From: Amoeboaphelidium protococcarum X5
Lineage: Eukaryota; Fungi; Aphelidiomycota
Direction of reading: 5' to 3'
Assembly (NCBI GenBank): GCA_023515725.1
Contig: JALDTO010000158.1
Span: 310,001 to 374,000 of the forward strand
Length of the DNA: 64,000 bases
Shown: piece after piece, positions 1-64,000 of the stretch
Layout of the letters: the number at the start of each line of letters is the position of its first letter
Numbering within the stretch: position 1 is the stretch's first letter
Position numbers and translations under genes: made by a program
The notes under the pieces: model-generated
The model's database searches: none
What the model was told of the DNA's origin: nothing
What the model saw: only the letters and a program-made list of their open reading frames with translations

Positions 1-1359
1 GTTCGTGCGCATCATCCCTGGATTGAAGTGTTTCTCACCTTTCCCATGTTATGGTGCGCGTTATGGACTATAGTGGCACATGTGAGTCCATTTGGAGTCT
101 TTGGGAATCAGGGATATGCCTTGTACTTGCTCGGCGTAGATCCACTGACTGTGGGCACTACCTGGTGGTTTGGTGCGTATGGAGGCGGAAGTTTCATTAT
201 TGCTCTCATTGTGTCTAGTCTGATATATTTATTCAAGGTACAGATCATGTCGCGTGATCGTGTTCTTGGCTATGAGCCTATTGGTGGCGCTGGATAGTAA
301 GTGTTTAGTAGAAGGCCTTATATAAGTCATCCTATGTACTGGGTGCTATATCTGCTCGTATTTCTGTATTCATTCGGGTGGATTTACCAGTATTATGCAC
401 CTTCCAATGTCATGTATTAGAAGCCACTGTCAGAATATGCTCCTCAATACCTAGATGTCACCTGTATGTCCAAGTACAATAGAAGTTATTTGGAAAATTA
501 TCTTGGCGCGCGTCAGCAGATATAGTAAAATGTTGCTACTGATCATCTAGTAATGTGGGCATTTGACTCTACTTAAACCACCATTGGAGATTAACCTCTA
601 TTGAGAAACGAGTCTGACGTTTTACATGAGATTAGGAAGATTAGCGATCGTTATGGTGTGTATCTGGCTGTATCGTACACTCTATCCGCATACAAGTAGC
701 CTAGTACTAGCAAGTTGGCTTTCGTTGTACCGTCAAAGTCCACTCTGCCACCTGGTAGTATGCTTGGCAATAGTTATGAAGATGAGGCCAGAATTGCTTT
801 TATTTATGAAATGGCTCACCCACTTCCTTTAATTCATTAGAATTACAACAGCGGCCAGAAGTGGAGACTCCCATACTTTGATACACCATTCGGACGCGTT
901 GGTGCCAGCATCGGTTATGATTACGATTTCTATGATATTGTACAGAGCTCTGATCACAAGGTTGATGTTATGTTGTAACCTGCAGCTGAGTTTGGCCCAT
1001 CTGTTCCAATGCACACCCAGATGAACAGGTTGACTGCCGTGTAGAATGGATTCACTCTGCTCAGATGTGCCAAGGGTGGATACTCTGGAGTTTATGACGC
1101 CTTTTACAAAGTTCAATCAGAGAAAGCTACTATCGCACATAATTTTACCATGTATGAGACTTATATGCCCATCCATCAACATCAAAGTACTGCTTATGGA
1201 GCATATAGAGATTTGCTTGGTTGGATTGCCACCGCAATGACCGGTATATGGATAATCCTGCTGGTGCTTTTAGGATTAAAGTCCAAAGGATGGTTACCTT
1301 AATCGTTGTCTCGTCAAATATTTAAACTTGAGAGATGGCTCACTTATGAGCGCTTATGA
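1..1359 (+). CDS. 5'-truncated Lnt (apolipoprotein N-acyltransferase)-like membrane protein with nitrilase/CN-hydrolase fold, catalytic triad apparently lost
   Basis: Frame 1 is open to TGA 1357-1359 with TAR=Gln. Motifs: FPMLWCALW..SPFGVFGNQGYA, DTPFGRVGASIGYDYDF, AVQNGFTLLRCAKGGYSGVYD, STAYGAYRDLLGW followed by a TM helix. Confidence 0.7.
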
Positions 1360-1567
1360 TTCCCTCTATACCATTATGATACTAGAGCTTAGTAGTCATT
1401 TTATTCATTATCGCTTAAATTTCTAATAAAATGCCTTCTTATGTATCTTCGTTCTTGTTTTGCCATTGAATTTAATCGCGCGTGTCCTCCTCGCCTTGTT
1501 TTGCCAGATCACATCTCTTTCCCTTTCGGTATAAAACTGTGCTGTGTGAAAATTGCGAAAATAAAAG

Positions 1568-2140
1568 ATGACTGAAATCAAAGCATAAAGTGAATAGCCA
1601 TAGTAAGAATAATAGTCACTGCAGACTAGTAGTAAGAGCAGTGATGCTAGTAAGAGCGAAAAGAAGAGCTACAAGATATACAAGGACCGCGCCACCATCT
1701 ACGTGGGACATATTCCGCATGGGTTCTATGAGAAGGAGATGCGTGCCTACTTTAAATAGTTTGGCGATGTGACGCGTTTAAGACTGAGCAGAAGCAAGAG
1801 AACCGGTCGATGCAGAGGATACGGATTTGTGGAATTCAAGAGTAAAGACACTGCGCAGGTGGTGGTGGATACGATGCACAACTATCTGATCATGGGCAAG
1901 CTGTTGCAGGTGAAAATGTTGGATCAGAGCAAATTACATCCGGACATTTGGATTGGATGCAGCAGAAGGTATGACGCGTTCCCTACCACCAGTCTGAAGA
2001 TTGATGAGAAGAAGTGTTAGAAGATGAACGAGCAAGAGCTAACTGATGAACGCGTCCAACTAAGGCTCGCTAAGCGTCAATAGAAGAAGGAGGCTCTGAA
2101 GTCTAAATTGGCTGAAGCTGGCATTGATTATGACTACTGA
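1568..2140 (+). CDS. NOP15: Nucleolar RRM protein Nop15/NIFK, 190 aa
   Basis: IYVGHIPHGFYEKEMRAYF..FGDVTRLRLSRSKRTGRCRGYGFVEF..MHNYLIMGKLL; ATG 1568 to TGA 2138-2140. Confidence 0.9.
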
Positions 2141-2254
2141 TTATAGATGTTAGTTATGAAAACAACCTAGATAATAGTATTAATATGTAATTATCAGCTT
2201 TCATAATTGAGAATAATAAAAGTTTTGTCATGCCAATACTTCATTAGTGATTGA

Positions 2255-4029
2255 TCAACGACCTTGTACAATGTCGTCAATTTTAAGGATCATCCTCACA
2301 CACTCCGAAGCCAATTGCACTGAACTAACAGATACCAGGAGTGGTTGAATTACATTTTCTTCCAGTATATTAGTGACGATGCCTTTGCGCACATTGATAC
2401 CAGCAGATTTCTCTCCTTGTGCGTGCTTATTACGCAACTCTGTCACAATCAGTATTGGATCCAGACCGGCGTTCTCAGCCAAAGTCACAGGCACAATTTC
2501 CAGAGCTTGAGCGAAAGCCTCCACGCATTGTGCCTCCATACCGGTTAGACTCTTTGCGTATGCAGACAGCTGGTACGCAATTTCAATCTCTGGAGCACCT
2601 CCACCAGCGATCAATGCCTTATTCTTCACCAGGCAGCGAATGACACACAGTGCATCATGCAGCGATCTTTCAGCCTCCTCCAGAACTAGCTTGTTGGCAC
2701 CACGTACCAGAATAGATACAGTCTTGGGTGCCTACTTTATGCCGGTAACTTTTACAACTTTTGCTCCATCTGACTGCACCTCCTCAACCAAGTCTGCAGA
2801 CCCCAACTTGTCCTCAGTGAAATTGTCAATATCTGCAATAGGTTTGCAGCCCAGAGATTTGCAAATAAACTCAACCTCATCACGTTCAATCTCCTTCACA
2901 GCCATAATCTTGAGCTTGGATAGAAAGTGAAGGGACAGATCATTGACTGCATCTCTCAAGATACTCTTCTGGATCAGCAGAACATTAGCACCAGACTTTT
3001 TGATCTTCTTACAAATGTTCAGAATGTACTAACGCTCCTCCTTGAGAATCTTGTCCATCTAGCGATAATCATTTACCACGATCTGATTATCCATATCTGG
3101 CTTTGGCGGGGACAATTGGAATTGGATCAGTGCAATCTTGGCCTTCTCCACTCTGCTAGGACCACCGGCACTCTTGATAGCACTCTGAGTCAGTACCAAG
3201 CCAGGCACAAGCTCCGTATCATCAATAGTACCACCAACCTTTTGCACGATACGGACATCATTCAGATCGACATTTGTCGCAGTGGCTGGATCGATAACTT
3301 GCATCACAGCATCCACGGCAATAGGTGCAAATAGAGATGAGTACTGCGATACAACCTTGGAATTCAGTGAAGTCGTAGCAGACTTGAGCAGGGATTCGCG
3401 GTCACTCAGGTCCAACTTTACCGACATTTCATTCAGAATTTCCACAGCTTTTACGGAAGCCTTCTGAAAAGACTCAGCGATAGTGGTTGGATGAATATTA
3501 CGATTTAGCAATTTCTGCGCCTGGCTCAACAGAGAACCAGCTAGAACCACAACACTGGTGGTTCCGTCTCCAGCCTCGACATCTTACGCTGCACTCAAAT
3601 CAACCAACTACATTAACCACGTAAAGGTTGCAAGAAAGCGGTTAAAATAATACAATCAAAAGCTTTATACTTACCATCTTCGCCGCCGGGTGAATGACAG
3701 CCATGTGCTTCAGGATAGTGGCACCATCATTGGTAATCAGCACCTGTCCACTTCCAGTCTAAATCATCTTGTCCATACCACGAGGCCCAAGACTTGTACG
3801 TACAGCATCAGCGACGGCTACACATATAAAGAGAAGAAAGGATAATTATAACGCGTAAGTATTAGATCGAAAGTATTATAGTTGAGTTACCTTTAGCTGC
3901 AATGATGTTGCTCAGACGCACCTCAGTAGGCTTCTCCTTGTCTTTGAATGTTCCGCTCTAAGTCTTACTTGCACCAGAACTCTAGGCGCTACTAGATTGC
4001 GTTGATGATGAAGCCATTTCTTATGCCAT
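2255..4029 (-). CDS. CCT4: T-complex protein 1 subunit delta; introns 3818-3890 and 3608-3674
   Basis: [52 protein letters not shown]. Two GT-AG introns restore the frame. Start may be 4029 or 4017. Confidence 0.95.
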
Positions 4030-4272
4030 TATATTAACAATTTCTATTCGCGAGCTGCTTGCTTGATCAATTGAAATTAAGATAGACTCCAAGTGCTTCA
4101 AATGAATGAAATTCTACAGAACGAACGGCGAGCGCGTCTGGCCGTGCTTCAAAGAGGCTGATTTTGCTTCAGTGGAAATTTGTATAGAGAGAGAGAGACA
4201 TTAAGAGAGATTGTTACTCAAATGGAAGCAAGTAACTAAAGATTGTGTACTTTAAACTCTATTTAAATTGAA

Positions 4273-5512
4273 TCATGGCTAACGCAGTTTTTGAAGATAT
4301 TTTTAAAGAATTTCATGGTGACTATTTAGCAGATTCTTGACAAACAGCAGAGGAGGTCGCTTGATCAATGTTGAGTCCATTTCATCAAACATCTGAGCCT
4401 GGAGAGACATTTAGTCACATTTGCGCGTTATATAAGCCGTGAGCATTTGATCAATGTCAACGCCATAATGAGATAAAATTTGGTCACACTACGCAATTGC
4501 ATTTCTAACCTTTTTAGATACCTTTAAAGTTCCATCAGACTTAAAGCGAACCACACTATCATCGTCAAAGCATTGACTTAAAGTCTGTTCATACTAGGCA
4601 CCATCCGACAGCATAACATCACTCAATCGAATTGTGACTGTATCAAATGGATTGTCGCGTTCAGTAAAGCCATAATTGCAAAATAGCTGAACATTGTCCT
4701 TATCACCGTACGTATTAAACACTTCACATCCTTTCTATACCGGTCGCACAATTCTCATATCAATTTGGTTATAGCTGTGGTTATAAACCTTTGACACTCT
4801 AACATTCTCTGTCTCTAGATGAACGTTCTCCGAACCAGATTTGTGATTGAAGAGGTCAGCCATAGGCACCATACAGTCTTGGAGATAATCATCAACGTAG
4901 AAGCATCTGGATGATACTAGAGAACTGCAGCGCACAAACTATTAAAAATTGAAATATTTGCGACATTTGAAATACTTGGGATACTTTTTGAATAGAGGCT
5001 CGACGATCTATTCATAGTCCTGAAGCAAACTCTGCCTCTCACCCTGAAGCTTATCGTTATTCAACTCGGAGCATTATAGAGCATCTAGTGCCAGCTTGTA
5101 TTCCTAGCCATATTATGCGATAAAGTCCTGAGTCCATAGAATGGGTAAGTTTGCTTCCATCTGTGGTAAAGACTAAAGATACGCGTAATATCTAGATTAC
5201 TCGCGCAATGAAAATTCGTACATCAGCACTACCGCCAGTCTTATCACACCGTGAATGTCTTCAGTATTAAATACTCGCCGCAAATCACTAGTCTTTGGAG
5301 ATATTACGGCATACTTGTTGATTTTACACACTACAAAGGACAATAAATATGGTGATATGTATCGCTATATATAGTCTGGTCTTACCGACTTCATCCTCAC
5401 TCAAGTCGCGTTTGGCAAATACTCCACACTGGCCATTATTCTGGATGACCTCAATAGCCTCACTATCGTACCAAACACCATTCTAATTGAACCACTAAAA
5501 TAATGTCTCCAT
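4273..5512 (-). CDS. SET-domain protein-lysine methyltransferase (SETD6/Rkm4-like); intron 5331-5385
   Basis: WFNQNGVWYD..GVFAKRDL, MVPMADLFNH, EVFNTYG..N.QLF.NYGF..DNPFD; the phase-1 intron restores the frame. Confidence 0.85.
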
Positions 5513-5993
5513 CTATCAGTGATGAAAGAAATATGTTATATCTCTGACTTTGATAGAGAAGTGATGGGAAAATTTTGAAAATCAAGAGTAGTAAGGTGTG
5601 AGATTGTAGTCTTGTAAGTAAGTACCTATGAAGATGGGAATATTCTCTTTAACTCGTAGTAGCACATATACATACTATATTATCTCTGCATTCATTCATC
5701 AGTGTTAACTTTTGCCTTAGTGACTTTGGATTGCCTATTGCTTGTAACTATGAAGCCTAAATTGCGCAAATTATGCATCTGAGTGGTTGGTAACCCTTTT
5801 GGCAACGATTGCATTGTGGTTGCCATTTACCTGGAAGTATCTGAGAATGTGGCGCCCTGGATGCATCTAAAATTACACCTCTTCTTATCATCATCATCAT
5901 CATCATCATCACTTACTGATAAGTCATTGCATCGCTGCAACTTACAAAGCTTTCGCGTGAATCTCTAAGCTTAACTGATTTGAATCAACTGAC

Positions 5994-6794
5994 ATGGTAT
6001 CTGTAACAAGTGCAACTCTGCTCTTGGTGGCCGCATCTCTGGTAGCGTCTTAAGCTAAAGTTGGTTCATCAGGAGGAATGGTCATACCGGGAGATGGTAG
6101 TGGCATAAAGCTTCCTGATCCTGGAATGTATGCTACTGTGATTGGTACATCTACCACCAATGCTGCTACTACTTCCACTCAAGTCTCTCCTACTACTGAG
6201 CCTGAGAAAGCGGCAGTTGTAGGCGATGCATAACCAATAGGTGAGCCTGCCATCCAACCAAGTAATACTGTGCTTAATATGACTCCAGACATGTCTGGCT
6301 TCCCAACGCCTTCTGGTACGCCTCCGCCTGTGTAGTCTGTCCAGGCCGCAGCAATTGTTTAAACACAAGCAGGAAGTCAAATTGGTGGTGGTGGTGTGTC
6401 GGCTACTCAAACCGCCTCCGCAGTTACAACTACTGGCGCTTCTAATCAGGGCCCAAAACTCGGTGTGGCTTTAGCTGAAGCTGCTCCTGCCGGAACTAGC
6501 AGCTCCTCTTCATCGTCATCAAGCAGCTCATCATCCTCAAGTTCAGGCTCCAAGTCTACGACTGCAACTGTTCAGGCCACCACAACATCTGCTGGAGAAG
6601 CAAGGTTCACTACCATGACAATTTACTCCACTCAGGATTACGTGGTGTCTTCTAGCACGCGTAAAACTGTTATTGCTATTGGCACAGTTGTTCCTTTGAG
6701 TAATAACACCATTGTGCCTAGCTCTGGTTAGCAAGCGTACTCTAATGCTGCAGCATTGTTCAGCTTCGCCGCAGGTTTGGCTTTGTTGCTCTGA
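5994..6794 (+). CDS. Ser/Thr-rich secreted, probably GPI-anchored surface protein, 266 aa
   Basis: N-terminal signal peptide, S/T/A/P-rich body, hydrophobic C-terminus YSNAAALFSFAAGLALLL followed by TGA. Confidence 0.8.
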
Positions 6795-7167
6795 GTGGTT
6801 TGATGGTTAATCGTTTGATGATTAAGTAATAATGATGAGGAGACGTTGATGGAATAAAATTGACAGCTAAAATTGAATTTTAAATTGTTTAAGCTTTTCT
6901 TACCTAATGGGCATTTTAAACCATCTATTCTGAAAGTAATATTACCCTCACATAATGTCCCTGATGACGCGTAGTTAACTTTCGTAAGCGCATAACGATC
7001 AGTCGTCAGCATGGCAACGACAATGAAGCGGTTGCCACGCAAAAGTCCCAGCGATCTTCTAGACATTGCTGTTTTAAGGCTATCTTTATCCTAATTAACT
7101 TGATGCTGAAATCTAAATTGGAAGGCCTTAATTCTTATATAGCATTGTTTGTTGGAATTCACTAAAA

Positions 7168-7569
7168 ATGCAGTTGACACGAAGTATTTGGTTGATTTCC
7201 GTCATGTTGTTTCAAGTCTCTGCACTGTTGCAACCTGTAGATTCTTCATCGTAGCTTTAAACCACCACGTCATCTTAAAAGACTAGCTAGGCCCAAGTTA
7301 CCACCACATAATCTGGCACTGTATTAGGATCACCCTCTGTTACAACTATCTCATAAGCTGATAACGGAAATTTCACGTCGACTGTGTTGCAATCCACTCA
7401 GGAGTATGTGGTTTCCTCGAGTACTATGTAGACAGTGGTGCCAATCAGTACCGTCCTCCCCAAGAATAACACATTTGTCCCCACTTATACCTTTGGTGGC
7501 GGCTCTCAAGTTTACACTAACGCTGCAGCAATGCTCAGTATTGTCGCGTGTATTGCGTTTATGCTCTGA
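7168..7569 (+). CDS. Short paralog of the preceding GPI-anchored S/T-rich protein, 133 aa
   Basis: Signal peptide MQLTRSIWLISVMLF. STQEYVVSSST..V..I.TV.P.NNT.VP..YTNAAAMLSIVACIAFML matches the C-terminus of 5994-6794. Confidence 0.8.
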
Positions 7570-7755
7570 TGATGAAAGTTTAAGAGTATATACGAATGAA
7601 TAGTCAGTCAGTCAGTCAAAACTGGAATAGCATGATGAATGAATGGATCAATGAGCTGCTGGAGGGCTGTTACAAAGTTTAGAATGATTAAAATTCAAAA
7701 AATAGAAAAGTCTACTGTTTAAACATTAAATCATAATAAAGTGAATATCACATAT

Positions 7756-9174
7756 TCATTATTACTATTATTATTTATTATCACTTTAGATTTCGTTCAA
7801 AAAATCTTCAATAGAACTGAATTGGTCTAAATCGTATCCCAACGCGCCAGTGACATCGTTAATGTTATCATTCAGAATCTCCAAATCGCTGCTTATATCA
7901 TTTATGTGACTCTAATTATACGGTACTTGAGTGAGCAATTTGGACGGATTGATCTATAATGGCGGCTATTGATACTGCTGCTGCTGCTGTTAAGACTAAT
8001 ATGCAGACGGATTCATTGGTGACATTGCCAATTATTATCCTTTTTAACCACGAGCAGATGATGACGACGTGTCTGATGGAGATGGAATTTGCTATATAGA
8101 AGGTTGTTATTATTATTATTAGCTAGATAAGCTTTGCATCAGAGCATTGGTAGACTCATTTAATGCGAAATTATCTCCGTCATTACTATAGACATCATTA
8201 TCGTCTAGAGATTAACTGTCCCCAATTAAATAAGGCGACTTAACTCCACCAGACGAGGATTACGTGGCGTGTTGAAGCAACTATGAGAACTACTGCTCCA
8301 CTCTGCCTTTCAAAGTACCACTCTTGTCCAACTTGGCTAATTGAGCCAAAAATCTAACAATATTATTCACCACTAATTCTTGCTGTTAATGTCGCTGCTA
8401 CTGCTACATCATCTCCTTCCATATAATCTCATTCTATTACGAGATATTTTGCATCTCCTGAGTTATGGCCAATTAAGTCTACTTTATAGCATTAATCTCC
8501 TGTATAATTATACCGACATCACTAGCATTCAGAGTGGACAGCATATTGTTACCAGTGCTACCGCCGCCAGAGGTACCAACAATGCTATTACCACCACTAC
8601 CAGCCAATAACTAAATTGCATTATCCAATTTGGCTTATGCAGACTTTACCGCAGCTTTCCTCTTCATTTGCTCCATCAATTATGGATTATCCCGCTAGAA
8701 GAAGTCCTGCTTAAACTCTTGCCTCTCCGTACTACTCTAGTCTTACTTGACACCCTGCAAGACATCCACAACCTTATGGAAGCCGTACATATTCAGCTAA
8801 CGCACAAAAGAGCTAAAATTATTATGCTTGAAGAACTTTGGCAGCACGTACTAAGAGAAATCTTCCTAGTTCAATACAATAAAAGACATTCCATCTGGAG
8901 ACCACTGGATCATATCATCGCATCCTTTATCATTGACCATATTGTACAATTTGATCAAGAATGCAGGTACATTCGGCTGAGATTTCAGAGATAGATGCAC
9001 CTTGTAGTCTGCGTACTTTTGCCTTATATCATCTGTAGCACCTTTACCGTGAGCGGATGACCCCATCTAGACATCAATATCGTTATCATTGTTATCATCA
9101 CTAAAATTATGCGATGACTACACACTACTCTCCTCCTCGGACGTTGTCGGTCTAGCTCTTTTCTTCAAGCTCAT
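7756..9174 (-). CDS. Heat-shock factor family transcription factor, about 472 aa
   Basis: HSF DNA-binding domain [48 protein letters not shown], then a coiled coil and Q-rich tail; TGA 7756-7758. Confidence 0.9.
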
Positions 9175-9841
9175 AACTAGACTTATGGTAGACTATCTAT
9201 ACTCTAGTGTGAATTGAGGGAATTATCAACAGATTGGTAACAACTAAATGTAAACTGTACACAATACGAGTGACAATTATCGCGCGTTCAGTAGTTGAAA
9301 AGAAAAACTGCTGAAAAGCGAACGCGTTTCCGTTCTTGGCCATTATTCATGATTAGAGGTAGCGTGAATGGATAGAACGGTCGTAAGGACTCTCATTTAC
9401 ACATTATATGCAAATGTGGCCTAACATGAAGCTTTTGAATATAGTTTATTAGGTCTACAGGACTGATAATTTTCTTACTTTCACCTGGAATAAGTAATAG
9501 TAGTGACAATTGCCATTCTGCGACGTGCTGCTTTGATCACAAATTTACTGTGCCGGTTCTTTGGGTCAGAGTACACCCGCCCCTTGCTTGTCTATTGAAA
9601 ATGTTCATTTACGGCACTTTACACCGCTTTTGCAGTCACGCGCATTACTATATTTACCTTTCCAAATCATCGTGGCTCTCTTTAGACCATTATAGCAAAT
9701 TTCGTTACTATTTTTAGCATTACTGACGCAGTTGATCAATTCACAAGTCTCTGTGATTCTGATCTCTTCTACTTCAAACGCATTTATTAAATTACACCGC
9801 TGATCATTAAACTAGTATCAAATAATAATAAAAAATTAATA

Positions 9842-10432
9842 ATGGCAGTCTTAAGAAGAAGTAATGCCGTGTGGGACCTTACTCAAATACCTAGCGATAC
9901 TTTTCTGTTTGTGGATATTAATGTCGAGATTTCGCTTGCTGCTAATGATGACTCTGTTACGCCCTCAACGACTGATTGCCAATTGTTGGAGTGCAGCGAT
10001 AACAACGCCAAGCCTAAAGTTATGCAACTGCGAGAAATCGATACCATGTAATCTGTACGTTAATTGAAAAAGCTGATTGAGCCTCTTGCATATCATATGT
10101 ACCTGCAGAGAATGGAGCCCGAGAATGTTACTATAGGTCGAAATGTCGATTACTATGCTCATGTGAAGTCTCCGACTGCTGATTAAGCGTAATCGCCCGT
10201 GTCAGATTATCACTCTGAAGATGGATAGAGTCCCACCGCGCTGCATGATGGTATTAATGTACGACACACAGCTTTAGAGAGTGGTAGATCAGATAGTTTC
10301 ATGGATTGCATGAAAATATAGTTCAATGGGCAAGTAATGCAAGACTCTGATCGCCTGTTTTAGTTCAAGCTCGCCAAGTCGTGCAACATCACATGCCACG
10401 TTGAAGTTGACAAACTTCGTATACCTCATTGA
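9842..10432 (+). CDS. Hypothetical protein, 196 aa, possible interrupted ubiquitin-like fold
   Basis: ATG to TGA open in table 6. The C-terminal MKIQFNGQVMQDSDRLFQFKLAKSCNITCHV resembles a Ubl tail. Confidence 0.55.
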
Positions 10433-10554
10433 TTTTAATATAGAATATCATAATTACTTAACATTTAAATAATAATCTTTCATTTAAAAACATTTTATAA
10501 ATCTAATCAATCATCATCGTTCAAGTGTTCATCATTTCAAGACCTTCCGGAGTA

Positions 10555-12885
10555 TCACTGACCAAAACTCACAACGCGCCTCACTTGTTTCAGCATGGCC
10601 CCATTTCTTACGCCATTAGCTGGTATTCTATAGACAATCTTGTTCACCTTATTGATCTCTTTAATGGAGGATAGAATTGCCAGTTCGCGTTCAACATCAT
10701 TTTGAAGCTAGTTTTTCTATTGAAATAAAACTTTGATTTACTAGGTGACTGCGTCAACTGCAGAATCTTAATGGGCTGAGTTGTGAGGCACTTAAACCTG
10801 AGACAACTTTGCCTTGAGCTCAGCGTTATCTTTAGCTAAAGCCTCCTTCTCCGCAGTAACACTCTGTAACATCTTCTTGAATCCAGTCATCTAATTCTAG
10901 AATCCGTATTGCAAATGTTCAATTTCTTCCAAGATCACTTTGAATCTAGGATCCTGCTCATTCTTAGATATCTATTACTAAGACTTTGCAAATTATTCCA
11001 TGCTATCTACCAAACCTTCGTGGATCGCAGACAAGATCTGTTCCTTTGACTCTTTAAACGCGTCCAGCAGCGGTGCATTGTCAACCTTTGGTGTAGACTT
11101 TTGCTGTATCGTAGTCATCGTCTAGTTCAAGTTCTTATAGTTGGTGTTAGTTTGCAGACTGTAGTTATTGAGCTGGGTACGTAAATCATTCACATTCTTG
11201 CTCAAATCTAGCAAGTGATTAACCACCGTAATGCTGTCGTGGCCATTCATCTTTGAAGGCGACACAGATTTTGCGCGTGCAGTATCTTGAACAACTTGTG
11301 GTGATAGCGGAGTAATATCGGACTACGTCTTATAATTATGCAAGATGGCTTTGACTTCTGAGACAGCCTGTTGAACGTCCTTGACTATCACGTTGGTACT
11401 CTACGGATACGTCCCAACACTACTCAACAATTGCGAGAGTTTATTTTTCATTCCCTCCACATCTGATCTTAATCTTTTTATATCCGCACTTTATGCAGAA
11501 TCTTGCTTTTCAAATCCCTGTAATACATTTTATAGCATTTTGATCTACTTCACAACATTTCCAGTCAAATCCTGTTGTGAGGATGCAGAGGATTACTACT
11601 ACATAGCAGATCGACTAATGTTGACAACTTCTGCTTCAATTCTATCAAGCTATACAGATGCTTAACTGATCTAAGAGATTTCTTAAGGAGACTTTGCGGT
11701 CTACATAGCCAGCTTGTCGATTATACTGTCCAATTTACTGTGGAATGACGCGTCGGACAAATTCTATATGTCTACAGTCTTTGACAAGTACTCCAAAATC
11801 TTGGACAATGAATCAGATACGGCTTAAAATTGCTACCTATTATCAGAGACAGGAATGCTCTTAATCTCAGCGGAAATAGACTAGATAGATCTGTTCAACT
11901 ACGCAAAATCAGATGCACTAGACTACTCATTGCCTTAGGACTCAATCTTTTCAATAGAAGCAGCAATAGAGTCAATTTTCTACTTCAACAACACAAAGCC
12001 AGCTCGTTATTCTTCAACAGATCCTTGCACCACACCTAGACTTTACTGTTAGTGCGTGCTGATAATACTTGACAGGGCAGATACTTGGTTCTAGATATCA
12101 ACAATGCAAGTTTTAGTATCATTGTCAGATTAATTGCATATTGCACTTGCAACATTCTCATTATACAGAACTTACTACTTCTCATGTTACTGATAGGCAG
12201 AGATGGCAACAGCACTCTCATTGCACTACAGAGACCTTGAGCTAACACCAAAGCCATCAACGTCCGAAGCAGAAACTTAAATGACCGGAGATGCGGAAAA
12301 TGGAGATATGATAGTTTAATCATACAATCTAGACTCGTCAATGTCATCGACAATCTGAGCGTCTCGGGGCATAGATGAGATCAGAGACATGACCAGATCG
12401 CGATCAAGTTACTACTTGAAACAATAGACATCGCCATTCAAATGCAATTCATATCTTTTCAGACTGTCCTTGGACATGACCTAAGATTCCATATAGCGGT
12501 ATTCTTTACTCGGACTCACAGCATACTCATCCTTATAGACTTTGAATGTCTCTCCATCTGCTCTGACAAACAGCTTCTTATTCACCATGATTGATCGTCG
12601 GTATGCCCATCCAGAGAAGGACACGGATTACACGATGTCTGGCTATTCATCCTTCATCGCATCAGAATATACAACTTCATCTTCATCATAAACTATAGCG
12701 CTTCTAACAGTGTTATATTTACTGCCAGCTCGACTCTTCCTAGATGGGGATTTGACTGAATAAAGATCGTTCTCAGGGAAGCTCATGTAAGACTTCTCAT
12801 CAAACTCTGACAGACACACATCACTTCCCTGCTCTGTGAAATGTCTATCTCTGCTCTTACTTGCTAAATAAGCTTCCAGACTCAT
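10555..12885 (-). CDS. Large hypothetical coiled-coil protein, about 776 aa
   Basis: Long Q/E/K/L-rich table-6 ORF from ATG 12885 to TGA 10555-10557; no family motif recognised. Confidence 0.65.
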
Positions 12886-13494
12886 AATCTTCTACCGTAA
12901 TCAAAATTGGAAATTAATCAGATAAATTGTAATACTCTTTAGAAATCTTTGATAGTGCTAGAATCACTACGGATGAGATGTTGTTTCGGTACGGGGTAAA
13001 TCTATCGTGTTTCCATGGCGACCAAGGTGAGAGAAACACCGAGTGCGGAGGCATTCTGAGATTTTTGTACCTTACACTTACAGTATCATGAGATACTTTC
13101 ACATTTGGTTGGTACATCTGGTTGACGATAAAAGCTGTGACAATTGCTTAAATCAAGTGAGGATGAACAGCAACTTGAATGACTGTCACTTTGAAATATG
13201 AAATGGCAAATTAGACGAATTGAATCAATAAAATCATAAACGTATACACTGTAATGCTTCTTATAAACTTTTATTCTCGGTTCCAATTCCAAAGCATTTG
13301 TTTCATGCAACGGCTAGCTCTGAAACAACTGACCGCTGACATTAAAGAATTGCTCGTCAGCCAATCAGAAGCCACGCGTGATCAATTATCCTTCCAAGAC
13401 GGCGTGATCGGTGAGAAGAGGCGCGTCGTTTCTTCTTTCGTCTTGAAACAACAACAACAAATACAAATACATCAGCATTATTATTATCATCAGT

Positions 13495-15294
13495 ATGGAT
13501 AATAATAGTCACATGAGTGATAGTTATAGTGATGAGTAAAATAGCGATCCCCTTGGGGATATATATGATTAAAATAACAAGTAATAAATGGATTTATAAA
13601 GGGAAAATAGTTAGCTGAATACTAACACTTTATAAGAGTCGCTGTTGTCTGAAAGGCCACCCTTCGCGGTAGTTGATGATAATGATGACAGCCAGTCTGA
13701 ATACGTGAGCTATAATGGATAGAGTGCTATAAATTCTCAAATGGCATCTCCTCATATTAATCAGTAATCGAAACAATATCTCACTCCTCTTAGTAGTCGC
13801 ATGGGCTAGATGAATTAGCATCAGGATTCATCGGCGCTATCTTCTGCGCTTGGTTAAAATCTGAATAACAGCCTCGAATCTTACATGGCATCCAGCGGTA
13901 AAGGTAATGATCGCCTCAATATGTACAATACTCTTATATCCGATACATCTCGGGCGAATGATGATATGGAGGATGGTCATCATTTCGGCAGTGGATCTGG
14001 ATTGATTTAAAATGCTGGCGAGTATTACCAAGATTCTATGTTTAAATATCTGTATATCTTCAGTTTAGCTGCTGCACTATTTAGTATGGCTATTTAGTTT
14101 TAGTATATATCCATGCCGCAATTTGGCACCTACGCGTCTTTGGACTTTGTGTCAATCGGCATTGGATTAGGATGGATTTTTCTATTATGGCGATTTCCGT
14201 AAACTCTCTTATGGGGCACAATTCTGATTGTTCCTGCTGGACTTTTGTTCACAGGAAGCTTCTGCTGGGTGGCTCTACCATATGATGCATGGTATACTTA
14301 CGTGATATCTGCAGGTAGTTTCATATCGTCTTTCATCGTAATTTATCTCATTAAATCTAAACAAGACTCCATTCATAATAGCTCAAAATTAGTTCAATTG
14401 TCGTGTCAGGTACTGGTTGAGTGTCCACAAATGATTTTATTATCAATCCTCATATTGGCTGCTTATGTTGCATTCTCTTCTGCCTATGCTATACTACTTT
14501 ATGGTTCGATCGGCTAGATTGAAAGCGCAGAGATTCTGAAAGTTATCGGCTACGTCGGTGTATTTCTGTGGTCTTCATCGATATTCCTGTACGTGGAGTA
14601 GTGCACAATATCCGGTATAGTAGCTGATTGGTACTTTCATAGGAATGATAGCCATCACAGTGCCGCCAGCAGTGCTATGAAATCTTTCCAGCGATCCGTC
14701 TCTTGGAACTTTGGCAGTCTCTGTCTGGCCGCCCTTATTGTCTCATTTGTCCAAATGGTCCGCGTAGTGCTCCGAATAATGCGGCATTGGTTCGAGAAAG
14801 TCACATTGCTATCCTCTTTACTAACTTACACAATGTACATGGAAAAGGCAGTGGATGGAATTAATAGTTACGCAATTGTATACATGGCTTACAGTGGAAT
14901 GAGCTTTATGGAGGCATCGCGGTCGTGCTTAGACTTGTTCAGGAAACGTGTACTGAATGGTATGATTGTCGATCTACTTACGAAATTGATTCTGTAATTT
15001 GGACCTGTGATTCTGTCCCTGCTCACGTACTTTATCGCTAGACAGGCGATGAGTTACGAGCAGAAGGCGTCATCCTACACGCTGATGTCCCTCCTAACCC
15101 CATTCTTCATGATAAAGTACTTTATGCATCTCCTCACCTGTGTCATGGATAGTCTATACGTTTGCTACGCGATTTCTCTTGACCTACCTGATGGCGCTGA
15201 TTACTGTCCTGTATCATATCAAATATTTCACGACTCTAGTAAGTATGGCATTCAATTAAAGCTATAACAGAAATCTTTTCCGCAAAATGCATGA
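13495..15294 (+). CDS. Choline transporter-like (CTL/SLC44/Pns1 family) membrane protein, 599 aa
   Basis: Multiple TM segments; TISGIVADWYF, SFQRSVSWNFGSLCLAALIV, NSYAIVYMAYSGMSFMEASR, MDSLYVCYA. Confidence 0.85.
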
Positions 15295-15602
15295 TTTACA
15301 TATAAATACACAGTTCATTGTTTCAAACTCTCGTTAGTATTTAATTTGCTTTTTAACTGTTCAGTCATAATCAACCGACATTTGTCATCACTTGATTATT
15401 AAACTGTCAATGCATGAAGGTACAAAAGTTAAATTTTCGCCAACGACGATCAATCTGGCCGATCGATCGGCAACTTTTACAACTGGTTCTTTTCATTGCA
15501 TCTCTTTATAACTCTTCATAGCTCTCTATAAACTCTTTATAAGGTTATATTTTATACTTGGAAGTAATTCGCTGTCTCTTAAATTTTCATAGTATAACAA
15601 GT

Positions 15603-17312
15603 ATGAAGTATAAATGGACGAGATCTGATCGAAGTGTGTAAAAGACATTCAAGGATGTGGTAATGGAAGGACTGGCGCCTGATGGCGGATTGTACATGCC
15701 GTCAGTGATACCTCAGGTGGATATTAGAACTTTTAATGGCAAGTCTTACCGTGACATGGCTTTCGCTGTATTCTCCTAGTTTATATCTAGCGATTAAATA
15801 CCATCAGAGGATTTGAAGTAGATTATAGACAAGAGCTATAGTACTTTTGCACTCGAGGATGTTGTCAGAACTGTGCGAGTTAATGATGATGATCTCTTTG
15901 TACTTGAACTCTTCCATGGCCCAACTTTTGCCTTCAAAGACGTGGCACTACAATTTCTAGGGAATGTATTTGAGTATTTTTTAGACCACAGCAATTCAAA
16001 GTAGGATTATGACCTCACATAGTCAAGTAATAGTAATGGCGATGTGAATAGGTTGACTATACTGGGTGCTACGAGTGGAGATACTGGTGGTGCGGCGATT
16101 TATGGTCTGAGAGGTAAGAAGAATATTGAGTGTTTTATTCTGCATCCACATCAAAAGATTAGTCCAATCCAAGAGGCTCAGATGACCACTGTCTTGGATG
16201 AGAATATTCATAATATTGCTATTGGCGATGGTGGTACTTTTGATGATTGTCAGGATTTAGTGAAGCAGTTGTTCAGTGATGTTGAGTTTAATCGCTCAGT
16301 CAACTTGGGTGCTGTTAATTCTATTAATTGGGCGCGTATAATGGCTCAGATTACTTATTACTTTCATTCTTACAACGAGCTATAGAGCAAGTATAAGTAA
16401 GGTTTGCAGAATGGATCTCATGATTAATAAGTATCGTTTGTGGTGCCAACAGGTAATTTTGGTGATATCCTGGCCGGCTTTTATGCGCTCAAGATGGGAC
16501 TCCCGATTGATCGACTGATTATTGCTACGAATGCAAATGATATTCTGTATCGCTTTTTTAAGACTGGCAAGTACGAGAAGTAGACAGCACTGGAAACTTA
16601 TGCTCCTGCTATGGACATTTAGATTAGTAGTAATTTTGAAAGATTTCTGCATCATATAGTGTAAGAAGTGATCATGCAATAAAACGAAAAGTTGGAGTCT
16701 TGTGATGCTTCTGACCAGGCGTCTGAGTGTATTAGAGGCTGGATGAAATAGCTCAAGAGTGATGGTAGATTCAGCGTGTTCGATCACAAGTACGGTGAGT
16801 AGATTTTGCACTTAGCTAATAAGTATTTTTCAGTTGATACCGCAACTGATGAAGATATATTGAGATCCATCCACTCTGTGTACAATAATGATGGCAATTA
16901 TGTTCTGGATCCCCATACTGCGTGTGCCGTCCATGTAGCAAGAAAGTTGAAGTTAGCGAAAGATGTTGGAAGTATGGTGGTATGTCTCGCCACAGCCCAT
17001 CCTGTAAAATTTCTCAGTGTGGTGGATAAAGGGATTAATCAAAAGGTGGACACTGCGTAACAGCTGCATCTATAATAATAATCCTAGGTGTCAAGTCTGT
17101 AATCAGATCGTCAATCTAATGAATTGCACTCTCTTACAGCTTAGTAATAGTCATGGTTGACAAAGGAGCATTGCGCTGATGCACCGTTTCCTATACCTGA
17201 ATGGTTTTTGGGTATAATGTAAAAGTAGAAGAGAGTCCAGTTACTACCGAAGAATGCAGACAAATTGAAGCAGTTTATATTATCAAAAGTTTAGGGACCA
17301 ATTAGAAATTGA
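15603..17312 (+). CDS. THR4: Threonine synthase, 569 aa
   Basis: GLAPDGGLYMP, LELFHGPTFAFKDVALQF (PLP lysine), GATSGDTG, NSINWAR, VPTGNFGD, DPHTA, LATAHP.KF. Confidence 0.95.
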
Positions 17313-17393
17313 TACTGACATTGAATAATTGAATCTACATTGAAAATGCTATCATGTTATTCATTTAATCAACCTATCAAATCACAGACCATA

Positions 17394-20300
17394 TCAACGC
17401 TTCTTCTTCTTTGGGCGAGTGTCATCATCTTCATCGTCATCCTCGTCATATCCACGACTAGACTTACCACCGCGGAACTTATTACGATCATCTTCACGGC
17501 GAGCCTTCTTCTCCAACTCATCCCAATCCTCACCAGACTCATCTTCTTCACTGTCGCCGGAAAATTCATCCTCCTCCTCCTCATCGTCATCATCTTCCTC
17601 AAAGTCCGATTCATCATCGTCATCTTCATACTCTTCCTCCTCTTCAGATGGAGGTTCAAATTCACTGGCAGAGTCTTCCTCGTCTTCAACATCGCCACCT
17701 TCTCCTCCATCATCAGCTTCTTCATTCAGCGTATTCCAACCACCATCTTCATAGAATCCGTACGGATCTTCATTCACATTCTTCAGGATGGCGTTCCAGT
17801 TCAAGTTGAGAGGTCCTTCCAGGAATGGAATATCAACAGAGTCCAACCACTCTTTCACATGCTCCAACATCTTCATTGGAATAGTGTTGATGTGTATCGG
17901 TGTCTTGGTCAGATCCTTGAAGATCATGACGATATCAAAATTCTTTAGATGGAATTAGACACGCTCCAAGTACGCCAATTCAACTTCACTCAACGTTATC
18001 ACAGTAAACGGAGGATCACTCAAGTGGATAAGACACTCTGTAGTCGGCTGGAGTAGAACATTGGAACGGCTTGGTACACCGCTGAACCCCAATTCTCTAA
18101 ATGGCATATCAGCCTCAACCTCGCCACCACTCACCTCCCCAATCTTCTCTGCAAATACCTTGAATTCACGATTCAGCTTCTGACGACGACGACGCTCCTC
18201 CTGCTCAGCCATCAGCTCATCTTCATCGCCAAAGTTGCGACGTCTTCTATTGCCGGTCTCATCAAAAGATGCATCCGTTGCCTCCCTGATGAACTGAATA
18301 TCCTTAGTCTTCTTCTTACCCACCATGATGAAGTCTTTCAGATGGAAATGCAGTATAACAAACAGTTCATTATCACAAGGCTAGAAGAATAGATGCTTCA
18401 CATTGCTAAATAAAATGTCCAGCTATTGGTCACCACGAATATTAGAGTAACGGACACCATTCTAATGGATGGCGAGATCACCAGGTAACTTTTTCCCCTC
18501 CAGCGCGGGACGAATGTTAACATCCTACAGAATGGCCAGCGGACGCTTGTTCGCAATCAACTCTCCTTGCTCCACCAAATCTTGACGCTACTTTCTCTCA
18601 GCCTCTCTCTTGGCCAAGTCACGCTTACACTCGGTAATCTACTTGTACAGCTCAGTAAATCTAGCAATCTCATTAGATCTGAACGTGAACGAGCGGACAA
18701 ACGTGGCATTTGGATCATCATATGGAAGATTCTCATCCTTCTTCACCGTCTAACCTGGAGTGTTGAAATTGAATCTGAGGTAGCAATAGTCTCCCTCTTC
18801 ATTCTTACTCAAGTTTTTTAGAGTGTTCAGGTGGAATGGTACAGCATAACCCATTATCGGCAAAATGACAGTCTCAGCTCTTTTATCGATGATGATTCTA
18901 CAATTGCGGACTTCCTTTGGTACTTGAGATTCCTTCTTATAACTCTCATAGCGCCGGAATACTTGTCTCTGTGCATCAGCGTTACCGCCTTCAACATCAC
19001 CATATCTGTTCATACCTTCCTGAACACGCTATGTCAACAACTGCTTCTAGTGCTTTCTTCTCAGCTACTCGGAATTGACATCATCTTTGGCTTCATTGCG
19101 CAGCTTGACATCAAGTATGGCAGACTTGGCATTCCTGGTCATTACAGTCTTCTCCACGATAGATTGCTGCTTCTACTATTACTCTTCACTCAAGTAGAAG
19201 ACGATGTCAGCCATCTCTGGAGCATTGCCAGTCAAACATTTAGCACCGCTATCTCCCTCGCCGACTAACAGAGTGTCACCCAATACCAGCCCGTACTCTT
19301 TACCACCATCGACAGTCTTGAGGCCACTGAAACCCAAAATCAGCACTACAGTCATTCCACTCTAGAATACTTTATCCGCACTCTTATTTCCAATGACCAT
19401 GGAGGATTCTCTAAATTCAATACCAGTAACAAAGCCGAGATTCTTGACAAAATGATCCTTCAGCTCAGGCTTCTCCCTGCCAATATACTCAACTGCTTGA
19501 TCATAGGCCTATTTCATATTCATGCCAGACTTGATCAAGGTGGAAAGTACAAACTATCTGAAGCGCAGCAGGAACTTGTAATTCTCCTCCACGTCCTTAC
19601 TTGGATTGATCAAGAATGAGCGCGCAATATTAGAGCAGTAACTCTTGTACCTCACACCCAGAGACGCAGTAATCACGCCGGTATGAGATAGATTCTAACC
19701 ATTAGACTGAGCAGATGGCTTGAAGTCATACGGAGCTTTACTTTAAATGATAGGAGTATAACACAGATCCAACATGTCAGTCTCCATGTTGGGAGGCAGT
19801 AGTAATTGGTCAATAATCTTCTAATTAGCAATTCCACCTTCAATCTTCTCTGCCAACTTTTCATGAGTAATCTTTCTACCAGAATCGATGTATGAAGTCA
19901 TTTCATCCACAAAATACTTATTCAGAAGATGATCGGACGCTTTGGACGCCAACTGCGTCAACTCAATCTCGGCACCATCTTTAATTGCCATACATGAGGC
20001 CACCTTGGCAGAGGCGTCTCTTTCAGTCAAGTTCAAATGGGAGGAAGCTTCTTTAAACTCGGCAATGACTTTTCCACTCAGCGACTGGCGATCCTTGACA
20101 AATACACCAACCTCAGTCTTGGATTCAAGATAGTCCATCAATTTCTCCAACTCCTATTTATTCTAATCGGCATCTTTAGTGCGCACACACGCTTCGACTA
20201 GGAATCCATCCGTCTGTTGTAATTACTAAAGAATCTGCGCCTTCTTCTAAGAGCAATAAACCACCAGCTTCTCAGTGGTTAATAGCATACATACATCCGG

Positions 20301-20486
20301 GAATTCATAGCCAAAAAGCCACGTTTATAGAGCGGTAGATTTCTGGTACGTTTACACATTCTCTGCATCATCACCTTGGTCACTGCCGGTGATGACCAGC
20401 AATTGCCCGACACTCTTCAGAAGGCTAGCTCTCAGCTTCTCAAATCGAGACTTGAACTGGGCTTAATCTAATTTTACTGCAGTCAT
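17394..20486 (-). CDS. SPT16: FACT complex subunit Spt16, 1030 aa
   Basis: [59 protein letters not shown], acidic tail with GEDWDELE. Confidence 0.97.
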
Positions 20487-21187
20487 TTCTAAGGCCTTTT
20501 TTATGCAAGTAGTCTCTCCAATATTAATTAAAAGTATACTTTTAGAATGGGCGAAACGCGTTTGAAAGAGAACGAGAGAGAGAAAACGAAGCGCGCTGTT
20601 TCGCCGCTATACTGAAAGCGTCGTAATGTCGCACAGGCAAGCTGATGTACTGGCCACTCTTAGGCACACTGTAGAGAGGAAAACCTCCCACAATGAATTG
20701 AACGCACAGTTTTTGAATAAACGCATTATACATAAGAGTAAAACACACACTTTACAGGGACATACAAGCTCTTCAGAAAGTTACAGAGTTCATCATTATA
20801 AATTTTATTCGAGTGTTTCTCAACAAAGTCTTGTAAGTACTGCGCTGTAGTTGAGTTAGACGCGCTTGTCGATCAATAACTCCTTAGCCAATTATTTCTC
20901 TTGCAGTAGTTAATGACTCACAATCCATTGAGTTGAAACAGCCAATCAATATCACTGTGTTGGTGAATGAGCAAATGTAACCGTTACCTATGTTTGTAGA
21001 TCCATTAGCTAATCCCAGGGGTTAGATGATACTCTGGGGCGACCTTAACCAATCAGGGGCATCTTTGCCAATCCAATCCCATCCCAATTGCTTCGTATCT
21101 TTTATGACCATTTTCCTTTTCTTTTTTTCACAACAACTATCTGCACTTTGCATTTAAAATACAATCTATCGAATTTACTACTTGAAA

Positions 21188-21376
21188 ATGAAATTCTTAT
21201 TCTTTGTTGCTTTGGCCTTGGCTAGTGTGCTGGCTCTGCCACAACTGAATATCAAGGAGAAGGAGACGGTGACTCCTGTCTATAACAAGGACGGATCAAT
21301 TCAGAAGCCTGGCGTCAAGTTTATCGCTGAGGATTATGAAAAACCCAATCCTTACTGGGATGAGCCTAAGAATTGA
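21188..21376 (+). CDS. Small secreted peptide, 62 aa
   Basis: Signal peptide MKFLFFVALALASVLA followed by a 46-aa charged peptide; TGA stop; CCAAT boxes upstream. Confidence 0.7.
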   Translation: MKFLFFVALALASVLALPQLNIKEKETVTPVYNKDGSIQKPGVKFIAEDYEKPNPYWDEPKN

Positions 21377-22211
21377 TACTGCTGGTAGCTGGTAGTGACT
21401 TTATGAAAAAGAGGTGATTTTGGAATCAATAAATAATCAATGCAATTTTTGTATCTTAGTTTCATCATTTTACCTTCGATACTGCTTTGCTCTCCAAATC
21501 GCGTATTTTGTGTCCGAGTGCTTAATGAGATACTTACTCGCCATGGTCTGTTGATACGATATTCTCCTACAATAAGCACTCATACAGCCGGCTCTTAAAA
21601 ATAGCGTGCGCGAGACATGTGAATCGATGAGATGACGTTGAGGTGTTACGCGCGGGTATTGGGTGGGATATTACTGATTCTAAACTCCGCAGTCTCTCGC
21701 TGCCGATCACCTCGTGTATCAAGAATAGTCATAATGTTGGTTTATAAATGAGCTTCACTTAATCCAGCTACGTTATATAACTAGATCATACTAATAGACA
21801 AAGGTACAGATGGAAGCTAGGATGGTGAAATGTGACCTTTTCGTAAAGCAAAAAATCGTGGCAATAAAGTGTGGCTGTTTCCTTAGACTTCAGATCAGCT
21901 ATGCTTCTTTCTATCCAAACAATCTATTTTGTGATCAAACACTCAGAAAACTAAATATCAAATGAAATGAAGACTCTTCATTCATAGATCCTATTACGGC
22001 CTGATTATGCTATACACGATTTATATCGCTCAACTTCGGCACATTTAATCAAAAGTAAATACAACATGAGAACAATCTTCATGTTAGAAAGTTATAATAA
22101 ATATCATTAAGCTTTTCCCTCTCATTCCTTCTTCCTCTTCTTCAATTTTTGTTTAAGCGTCAGAACAGTATATTCTTTACTCGAAGATACACGCTGTATA
22201 AATCCCAAATA

Positions 22212-25028
22212 ATGTAAAATCTAGATTTATAGACATTAAAGAAGCGTGCCAAGTATTATGTGCCCATATTTAGCTGGCTGCCCAAGTATGATGTGAGGTA
22301 GAATTTGAGTAAAGATTTCTTTGCTGGCCTGACTGTCAGTCTGCTGATTATACCTCAAAGTCTATCATATAGTCTATCGCTGTGTCATCTGCCTGCAGTA
22401 TACGGATTATATACATCATTCATCGCTATGCTTGTATATGGATTATTTGGTATGAGCAGGCAACTCAGTGTTGGGCCTGAGGCTTTGATATGCCTACTGA
22501 TTGGAAATGCAATATAGAGCAATACCGTGTTACCTGTTCCACCTATTGCGAATTCCTCGCTATCACTGAATACATCTCAATCGTTATCCTCTCTTCATTC
22601 GCTATTTAATATCAGCACTGCTAGTGGTAATAGTCTTGATTCCGGTATTTTATAGCAGTAGATTGAGATCGCCACCACGCTAGCACTACTTGTCGGCGTG
22701 TTCACCTTGGCTCTCGGTTTAGCAAGACTTGGATTCTTGGACTCTGTGCTCTCATAATCTCTGCTCAGAGGATTTATTACAGCAGTCGCATTGGTCATAT
22801 TCATAGAGTAGATGCCTGTATTATTTGGTCTACCTTAGCCCCTACTTCCTGATGGACATCCTTAACATGGAGATGAAACTGAAAGTCCATTCCAGAAGTT
22901 TTCTCTTATTCTAGGACACTTGCACCAGTCCAATTGGAGATCGATATTGATGTCTGTATTATCATTAGGATTCTTATTCGGAGTTAAAGCACTAAAATCG
23001 TATGCATAACATAGTAGGTCAGTTTAATAGGAATCTGGCTCAGATGAAGAGCCTTTGAGTTGGAGAGAGATATTTAGTAGTAATCGCCATTAGTATTAGA
23101 GGGTTGATCAGTAAGGTAACTTCATTCCAGGTCGAAAATTATCAGCAATTTGGAACAAGGTGAAGAACTGGATCATATTATTACCTGAGATTCTAATACT
23201 TATTCTGGTCACGTCTTTGATAACGTATTCTTTTCATTTGCATGATAATGTGTCTAATGTGGCAATATTGGGTGATAGTGCTTTGTAGACTGGTTTTAAA
23301 GGATCAGTCTGGCCGAAGTTGACTTTGAACCGGGTAAAGGCTCTTCTGACTCCGGCGATACTTATTAGCGTACTTGGCTTTGTAGAAGCAACGGTGGTGA
23401 GTAAGCAGTTTGCGTAAAAGTATCATTATACAGTGTCTCCGAATAGGGAGCTGGTTGCGTTTGGTGTTATGAATATCATTGGCTCACTGTTGAATGCTTT
23501 TCCGGCGTATGCGTCTATGGCCAGAAGTCATTTGGCTGATAGTGCTCACGCAAAGACTCAGCTATATTCCATACTTGGCGGATTGCTGGTCATGTTGACC
23601 ATATTGTTCATTCTACCCGTATTCTATTATGTTCCACTCAGTGTCATGGGCAGTATCGTTTGTTACGCAGCCTCTGGTCTCTTGGAGTTTGAGGATCTCG
23701 TGTTCTGGATAAAGATTGGCGCGTGGTGGCCAGATATTGGTATGATGATTCTCAGTGCCCTAACCACTATCTTTGTGGGTGTAGAGGCTGGTATTCTTGG
23801 TAGTATTGCTGTCAGTTTAATACTTGTGGTTAAAGAGAGTACTCGTGTTAAAATGTCAGTCTTGGTTAAAGTTCCTGCTGCTTCTCTGGATGGTTAATTT
23901 GATGGTGATAATGATCAATTGTCGCAGCAATAATCGACACAACCTACAGATAGTCAGGCTCAATTTCAAGCGCAGAATCATTCTATGCCTAGCTCATAGG
24001 CTTCGCCTGTATTGCAGAAATTCTAAACTTCTATGCCTGTGAGCTCTAACGTGAGTCCGAATACTGACATGACATCGTCAAGGCATAAGGCTGGCAAATT
24101 TAAATATAAACCGCTGGAAGAGGTTTACTCGGCAGCCGGATAAAGTCTCGGAATGACTGGTTCTTTAATAGGCGGCGGCAGTGTAGCAAATTAGTCATAA
24201 CCTGCAGCGCAGCAGCATTTGGAGGATATCCTCATTGTGCGTATTGAAGAGAGATTGACATTTGCAAATACAGGTTAATTAATGGATAGATTGAGGCGTG
24301 CTGAGGCATACGGTGGATGGTTACATACTCATCCTAGTGAAGAATCTAAACGAGACTAGACACGGTAAGGTTTACTATCTGTGGTGTAGCATTCAGACTC
24401 ATCTCTTAGTCTGCGCGGTCGACGGAGGAATGGCTCTGATGGTAGTGCTCAAAGTCTTACCGAGGGTGCCGATTTCCCGCTGCGAAAATCGCGTAGAAAG
24501 ACGAAGCATCAATTGATTAACGTCACGCTGGATGGTTCGCGGTATGAGTCCATGTCTCATCAAGATGTTGATACGGATAGTGTATTTTCTAAAGATTCGG
24601 TAGATCCCGATGAAGATAACCATATATAGAATGATCGAGACATTGATGATGACCTTTAAGTTGCATAATCATTGTCGCCATAATACCTCAAGGCTATTAT
24701 ATTTGATATCGAGAATATGCCCGACATTGATGCTAGTGCTTTACTCACGCTGACTCATATTGTCTAATCGTTTGTTGACCGCAACATTGCCGTATGCTTT
24801 GTCAAGATGCGCGAGAATGTAAAGCGAAAATTTATAGTCTGCGGCTTGATTGGAGATGTCTTGAGAAGTGACTGCTTCTTTCGCAAGATCAAGGATGCTG
24901 AAGATTATCTGCGGTCTAAATGGAGTCAGGAAGAGTCTTTTGATAATCCTAACAATGCGTAGTCATACGAAGATGAAGAAGATATACTCAACATCAATCA
25001 AGGATATTCAACGTACGATGTTTTATGA
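22212..25028 (+). CDS. SLC26/SulP sulfate-anion transporter with STAS domain, about 938 aa
   Basis: YYVPIFSWLPKY, DFFAGLTV..IIPQSLSY, GLYTSF, QLSVGPEA, PNRELVAFG, STAS IIFDIENMPDIDASA. Confidence 0.92.
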
Positions 25029-25179
25029 TTATACTGTATTAAGTGGAATTCATAAAAGTTGAGATTGACCATTGTCGATGTTTTACACAGAACTTGCTTA
25101 TCAATCTTCTCTTTCTCATTGAGGCTAAAACCCAAGCTTAACAGCACTACATTTTTTATTTAGAACAACCATTACAAAG

Positions 25180-26268
25180 TCATTTATAAAACGTTTTTAA
25201 ATGAAATTCATCGTCTTTATCATCGCTGTCACCCGGAAGATTGCTTACTAAACTTCGCCAAACTTGGGGACCTCTACTTTAGTCTCTTCGTCTGATGTTG
25301 GCATTCTAATCAATAATTTAGCCAAGAAACATCATGACATTGTGGAAACTCTTTGTGTCAATCCCGGCAATTTACTAGCAATTTTTTACAAATCTATCCA
25401 CATTCAGAAATGCTCCTAAAATCGGACTCCAATCTAGTGGGAAAACCTAAGTATACTAAAGTAAAAACTGCTTGAGAGTGTCTCCATCTACAAAATGCAG
25501 CCGCTATCGTAATACTTGCTCGTCCAACTCCCAATCGTAGTAGGCGAGGTAATCAAACGATTTAGACGCGTCTAACAGAGTATCTAGAGACTCTGTGAAT
25601 CCAGCAGCATTGTTCCAAATCAGGATAGTAATGCATCCTTTTTCTAAGCTTGGCTGCTTAAGGCGGCTACTTCAGGTCCTTCCACAAAGCGGAGGAGATC
25701 AAGCTCTCGGACAGCTTAGTCTTGTAGAAAAAGCCAGCAGACACCTAATCCAAATCAATCTCCAGTGAGCATTTCATCAGCCCGGCAAGAACATCGAGGT
25801 GACATTTTCTGGCGTCTGCATCAGATCTTGTTGTACCAGGCGATACGCGTGCAACACCAAAGTATTTACAGCTCTTCTGAAGCTTTGATACAGACAGTCC
25901 TTTCAAGCCAAAACTTTAACGCCATTATGCACTTAGAACTCTTAAATTTTTGGCTCGACCTCTACTATGGCCTTCTTGGATACTTATCGAGAACTAATCT
26001 ACCTTGTAGGATATGACTTATTCTACATCTTAGGCTCCACCAAAAATTCCGTGATCTTGTTCAGTTTCAGCTCTTGCAAACCATCCTTGTGCCAGTAATC
26101 CCTGATCAAGTCTTCTATGATTAACAAGTTCATATTACTATAGCCTAATTACTTGAGTCTCTTGAAGAAATACATGCACGAATAGCCATAAAATTACTTG
26201 GCAGATTTGAACTCATTCAGGATATCACATAATGCAGTCTTTGAAGCCGAATCTGAGATTTCATCCAT
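25180..26268 (-). CDS. Hypothetical protein with a frame break (unresolved intron or frameshift near 26020-26140)
   Basis: The frame from ATG 26268 and a long downstream frame ending at TGA 25180-25182 overlap out of phase. A TGTAG acceptor at 26023-26027 could join them. Confidence 0.35.
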
Positions 26269-26394
26269 TTTCCATAAAATTAATTTAAGCCGCCACCGAG
26301 AGACTGAACAGTAATCGAAACGAAGAATCCCCATCATCATAGTTTGCAATTATAATCAACTATGGTTTCTTATTTGCTGTATGATTTTTTAGAA

Positions 26395-26940
26395 TAAAAA
26401 GGAATCAGCAGAATTCACAGTACACAAAATCATCCGGTTATAGAGTTCTTATGGTGATTTAGATTTAATGCCAGTATAATGAACCGAGTAGGTAGACAGT
26501 TTGAGAGGCAACTGGACGCAGATGCTAAAAATCACCAAATGTTACAATATGATAGCCACCAAAGTCGTGATCATTTTCATGAATTAACTGAAGGACAATA
26601 TTCCAATGCCATAATAAATTGCAATCCAGCATGGACACTTCATCAACTATATGATACTTGTACTGATAAAGCTTGTCTCTCATTTTGTCAATATACTCGG
26701 TGGAAATACAATAAATAGCAGTTACTTCTCACGAGCCAAACCAATAATCGAATGTAGACATCTCCACGACATATATCAAGAATAAACCAACTGAGAATGA
26801 GCATGAACGCTATCCATCAGAATAAATTAGGCACTGAGCCGCTTAGAAGTAACCTAGCAGGACGTTGATGTCTTTGTGCTTTGTAAAGTGTAGTACCACT
26901 AATTAATGTGATGCTGTATTGATTAGCCTGTCACATAAAC
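26395..26940 (-). pseudogene. Degenerate PIF1-like helicase fragment (possible Helitron relic)
   Basis: IVDEVSML (motif II) and DFGGYHIVTFGDFQHLRPV (motif III) are present. An in-frame TGA and a frameshift lie upstream, and Walker A is eroded. Confidence 0.75.
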
Positions 26941-27419
26941 CCAGATCCAACAATTGGATGCAGACTGTATAGCTGCTTCCGCATCCCTGTCGGAGCTTTA
27001 TCTTGGTGCTACTGAAGTCAAACATAGTATTCCAAATAGGTGATGGAGGTATCTGGAGTCAGTTTTATGGTGGCATTGTTATAGCTACGTCTTGAATTTC
27101 AACCAGTAAGCTTTCGTCGTTGTAAAATCGTACTCCACTCTGTCACCAAACTCGAAAGAGAGAAGTCCACCAAGGACTCGAGACGGCTAGCAACAGTTTG
27201 TCTGACAAAAACCAGTTCAGATGAAGTATTACTCTATGGAGAGTCGGCGGAGGAAGCCACAGCACTGGTGGTCTAACTATCGGGTGTGTCATTCTCTTCG
27301 TTATGTAGACGACATCCCTCAACTTGAACTGCAGAAAAGCAGAAATGAAATCCCAGTGGTCAATAGATGCAGAGTATTGAGCAGAGAAACCCAACAGTAA
27401 TTTAAGCAGTGTATAGCCA

Positions 27420-28033
27420 GCAAAGTGAATGTGATGTACAAACTTCTACTCTTATGCTTTAATATCTCCCAGCAATGCATGTAACCGAAGCTCTTGTTAT
27501 TCTCCTCCAGTTTTTAATACAAATTCTTGGCTGCCAGCATTAGTTCCAGAGACGTTCATATTAACAACCTTGTCATAACATCCACTAAAAAAGAGGGACC
27601 GTTTTTGAACTATGCTACCATCTTGTGCTTATTGCATCAGACTTTCTTCCAGGGAAAGACTTTAATACTTCAGCAGTATGAGTTAAAACCAAGTTGGCTC
27701 TGAATGCACCACTCATTCGTCCCCCAGTATGTAATGCGTTTCTAATTAGCACCATCTTTTGAATTCTTGGTGGTGTTAAGCCAAGCCTTAGCAAGAGCGA
27801 TATCCTCAGCTTCACACCATGCTCGTCTTTTTACAATGAACTCTGCTTGAGTAGTTGTTTTGTGTGAAGAGAAAGAGAGAGCGATCGCTAAACGGTCGAT
27901 TATGAAAAACGCCGGCTTTAACAGTAACATTTACGAGCTCTTAAATGGCTGCCGGTGGAGATCGTTTTTCGATCATAATATTGTTTATAATATGGGAAAA
28001 AGTCCTTTAAATATCCACCGGCGGAGATGCTCT
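27420..28033 (-). mobile_element. PIF/Harbinger DNA transposon remnant (Myb/SANT-like ORF1 plus one TIR)
   Basis: RRAWCEAEDIALAKAWLNTTK..GANQK..YW, R..DAISTRW and FGYMHCWEILK are spread over shifted frames. The terminus AGAGCATCTCC (28023-28033, minus) matches the Harbinger/Tourist TIR start. Confidence 0.7.
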
Positions 28034-28682
28034 ACATCGCGACTTCGATCGATTGAGATCAATTACGGAGTGGCTTGTCGTTAATAGCCTGCGTGTAGGA
28101 ATCTGAACAAGAGAACTGCCAACTATTGAGTATATTTGCTTCACTTTCAAGATTCAAGTCGCAAACGCCACTTTTGATTAATACAGCAGTCGATCAAGTC
28201 GTGGCGGAGTACAGCCACCCGCCTCCAACACTGTAGCAATGTCAGTTCATTTTTTTGTAAGGCTGCAACATCGAAAACGTAAACAGTTAGTAGAGCACGG
28301 ATCTGTGACAGATTTATAGGGAACAACCTTAACCCCTTTTGATCATATTTATTCATATTCAAAACTCACCCTTAAATCTGAACTTCTATTTTGAAGTCCG
28401 CACTGGCTTAAAAGTACAATGTTGGTCATTCTGAATAAGTATAATAAGACTTTTAAGTAGTTGTTAATGGATCTCCATCTGCGTATAAGCTTTTTATATA
28501 TTCGCCCAATAAGGCTATGATAATTTGCTGAACCTTGATGAATCACCAAGATCATCTATTTTGTGGTTGAGCCGGTTAGTTCTAAATTTTGATTTTACTC
28601 TACCTACCTTAAAGTAAAGTTATATGGCTGTAGGAAACGCTGTGAAAGATCTTCAACTGGTGCATGTTTGGTTATTAAGCGT

Positions 28683-29315
28683 ATGGAATTAAGTAATGGA
28701 ATTCTAGAAGCATCTATAAAAAGTGTTAGCAGTGAAATATACTCGTACTCTGGGTCTCTGTTATTTACCAACTTGCAGTTTATTGTGATGGAGAAAGGCT
28801 GGAAACTCCTTCTCCTGAGTCCTTACTATATTGCAAAAAAGTTGGCTGTATATAATCCTCAGTTCATCGTCATCCGCAAGAAGCACAAGGAAGCTTTTGT
28901 GACGTTGAACTCTCGCGCTAATGCCGAATAGTTGGTACAAGATGCTTTGGTGCGCAGAATCTTTGGAGAGTGCGTGCAAATCTCTTACGCGTCGAACTAT
29001 GGCCTGGGTGCCAGATGCATCGCTTCTTACAATAACGAAGTTGAAAGAAGGTCTGGAGTTTACAAGGTCTGCGCGACGAATGTATTGCGGGACTCTAATC
29101 CCACTTTCAGGATCTGGGCGGCGCGAGAAGTTGGTAGATCCGGCTTAGAGCCACTGTTCCGCAATGCAAGCTAACATTTGACGCGGCGGTAGTTGTCTCT
29201 GGCCCGTGAATTTGGTGATCTGTGGCTTGGTGGTTTAATTATTGAAGAACCATACAAGCCAAGTAGTGAAAAAAAAGTAGGATATAAGCGGAAGGCTATT
29301 TAAGAGTTTGTATGA
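28683..29315 (+). CDS. Hypothetical protein with divergent RRM-like segment, 210 aa
   Basis: Table-6 ORF; KEAFVTLNSRANAEQLV..IFGECVQISYA resembles RNP1, helix and beta4 of an RRM. Confidence 0.45.
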
Positions 29316-29468
29316 TAAAAAAGCAAGCACCTCGATAATGGAATATTAAATAAAACTAATTTAGTATATATTCTAATCGAAACGATCATTCAATCACTTC
29401 TTTAACAACACTTTGCAGGGACACAAAACATTCATCATCAACCATTGATCATAAGCACTTTTCTGCCT

Positions 29469-32400
29469 TCACATGAAATACATCACTTTGCTCAGCTCTG
29501 GTTTAACAGGAACGAGGGAGTTGGACAGAATCTTGGCCATATGCGCATCCATTTCAGACTAGGATGAGCGCTGATTTTACTACTTGGCAGCATCTGGATC
29601 TTGCACCTTCTCCAAACTAGAAGAAGATCTTTCTCTCAGCGATTGCTACTATTGCAGATTCAATTGATCACCACCACTATGAGAACTCCCATTTGTTGGT
29701 CCACCTTGTGCAAAAGACTACTAGCTACTCAGATTCTGCTGGCCACGCATATGATACCGGGCGCGTTAAGCCAGCAGATCAGCGTAATAAACGCAAGGAA
29801 CTAATGACACGCTGCGGGTGCAGCGACAGTAAGTGTAGCTGAGACGATAAGTTAGTTCATGGATTAAATCCGGAGTGAACTTATTTTCATCATGCAGCAC
29901 ACGGTAATGAGTTGGTCTAGAAGTACCTTGAAGGCCAGCGTGCGAGCACAGGTAGAAATCGTATTCATTAGGATGAGTGATGTGAGAATCAATCACCGTA
30001 CCTGCAGGAATATTACCAGATTTATCAGCATCTTTAGGATTTGTGGTGAATACGCGCGTATGGTGTCGCTTCTAAACCACAACATACGTAATCTGAGGTT
30101 TGTATCCTGGCTCCAGTGCCTCACAAGCCTCTCTGATCAACTGCACCTCCTTAAGCGTCACCTCGTGAGCCTGACTATCACTAACACCATCCCTATAGAA
30201 TAAGATGCGCTGCGGGGCGATGCTGCCATTCTCCAGGTAAAACTCTTTCAACAGTTCCTGCATCATTGAGGCCAGATCCAAAATAATCTCCTTTCTAGCA
30301 GGCTAAAGTCTCACAGATGCAGAATACCTACTAGCCAGTCGGTCAAGACTGCCAACAAGCGCACACACACTACCACTAGTCTTACTCTCGCCATGAGCAG
30401 GATGAGTCAAATCAGCACCGACAATCATTGTGGACACATCAGACACCCAAGGAAGACCTTCATCGCCTTTGATCATTGGATTCTTGACAATAAAAGTGTT
30501 GACACCACCGAGCTTGGCATTGATTTTCAGACAAACATTGGCGCAATACTGCTTCTTTGGCTATAAGGTGTGCTTCACCTGAATGCACTGAGTGGGTACA
30601 CCAAGAATAGTGTCGCCAACGCGTTTAATGTCAGAGTACAGATTGACGCCAGTGTTGGGTAGAATGCAAACAATGAGCTGGGGATACGCCTGAACAGCTT
30701 CTCCGGCAGCATTCCAAGCAGCCTACATTATTGCCTCAATATTACCTGAAGGATCTCCGTACAGAGCAGGTGGATTCGGATTCGTAATCATTAGACCAGT
30801 ATCACGGCAGGTGGTAATCATCTCGCGGAGGAACAAGTCAATCTTACCTTGTGGCATATCTGAAGGAGTGCCAAAGCAGACAATACTCCAAGAGTGCAGA
30901 GTCGCAGGCTAAACAACCTTCTTATCACGCAAATTCCAGGAGCCATCACGCGGAGTTATCAACGGGTCTCTACTAGTCGGATGATACTAGAGTGTAGGAG
31001 GTTCCAGGACACGAGCAGGCACAGTCATCATTTCACTGGACAGCTTTATTCCATACTTGGAGAAAAATTTGGCATCTTCAGAATTGAGTAGCTTCTAGCC
31101 AGCAGTTGATTATGCTGGCTTAGACTTTGTCGCTGCACCTCCACCACTACCATAACGGCCACCGCCACCAACACTTTACTCTGATATTCCCATCTCCTCC
31201 AGAGATTGTGAAATCTTTACGGCACGTCGCTCTGGATTCTGACACGTCAACTTGATCATCTATGCAGTCTGAGTCTCGTTCAATTTGCGCATGTATCTCT
31301 GACCTGGCACAATATCACAGCACTCCAGTGGTAGATATACATGATTTGAACCATTCCCAACGCGTACACAAGGCAATTAAGGATACTTGAGATTGACAGA
31401 GTACTGAGAGGCAAAATACTCAGCGACAGATATCGATCTGGATGTTGCAACGCCATCTTTATTATCTTGGCTCACGTTCTCTGCAAAGTCAAAGTACGTC
31501 GAATCAGCGGCAGTCCTAGTCAATCCTTAAATTCTGTATCTTCTTCTCATCTCACCGCGATGATTGACAGCAATCTTGATACCGCGAACCATTCGATCAG
31601 CTTTCTCAAACTCTCTCTGTCTCAAAGTCATCCTGGCAAAGTCATCAACATTCTTCTTACCGAAAAGGCGTGCAACGAAAACCAACAGTGGACCCGGTTC
31701 ATAGAATGCAGTGGCACTAATATCGATATTCAACATCATCTTGCCTCTACCAGCAACAATGCCTTAGTGGTAACCAAGCCAGCATTCAGTACCATCACCA
31801 AGCGGTCTTACTTCATTGCGAGAGAAGAACGAGCGCCCGATAGAAGTCAAGAGCATAGATGGCCTGTATCTCATCAAAGTGTCCAAAGCACGCAATGCTG
31901 GCAAAGAAGATACATCAGAGTTCTCAGATGAAGGAGACAATGCAATAGCTTTCTTGCTGGTATTACCATCAACGAATGAGGACAGCTCGGTCATATCGAT
32001 TTTCCCCTAAGATTCCAAAGTGATGGTAATCTTTCGATGGTAAGTGTCTTTGAACGCGTCTTCACTAAAGGATACCGACTCAAACTTAATCGGATTTTCA
32101 TCAACCATAAAAATGTCAAATGAAACGCTAACATCAGTCTTTTGAACGCTATCACCCAAAAATGATGCCAGTTCATCCAGCTCAATTTCAGCGCAACTGT
32201 ACACAGTCTGTCTGCCATCGTAAATAAGATTCTTCAACACATCCTGCAATCCAGATGACAACTTGACACCACCATCAGCCTTGGTCTAAAAAATCATCCT
32301 GATCGTCGCCTCAAATACTTTTCTACTCAAATTAGGAGGCAGTGTCGGTTCAGTGATGCAACAATATTAATGAATGTCACCACCCGGAATCGTAATAAAC

Positions 32401-33761
32401 TCAAAAAAATTGACTTTAGTCTTGATCTTGCGGCCTTTCACACCAAATCCAGGTCTTGTAGGATGAAGGCTATCAGAATCCTAGGACTGCAATGACTTAT
32501 CACTGCTAATCTACTTACCGACCGGTGCCTACTGCTACTTTTCCAATTGCGGCTATGATGAGAAAGTGGATGAAATATTCAGCTGAGGTACACCAAAAGA
32601 TGATGAAGGTGTAATGGACGGGTTACTGCCAAACTGCACCTGTTACTGATGGATAGTGCTCAAGTTGATTCTTCCACTTCCAGGCCCGCCATATTAAGAG
32701 TCATGTCTCACGGCAGAGAAATCTGGAGTAACACCACTTGTTGTACGAGCCCCAGATGGACCAGAATCAATATTGCTCAGGGAAGTGTAACTAGAGGTCC
32801 CCAAAGGCGTAAAAGCAGACGCGGTACTATTCAGACCACTAATGTCACTTCCTTTACGCGACTGCTGCTGCTATAGCGGATTAGACTACAACTGCGCCTA
32901 GGATCCCAAATCACCACTGCCATACACCGGATCATCCTAAAACTATTGGAAATCCTGTTGTTGTGGTTAAGAAGGCTAGTTCCACAAAAATTGAACATTT
33001 TCCAATCGATTACGGCCTTGCTAATTGTTGAACGCAGGACGCTAACCAGGCATCTATTACTGCTACTACTGATACTGCTATTACATCTGAGGTTGATACA
33101 AAGCACGCTGACGATGAGACTGAGGACGTCCAGTGTTCAAAGAGCTCATAGCATGCTATTGCTACTACTAATCAAATGTCATTGCCTAATTAAATTATTA
33201 TTCCAATGATCCAGAGTACATTTGACCAGCATTCTGCACCATGGGATCACCAAATTACTACTATTACTACTGTCCTTGTGGATAATCCTGCGGCTGTGTT
33301 CCACTCTGACCATAAAATCCAGGAGCAGCAAACTATGCTTACTAATTACGACGCTACTGCTAGTACTACGGTCGATACGGAGGTCGATTACCACTCTGAT
33401 ACTGTTATTGACCATGTGGTTGATAAGGTGGACGATATTGATTGTACTGCTATTATCCCCCGCCACCGTGTTGCTACTAAAACTGCTACTGCTGATTGTA
33501 CGATCTTCCACCCTAATACTATTGTGGAATTTAAGATTACTCTTATTACGACGAACTACCATACAGACCAGCTGGATATGAAGAGGAGAAGATTTGCAAT
33601 TGAGGTCCTCGGCTTTGATTCACCGGTAATGGCTGATCACCTAATGGTTACGCCTACTGACGTCCATCGCTATAATAACTACCAACGCTTCCACTATTTC
33701 TTCGATTACTCTTGTCAGTACTATCACCACTGTTGTTATTACTATTACTATTATTATTCAT
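29469..33761 (-). CDS. Argonaute (N, PAZ, MID, PIWI) with a long Q/N/G/Y-rich N-terminal extension, 1430 aa
   Basis: [96 protein letters not shown]-terminal MYFM. Confidence 0.97.
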
Positions 33762-34664
33762 TTTGATTATTATATCACCCACCACTAATACTATTATTAC
33801 TGTCGTCTGAGATTAAAAAGATTGTGTTGCTTAGAGACACGATGCTATTATCAAATCTACACATAACCATTCACGATGCAAAAATATAAAAAGATCATTG
33901 AATATAAATACACAAGCGTACCTCACTGTATTGTATATCAAGCTGACTAGTATGTAGTAGATACTATTCAATTGCGTAAGATATATGAAAAGAGGAAAAC
34001 AGAAGCAAGTGGAAGGACAATGACCATTTTTAAATTACGACCGCGTGTGATTTGACGAATTGTCGTCGGCTGTGGACCAATCAGAATGGCGATCTTCATT
34101 TCGCCACTCAGAGCCGATCTTCTCGGGCATCGTCGTGCTTCCCTCCCTTTCATCGCCTTTACGTCATTTTATTCCGTGGGTAGACGACATTTCCCTTTTT
34201 TCCTCAAGTAGCGATTGCCCTGTTAGTTGAGATGAATTACTATATATTGTTTGTCTTGAAATGATGTAGTGCCACAGTACTGCCTATTAAAAATGACATG
34301 ACCAATTTTTATTGCATATTTAATAACCTCTTCTAAATTTATAACTTTAACAACAAAAAACTACGATCAAGCCATTATTATTGCTGTTTCAAATAAAAAT
34401 AGTAAAAAAGTCACGCAAAGGTGGCGCAACAAGAGAAATTGAATTTCTGACTGATTGCGATGGTGACGCTTCCGCCGTTGGATATTTCTTCCGGAGAGAC
34501 GCCCGCCCGACTGACTGAGTAAGTGCATGACCCGTTTCTCGTCAAACGCCTTTCAGTCCCATTGTTACAGCGACTGATTATTATTATCAATTGCAGTTTT
34601 AACTCATTCATTGATCGATAATAATAATAGTATATTTTAAATTGATTGATAAACATAAGAAATA

Positions 34665-36512
34665 ATGTCATTAAAGTAACATAGTAAGGAAGCAGATGAA
34701 TTGGATTTTCTGTGTCGAAAAATGAGTGATGTGAGAGTTAGACAGAGTGGAGGAGGTGTTGCAACTGATACTAACGGTGATGATGATGCGAGGCTGTAGT
34801 TGAGCGATTTATCCATAGAATAATTGGAAAAGATTAAAACATCATTGCAACATAGTAGTGAAGATAAAAGGAAGCAAGAGTTAATTTATCTGCGCAAGTT
34901 GTTGGCTCATGATGATATTTAGCCGTTTCTCGACAAGATTATTGCTGTGAATATTATTCCGCTCGTGTCTGATTTACTATCATGTGACTCTGATCCCGAG
35001 ACTTAATTTGAAGCGGCTTGGATATTAACTAATGTTGCTGCGGGCAACAATGGATAAACTAGAGCTGTAGTGAATTGTGGCACTATACCGAAACTGGTAA
35101 ACTTGGTTCAGATGAGTCCACATAAAGGGATACGCGAGCAGAGTGTCTGGTGTCTTGGCAATATCGCAGGTGATAGTATTGAGATGAGAAGTGCTGTATT
35201 GGATGCTGGTGCACTGTAACCGCTCGTAGATTTAATTGTCGAGGAGATGAACAGTTTTCTTGCTGCTGCGCCTTCCACGGCCCCTGATAGTCTCAGTTCT
35301 GTGACCAAGTCTGCGGCATTTGAAATTGATCAACCTCTCTCAAATCCGACCAGTCCTCGTAAAGATAGGCAATATACTTTGAATACACTTCGCATATGTA
35401 TTTGGGTATTGAGTAACTTTTGTCGTGGTAATGGGACGGCTACTATGGATTGGACATTGATTAATTATGCACTCCCTGTTCTGTCTCAGGTGTTAATGTG
35501 TTGCTCTCCCGACACTGTTAATTGTGACGATGAAGTATTAATGGATGCTTGCTGGGCCTTATCACGAACACTAAGAGGTATCCATGAGGATTATGAGCAG
35601 GTTATTGTGGATGTGAATTTATGTCGAAAGATTGGATAGCTGTGTACCTATTCGAATAGTTAGGTGCAAGTACCAGCTCTTAGATGCCTCATCAATATAG
35701 TTAGTGGAAGTGATGTGTAGACTCAGCAAGTTATAGATGCTGGTGTTCTGCCTAGGCTATTACATTTGCTCCAATATCCCAAGAATGATACAGTAATGAA
35801 GGAGACATGCCTCATAATATCAAACATAACAGCTGGCACAGAATCTCAGGTGAATGCCGTTATGAGTGAGCAGAATGGTCTCATAATCAGTAAGCTCATC
35901 GATATTGTGAGTAACGCAGATTACAGAATCAAGAGAGAAGCATGTTGGGCGTTGTGTAACGCCTGCTTGAATTAAGAATATAGTCAGATCAGCTTCCTTG
36001 TCTAAGAGGGTATGTTGCCGCCATTAGCTTAAATGATATCGCACTCAATCACCGGGGGTAATGATGATCGAATTGTATTAAAGGTGTTGGAGGCCATAAA
36101 AAATATTCTGGTATGTGGAGACGCGTATGTGGCGGCTCATAGTGGCAGTCAGGTTGACTAGCAAGCTTTTGCACAAATTCTAGATGGTATGAAGATTGCG
36201 GAGGATAAGAATGATTCGCCTGATTCTGCGTACACGTCCAACTCAAGTCTAGGCGGAGGAATAGCATTGACTCATGGTGTTACGTCTCTGGGATTACAGA
36301 ATCCTTTTGCTTTAGTCATGCAGCAGAAAGTCTCAATCCCGAATGATCCTCTTATTCAATCCAGCTCTTCTTTACCTGCCCACTCTATCGTGGATCTGAT
36401 ATGGCGACTTTATGAAGATGTTGCACATGGCAAAAGAGATAAGCAGAAACAGATATCTCATGAAATTGCTTCTATCTCCAACTTTATCAACTCCAAATGG
36501 TTTAGCATTTGA
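34665..36512 (+). CDS. Importin-alpha-like ARM-repeat protein, 615 aa
   Basis: QFEAAWILTNVAAG, IREQSVWCLGNIAGDS, WVLSNFCRG, DACWALS, KETCLIISNITAG, KREACWALCN. Confidence 0.88.
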
Positions 36513-36903
36513 ACCGAGACGGCGCGAAGCTGGTAAGTGTAAATGAATATGAAAAGACTATTAAACTTGAGCTTGCTATAGATTGAATGATTGGATCTTG
36601 CTTGATTTTAATCTTGAACTGTCTCCCCCATCTCATTTGATCATAGATTGTGCAGTATCCAACATTGATATTTAAAGCAGCTTCTTTACATCAAATACAG
36701 GCCTAGAACTAATAGTGACGTCATAGCTATGGCATTGGAGGAACGCGCGTTTCAGATTTTTGAAACAGAGGGAGACAAACAATCGAACAATGCACAAAGC
36801 GGAAAGTTGAGCTCCCACTTACTCTTATCCTCCTGGCTCTACACATTTATGAAAAAAAATGTATATTGCTGGAGATTTGCGCACGGAAACTAGTTATACA
36901 GAT

Positions 36904-37929
36904 ATGACTACAACCACAACTATTGACACATTTGATAAAATGAATTTGTTTGGCGCCGCCGCTTAGGCCAGAGTCTGCTATGGTGCTGCTGCTTGCTGGG
37001 CGTTCCGGAAGGCTCCACCTCCACCTCCTCCACTTATAACCTCCACATCCACCTCCACTATTCCCGGAACCCCTCGAGTACGCAGCAAGTAGCGTGGTCT
37101 TAGTAGCTTAGCATATGCTTCTCCGCCTCCCAGACATGTGCTGAACTTTGTGTCAGTGACGGGAGTGCTGTCCATGAGAGTATGCGAAGCAAACAGCCAA
37201 GACTTTGGGGCGAAAGTGGCTTCACTTGGTAAGACCTCTGCTGACTCGTCCTCTGCTGCCTCTGCAACGCCTGCTGCTGAAGAAGATTCGTCCTCTGCTG
37301 CTGCTGCCTCTGGACCTGAATCTGAAGCTGCTCCTACCGTTATTCTGCGGCCAGGTATCTCACTAGCGAAACCAAAATCTCGATGGTTTGAGACTGGCCG
37401 GCTTCCTGTGCCTTGTTCTAATCCGGGTATCTAAATGGAGGGATACCGCTACGCTGCGCTTAGGAGAGTGAGACTGTTTGAGCCTATCGGTGAATCTGAC
37501 TAGGCTGGTGCATTTCATTACGCCATGAAGCGTGGTGAGGCTGGTTATTCAATCAACGGACACACTGATTAGATGATACGCAGGCAAGCAGCAGAAAAAT
37601 GGTAGAGCGCGCTGATGACGAAGGAGGGTCGACGCTGCTTTTCCCGAGTATGGCATTCTGTCACACCTGATAACCTGGAAGACTTTGACATCCTCCGTGA
37701 TGCAAAGCCTGAAAGGGTATCAAAGGAGGCGCTTGCTCGTGGGAAAGTAAGGAAGAAGATACCGATGATACATGGTAAGACAGTATTTACACGTCGAGCT
37801 AGAGTCAAGGTTCCTCTCTTGTAAGCTGCGCAGTATGCAACGATGAGCTTCTTCACTAGGCGTTGCAGAGCTGGTAAGTCGAGTAAGCGTTGGTCTGCCT
37901 TGTGGGAAAAGTTTTAGAAGTTGGCCTGA
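36904..37929 (+). CDS. Orphan hypothetical protein, 341 aa (P/S/A-rich middle, basic C-terminal half)
   Basis: ATG 36904 to TGA 37927-37929 is open in table 6 and joins two supplied ORFs; a GTAAGT..TGTAG intron-like segment (37935-37993) follows the stop. Confidence 0.55.
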
Positions 37930-38174
37930 TCAGAGTAAGTTTTATAGAGTGTTTTGACAATGTCTCATAGTTTTATTAAGTATGTTTGTGTAGGTACGAA
38001 AGTAATCTGGTTGGCCACTGCTAATGTTGACGGGAGCGATACAGCAACTACTACGACGACAACCACAGCTATAACACAACAACAAACGTAGTATAATATA
38101 TTAAAAAATACAAAAATACAAAAAAAAAGACCAATGGTCATGTTTGTATCTGACCTGTCATCTGTAGAATGTAG

Positions 38175-38406
38175 GTACTTTAGCTGCGGCTTTGATATTG
38201 CGATAACTGACTGGTTTAGGATGATACTGGCTTATATGGTCCTGAATTTGCTGAATGTCGATTGATTAACAAGGCTTTTACTGCTGAAACAAGGTGGATT
38301 GAGTGATACCTTATCAACATAATTCGGATGTTCCTCGTCGGTGATAAAGTGATGATGTAAGAAGGATTAATGCTTACCAAATACGTAACAAGGCCCGCAG
38401 CTAAAG
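38175..38406 (+). ncRNA. Candidate structured non-coding RNA, family unknown
   Basis: A roughly 22-bp terminal stem (38178-38202 with 38384-38406, 12 bp perfect) encloses at least three hairpins. G-U pairs favour the + strand. Confidence 0.4.
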
Positions 38407-39109
38407 GTAAGCTATCAGTTACTTAGTTTGTACTAACCTTACAATGTTTCTAATAATCTCATATGTGTATGTGAAATGTTCGCTGGCTCTTAATCGGACA
38501 AGTTGTATTACTCTGCATTTGGATCTTGCTATAATGCTTGTTCTGTTAATCTGCTCAATTGACTATGCTCTTAATTGGTACCATTGCTCGGAACTTCTCC
38601 TCTTCTAACGGTCCTCTGCTGTCTATCTCCGTCGTCTTTCCGACTATATCTTCTCCTCCTGGTATATCTCTCTAAATAATAAACGCAAGACTGCCTCCTC
38701 CGTGCTATATCAATGTAATGTGGTTGTATTATTCTCATCTGATAGGTGATCGATCTCTGGTCAAACTTCTGTGTACGCGTGGGTGATATAATCAACATGT
38801 GATTCTCTTTTTCTTTAAATACTTATAATGGCCACTTTCTATCGCAATTTTAATAATAAAGACTTCTGCCCATCACTCACCTAATCTAACTATGCCTTAC
38901 ACAGGCCCACAGTAACTTCTTGTTGGTGATCTGTGATTGGTCAGCTCGTTTCTTTTGATTACGTAAGCAGAGACGCGCTTCGGTCGGTTGATGAAAATTT
39001 CTCTTTCGATCTTTCCTGCTTTGAATCTTCTGATTGAACGTCGCTGACTGATTTCATTCACTATCTATCCTTAATAACCCCAGAAAGACTAACGAAATTT
39101 AGATTAAAA

Positions 39110-39769
39110 ATGGGTCGCCGTCCTGGACGTTGTTATCGTTACTGTAAGAATAAGCCTTACCCAAAATCTCGCTTCTGTCGCGGTGTGCCAGACCCGAAGC
39201 TGCGTATTTACGACTTGGGAAAGAAGAAGGCATCGGTTGATGAATTCCCTCTGACTATCCACTTGGTGTCTGATGAGCGTGAGCAATTGTCTTCCGAGGC
39301 TTTGGAAGCTGGACGTATCGCATGTAACAAATACATTACCAGAATGTCTGGTAAGGACGCCTTCCACATGCGTATTCGTGTGCACCCATTCCACGTGCTG
39401 AGAATCAACAAAATGTTGTCCTGTGCAGGTGCGGATAGATTGCAGACTGGTATGCGTGGTGCTTACGGTAAGCCGTACGGTAAGGTGGCGCGTGTTGACA
39501 TTGGACAGATTATCTTTAGTGTGCGTACTAAGGACAACAACAAGGCTACTGTCATTGAGGCTATGCGCAGAGCTACATTCAAGTTTCCTGGCAGATAAAA
39601 GATCATCATCTCGCGCAAGTGGGGATTCACTCCGCTGGATCGTGAGGAGTACATTGTTAAGCGTCAGGAAGGTAAGCTGATGCCTGATGGTGCCTATGTC
39701 AAGATGTTGAACGATCGTGGTCCACTAAGCAGCTGGAAGCGTCGTGTCGAGCGTGAGGTATAAGCATGA
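39110..39769 (+). CDS. RPL10: 60S ribosomal protein L10 (uL16), 219 aa
   Basis: [28 protein letters not shown]..; conserved FPGRQKI has its Gln encoded by TAA (39596-39598); TGA 39767-39769. Confidence 0.98.
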
Positions 39770-39879
39770 GTGTCTACTTACTGATTATAAACTTACGTAT
39801 TTACACAATATTTTAATCTCTTTTTTATTTCAATTTTATTCTTATAATACAGTACATGGTTTCTTGATTCTGAAGCATT

Positions 39880-41025
39880 TCATGGTCCAACGTCCTACCT
39901 ATATCGTTACTTTTAAAGAGTAATCAGACCAGCGACCATGGTAAGAGTACTAGCAATAGTGGAGGTGACAACTTTCCATACAAGAGTCTTGTCGCGTTTA
40001 AACGGAATTGCTGGGCGCATTGTATGAAGAACAAGCCATGAGGCAAGTAGCGTAAAGCAGAGGCAATAGCTGAGATGGAATGCAACTAACGCGTATGGAT
40101 GATGCACAACAGTAGATAGAATGTTGCCAATCGCGTGTATAAAGCCCGCCTGGGACAACAATTGCCAGCACCCGAATTTACAGCATTTTCTTTACTTGAT
40201 CATCAGGGGATCCTGAGAGTTCATCATTGATTTAAACAGTTGGTACCATGTGAAATCCAGGATCAATCCTTACCACTTGAAGTATATGGCATCTAAAGGA
40301 GCTGGCAGAAGCATGACAATGAACTCTGTCAAAGTATAATAAACCATCACTATCACAGTGCCCTTCTTTATGGAGAATCTCGTGAATGAAGTTGCCTACA
40401 GTGTCATGATGAGCATCAGTTCACACACGTTATGCAGAGCACCCACACATGACCAAAGTTTACCAGCTCCGATCAAACCAAATGCAACACATGCCCACAC
40501 TGTGACTATAATGTATGATAAAAGCACCGCCTACAAACTTAGAAATCTCCAATCAAATATCGTAGAGTCTGCAACCAAATTATAATCCTTAGAGAGGAAA
40601 TCAGATTCAGAAGCACCCTTCTGTGTTGCAGTCTTACCATGATCACCACCAAATAGCACACCTTGGAATGGAAAAGATTTCTCAATTGTCTCAACTATTC
40701 CACCATGTCTCGAGGCATTCTAATCTTTAGTACTGGACGAGTTTGATCTGATTTATACTTGATTAGCCATTATCATGTTGTACATGAGCCATGAAAATCT
40801 CCATAACGCCACCGCCATTGGCACAGCGAAGCACATTCCAAGGCATAGAGTAACAGTAACGCTCATTCCATCCATCTGCTCAGAATTAAACAATGTTGAG
40901 GATATCCACACAGGGTATCCAGTACGCTTGCTTAATGGGAACTCACTCATAGATTTGGTATTCGGTGCTCCATTACATCTTATAACTATCGACAGCAGAA
41001 AAGTAACAAGGAAGCCTACACTCAT
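39880..41025 (-). CDS. Hypothetical multi-pass membrane protein with N-terminal signal, 381 aa
   Basis: Single table-6 ORF with about 7 hydrophobic segments. Confidence 0.65.
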
Positions 41026-41325
41026 TTATTTATCTTTGTAGAAACCTATATTATAGAATCTAGTTGTAGAATCGATTCCGAATGTTAAACAGCAACAATA
41101 GACTTGTTAATCAATCAATCAATGAATCGACCTAATACAGAAATTGAAACGATGGAAACGGGCGTTTAACTTGCAGCACATTCAAACAAAGGGAAACTTT
41201 TCACATTTCTATTCATTATTTCTATTAATTACGTGAATTCATTTCATTATTAAATTACTGATATTGTCGGTGTTTTTGTGGGTATCATGTTAGTTCTATC
41301 AATTCTATCGCATCACAGCATATTA

Positions 41326-42408
41326 TCATCTTGGAGTTCTCACAACACCAACATTAGATTGTAGGGGATTACAGTCGCGGCGTAAATTTTCAGGATCACT
41401 GTAAAAGCGTTTGTATTCCTCTCTCAGCAGCTTTGCAATAGTCTGGTAGTGTTCAGTCACTTGCTTACTTTCCAATTTCCACAGCTTGGCCACTACTCTG
41501 GAGATGATTTGACGTACACAGCTCTGCTTCAGCTCCTTGTGACGACAACTGCGGTAAATTATAAATGCATTTGGAGGCTTGGGTACCTTCACAGAATCAA
41601 GTAGTTAGTCTCCTTCCTCGACATAAAGCTACAACTGACTTAATGGCTTTGGGTGATAACGCGTCAAAGCATCTTCAACAGACAGCAAATCACAGCCTTT
41701 AGTCAGAGTGTGCTTTAATTTCACGTCAGCTTGACGCAGAGAGCTTGACACGACAAGATATCCAAACTGGTCCGTGCGAATACTGAAACTGTCTTCCGCT
41801 TGTATTCTAACACTTTACTTGCTCTCATCATGCCCAGTACCCCTAGAGGCGACCGATTCTTAACTCAGCTTCTCGTCATCAAACTCGATATCGCGATCAT
41901 CGTCATTCTAGAATGCTTTTACATCAGCTAACGTGGCATGATTAGTAAAGGTAGTGTTATCAGCGACATTTGATTAGTAGCTTTATCCAGAACGCGTTCT
42001 AATCAAACGCCCAAACGGATTCGCCCCTTGGAGGGGGAGCGTTGAATTAACTTTGTCAGGGGCCACGGTGAGCGAATTAGCGGAGATATCAACTTGATGG
42101 TAAACTTGATAGATGGTATTGGATCTCATATCAGAGGAGATATTGGAATTGCCGTAATCTTTATTATCCAAAAGATCAGTCTTTGCGTTGTCGCCGCCAG
42201 ATTCCAGATAGAAGCCTGGATATTGTTGTTGGTGCGAAAACAACACGGAATTCGGGGAGCTAGTTCGAGATGGCGCATCGTCCCAGCTAGTATTGTTCAG
42301 CAGCGTGTCAAAATCAAAAGACAGAACATTGAAATTATCTTACTCTAAAATGGAATCATTAACTTGAGGCAGGTACATTGTAGGGGATTCAGTTCTTGTG
42401 AAAGGCAT
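41326..42408 (-). CDS. MATA-type HMG-box transcription factor, 360 aa (C-terminal HMG box)
   Basis: KVPKPPNAFIIYRSCRHKELK..ISRVVAKLWKLES..HYQTIAKLLREEYKRFY; the upstream frame is open to ATG 42408. Confidence 0.85.
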
Positions 42409-42944
42409 CGCATCTTTACTTTCTACACACGTGGGATATTGATAAAGATGATTTCGCGACAATGCAACGTATTGTACTTACACTATCCAGCCATAGAGCT
42501 TTAGGCGTCAGTAAAGCTAAAGGAATCCATAAGGCTCAGCTACGTCGAATGATGGTGGACTCAGTGTATAATATCTAGATATCGCAGCTGGCTTATCAAA
42601 TTTTTGACAGATTTTTGGGCGCTAAAGAACCGTCCGCCCCTTATTTAAGATGTTGATCAACACTGGAGGCCTAGAACTTTACTTACAATGGTAAAATATG
42701 ACTTCTCAAACGATGAATTATAAATTTATGTTAATATACTTATTCTCATCTTCTCCAGAGCTATAAGATGATACTTTTATCACTTGGATATGTCCGATAA
42801 TGAGTAAACGGTATCACTGATCTTCAAGGGGCGTGTGGCGCTGCATAGGCAACTGATAGACACGGAATTACGAAAGGTTAAAGCTATACTGCGATGGATT
42901 GTGCACACACATCCAAAATGAGTTAGTTTATGATATAATTCCGT

Positions 42945-44411
42945 TCAACGTCTAACGGATGATCTACCACGGTTTAACAAAGCATAGACTTCACCGGAGG
43001 AATCATAAACTGTTTGTCTTACCGTACTTTGCGCAGGTAATTGGCCAATTTCTCGAGAGTGACTTACATTCAACATATCGCCATGCATGCTGTCGATATA
43101 AGGTGCTTGTGTTTGTGCAAGCAACTTAGATTTAGACGCGTTAGTCGGTAGATAATCCTAATTAAACGTGTTCGCTTGTTGCTTTGAAGCCAACTGTCTC
43201 AACTATTCTTTGTCAAACAGTCTTCTAGGAGCAATTTGGCCAATATTCTCTGTATCCATGTCTTCAGCAACACGTTCAATAAGAGAAATGGGACTTTCTG
43301 GGACTTCGCACACCATACGATTAGGATTGGCATCTCTCTGAACCTTTGATACCGTTTGGCTATTTTAAGAGATGTTTGCTAGTTCTTTGGGAATATGCGT
43401 ACTAGAGGCCGAGAGTTACTTTTTGTGAACAATAAATGGCTTAAACATTGGACTTTGTAGCAATTATTAGGCAGAAGATCTTTCCTAAGGCTGCCATCTG
43501 ATGCAACTCTAAAGGCAGCTATTAATGAATCCACTGAATGGAGGACGCGTCAATTCCGTCGACGCAGCAGCTTTGAATGGCGGAATAGATTATTGATACT
43601 ATTGCGATTGCCGATTGAAATCAACTTAATGCCTTAAGACAGGATACTTTTTCTTAAGCATTGTCAAAAGCTCGATTTCTTTTAATTGAATGTCAATAAC
43701 TTATAAATCACTCGGACCACCAAGTTTCAAGCATATTTAATGCAACATGTCAATCTCAGTTTGAGCATCAAACAGTGGCTACAAAGTCACCATTTCGTAC
43801 AATATACAGCCAAAAGCCCATATGTCAATAGACTGATCATATTGTTGAAATTTTAAAATAATCTCGGGTGCCCGATACCATCGAGTAGCGATATACTATG
43901 TAAGTGGACTCGGATCTCCAATAAAACGCGCAAGTCCAAAGTCAGCAATTTTTACCTTCATTGTATGCAGCAGATCACCAGATATATCAACCAGTATATT
44001 TTCAGGCTTCAAGTCACGGTGGAATATTCCATTCGCGTGCATATAACTCAAACCATCCAAAATGCTGCCAGAAACAATTGAAACCAAATTGAAGTTCCAA
44101 TCCAAATGATCGTGTTTCAGAATCAGATCATACAAGGAGCCACAGCGGATATAGTCAAACACAAAGTATAATTAGTTCTTCTCCTTAATTACTTCTCTCA
44201 GCTTGATAATATTGATGTGGTTGAGTCTCTTCAAAGTCTTCAATTCACGCAAACGCAAGCACTCCTCCCAGTCTTTGAAAGTCTTCTTCATTTTCTTGAT
44301 CGCCACCTGACGCGTATTAGTAGAATGGGCATTGGAGTTCTTTATATTTGCAAGTAGCACTTGACCAAAAGAGCCATCACCCAGTATCTTGACCACTTGG
44401 TACTTGTTCAT
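42945..44411 (-). CDS. MAK/ICK/Ime2-family Ser/Thr kinase, about 488 aa
   Basis: [42 protein letters not shown], activation loop [15 protein letters not shown] (TxY). Confidence 0.9.
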
Positions 44412-44724
44412 AAGAAGTTATGAATACGAATATCTCTCTTAAACGCGTTGAATATTGCACAATGCACAGAGTAAAGGAAATTTGAAACGACGTTGATGTT
44501 TAAAACGGTTGAACAAAGCAAGAGATAAATAAACTACAGAAGAAATGTCCACGGCGAGATAAAATTCTAGCAGTTCTATTGTTAATTGTCACAACACCAT
44601 GCGGTAGAGATATGTGCAACCATTTTATTTATCAAAAAAAACCATAGCGGGAGAGCTAAGCGTCTAACGAGGGAGGATACAAGTTAGGAGAACGATGCAG
44701 AGCCAGAACACATACAACAATTAT

Positions 44725-45810
44725 TCACTCCAAAGGCGACATGTCACGCGTAATGATCCTCGAGTTACGCGTTTTCGCATTAGATGATGCATTGGCCAAT
44801 ACCGAAGGTGTAGCAGAAGCCAAACCAATCCCAGCTACACTGAATGCCCCTAAATCTGTGTTTATACTCAAAGATGGCTTCCTTTGGTGATTATTCTACA
44901 CTGCAACAGATTTTCTAGCGAGATTAGGCACTGATGAGGCATACGCAATACCAGTCTAAGTTTGTGTTTAAAGATTGGAGATGGACGGTAATGGTAGCAT
45001 CTTCTTTGCACTTCCTAGACCAAACACAGTGGCAGAGTGAACAGATCCAGAATAGTTACTAGCCGAGTCATTGCCATCTTTTCTAACATGTCTCAACTTT
45101 TTTTCCCTTAAAGGAAGGACATTCATACTGGACAACTGGGGAGATTAAGATGATGACAATGGTGATGTAACTTCAGACTTTTATTTCATATTGTCAGACT
45201 AAGATGCACCACTAGTCGAGTAATTCTTATTCCAGCCAAGGCTAAGCTGATGGAGAACGACTGGCAGCACGTCACATAAAGTACTTCTGATCCGCTCTGT
45301 AATCTCTTTAGTTATTAATTCATTAACTCCCAATTCATCAAAAGTACTGGTAATCTTCAGCCCTTGCAATGGATCGTTCTTGAAGTTAACCGTCAACCCA
45401 TTCTATTTACTATAAGCAACAGACATGATGGCATCTAACTCCAATTGCGAGATCGTTAAAGCCAGAGGAAGTACCAATGGTTTATACGCAGCTCTAGCGC
45501 CAGTGCGAAGGAGCGAATGTTATTGCTGATGGTGCAGGCGACTTAGAGGATTGATTTAAACTTTAGCTTTAATTTAGATAAATGCATCGCCGCTGTATGA
45601 TACTTTTAAAATTCCCTTTATCCTCTGCAACTCCAAGGAACTTATCTCTATAATCTCTGCATGTGGAGGTTGGGAGCCCATGAATAAATCATTTACTTCT
45701 ATATCTGATATAACGTCGTTCTTGATATCATTCAATGCTTTCGCTATGTGCAGCTTGGCAAATGCATAGAACTCTTCATTGAACTCGGGCCAGTTAAATC
45801 TTAATGACAT
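44725..45810 (-). CDS. MDM34: ERMES complex SMP-domain protein Mdm34, 361 aa
   Basis: MSLRFNWPEF..ALN..IEVNDLFMGSQPP..EI..GILKVSYSGDA..KVQINPL..FKNDPL..ITSTFD. Confidence 0.88.
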
Positions 45811-45965
45811 TCAAAAATATATATAAATATTATCACCGCAGATAGATTTTATCTAATAATTAACAAGTGCGAATAATGTACATGGATGGAAACAGAAACA
45901 AAAGCATTAAAGCGAAAGTACGATATGCTGAACGGGGCATTTATCATGATGAAAGGACAAGCTTA

Positions 45966-46604
45966 TCATATTCTAGTCAAACGGTTCATCGGCGATACAG
46001 CGTGAGTACTCCTATAATTGACAATATGCGGCAACCTTCTAGCTAAGCTGACACGGTCTTACACATTCTTAGTAGCTCTCAAAGCTGCTCTGTATGACGA
46101 CAACGTAGAAGTTCTGCCAGTCAGTTGATGAATTTTCGCGTGTGTCGCGTCGATATCACGGCGAACTTGCTTTAACGCATACGATGGATCGAAAACCTAG
46201 CTAATAACTGGCTCAAATCCTGTGAGAACATTGTAGTGCTTCAAGTATTGATCCATAGAGTAATCGCATTGATACTGCTCAGAGATAGCGTCTTTATTGA
46301 AGACATCGCGCGGTACTTGATAATTTCCCAGCCCATCTTCAACTGCAGAACACTGCCGAAGCGACTTTTCCAGTTTTATCAAGGTGAGCAGTTTTCCAGT
46401 TTCTTCACTTGTTCCCTAAATACTACTGATCAGTTCATCAAGAGACTGATCCAGCGCGCTCTCAACGTACGCGTCTTGACTCCAAGCATGATCGGCATTA
46501 TCAGATTCGATTACATCAGACAGATCATCAGCATCACTAGTCTCTACAGGAACAGTAAAGACAATTTGCAAAGAGATTAAAAGTATCAGTACCAGTCTAA
46601 TCAT
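45966..46604 (-). CDS. Hypothetical secreted protein, 212 aa
   Basis: Signal peptide MIRLVLILLISLQIVFT; acidic N-terminal half and basic C-terminal half; TGA stop. Confidence 0.65.
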
Positions 46605-46824
46605 ATCGTTCTCTATAATATCCAGTGTATTGCTGTTTTTAGATAAAGATGATGCTGATAGTGGTAAAAGGCCCTTTAAGCGTGGGAAAGCTGCCCCTTA
46701 CAACGCGAATCGTATTGATCACATCAAGATTTAAACTCTGAAGTTCGATTCAATTTTCTTTTACGCGTTGCAATATCATAAAGAGAAAATATTCCGAAAA
46801 GTAAATAATATCAACGTTGCTATC

Positions 46825-47277
46825 ATGGTTATGAAATCTATCCTAGCTGTCCTGGCGCTCTATACACTATCTGCTGATGCTATGTACGGTCTATACGGCT
46901 AAACAGCTGCTGCCCCTTCTCGCTTTTCCGCTGGCCCTTACCGTAGTAGTGCCATCGCTTCTACTGTGCGCTATCCTGCCGTATCTAAGGTGAGCGCAAT
47001 GTCTTAATATAATGGTGATAATGGCTTTGGCGATACTTATTCAAAAAAGGATCAGGACTCTGATATTGATTTTGGCTTTGGTAAGACACCTGGTTTCGCT
47101 CAAGGACTTTACGAAGATATCGATTCTCTGAATTCCCCTCACAGCCAATCTGCCCAATCTTCCCATTCAGAGGAACCTTACTCCAAGGGCTTAGATTACG
47201 ATTCTTTCAGTTAATTCATCCCTAAATCTTCATCTGATGGGAAAGATTACGATGGCAGTTATGATTATCTGGATTGA
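46825..47277 (+). CDS. Hypothetical secreted S/G/D/Y-rich protein, 150 aa
   Basis: Signal peptide MVMKSILAVLALYTLSADA; ORF visible only in table 6; TGA 47275-47277. Confidence 0.65.
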
Positions 47278-47387
47278 TTAGTCCTTAGGCACTGAAGGTT
47301 ATCGGCCGTCCTGACTTATTGAAGGTGAAATATTTTTAGATTAATAAATTAAGTAGAATCCCATTTATTCCCTTTTTGTTTATCATA

Positions 47388-48985
<1,598 letters not shown>

Positions 48986-49259
48986 ATTAATAATATTAAC
49001 AAAGCGGAAAAATTAACTTTTCTACGGTACCTACAGTATAACGGCGATCGGAACAGGAAGAAGACGATGCGAGTTGAAAATGGAGATTCAACGGCTGATG
49101 ACTCAGCATAATAAAAAAACCTGACGTAATCTGAACAATCCCTATATCGATTAATTGCGCAAGTTATCTAAATTGTATTTTATTACCAAAAATGTAAGGC
49201 CCATTAAACATTACATCACAGCCAAGACTTAAAATGGCAGCTCCACATAGCTTAAGATC

Positions 49260-50171
49260 TCAGGCATCGCTTTCAGGGATTCTCTGTAACGCGTAAATCC
49301 ATTCTAAAGCACCATATATAATGACGATAGGTGCTATTATAAAAGGCGCAATGAACCAAGTAAGATGGCCAGTGATTGCTAACAATATAAAGAGATAACT
49401 GAGGCAGTACGTGACAGCCAGCACTCTATAGATGCCTAATGTCCTTCTGCAAACTGTATTATTACCTATCAAACACTGAAGTATCACAGTAGTGAACCAT
49501 AAAGCGGCAATCACAATACTGACAATAGCTAAATGTCTGTACGTGGCAATAGGATGATCAAATTGATGCTCGAAGCGATGCAAGTTATTATAGGGCGCTA
49601 TCCCATCAGGCTATCCATTGACTCTTTAACCGTCATTGAGCAAGCTACGACTCTTCGCTATACAATCCGCCACGAACCCATTAGTTTCAGACATTAAACG
49701 GATAAGACGATGGGTGCTCTCACGTGGATCATGTTGAGCACTGTCCAGAATGTCTAGAACTTGTTCTGCTTCATAGCTACTACCAGTTGCTTGTGTGACA
49801 AAGTGGACCAATCTCTGAGACGCGTCAGCATAGCTCGCCCCCTGAGTGAAGCGCGAGACCATTTGGCGAGAATTTTCAACCATTATTGGTGCCATCTACT
49901 TAGCATGCTCAATGATAGGATCCAGGGAGAAGGACACACCATCCATTGTATTCTTGGCCATCTACTTGATAGCTTATATCACCATCTTATCACCGCCAGT
50001 CATCTCATTCATCAGACAATTGAAGACATGCTTGTCATTGATAAAATCACCACTATGCAAGACGGCATTAATATCAGACTTCATGAAAGCTCCGACGCGC
50101 ATTGACTGAATCGCAGGGAAGAAGCAATTAGCCCACAGAACCAGCCATGAAAACAGAAGCGCGTAAAACAT
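49260..50171 (-). CDS. Hypothetical protein with signal peptide and C-terminal TM helices, 303 aa
   Basis: Three supplied ORFs join in one frame under table 6. Confidence 0.6.
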
Positions 50172-50684
50172 CTCTGAATAGTGTTCGATAAATTTTTTTT
50201 AATGGGAGCCGTTTTAACTTGAAAAAGGAATGTGGCGCAGATTTAAATCCCGCTCGAACGAAATTCATTTTGACATGTGTAGCACGTGCTGAGCCGTAGT
50301 TGTACACTACGACCAAACGCTGATTGAATTTCGTAATCATCGAGTGTTTTGTATCAGATGTGGAACATCATTTACATTTAAAAAATAGCCGGCACATATA
50401 AACAGTGAACTCTTCCTTTCTAATGATATTTGCAATCCCCTTACAAAGCAGAAATTTACAGCGAATGCATGAAAATACTAAGATGTCAACGAATTGTATG
50501 GCACTGAGTGTGAAACTATGGCGTCTATCTTCAGAACATAACCAAGATATTAAATAAAACACGCTCTGAAAGATGTGATTTAGGCTGAATTCGCAAATAC
50601 CATAGAAGAGAAACTTGCAGTCTTTCTGGACATGCAAGCCCCGTTGAATTAAAAAATCCATAGATTCTAAAACTGTACATTATA

Positions 50685-52535
50685 TCAATATCTTTCAACT
50701 TGAACGAGGACTTGGTCATCTCCATCATGAGACGATTGACCATCAAAAGACGCGATTGACATTTGACTGGCGCGACCATTTTTCATGTTGAAAACAGAAA
50801 TCCAGCCAATAGACGATCCAGCAGCATCAATCTCTGTCATTAGCTGATCTACCAATTCTCGAGTCATTAAAGGATTATTAAATACAGCACGCCAAAATTG
50901 CGGAACTTCTACAGCCTACTCACCGTCTTTATATGAGAATGGAGCGTAATCGATCATGAACTTTCCGCGTTTACGCACAAGATGATGCACCTTTCTAGTG
51001 AACACTGACAGCATATTTCGATAAAAATCATAATCAGCACTCTTTACCGCACTTACTAACTTTTGAGTATCACCGCCAAAGTCCCTCACTTAGTTGCGTA
51101 TATTCTCAGGCAGAATTTTGATTAGAGTGTCATAGCTTGGCACCCACCAGAATGTCACATTTGTGAATTAAGGCTAGACAAACGGAATAAATGTACCACA
51201 AAATCGACCACGATCGCTGTTGTTAAGCTAAGTATATAAGTACTTTGCATTGGCCAAAGCGAGATCGACTCGCTGAGAGAAACTACTTTAGCCTTCATAC
51301 GCCCAAGTGAGAAACAGCTTGAAGGCATCAGCTCTCCTTCCACATCCCAAAGTATTCTGTCCGATATCCCAAGAGGACATTCCACTTGGTAATACGGAAC
51401 TTTCTTATTTAGAGGATTAGGGAGACAGAAGACTGTTCATATCATCACTATCAGCATCGGCATCATTATGGAATAGATATCCAACCTTGAGAGAATTAGC
51501 CTGAGCCTTGCTTCCAACTTTAAGCAGCAAAGCGCTACACAGCAATGGGATACCCATGAGCTTATGAGGATTCCACGTAATAGAATCACATAAATCGCTG
51601 CCACTCAAATACACTCGTGACTCTGCATTGGAACTTAATGCCAGAGATCCGCCCCAACTTGCATCCAAATGAACCCACAGTCCGTACTTATGCGCAATAT
51701 TGACACATTCTTTAATATTGTCAAAAGAGCCTAGTACGGTAGTTCCAGCCGTGATATGGAGAAAGAATGGCCTCACCTGAGATTATGAATCTTCAAGAGT
51801 TGATTATAGATACCTCTGTAAATCATCCACGAAGATACATCCATCGATATCACAGTCGATGCCAATGATATTCTGGGGCATCAGTCCGGCAGTCAGACAG
51901 GCATGTTTAACAGAGTAATGAGCACTTGATGAGGTGATAACTTGCAGCGGACCATATCTATTAGCAAAGCGGTATTTGGAGTCAATTTTAGATGATATGT
52001 GCTTAGTTGACACGTACTCGGGAAACATGAAATTGCGCGCAGTAATGAGAGCGTGAAGATTTGAATAAGATCCACCAGGTAAGAAGAAGCCACCACATAC
52101 GCCAGCCTAGTAACCCATCAGCGATCCCAATTTTTATATCATTTTCAGCTCCACCATGGTAAAGAATGGACTAGTGTGATAGACGTGAACATTAGTGTTC
52201 AGAACAGCAATGATCATCTCAGCAATCACACTGACTGGCCGCACGCCTGCGTACAGTTTATCCATAAATCGCGGCGACCACGTACGTATAGAGAATTATA
52301 AAGTCTACTTGATTACATTTTAGAAGATTTCCATATTCTTTTCATCGCCGATAAATTAATCATCAATTAAGTTAAGTAAGTCGTGAAGCTGAGTTTATAA
52401 CTGAGTGGGATTGCGAGCTATATCGTTGATGATCGGTTAATCAACACTTTCACACTCTGCAATATACTTGACTATCAGTGGCCGCACTATATCAAATAGT
52501 TTGTCCATCTCTATGGCATCATTATCTGCAATCAT
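50685..52535 (-). CDS. Group II PLP-dependent decarboxylase (GAD/CSAD-like), 616 aa
   Basis: PRFMDKLYAG, NTNVHVYHTSPFFT.VE, PGGSYSN, AGTTVLGSFD, WVHLDASWGG, SITWNPHKLMG (PLP lysine). Confidence 0.92.
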
Positions 52536-52955
52536 TTTGATATGTTTAACTGATATTCAATCTATTAGATAATTATTAAACTCATTCAGGTTGAAGAAAG
52601 TAAAAAGGGAAGGTTTGATCTGATCTTACTTGGCAACAACAACAACGCAATCACACTCATTCCAATCCATTCGAGCAGACGGAAACGAAATGTATACTAA
52701 AATCTCACGTACTTAAGAATAGACAGAAGTTGATACAATCTTTGGGTGCAGTGATAATACTTCAATAATTTAACGCTTTCCAGGATCACGTTCTGACAGC
52801 TTGATAACTTGTGCTGTTCATTAATTCCTAAATCTGTTTAAGATTAGTAGACTTTAGATTCAAAACTTTCTCTATACCATTCTAATAGAAAGTTATTAGT
52901 CTCGCCACCAAAAAGTAGAGCCAAGTATTAATTTTAAACATCCAGAGTAATAAAA

Positions 52956-53027
52956 AGGCGTTACTCGGATTCGAACCGAGGTTATGCGAGTTAGAGTCGC
53001 GTGTCCTTACCACTAGACGATAACGCA
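52956..53027 (-). tRNA. tRNA with CUA anticodon (reads UAG), probably tRNA-Gln(CUA)
   Basis: Cloverleaf TGCGTTA TC GTCT AGTGGTAA GGAC A CGCGA CT-CTA-AC TCGCA TAAC CTCGG TTCGAAT CCGAG TAACGCC T, followed by a T-run terminator; anticodon at 52992-52994. Confidence 0.9.
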
Positions 53028-53603
53028 TTTTACACAGTAAATACATGAAAATTGAGCCATTGATTGTATATGTATCCAAAGCATCTGTGGTATTATGAAA
53101 ATAAACGATCAAACAAAAGTCTACTTGGATCCCCATCCAAGTGCGGTAAAAATTCAAAATATTTAAATACAATATGTATCATTAGTTTTTGTTAACATTG
53201 GAAATGCTTTTCATAAGTCTTAAGTGTACATACAAAGATTGCTTGGGGTCGCTTTAAGAAACATTACTCATATACGCTAGCCATGTCCCTCTGTCTGGGC
53301 CTTTCATTTAGTCCATCCAAGGCTCAGAACTATTTACAGAACGCAAAGACCATATTCCGCTCAGTCCAGCACAACTATGCTTGATTTATTTCCATTGCGA
53401 TACAACGAACGTGTTTTAAATGACAATTGTTTGCAAATTAATGATATAACTTCTGACAAAAGTAATGTATTCATGAATTGAGATTGATGTCAAGATCACG
53501 GCGCTTAAATCGCGTCTTCTACCAGCTGCCAATCAAAGGAATCTTAACGGCATTTTTGTTGCTGAACTGCCGGAATATATTCAATAAAACTCTTCACTTT
53601 CAT

Positions 53604-53901
53604 TTTAACTTAGGACAGATTATATACACAATAGGAACAGACAGGAAGTTATATACAAGGACTAGGAGTCAAGCAGAGACACTAACAGAAATACGGGAAG
53701 ATAAAATATGTTAATAAGATAAATACTCTAATTAACACGTTAAGTGGAAGAAATCAATGTTCATAAGAGGCGCGCATATATACTGCAGATACTTGCCTAT
53801 TCGAGATCTAATTGATGAAAGAGGCGCGCACTTGAAACAATGTTGATCATCTAAGCCCCATAGAGTCTTCTGTTGATACTTGATCGACGCGTGTGCTAAC
53901 A
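53604..53901 (-). repeat. 3' LTR
   Basis: Identical by eye to 58706-59003; preceded by the PPT on the minus strand. Confidence 0.95.
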
Positions 53902-56900
53902 CTACCCCCCTCTCTAAATGGCAGCTGATTCACAGAACTCCTTGAAGATCCATCATAAAAGTAGTCCTTATTCTTTTCAGTAGCTGCCAGAAAAGGAGCA
54001 AGATCTCTTTCATTAACTGTAGCATCAAATCGTGTTCCATCAGGTGACATCAACCAGTAAGTACCGGGAAATCCAACGTCGACAACATGATATGGTCCCT
54101 TCCAATCGAACTCAAACTTATTCATGCTATGATGCTTTAATTTGACCCAATCACCAATCTTGAAGTAATATTCTGGAGCATTCGGATCAAGATTGTGACG
54201 TCTTCTCATACTTTCAGCCTAAGTCTTAGATCTCTCATATGCAGCAGCTCTGGAATCTCCCATAGCTTCAAAAGTTCTTGCCATAATTTCTCCTTTCTCC
54301 TCAAGTTATTCAATCTCATCCAACGGCTGCAAAGTGCACTCAGGAGGACGTGAATCACCTAGTAAACGAGGCTCCACACCATAAAGCATGTAGAATGGTG
54401 ACTTCTTGGTCACTGCATGAGTTCGACAGCGTATTCCAAACAAAGCCTGCTTCAGATACTCGTCCCATCTTTCCGGACGCCCATTAGTTAAAGTAGTTAT
54501 CGCGTGATTGAGCATAGAATGCATTCTCTCTACCATACCATTAGTTTAAGGGTGATAAGGTGCAGTAGCAATTGGTCTAACGCCTTGCATTCTTTCATAT
54601 TTCGCTATACCATCAGCTAAGAATGACTTCGCTCTATCAGACAAGATCTCATAAGGTGCACCGTAATTCATAAAGATATCATTGTAGAGGAAATCTGCAA
54701 CAGTATCAGAATCTCTAAACTTCACAGCTTTAGCAACCACCCAACGAGTAGCGTAATCAATGGCGGTAATGATGTGATTATTACCAGATTTAGTCGTTTA
54801 CAGATCCTGAACAAAGTCGATACCCCATCTCTCGAATGGGAGGGCAACGGGAGGAATAGGACGCAGAGGAGTCTATTACGTGAACTAATTCTTGGAAGCA
54901 TCAAGTTAGCATTGCGCACACTCTTTAATATACTACTTGATGTCGGCATGCATGTCAGGCCACCAGAAACGGCGTTCAATGAGATCAACTATGGAATCAT
55001 ACTTAAAATGACCAAGCCCATCATGGAATCGAGCTATATGAGCATCTCTATCAGACTTCAGCAAGTAAGGTCTCTTCGATCTATTATCAGCCAGAATTCT
55101 GTGCAACTTTCCATGCACCATGATGAAATGTTGACACTCTTACTTACATTTGTCCAATATGTCACTAGATACATCCAGCCATTCGTCCGTCAACAGGCAA
55201 TGCGCAATTACCAGAGGCCAGTCATGCTCTTCATCAAATTCCTTATTGAGCACATTACTTCTGATCAGCTGACATTACAGATCTTGGTCAAAGGATATGG
55301 AAAACAGATCCAACTCTTACGGAGTCACAAACTTTGAAGGATCTAACAAGCATCTGAAATTGTACTTCTCTTCGTCAACCGCATAATCTGAGCGTCTAGA
55401 GAGCAGATCAGCCTTACCATTTCTGGCACCAGGACGATGTGTCAAGACAAAATCAAATTCAGAGAAGAATAGAGACCATCGCGCCTATCTCCTTGTCAGT
55501 TGCTTTGTGGTCATAAAATATTGCAAACTCTTATGATCAGTCAAGACTGTTACTTGATGCTTACCACCTTGCAGAAAGTGGCGCCATTCTTTGAAGCATT
55601 GATGAATTGCCAGTAATTCCTTGTCATAGATCTCATAATTACGCTCAGCAGGATTGAGTTATCTTGAATAGAAGGCGACAGGTTTGAACTCTCCAGAGTC
55701 AGACTACTAAGACAATACACCAGCAATGCCATAATCAGACGCATCTGCTTCGACCACGAAAGGCTTCTCTTCATCCGGATGACTTAGTACAATATTACTA
55801 TTAAACATCTTCTTTAGTGAATCAAATGCATGCTACTTCTCAGCATCCCAAGTAAAAGCAACATCCTTCTTCAGTAGTTAAGTCAGAGGACGCGTCAGAT
55901 CTGCAAAGTGCGGAATAAATTTACGGTAGAAATTCACAAAGCCGTGGAACATCATCACATCCTTTACATTCTTTGGCGTTGGCCATTGAGTAACAGCTTC
56001 GACTTTTCTAGGATCCATGAGAATGCCATCTTTAGAAAGAATATAACCTAGGAAAGACGTGGAGGATTACGCAAACTTGCACTTTGACAGTTTGCAGTAG
56101 AGCTTGTTACAACGGAGAATCTACAAAACTTCGCGTACATGTTACCAATGTTCCTCTTCATCACCATCAGTATATACAACAATGTCATCCAGATACACCA
56201 CAACAAATTTGCCAATCTAATTCTTAAACAGATCATTCATGAATGTTTGAAATTAAGCAGGAGCGTTAGCCAATCCAAAGGGCATCACCAGAAATTCGTA
56301 CTAGCCATACTTGGTGAGAAATGCGGTTTTAGCTTCATGACCAGCTTTGACACGCAAAAGCTCAAAGGCACCATCCAGGTCCAATGCAGTAAACAACTTT
56401 CCTTTTTAAAGAGAGCGGAATAGATCAGAAATGTTAGGTAGAGGATTCCGATTCTTGATAGTGATCTTGTTCAGACCGCGATAGTCCATGCAGAGACGCA
56501 ACTTGGAATCCTATGTCCACTCAGCCTTACGGACGAAGAAGCAGGGAGCACCATATGGTGATTAACTCTTGCGAATAAATCCACGATCCACATTCTTCTA
56601 CAGCCAGTCGCGCATGACAGCATCTTCTTCCTAAGTCAGTTTGTACAACTTACCAACAGGAGGTTTAGCCCCAGGCTCTAAATCTATAGTGCAGTCTTAT
56701 TCACGATGAGGTGGAAGCTCATTCAGCTGTTGCTTCATAAATACATCGCCAAACTCTTGTATCTGGTCAGGAAGAACAGGATCACTTATTTCAGTATCCT
56801 TTTACATTAAGCAAATCTACTCTTGAATGATATCTGATAGGCAATGATAATTTATGATTCCATCTTCATCCTCATAGACAAATCCTGGAATTATGGTATT

Positions 56901-57725
56901 CTCTTCGTCCTTCTAATACATGTCTAATACAGTGGCATTAATGCAAACAAGAGGCGGAGTAGAGATGGAGTCAGAAACAGAAGTAGAAGCGTTAATAGTA
57001 GTAGACTCAGTTAAAGTAACAGGCAGAGTAGAGACAGAGGCAGAGTTAGAATCAGAAACAGAATCAACAACAGTAGAAACAGAGACATGTTCGGAGACAG
57101 AGACAGACTTATTATCAGCAACAGTAGAAACAGAGACATGGTCGGAGACAGAGACAGACTTATGATCAGCAACAGTAGAAACAGAGACGTGATCGGAGAC
57201 AGAGACAGACTTATGATCAGCAGAGACAGAAAGATCACTAACGGAACTGGACTAGAGGTCTGATACTTAATCGGGCTACAATGATATTAACTCCGGCGAG
57301 GTTACGCAATTAGTTAAACAGTACTATGAACCAAATTTTACAGTCACAGCTGACCAATCAATATCAGGATTATGCATTCTTAACCATGAGAAACCAATAA
57401 TTCCCTTTTGAGCAAGTTTTATAACGTAGAATGTGACCGTCTCAATATGATTAGCTATATGCATTTACAGCGGAACAGTTTGATGAGTAATAAAGGTCTT
57501 AGTATTACGGTCACCATCAGCAAAGGATACACAGACTTTACGCTTGCATTTCACTACAGGAATTTCGAACTCGGCCACTAAACTTTCATCTAAAAAGCAA
57601 CTATCAGCGCCTGAATCTAAAAGCATAGGGACAGAAATTTCTTTAGCTCCATATTTTAAGACTGTGGGAAGGATCATTTTAGTAGAGACCTCATAATTCA
57701 GACTTAAAATATATTTCTCAGTTAG
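53847..57725 (-). CDS. Retrotransposon Pol (protease, RT, RNase H, integrase), in frame with Gag
   Basis: LLDSGA; [13 protein letters not shown]; ADASD..YDKELLA..TDHKSL; HHCC, WGIDF..SDRA..NGMVER; GPY motif; stop TGA lies inside the 3' LTR. Confidence 0.93.
57060..57235. repeat. 51-bp tandem repeat (about 3.4 copies) encoding a 17-aa Ser/Val-rich repeat in the PR-RT linker
   Basis: AGCAACAGTAGAAACAGAGAC(A/G)TG.TCGGAGACAGAGACAGACTTAT(G/T)ATC repeats; peptide [17 protein letters not shown]. Confidence 0.9.
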
Positions 57726-58685
57726 TCATCCTTAAGTACGAGTATTCAATAACGAGCAATTAGCCTTGATATGACCAGAGCCACCACAATATAGACACAG
57801 TCTCTAAGACAAACGACGCTGACGCTCCTCTGCGGACAACGGCCCACGCTTAACTTGATCAATATCCATATTATCTGGATTAGGAGGGCCAGGAGTAGAG
57901 GCAGACGAATTGGTAGAAGCAGAGGCCGACTAAGTGGAGGAAGACCTGACAGATGAATACTACTTCTTAGAGTAGTTACTACCACCGCTTAAAGCTTTCA
58001 TGTCAGCAACTCGTTCACCACAACGGATTGCAAGTTTCACCAGATCACTTAGTGTACTAGGCTCATCAGAGGACAACATCATTATGCGTACATCATTGTT
58101 AAGTCCTTCTTTAAATTCGGACTTCAGCGAGATATCATTCCACCCTATTCCAGACGACAGGAATCTAAACTCTGCCGCATAGGCGGAAACCGTCATTGAG
58201 CCTTACTTTAGTCTTCTCAGAGCTTTCTCATCGCAGTCTCTTTGGCTAGCTGGACACAACCACTCCTTGAAACACGCGATGAAGGTGTCAAAGGACTTCA
58301 ACTCTTCTTTATACTGAGAGGGATTCTCAATAATAGGGTCGTAGTACTTGCTGGCTTTCTTAGTCAGAAGCGATCCAACAGTCTTAATCTTAATGTCGTC
58401 GGTGGCAAAGGCGTCCGGATGTAACTCAAACATGAGTTAACACTAATTTACAAACGAACGGAACTCCGACACAGATCCATCAAACTTTTCAGGATATATT
58501 ATTTGCTTCTTCTATGAAGTCGGGGCGACCAGAGGTATAGCAGGCGGCACAGCGGTATAAGCAACATGCGTTTACAATTATTGCATTTAATCAGATAAAT
58601 ATTGTATCTGTTACTGGAGTTGTTGATTAATCAACATCAACTGATTAACATCAACGGCAGGAGTTTAGGAACCAGAACCACTCAT
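57726..58685 (-). CDS. Retrotransposon Gag, 319 aa, with CCHC zinc knuckle
   Basis: ATG 58685; PEKFDGS, LKQGSMTVSAYAAEF, CLYCGGSGHIKANC; ends at TGA 57726-57728. Confidence 0.9.
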
Positions 58686-58705
58686 AATATCAGAACGTGT
58701 TAAGT

Positions 58706-59003
58706 TTTAACTTAGGACAGATTATATACACAATAGGAACAGACAGGAAGTTATATACAAGGACTAGGAGTCAAGCAGAGACACTAACAGAAATACGGGA
58801 AGATAAAATATGTTAATAAGATAAATACTCTAATTAACACGTTAAGTGGAAGAAATCAATGTTCATAAGAGGCGCGCATATATACTGCAGATACTTGCCT
58901 ATTCGAGATCTAATTGATGAAAGAGGCGCGCACTTGAAACAATGTTGATCATCTAAGCCCCATAGAGTCTTCTGTTGATACTTGATCGACGCGTGTGCTA
59001 ACA
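58706..59003 (-). repeat. 5' LTR with TATA-like TATATAT near 58878-58884
   Basis: Starts TGTTAGCAC on the minus strand; duplicate of 53604-53901. Confidence 0.95.
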
Positions 59004-59024
59004 TTCATCCAAATACCTCAAAAA

Positions 59025-59098
59025 GGTGCTATGTTCTAATTCGGTTAGGAATAGAGACTCTGACTCTCTCAATCTCGGTTCAAATCCGAGTAGCACCT
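59025..59098 (+). tRNA. tRNA-Gln(CUG)
   Basis: GGTGCTA/TAGCACC acceptor stem, anticodon arm AGAGA CT-CTG-AC TCTCT, T arm CTCGG TTCAAAT CCGAG, U discriminator, TTTTT terminator. Confidence 0.95.
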
Positions 59099-59169
59099 CT
59101 TTTTGGTTTCTATCACAATTTTTGTCACCTAAAATAAGCGTCTCTTTTTGCTTATACACCTCAGTTTAA

Positions 59170-59979
59170 ATGGAAGAGAGCGGGTAATAAAATCCAGTGA
59201 ATGAATGCTGTGTCAGCGGGTATATACACTAAGGCGAACCAAAGGGTGTTGATTCGTAACTTGATGGAATGGATTGTTACATTAGCGGTTCTGAGGGTGG
59301 AGATACAGCATTGTTAATTCTGACAGATGTGTTTGGTCAAAAGTTTGTGAATGTTAGGCTAGTGGCGGACACTCTCGCTGATAAGTTGGGCATTCCAGCA
59401 TACGTGCCTGATATCGTATTGAATGACCCCATGCCGCTTAACGTATTAGGTATGATGGACGAGCAAATTGGATTCTTCAATCAATGTATTCGTGCTATCA
59501 GACTTACATTCTCGCTGCCCAAACTGGCTTATTGGATGTCTACTCATTCACCCGCAAAAGTCACTCCGGTGGTGTAAAGTTTTATTCTCGCTATGCAGTA
59601 AAAAGGCTATACTAAGATTGCTGTGGTGGGGTTCTGTTTTGGTGGTCTTCACGCCGTCACCAGTGTTGGACCAGTGTCTGAGGCTATAAAGTGTATTGTG
59701 TCCACGCATCCAGCTAAATGGAATCATCCTCATGACCTACAATAGGTATAATGTCCACTGTTAGTTTAGTTTCCATCATAAGATTTCTAATGGAGCTCAT
59801 CCGACATGCTATCAGTCAAGGAGATGTTGAATGCGCGCACGAATAATAGTCGTGTTACAACTTACGATGGTGTAGAACACGGTTGGGCTATTCGCGCTAA
59901 TCCTAATAATTAAAAGGCCATGAAGGCATAATAAGACGCGCTTAAGGAAGCTGTTGACTTTATCAAAGAAAGTCTGTGA
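59170..59979 (+). CDS. Dienelactone hydrolase family protein (Aim2-like), 269 aa
   Basis: CCVSGYIH.GEPKG, LTDVFG, VGFCFGG nucleophile elbow, YDGVEHGWAIR. Confidence 0.9.
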
Positions 59980-60127
59980 CAGCAAGTATACTTTTGCATG
60001 ATCTTTATCAGGAACGCATGTTTAGTACTTGTCCCATGACATTTCGCACCTTTTTCTAGTTTACGTATCCTTTTTCCAATATAGCCTGAGGTAAAACTTT
60101 GCATTTTATTATCACTAAGAAAAACAA

Positions 60128-61371
60128 ATGGTTGAGTTTGCAGATATTGCGTAAATACTCCCGGAGAACACTATATCGCGCTATTTGCGCCCAGTAGATT
60201 TGCTCTAACTATCACTGTGCAATAGAAAGTACCAGAAATTTTTTAAGACTAAAGGGCGTTCGTGAAAGGATCGTATTTGGCGTATTATGGCCCTCTGATG
60301 ACGGCGTTCTGCATCTTTAGACACGCGTATCTCAACTTCAAGCTGACTGCTGATTATGAATACTTCTTCCATGATAGTCTGCATGAGATAGATGAAAAAG
60401 CAAAGAATTATGTGCTTTAATTCTATAGCTTGATTTGGAGCTTTGATGATTTGACTCAGTTCAGGTAGGCCAAGATTTGGTCACTAGCTCTCTCAACACA
60501 TCTGGGAGGTTATGATCTGATGCCTCATCTAGATCCTGTGCCCATAGAGATTGATGGCATGACTGTCTATGCAGATGAAGGAGTACCTGAAGAGTTGAAT
60601 GTCGATTTGGCTGAAGAAGAGATTCTTGGCTTTCCCGCAAAGTAGTTGGTGTCTGCAGTGTCTGAACAGTTTTGTAAATTTATGCGCAGCGGAAAGCCTT
60701 TACCTCGCAAAGTATTATCATACGAGAAGTATGGCCTGTTACGTGAGGCAATAATAAAGTATGGGTTTATAGAGATTTTCGCCATGGCACTAGATCAAGC
60801 TGATAGCAGTGATAATGACGTGAAGTATTTGCGTAAATTGTGTGATTATTTCTCTCTTCAGGATCATTTAACTCCAATAGTAAAAGTATAATGTCTGGAA
60901 TCACTTCTTAAAGGTTATCAATGGTACCGCTTTGATTATGGCAGTAGGTGGTTGCTGCAACTTGGCTGCATCACCCAACAAGAGTACAATCTTCTACTTA
61001 TAAAGCATCTGACAAATCTCCTGTCTCATGAAGATCCGCGTGCTCATTTCTATGAACTAATCACTTATCGCGCCGGAAATGGAGTTAACCAGTTGAATGA
61101 TACTTATTTTGAGGATAAAATGCGCTGGGACGCCATGGAGCGCCAGTATGGGTACTAAAAGCCCCAGTGGCAGTACTTGAAGCCAAGTGTGAAGAATACG
61201 TTAAGCCAGTTGGGCTTTACCTTCTTCTGGGTGTTCTTTTCATTGAAATACATGCGTGGAAAGCCTGATCATTGGCAAGTAACAGTTCTCGTTGCAGTAC
61301 AAGTCTACTTTATTGAAGATCGCGGTATGAACAGAGAGTATGTGATGTCATTTGGTTAGAATGGAAAATGA
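60128..61371 (+). CDS. Hypothetical protein with F-box-like N-terminus; 1-nt frameshift in the T6 run at 60239-60244
   Basis: ILPENTISRYLRPVDLLQLSLCNRKYQKF stops at TGA 60263, while the -1 frame stays open to TGA 61369-61371. Confidence 0.5.
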
Positions 61372-61495
61372 ATTAAATGCAACTATGAATGCTTTATTAT
61401 TATTGCTTGCTGCTACTTAACAATTGATGGGATCGACATCGTCTTCTTTTCATTCATTTGATTCAAAATCGTAAATTATAATTAAATATTCTGTC

Positions 61496-61921
61496 ATGTA
61501 TAACGGTATAGGCCTGCCAACTCCGAGAGGTACTGGCACTAGTGGGCATGTTCAGAAGAATCTGTCTAATCTGAAGCCTCGACATTCTCCATATCACAAG
61601 TCAATTTAAAATGCTCAAGATTCGAAATCGCAAATAGTTTAACGCGACGCCACCAACAGTGACCTGTTGGAGCACGAGCGAAAGAGGAATTTAGAGCTTA
61701 AATGTGTTGAATTAAGAGAGTAATTAGAAGATGAGGGGACATTGAATGAAGCATAAATTGATGAATAGGTGAAATAATTGCGTGCATAATTGAAGCGGTA
61801 ATTAGTATAAGCGGACTCTGCATAGAATCCTTTGGACCAATAGCTGGAATCTCAACGCGTCATGGTGAAGAATAAACGCTTTGCGGATGCCTTGAATATC
61901 CAGCCTTCCTCTTATAATTGA
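61496..61921 (+). CDS. CWC21: Pre-mRNA splicing factor Cwc21, 141 aa
   Basis: [49 protein letters not shown]. Confidence 0.93.
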
Positions 61922-62045
61922 CTTGGAACTAATTTGTATAATAGATATTTTGTATTGAACTTTGCATTCGCCTTGCACTTCCTCTCTTTTTTCATCGTCG
62001 AAGATCAATACTGTATAAACTATCGCTTACAACGAATATTTTAGA

Positions 62046-62766
62046 ATGAGTTGTCTGAGAGAGTTATAGGCTACAGATCTGTTCGGAATATCAAAAATGT
62101 ATGCTTCAATTCGTACATGTATTTTATATCATGTCATTGGTGATACCGTGTAGAAATCTTGATCCACTGACAGAGACTTACAATTTGTCGTATTATTTGA
62201 CTTATTTATTGCGATGGCCCACTTATAATTATAAGACGTGCTCACCGTCATCGTCAGTTATGTCTTAGAACTCACCCGGACAGCCTGCCGTAATTACTGG
62301 ATATGTACTAGGTAAGGCTGAAGGTACTGGTGCTAACTGGCATGGACATGTCACCGCGCTGACCACTCTGAACTCCCATAGAAAGACTGGAGTTGCAAAG
62401 ACTTTGATGAACCACTTGGAATGCGTATCGTAGGAATTTTATGATGGATTCTTTGTGGATCTATTTGTAAGGGTGAGTAATAAGGTGGCTGTACAGATGT
62501 ATACCTCAATGGGTTATGTTGTTTATCGCCGCGTTTTACAGTACTACTCTGGTTGCATCGATCCTAATGGCTCATCTGCTAGTGGCGATGAAGACGCGTT
62601 TGGTAAGACTTTATTTTAGCAATCATGTATCACCTTATGGTCATTGTTGTTGTAATTGATGAAATTGATATTCCATTATGTAGATATGAGGAAAAGTCTT
62701 AGGCGTGATCCACAGAGGCTGTCAATGATACCGTTGAAGCATCCTGTCACTGCAGATGAAGTATGA
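62046..62766 (+). CDS. NAT3: NatB catalytic subunit (NAA20); introns 62099-62153 and 62603-62683
   Basis: NLDPLTETY, GKAEG..WHGHVTAL, FVDLFVRVSN.VA..MY..MGY.VYRRVL.YY, EDAFDMRKSL.RD. Confidence 0.95.
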
Positions 62767-62864
62767 TTATCTAAATGTTTCATCACTGTGTGATGCATTG
62801 TAAACGACGTCAAATTAGTTTAAGATAGGATATATATTTTTATGTAAGAATTCATAAAAGACAT

Positions 62865-63209
62865 TCACGCACCGCCACCTAAGAAAGACGAGACTATACT
62901 CCCAACGGAAGATCCAATACCTGAATTTGTACCAGTATCAGCGACCGAGCCGATTGACTGGGCTAAACCGCCCCAGTTGCCAGACATGGCGGAGCTTACG
63001 ATACCTTAAATTCCAGAGCTAAGAGCACCACCATTGACGGCTCCACCACCACCTCCACCACCACCAAAGCCACCTAGAAGGCCCCCAAGGCCGCCGCTTT
63101 TAAATGAACCACCACCTTTGCCGCCGAGTAGACCCCCGAGGAAGCCAAATGGCAATGCAAGAGATTATAAAATCAAGATTGATATCAAAACTATGCTTAA
63201 AAATTTCAT
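62865..63209 (-). CDS. Small secreted glycine-rich protein, 114 aa
   Basis: Signal peptide, a GGLLGG-rich segment, then ALSSGIQGIVSSAMSGNWGGLAQSIGSVADTGTNSG. Confidence 0.8.
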
Positions 63210-63781
63210 TATTTTAGATGAGCAGTATATTGAGATATGTGTACAGATTGTCGGAAGGGAAAGAGAAGTAATCATACAATGTAAAAATTGGTCGATCTTT
63301 TATATTGATACTGTACTGTTGCAACTCAAGTCACACTGGCTACATTGATTGGACCGATTGGGCCACAATCGGTAACAATACAAAGTCACAATATCGTCTA
63401 GGTATCCTCTAATGGTCACAAGATAATGAGGCCGCGTAGCATATCTATAAGATGACGTAACAGGTTAGATTTATCGATCTCTAAAATAGTAATAGTCTAC
63501 TAACAGTACTAAATCTGCATAAACCTGTAGACGCGTTTGAGGAAGATTGTGTCGATGCCCGCTTTTTATAAACGCGCAGTCAAACATCGTACTAAAGCGT
63601 TTAGTTGATACTCTGCGGATATACTGTAGTAGAAAGGGCTCAAAGTGGTAAAAGACTCGAATCATCTTAAAGGTCACTGCATAGAATGATTTCGATTTCG
63701 GCTAATCTTGTAAAAATCTTCTAAAATTGACATAATATTTATTAAAATCACAAAAGGATATTGAACACCCATACACATACA

Positions 63782-64000
63782 TCACCTGCGCAAGAATCCA
63801 CCGACTAGATTGCCGATAGATGAGCCAAGACCGGTGTTTGTGCCAGTATCTGCAACAGCTCCTATATTAGATGCAAGGCCACTCCAATCACCAGAGAGTG
63901 CTGAGCCAACAATTCCTTGAATTCCTGAGGATAGAGCAGCGGGATCAACATTTGCACTCTTACCTCCCTTATCGAGAGGCCCACCTGCACCAGCACCACC
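63782..64000 (-). CDS. Paralogous glycine-rich protein (5' part lies outside the window)
   Basis: ALSSGIQGIVGSALSGDWSGLASNIGAVADTGTNTGLGSSIG matches 62865-63209; TGA 63782-63784. Confidence 0.8.
   Translation of the reverse strand, partial: GGAGAGGPLDKGGKSANVDPAALSSGIQGIVGSALSGDWSGLASNIGAVADTGTNTGLGSSIGNLVGGFLRR

Follow-up and report, generated by a model that had tools for sequence, protein, structure and literature searches.

The closest described systems include those of ciliates. Tetrahymena thermophila and other ciliates in which UAR (UAA and UAG) is read as glutamine possess the pair tRNA-Gln(CUA) and tRNA-Gln(UUA) (Hanyu et al. 1986, as summarised in PMC11687900), and predicted suppressor tRNAs of other reassigned nuclear codes have been described, for example the tRNA-Leu(CUA) of phyllopharyngean ciliates (PMC11687900) and those of the rhizarian exLh and Iotanema (PMC5304391). 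In the aphelid Amoeboaphelidium protococcarum, UAR has likewise been reported to encode glutamine (Karpov et al. 2013, cited in PMC5304391 and PMC11687900); the codon reassignment is identical to that considered here, and what is reported, as far as these citations convey it, is the code and not the tRNA genes. The gene that forms the subject of the present analysis lies on the minus strand of a 64,000-nucleotide stretch of contig C158 of A. protococcarum X5 (hereafter, the window). We hold with high confidence that positions 52956 to 53027 specify a functional nuclear tRNA-Gln(CUA) which decodes UAG, within a nuclear code in which UAA and UAG represent glutamine and UGA is the sole stop codon. 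Because that code is already published for A. protococcarum, such a tRNA is an expected component, and it is in itself unsurprising. It nonetheless identifies the decoding component of a stop-to-sense reassignment, of which there are few outside the ciliates, and the CUA gene and its UUA counterpart provide concrete reagents for studying how two stop codons changed meaning in a fungus-related lineage.

Compared with the situation in Tetrahymena and other ciliates, the A. protococcarum locus presents the same stop-reading pair of CUA and UUA tRNAs, which would similarly be derived from a normal tRNA-Gln and would serve a nuclear code with UGA as sole stop; in both cases UAG alone is the expected target of the CUA tRNA, whereas its UUA counterpart should read UAA as well as UAG. 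It differs in its independent origin in a fungus-related lineage, in the single-copy status of each gene per locus copy, in the clustering with tRNA-Gln(CUG), in the U1.C72 non-pair and 4-bp anticodon stem of both genes, and in being known from genes alone. The phyllopharyngean, exLh and Iotanema cases follow the same logic, i.e., a cognate tRNA present in the genome which most resembles the isoacceptors of the newly assigned amino acid, although they involve another amino acid and another lineage, and UAG alone is reassigned there. The features of the gene are as follows.

52956-53027, minus strand: tRNA gene with anticodon CUA (tRNA-Gln-like, for UAG), 72 nt including discriminator U73, from Rfam, ARAGORN and folding
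52992-52994, minus strand: anticodon CUA (tRNA positions 34 to 36), complementary to UAG; the plus strand reads TAG
53010-53020, minus strand: A-box-like TCGTCTAGTGG (tRNA positions 8 to 18), a predicted Pol III internal promoter element, from the sequence against the consensus
52967-52977, minus strand: B box GGTTCGAATCC in the T arm, from the sequence, with a perfect match to the consensus
52952-52956, minus strand: run of five T (U73 plus four T) directly after the tRNA gene, a predicted Pol III terminator, from the sequence

The preliminary description of this DNA had claimed a full cloverleaf with anticodon CUA, and on this point ARAGORN (a tRNA with anticodon cta at 52955 to 53028, minus strand), the Rfam model RF00005 (53027 to 52956 against model positions 1 to 71; 52.1 bits, E value of 2.7e-8, with a gathering score of 29) and the minimum-energy fold all agree. 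The fold of the 72 nt comprises a 6-bp acceptor stem (positions 2 to 7 with 66 to 71), a 4-bp D stem, a 4-bp anticodon stem and a 5-bp T stem. Two non-pairs, U1.C72 and C27.A43, bring the Rfam score down to 52 bits. As there is no long variable arm, Leu and Ser types are excluded. The A-box-like element was judged against the consensus TRGCNNAGTGG. Transcription by Pol III would be expected to proceed from the internal A and B boxes and to end at the T5 run.

The unpaired first base of this gene could matter more than the tRNA itself. 5' editing of tRNAs by Thg1-like 3'-5' polymerases is described for the mitochondria of Acanthamoeba, Dictyostelium and chytrid fungi, where a free 5' base with a fixed 3' partner was the gene-level signature that led to its discovery (PMC4284800, PMC6471195). 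The 1:72 position was surveyed, with a check of the register, across all recovered tRNA genes, among which are 42 distinct nuclear sequences (loci L001 to L065); of 1171 candidates in the RF00005 search behind this census 63 were scored, and the tRNA-Gln(CUG) of the window was not among them, so that the census is a lower bound. In 27 of these 42 sequences bases 1 and 72 fail to pair, while pairs 2 to 7 are intact; C occupies position 72 almost throughout, with A in Asn and Glu. Of 18 comparisons within isoacceptors, 11 show a difference at position 1, which varies far more than any other position, and none at position 72; four of the comparisons show a difference at position 1 only, namely Ala(UGC) with G/U, Ile with G/U, Phe with C/U and Asn with U/A. 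Indispensable tRNAs such as Phe, Thr, Trp and Ala(AGC) carry the non-pair, which therefore does not identify a pseudogene, and the U1.C72 of tRNA(CUA) is, judged from the genes, not decay but a trait common to most nuclear tRNA genes of this organism. An explanation of U1.C72 as an identity adaptation of stop-reading tRNAs, in which a weak 1:72 pair would aid GlnRS and so make up for the altered anticodon, was considered and rejected, given that such non-pairs also occur in Ala, Arg, Asn, Glu, Ile, Lys, Phe, Thr and Trp genes.

The combination of a variable base 1 with a fixed base 72 suggests a 5'-end repair of nuclear tRNAs. As in mitochondrial 5' editing, it is the 5' strand of the acceptor stem that carries the mismatches and varies, whereas the 3' strand is conserved and could act as template. 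The genome also carries a second Thg1-family gene, which is divergent. The present case differs in that nuclear genes are involved, that position 1 only, rather than positions 1 to 3, is affected, and that the evidence comes from genes alone. The relevant loci, as found by profile matches, are listed below.

C154:17455-17979, C162:219178-219701, C154:724337-724846 and C205:152558-153076: PF04446 (Thg1 family) loci of two kinds, each in two copies

One kind scores strongly against PF04446 (116 bits) and the other is divergent (48 and 38 bits), and on this profile match the divergent locus is regarded as a candidate Thg1-like templated 3'-5' polymerase. We propose that in most nuclear tRNA genes of this organism the encoded base 1 drifts freely because it is removed and rebuilt on the template of position 72, probably by the divergent Thg1-family enzyme, with RNase P possibly cutting at the helix boundary and thereby leaving the substrate; we regard this as a serious possibility which falls slightly short of being probable. 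Alternatively, a frayed 1:72 end may simply be tolerated by the organism. If base 1 were repaired in mature tRNAs, cytosolic tRNAs would share a process known so far only from mitochondria, and this would be the first system of 5'-end editing or repair for cytosolic tRNAs encoded in the nucleus. A cytosolic function for Thg1-like proteins, an open question for Dictyostelium TLP4 (PMC6471195), would follow as well. A search of the available literature for 5' editing on nuclear-encoded tRNAs found no later report of it.

A separate 28.4-kb contig, C346, carries an AT-rich cluster of Trp, Gln, Asn and Tyr tRNA genes (L008, L017, L044 and L060) and looks mitochondrial. Its Trp gene has U1.U72 and its Asn gene U1.C72 together with another acceptor mismatch, a pattern resembling chytrid-type mitochondrial 5' editing.

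The relatives of tRNA(CUA) were sought among 50 distinct tRNA sequences from the genome, an incomplete set without nuclear Tyr, Leu, Glu(CUC), Val, Pro and Asp; within it the closest sequence is a tRNA with anticodon UUA (92 to 93% identity), followed by Gln(CUG) (70%) and Gln(UUG) (69 to 72%), with Thr next at 59%. In the recovered set, U73 is confined to Gln(UUG), Gln(CUG), Cys and the CUA and UUA tRNAs. The acceptor stem of tRNA(CUA) departs from that of Gln(UUG) solely by G1>U and by the compensated change of C5:G68 to U5:A68. The derivation from a glutamine tRNA put forward earlier on the basis of the T stem, anticodon-loop flanks and discriminator is supported: the nearest standard relatives are Gln(CUG) and Gln(UUG), U73 is common to the Gln tRNAs, the T stem (CTCGG/CCGAG) is identical to that of tRNA-Gln(CUG), and the loop arrangement CT-NNN-AC is also present. 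The body of tRNA(CUA) is, on these comparisons, Gln-like, and charging by glutaminyl-tRNA synthetase would be expected, as U73 and the Gln-type body suggest. Once charged, the tRNA would insert glutamine at UAG.

The UUA partner, for which the preliminary description had recommended a genome search, was located at C158:383536-383608 and C200:16432-16504 (Rfam, 48.6 bits). On C158 it lies outside the window, on the same strand as the CUA gene and 20.5 kb beyond it, and it contains two non-pairs, U1.C72 as in the CUA gene and C27.U43; a T5 run follows two bases past its end. Pattern scans of the whole assembly (23.6 Mb, about 40% GC) found no other tRNA with a CUA or UUA anticodon, so each copy of the locus holds a single gene of either kind. 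The tRNA-Gln(UUA) would be expected to serve UAA and probably also UAG by wobble. A scan of metagenomes with the anticodon arm and B box returned 39 loci (L070 to L108), none with the anticodon stem or acceptor of tRNA(CUA), in a search from which records of this genome or near ones were possibly left out. These loci, from rumen, soil and water metagenomes, were rejected as relatives: some resemble the 3' ends of tmRNA-like genes, others are unrelated tRNAs with CUA or UUA anticodons, apparently suppressor tRNAs of phages or bacteria and tRNAs from rumen samples.

The neighbourhood of the CUA gene bears on its origin and contains two further features.

59025-59098 (to 59099 in ARAGORN), plus strand: tRNA-Gln(CUG), divergent from the CUA gene, with G1:C72 and U73, from Rfam (57 bits) and ARAGORN
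53604-59003, minus strand: LTR retrotransposon between the two tRNA genes, from its LTRs, target-site duplication and the empty site on C200

The LTRs are about 298 bp in length, 100% identical to each other and reported at 53603 to 53901 and 58705 to 59003; they are flanked by a TTCAT target-site duplication (53599 to 53603 and 59004 to 59008), which places the insertion 17 to 21 bp upstream of tRNA-Gln(CUG). The element contains gag/pol open frames under a TGA-only code. On its own strand the LTR ends read TG...AA, and its coding region includes a tandem repeat (window 57003 to 57206) with 51-bp spacing, in which three overlapping 102-nt copies are 71 to 73% alike. Contig C200 harbors the empty site, with a single TTCAT, no element, and the CUA and CUG genes 617 bp apart. 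It had been stated that removal of the retrotransposon leaves the two divergent tRNA genes about 600 bp apart, and both the window arithmetic (592 bp) and the empty site agree with this.

The further suggestion that this arrangement records a local duplication of tRNA-Gln(CUG) followed by a change of anticodon is on weaker ground. The clustering fits an old local origin, and the presence on both contigs of three Gln-family genes (CUA, CUG and UUA) in a span of about 20 kb suggests an old local history. For the adjacent tRNA-Gln(CUG) as the source, with G36>A as the subsequent change, it can be said that the genes are adjacent and divergent in both locus copies, that the T stem and the anticodon-loop flanks are identical, and that one change turns CUG into CUA. 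However, the CUA gene is no closer to its CUG neighbour (70%) than to the unlinked Gln(UUG) (69 to 72%), in the acceptor stem it is separated from Gln(UUG) by three changes and from Gln(CUG) by five, and the order of events is beyond the resolution of four 72-nt sequences. The role of Gln(CUG) as direct parent, which finds no backing in these comparisons, is consequently considered rather unlikely. The clear and, by all indications, recent duplication is instead that between the CUA and UUA genes, which are 93% identical and 20.5 kb apart; it is well supported and involved a C34/U34 change. The preferred reading is that these two genes are duplicates of each other which would have arisen from a standard tRNA-Gln via a change of G36 to A.

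The locus is present twice in the assembly. Contig C200 carries the UUA (16432), CUG (30740) and CUA (31431) genes in the same relative order as C158, with flanks 83 to 91% identical to the window, and every gene examined was present twice (C158 versus C200, C244 versus C136 and C264 versus C207). Between such paired contigs the intergenic DNA is approximately 80 to 90% identical and coding differences are mostly synonymous, and the assembly is accordingly described, from these alignments, as two diverged genome copies (homeologues or deep haplotypes). The published A. protococcarum assembly (24.7 Mb, 40.5% GC) contains gene pairs which are approximately 92% identical (PMC10608142), and the C158/C200 duplication fits these paired proteins.

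Both stop-reading tRNA genes are unchanged between the two copies (72/72 positions for CUA and 73/73 for UUA), and tRNA-Gln(CUG) has an identical copy on C200. In contrast, alignment of the 400-bp flanks of the CUA gene over 753 bases reveals 127 mismatches (about 17%), a rate at which the probability of no change in the 72 bases of the gene is approximately 1.6e-6. A Logan contig from another sample or strain under the same organism label displays 14 differences from the window over 290 bases on the 3' side, whereas the gene itself is unchanged. As the stop-reading tRNA genes are 100% identical between copies whose flanks differ by approximately 17%, they are taken to be under purifying selection; gene conversion could in principle also be a source of perfect identity between locus copies.

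This conservation weighs heavily against a reading in which the CUA gene is a decaying copy and UAG is read by tRNA(UUA) alone through wobble. Such a reading could draw on the two non-pairs and the modest Rfam score, and on Tetrahymena, where the tRNA with a UUA anticodon reads both UAA and UAG (Hanyu et al. 1986, in the summary given in PMC11687900). Against it, the gene is unchanged between locus copies and in the contig of another strain, its promoter boxes and terminator are intact, and U1.C72 is shared with the UUA gene and belongs to the 1:72 non-pairing that is widespread among the nuclear tRNAs, indispensable ones included. The codon that it would serve is, moreover, common: in 30 long frames of the window, TAG occurs at 17.2 per 1000 codons, as frequently as CAG (15.7), next to 18.6 for TAA and 17.2 for CAA, such that UAG makes up about a quarter of glutamine codons. 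Decay of the CUA gene is thus considered very unlikely, and a functional tRNA-Gln(CUA) is retained as the preferred reading.

There remains the evidence for the code itself. Under the standard code the window contains almost no long open reading frames, whereas it is densely packed with them if TGA is the only stop. Long frames arise under any single-stop code, so that statistics on frame length alone cannot settle the code and homology is needed. In the following three genes of the window, stop-free pieces match successive parts of one Pfam profile and lie in one frame across the intervening TAG and TAA codons.

2258-3655, minus strand: CCT chaperonin
47391-48953, minus strand: glutathione reductase
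50688-52556, minus strand: PLP decarboxylase

The glutathione reductase frame was aligned to 34 homologues of at least 300 aa, with X placed at each of its nine TAG and five TAA codons. At codon 355 (TAG) the column holds Q in 21 of the 30 homologues having a residue there, and at codon 488 (TAA) in 18 of 21; these are the two breaks which fall on well-conserved columns, and both correspond to glutamine.

The release factor eRF1 provides a second line of evidence. In the copy on C244, one stop-free piece ending in ...GRGG corresponds to human eRF1 residues 81 to 184 and the next piece to residues 186 to 209, from which it follows that the residue equivalent to human Gln185 of the universal GGQ motif is encoded by TAG (L068:2002-2004); the second copy, on C136, has CAG at this position. 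The two copies differ in 51 of 438 codons, of which 50 are synonymous only if TAR is glutamine, and the TAR swaps between them are confined to TAG with CAG (three), TAG with CAA (one) and TAA with TAG (two). TGA closes both eRF1 and glutathione reductase at the expected C-termini, where their homologues end. The eRF1 motif, the glutathione reductase columns and the exchanges between TAR and CAR thus uphold the earlier view that TAG and TAA are sense codons in this genome, and assign them to glutamine.

In E. coli GlnRS, the anticodon is a major identity element. Although the anticodon of tRNA(CUA) is altered at position 36, which might favour charging with an amino acid other than glutamine (e.g., Glu, Lys, Tyr or Leu), this is regarded as extremely improbable, considering that TAG encodes the invariant glutamine of GGQ, that it swaps only with CAG, CAA or TAA between eRF1 copies under strong purifying selection, that Q prevails at the conserved glutathione reductase columns, and that the tRNA combines a Gln-like body with U73 and lacks a long variable arm.

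The stop-recognition motifs of the A. protococcarum eRF1 read AAVNIKS (TASNIKS in human) and YQCDNRF (YLCDNKF in human), and the Q of YQCDNRF is encoded by TAG in the second copy. The best matches to PF03463, L066 (C264:1263764-1264162) and L067, were rejected as eRF1 since they are Pelota/Dom34-like, the true eRF1 being represented by L068 and L069; L066 also contains in-frame TAG and TAA codons, and its Pfam eRF1_1 score lies above that of the true eRF1. In Logan run X10, the kind of which is unrecorded (none is on record as RNA), a single low-depth contig of 210 nt (52815 to 53024) crosses the tRNA gene and extends 140 nt beyond its terminator. Contigs of the same run from window positions 51800 to 53039 cover the PLP decarboxylase gene deeply and end at the gene end, as RNA would.

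Follow-up and report, generated by a model that had tools for sequence, protein, structure and literature searches.

An in-frame UGA-C between gag and pol in Ty3/Gypsy elements of an aphelid with a single stop codon: a proposed readthrough signal

How might a retrotransposon produce both Gag and Pol from one reading frame in a host that offers it a single stop codon? This question is raised by a 5.4-kb Ty3/Gypsy LTR retrotransposon on the minus strand at 53603-59003 of the window, by which we mean the whole 64,000-nt stretch of Amoeboaphelidium protococcarum X5 DNA analysed here (contig JALDTO010000158.1, positions 310,001 to 374,000). On that strand the gag-pol junction reads ACT TAA GGA TGA CTA ACT GAG, with the TGA at 57728-57726. 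The first-pass annotation of this DNA had placed gag and pol in one phase, split by this single in-frame TGA, and the three positions on which that rests (ATG 58685, TGA 57728, pol stop 53849) were confirmed.

The element and the genetic code of its host

The element displays all the hallmarks of an LTR retrotransposon: two LTRs, identical to each other, a PBS, a polypurine tract (PPT) and a target-site duplication. The last of these is the 5-bp ATGAA, provided that the LTR is 298 nt long; the 299-nt direct repeat probably comprises a true LTR of that length and one base shared by chance. A single frame runs from the ATG at 58685 to the TGA at 53849-53847, amounting to 1612 codons when UAA and UAG are read as glutamine; it holds 27 TAA and 24 TAG codons (51 in total) and one internal TGA, at the junction. 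Domain searches with Pfam, run on the stop-free pieces between the TAA/TAG codons of this frame, recovered zf-CCHC 5' of the TGA and Asp_protease_2, RT_RNaseH, Integrase_H2C2 and rve 3' of it. The pol domains follow the order protease, RT, RNase H, integrase, and a YLDD motif is visible in the translation. On the last 123-aa piece of pol Pfam found no chromodomain and a weak match to MLVIN_C, and by sequence neither the integrase piece nor the RNase H piece had a match in the PDB at E<=0.001. The features, in the order of the minus strand and ending with the neighbouring tRNA gene, are:

58705..59003, minus strand: 5' LTR, a 299-nt direct repeat 100% identical to 53603-53901, beginning TGTTAGC
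58834..58843, minus strand: LTR-internal AACGTGTTAA, exact 10-nt complement of the PBS and putative 5' end of the transcript
58694..58703, minus strand: PBS TTAACACGTT, of the self-priming type, one base past the 5' LTR
57729..58685, minus strand: gag ORF, 319 codons, with 13 in-frame TAA/TAG read as Gln
57756..57797, minus strand: CCHC zinc knuckle (CLYCGGSGHIKANC), zf-CCHC E=4e-4 on the piece 57735-57803, 9 codons ahead of the stop
57725..57728, minus strand: UGA-C, the proposed leaky stop, comprising the terminator of gag at 57728-57726 and, at 57725, the conserved +4 C
53850..57725, minus strand: pol ORF, 1292 codons in the gag frame, with protease, RT, RNase H and integrase
57675..57677, minus strand: ATG, an alternative pol start 17 codons after the TGA
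57609..57617, minus strand: protease active site D-S-G, Asp_protease_2 match, 37 codons past the UGA
57003..57206, minus strand: four tandem 51-nt units (a 17-aa Ser/Val-rich repeat) between protease and RT
55488..55658, minus strand: RNase H piece, PF17917, E=9e-18
54936..55139, minus strand: integrase zinc-binding (H2C2) piece, PF17921, E=4e-10
54549..54797, minus strand: integrase catalytic core piece, PF00665, E=1e-8
53902..53916, minus strand: polypurine tract (AGAGAGGGGGGTAG), abutting the 3' LTR
53603..53901, minus strand: 3' LTR, the direct-repeat match to the 5' LTR
53847..53849, minus strand: pol terminator TGA, followed by T, located within the 3' LTR
59025..59099, plus strand: tRNA-Gln(CUG) gene, Rfam tRNA 57 bits, also called by ARAGORN

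The copy on contig C249 has one 51-nt unit fewer, and its pol is 1275 aa long as against 1292 aa in the window copy. The identical LTRs, together with near-identical copies on other contigs, show recent transposition of TGA-bearing elements; by its sequence, the element appears to be active or to have been so very recently.

In the window, 316 TAA/TAG codons and not one TGA occur among the 8047 codons of ten long host ORFs, and tRNAs with the anticodons CUA and UUA are present in the genome. Hence, UGA is the only stop, and the earlier statement that UAA and UAG are unavailable as terminators is borne out. The host ORFs of the window are long and mostly uninterrupted, as follows from TGA being the sole stop, and four inspected gaps between them are intergenic DNA rather than introns.

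The junction in four lineages

The genome contains 12 readable junctions, which fall into four lineages: A (the window and contigs C249 and C338), B (contigs C146, C155, C154 and C248), C (contigs C206 and C146) and D (contigs C207, C192 and C263). These have diverged considerably, with identities between lineages of 34-71% in gag and 54-84% in pol. The first-pass annotation had suggested looking for a sense codon in other intact copies, which would mark the TGA as a copy-specific mutation: none was found, all 12 junctions carrying TGA. Each lineage has an otherwise intact gag-pol ORF, 1400-1640 codons long, in which TGA occurs once internally; this TGA aligns at a homologous place in all four, past the zinc knuckle and with 37-43 codons separating it from the protease D[S/C]G (within LLDSGAD in lineages A, B and D and LLDCGAD in C). 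A single TGA per roughly 1600 codons, at the same place in four lineages, is more than chance would give. Two further fragments were encountered: a decayed gag on contig C57 with TGC at the stop position, uninformative because indels break its frame and a TGA precedes the site by two codons, and a 76-nt fragment on contig C9 that ends just 5' of the stop.

The sequence around the stop is GGA-TGA-CTA in lineage A, GGG-TGA-CTC in B, CAA-TGA-CAG in C and GAA-TGA-CGT in D. The +4 base is C in each of the four while the codon that it opens changes its meaning (CUA and CUC for Leu, CAG for Gln, CGU for Arg), which implies that the base rather than the residue is conserved. Of the UGA-CUA signal initially proposed, the UGA-C is retained throughout; the full hexamer is not, the sister lineages reading CUC, CAG and CGU. 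The tetranucleotide UGA-C is known to be leaky, and few host stops have it: the base following the stop in 47 host ORFs is T in 24, A in 16, C in 4 and G in 3. Thus, TGA-C occurs at 4/47 host stops as against 4/4 lineages (Fisher's exact p about 3e-4, the lineages sharing ancestry). The pol stops of the same four lineages are TGA-T in three and TGA-G in one, none being TGA-C; pol ends in a strong-context stop.

Comparison of lineages A and B over 86 ungapped codons around the stop gives 25 identical, 37 synonymously changed and 24 non-synonymously changed codons, with the stop itself flanked by the A/B pairs TAA/CAA, GGA/GGG and CTA/CTC. Protein-level constraint acts on the codons on either side of the stop. 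This predominance of synonymous change bears on the idea that the copies are dead, with the TGA a nonsense mutation handed down from one defective ancestor and the elements mobilised in trans. Such an origin would accord with the common ancestor of the four lineages; we consider it extremely unlikely, as gag and pol are otherwise intact in every lineage, the LTR pairs are 100% identical in each, and no stop-less family member that might supply Pol was found.

The lineages also have their priming and targeting in common. In the 5' LTR of the window copy a TATA-like box lies about 35 nt ahead of the sequence that partners the PBS, and in all four lineages the 10-nt PBS:LTR complementarity is present with the partner at about this distance past such a box. 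The pairing shows one compensatory change, being TTAACACGTT:AACGTGTTAA in A and B and TTAACACGAT:ATCGTGTTAA in C and D. At 17 of the 24 loci scanned the 5' end of a tRNA gene faces the LTR, nearly always within about 4-36 nt; in the window, the tRNA-Gln(CUG) gene, with its 5' end 21 nt from the 5' LTR, is the presumable target of integration.

Routes to Pol

We regard it as likely that UGA-C is a programmed leaky stop from which Gag-Pol is made. Under such a mechanism, the full-length RNA would be translated starting at the gag AUG, and the majority of ribosomes would terminate at the UGA (57728-57726) to release Gag. In a minority, a near-cognate tRNA would decode the UGA, the +4 C making it a weak terminator; these ribosomes would stay in frame and translate the protease, RT, RNase H and integrase regions, yielding a sub-stoichiometric Gag-Pol fusion. 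The suggestion that the Gag:Pol ratio is set by a leaky version of the host's sole terminator is, accordingly, upheld as far as the shared frame and the conserved UGA-C are concerned, while its readthrough step comes from comparison; readthrough, its efficiency and the residue inserted are inferred. A -1 frameshift in lineages A-D is rejected, pol lying in frame 0 relative to gag.

A stimulatory structure 3' of the stop was sought over 83 and 150 nt in the four lineages, and none was significant (z of 0.18, 0.65, 0.44 and -0.47 for the 150-nt segments); the AU-rich hairpin (z -1.5) that follows the stop in lineage A is not conserved in B. This lack of a detected local structure is what one might expect of a non-canonical bypass of the UGA, whether by a tRNA devoted to UGA, by insertion of selenocysteine or through a stimulator located far away, and the Tca2 element discussed below likewise appears to require something besides its junction. 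A tRNA with a UCA anticodon is possible, the tRNA listing having covered part of the genome's set. Selenocysteine recoding was rejected: an Rfam scan of 53400-59200 at E<=1 returned no SECIS, its sole match being the neighbouring tRNA, and tRNA-Sec has no match in the genome. A general UGA suppressor, moreover, would clash with the absence of UGA from the 8047 host codons, and the cited literature reports measurable readthrough from UGA-C by itself in both fungi and animals. Bypass of this kind is, in our estimate, improbable.

Partial splicing would give the same fusion if a short in-frame intron carrying the UGA were removed from some transcripts, and is reportedly the route proposed for Gag-Pol in the Ogre elements of plants. 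Some features are suggestive of it: all four lineages have a GT at -11/-12 from the TGA, the stop in A and D is spanned by an in-frame GT..AG segment of 78 nt with a pyrimidine-rich end (-11 to +67), and lineage B has one of 48 nt. The first-pass annotation had named a spliced RNA among the alternatives to exclude, and on checking, no in-frame GT..AG segment with matching ends proved common to the lineages. The interior of the candidate introns is, furthermore, conserved as protein: KMILPT differs between A and B by 4 synonymous and 0 non-synonymous changes, and a motif [IL]-x-[SN]-L-[NT]-S-x-S-[TS]-x-K is common to the four lineages. There is no intron-less copy among the 12 junctions, and no joint at the junction in any contig run that covers the TGA, including contigs of X7 (bearing another organism label) and X10 (a freshwater metagenome) that span the TGA unchanged; two RNA-labelled runs match the element only in scattered segments, none reaching the junction. 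A TGTAG, a possible acceptor motif in this genome, occurs nearby in lineage A alone, at +170 and thus past the active site of the protease. Together with the long and mostly uninterrupted ORFs of the host, these observations make splicing very improbable.

Alternatively, Pol might be translated on its own, with no Gag-Pol fusion, from the ATG at 57677 or from a sub-genomic RNA made by a promoter in the junction. The Met codon 17 codons past the UGA is found in lineages A and B, and a junction promoter has its precedent in Tca2. The ATG at 57677, likewise put forward in the first-pass annotation as a possible pol start, is absent in lineages C and D, where the stretch from the UGA to the protease D[S/C]G contains no AUG at all. 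The 16 codons from the UGA to the ATG are conserved as protein across the lineages with no indels, and gag and pol keep one frame in all four, a phasing that independent initiation would not need. In Metaviridae and retroviruses, it is the Gag moiety that brings Pol into particles, which also counts against a separate Pol. We hold this alternative to be improbable too, and return to readthrough of UGA-C as the preferred account.

Relatives and comparison with known recoding systems

In a quick pol tree (LG+G4) lineages A-D form one clade, nested among their closest outside relatives. Hence, UGA-C arose once, and the agreement among the lineages reflects maintenance rather than four independent origins; on this tree, the in-frame UGA is a shared trait of the clade in this genome. 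The outside relatives (L054-L059, from metagenome and genome contigs) are sister on this tree, have the same domain order and share 56-65% identity with the element in the integrase core. In contrast to the frame 0 of lineages A-D, pol lies in the -1 frame relative to gag in all of them. L055, L056, L057/L058 and L059 carry a canonical slippery heptamer, which is G GGA AAC, A AAA AAC or T TTA AAT, and every one of L054-L059 has an 8-11-bp hairpin where gag stops; the gag stop is TAA or TAG in 4/5. Terminal repeats and PBS motifs are incomplete in these relatives.

It is tempting to ascribe the switch from -1 frameshifting to UGA readthrough to the host code: the usual gag terminators would have failed because UAA and UAG became glutamine codons, and termination at the sole remaining stop would depend strongly on context in this host, with UGA-C being a general weak stop. 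We put this forward tentatively and think it rather unlikely. If true, the host could itself employ UGA-C for C-terminal extensions of its proteins, and the transposon junction would be a natural reporter of termination fidelity in a eukaryote with one stop codon. With a host release factor restricted to UGA, no other stop is open to the element, and its Gag:Pol ratio would depend wholly on how the host handles UGA-C. The four natural variants of the signal (CUA, CUC, CAG and CGU) and the frameshifting relatives make up a compact comparative system for examining how recoding signals are exchanged, and the context of termination following stop-codon reassignment. For annotation, the consequence is that gene callers will split or truncate the Gag-Pol genes of this family.

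Several known systems have a comparable junction. In the Tca2 element of Candida albicans (Ty1/copia), gag-UGA-pol occupies one frame, with a putative pseudoknot on the 3' side. No readthrough was obtained in S. cerevisiae from the Tca2 junction by itself, and a promoter was found there. The domain order of Tca2 is that of copia, as opposed to the Ty3/Gypsy order here, and the element illustrates that a UGA between gag and pol does not have to imply readthrough driven simply by its context.

Murine leukaemia virus has a UAG stop followed by an 8-nt spacer and a pseudoknot. More generally, gammaretroviruses of this type ('type C') read through an in-frame gag stop at low frequency to give Gag-Pol. 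The element differs from the viral arrangement in that its stop is UGA and no significant structure was found downstream.

Among leaky contexts, the literature describes UGA-C (Sindbis), UGA-CU (peroxisomal isoforms in fungi and animals) and UGA-CUAG (mammalian genes). The UGA-CUA of lineage A resembles these alphaviral and cellular contexts, though it reads CUAA and not CUAG; lineages C and D, with CAG and CGU, depart from the UGA-CU contexts. In this host, in addition, the release factor must ignore UAA and UAG.

The closest parallels are Ty3/Gypsy elements of fission yeasts. Tj1 of Schizosaccharomyces japonicus has the organization gag-TGA-pol, and removal of the stop abolishes its transposition; Tj1, Tcry1 and Tosmo1-3 share a strictly conserved GAA-TGA-CT at the gag-pol junction. 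With these the element has in common a single frame for gag and pol, one TGA followed by C, and a Pol without an AUG of its own; the self-priming PBS and the insertion upstream of tRNA genes are further points of likeness to Tj1 and its kin. The fission-yeast junction is fixed over GAA-TGA-CT, whereas the constant part here is TGA-C only, and the fission-yeast hosts use the standard code, with UAG and UAA at their disposal, whereas UGA is the sole terminator here. The earlier view that readthrough is unusual for Ty3/Gypsy elements fits the nearest relatives, which frameshift, but has to be narrowed, as Tj1, Tcry1 and Tosmo1-3 already use gag-TGA-C-pol. The likeness to Tj1, which was compared by description, may be convergent, the nearest sampled relatives being -1 frameshifting. 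Among the papers searched, none described recoding by a retrotransposon in an aphelid or in any other host with UGA as its sole stop; the element is most likely a further example of the known gag-stop readthrough, its mechanism not being new, in an unusual host.

Element anatomy, host code and insertion sites

The element on the minus strand is a young, intact 5.4 kb Ty3/Gypsy LTR retrotransposon, with a polypurine tract adjoining the 3' LTR and, if the LTR is counted as 298 nt, a 5-bp duplication (ATGAA). Its direct repeats and the tRNA genes with the anticodons CUA and UUA are:

53603-53901 and 58705-59003: LTRs bounding the element, 299 nt each, 100% identical
52955-53028, minus strand: tRNA with anticodon CUA
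L021 (another locus of this genome) 1803-1877: tRNA with anticodon UUA

With UAA and UAG translated as glutamine, a single frame of 1612 codons runs from ATG 58685 to TGA 53849-53847. It holds 27 TAA and 24 TAG, and its one internal TGA lies at 57728-57726, around which the minus strand (57740-57715) reads ACT TAA GGA TGA CTA ACT GAG. Domain searches of the stop-free pieces, taken separately, place a CCHC zinc knuckle on the 5' side of this TGA and, in order, the aspartyl protease, RNase H, the integrase zinc domain and the integrase core on its 3' side. Between protease and RT lie four 51-nt tandem units (57003-57206), which encode a 17-residue Ser/Val-rich repeat; the near-identical copy on contig C249 has one unit fewer, and array length thus differs among such copies.

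UGA is the only stop codon of the host, and the adaptation of the element to this code is complete. The first-pass annotation had proposed a one-stop-codon genome, and this is borne out by ten long ORFs of the host within the window, whose 8047 codons include 316 TAA/TAG but not one TGA, together with the CUA and UUA tRNAs. TAA and TAG account for 53% of the host's glutamine codons and 59% of those in the element. The two tRNAs are nearly identical, share their T-arm with tRNA-Gln(CUG) (59025-59099), and probably read UAG and UAA as glutamine; Amoeboaphelidium protococcarum is cited in the literature for this reassignment. Elsewhere in the window, the minus-strand open frames 63887-62865 and 62864-62106 abut in one frame, with a single TGA (62865-62867) and an ATG directly after it; this may be a pair of closely spaced genes or a further in-frame stop.

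The element in the window sits upstream of tRNA-Gln(CUG), 21 nt from the 5' end of that gene. A tRNA gene with its 5' end facing the LTR accompanies 17 of 24 scanned copies and solo LTRs, at about 4-36 nt in nearly all; the targeted genes are varied (Lys, Gly, Pro, Met, Arg, Asp, Thr, Glu and the UUA tRNA). Such insertion is reminiscent of how Ty3 and Tj1 target Pol III genes.

tRNA-adjacent loci: window 59004-59099; L006, L014, L015, L021, L022, L024, L025, L027, L028, L031, L032, L045, L046

The 10 nt that follow the 5' LTR (TTAACACGTT, 58694-58703) form the primer-binding site, which is complementary to an LTR-internal site rather than to a tRNA: it is the exact complement of 58834-58843, which a TATA-like box precedes by about 35 nt. 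All four element lineages of the genome (window, L013, L045, L047) retain this pairing, with a compensatory change between lineages A/B and C/D, which suggests Tf1-like, self-primed reverse transcription.

Conservation of the in-frame UGA and its context

The genome searched (23.6 Mb in 346 contigs, about 41% G+C) contains four diverged lineages of this element. Lineage A includes the window copy, a second full copy on C249 (99% identical) and further fragments at contig ends. Its sister lineage B (C146, C155, C154, C248), whose element was read across two overlapping stretches of a single contig, matches A at 73% identity across LTR, gag and protease, rising to 91-92% over RT and integrase. 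Integrase searches returned lineage C (C206, C146) and lineage D (C207, C192, C263), each with 100% identical LTR pairs. Gag identity is 71% for A-B, 34% for A-C, 38% for A-D and 55% for C-D, and pol identity among the four is 54-84%.

Gag-pol junctions of the four lineages
Lineage A: ACT TAA GGA TGA CTA ACT
Lineage B: ACT CAA GGG TGA CTC TCG
Lineage C: GAG CAA TGA CAG TTA
Lineage D: TAG GAA TGA CGT TTG

In all 12 readable junctions a lone TGA separates gag from pol within a shared frame. This TGA is the only internal one in each element of the four lineages and falls in the same column of the protein alignment, past the knuckle and 37-43 codons ahead of the protease D[S/C]G. Gag and pol are thus in phase as originally described, and a private nonsense mutation of the window copy is rejected by the presence of the TGA in every one of these junctions. 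A decayed gag fragment of the family, with indels, on C57 (L050:5664-5833) carries TGC at the site. When the 5401-nt element was compared with four runs, all of them Logan contigs, contigs from X7 (another organism label) and X10 (a freshwater metagenome) spanned the TGA unchanged, though one flank had under 31 letters; no sense-codon variant was found among them. Two RNA-labelled runs yielded scattered element pieces, none over the junction.

Over 86 ungapped codons around the stop, lineages A and B have 25 identical codons, 37 synonymous and 24 non-synonymous differences, and the three codons adjoining the stop differ only synonymously (TAA/CAA, GGA/GGG, CTA/CTC); therefore both sides of the stop are read as protein in the gag-pol frame. 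The base after the TGA is C in all four lineages, although the codons it begins specify Leu, Leu, Gln and Arg; what is maintained here is the nucleotide C rather than an amino-acid residue. The UGA-CUA signal originally proposed stands in part: UGA-C is common to the four lineages, the full hexamer is found in lineage A only. In 47 non-transposon host ORFs of at least 300 codons within the DNA examined, the TGA is followed by T 24, A 16, C 4 and G 3 times; the pol terminators of the four lineages are TGA-T (three) and TGA-G (one). Fisher's exact test by hand of C at 4/4 junctions versus 4/47 host stops gives p ~3e-4, a value in which the shared ancestry of the lineages overstates independence. 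No 3' stimulatory RNA was detected over 150 nt (Z-scores 0.18, 0.65, 0.44 and -0.47 for the four lineages); lineage A has an AU-rich hairpin (z -1.5) that B does not share.

Probable readthrough and alternative routes to pol

Gag-Pol is probably made through translational readthrough of the UGA. Of the readthrough reading first put forward, the core stands, with three corrections: the signal is UGA-C instead of UGA-CUA, a close published precedent exists, and readthrough itself is to be taken as probable. Independent initiation of pol at ATG 57677, a codon also kept in lineage B, is disfavored: in lineages C and D no AUG lies between the UGA and the protease, and a motif common to all four lineages occurs in the 16 codons ahead of this ATG. 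Pol could also arise from a spliced RNA through removal of an in-frame intron containing the UGA. Many GT..AG pairs do span the stop, including in-frame segments of 78 nt (A and D) and 48 nt (B), but no pair has the same ends across all lineages, and the interior of the candidate intron is conserved as protein (KMILPT, with four synonymous and zero non-synonymous changes). No copy among the 12 junctions is intron-less, and no splice joint at the site occurs in the matching contigs of the four runs, of which the RNA-labelled ones miss the junction; splicing, too, is unlikely. Selenocysteine recoding finds no support, with no SECIS match in the element and no tRNA-Sec match in the genome.

Origin of the junction and comparison with known systems

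The integrase core was searched against 1.84 billion representative proteins, yielding 5889 relatives, and DNA was taken for the closest full-length ones. Pol lies in the -1 frame of gag in all five relatives with DNA (within L054-L059, loci from outside this genome) and in one more judged by gene coordinates. A canonical slippery heptamer is present in four of them (G GGA AAC in two, A AAA AAC and T TTA AAT in one each). An 8-11 bp hairpin sits at the gag stop or directly 3' of it in all five with DNA, whose gag stops are TAA, TGA, TAG, TAA and TAA.

-1 frameshift cassettes of the relatives
L054: 1013-1075
L055: 1010-1075
L056: 1120-1190
L057: 325-400
L059: 1150-1230

The 3' arm of the relatives' hairpin encodes Leu-Leu-Thr/Ser, a motif that, in this genome's elements, directly follows the UGA.

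In a pol tree of 31 proteins (IQ-TREE, LG+G4, quick search, SH-aLRT support), lineages A and B (100), C and D (100) and all four together (99) form clades. The sister of the A-D clade is a -1 frameshifting element (98), and both are nested in a group of ten (99) comprising frameshifting elements and one fused ORF. Because the A-D clade is nested among frameshifters, its members share the in-frame UGA as a derived trait; most simply, it would have replaced -1 frameshifting once and then been maintained. We offer only as a hypothesis that the switch is linked to the host code, since most of the relatives' gag stops are sense codons here.

Readthrough of a stop between gag and pol is classic for gammaretroviruses. 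By analogy, Tca2 calls for caution, since in S. cerevisiae its gag-UGA-pol junction by itself produced no readthrough (PMC2194720). Tj1, a fission-yeast Ty3/Gypsy element, has a gag-TGA-pol arrangement with a pol that lacks an AUG, and removal of the stop abolishes its transposition; the fission-yeast elements Tj1, Tcry1 and Tosmo1-3 have a strictly conserved GAA-TGA-CT junction, which the authors relate to UGA-C, UGA-CU and UGA-CUAG being known leaky contexts (10.1101/2022.12.06.519325). New in the present case are the host setting, a eukaryote that has a single stop codon, and the fact that frameshifting appears to have been replaced inside a tight clade. The present element has in common with Tj1 its tRNA targeting, self-priming and UGA-C junction, a likeness that may be convergent, because the nearest sampled relatives frameshift.
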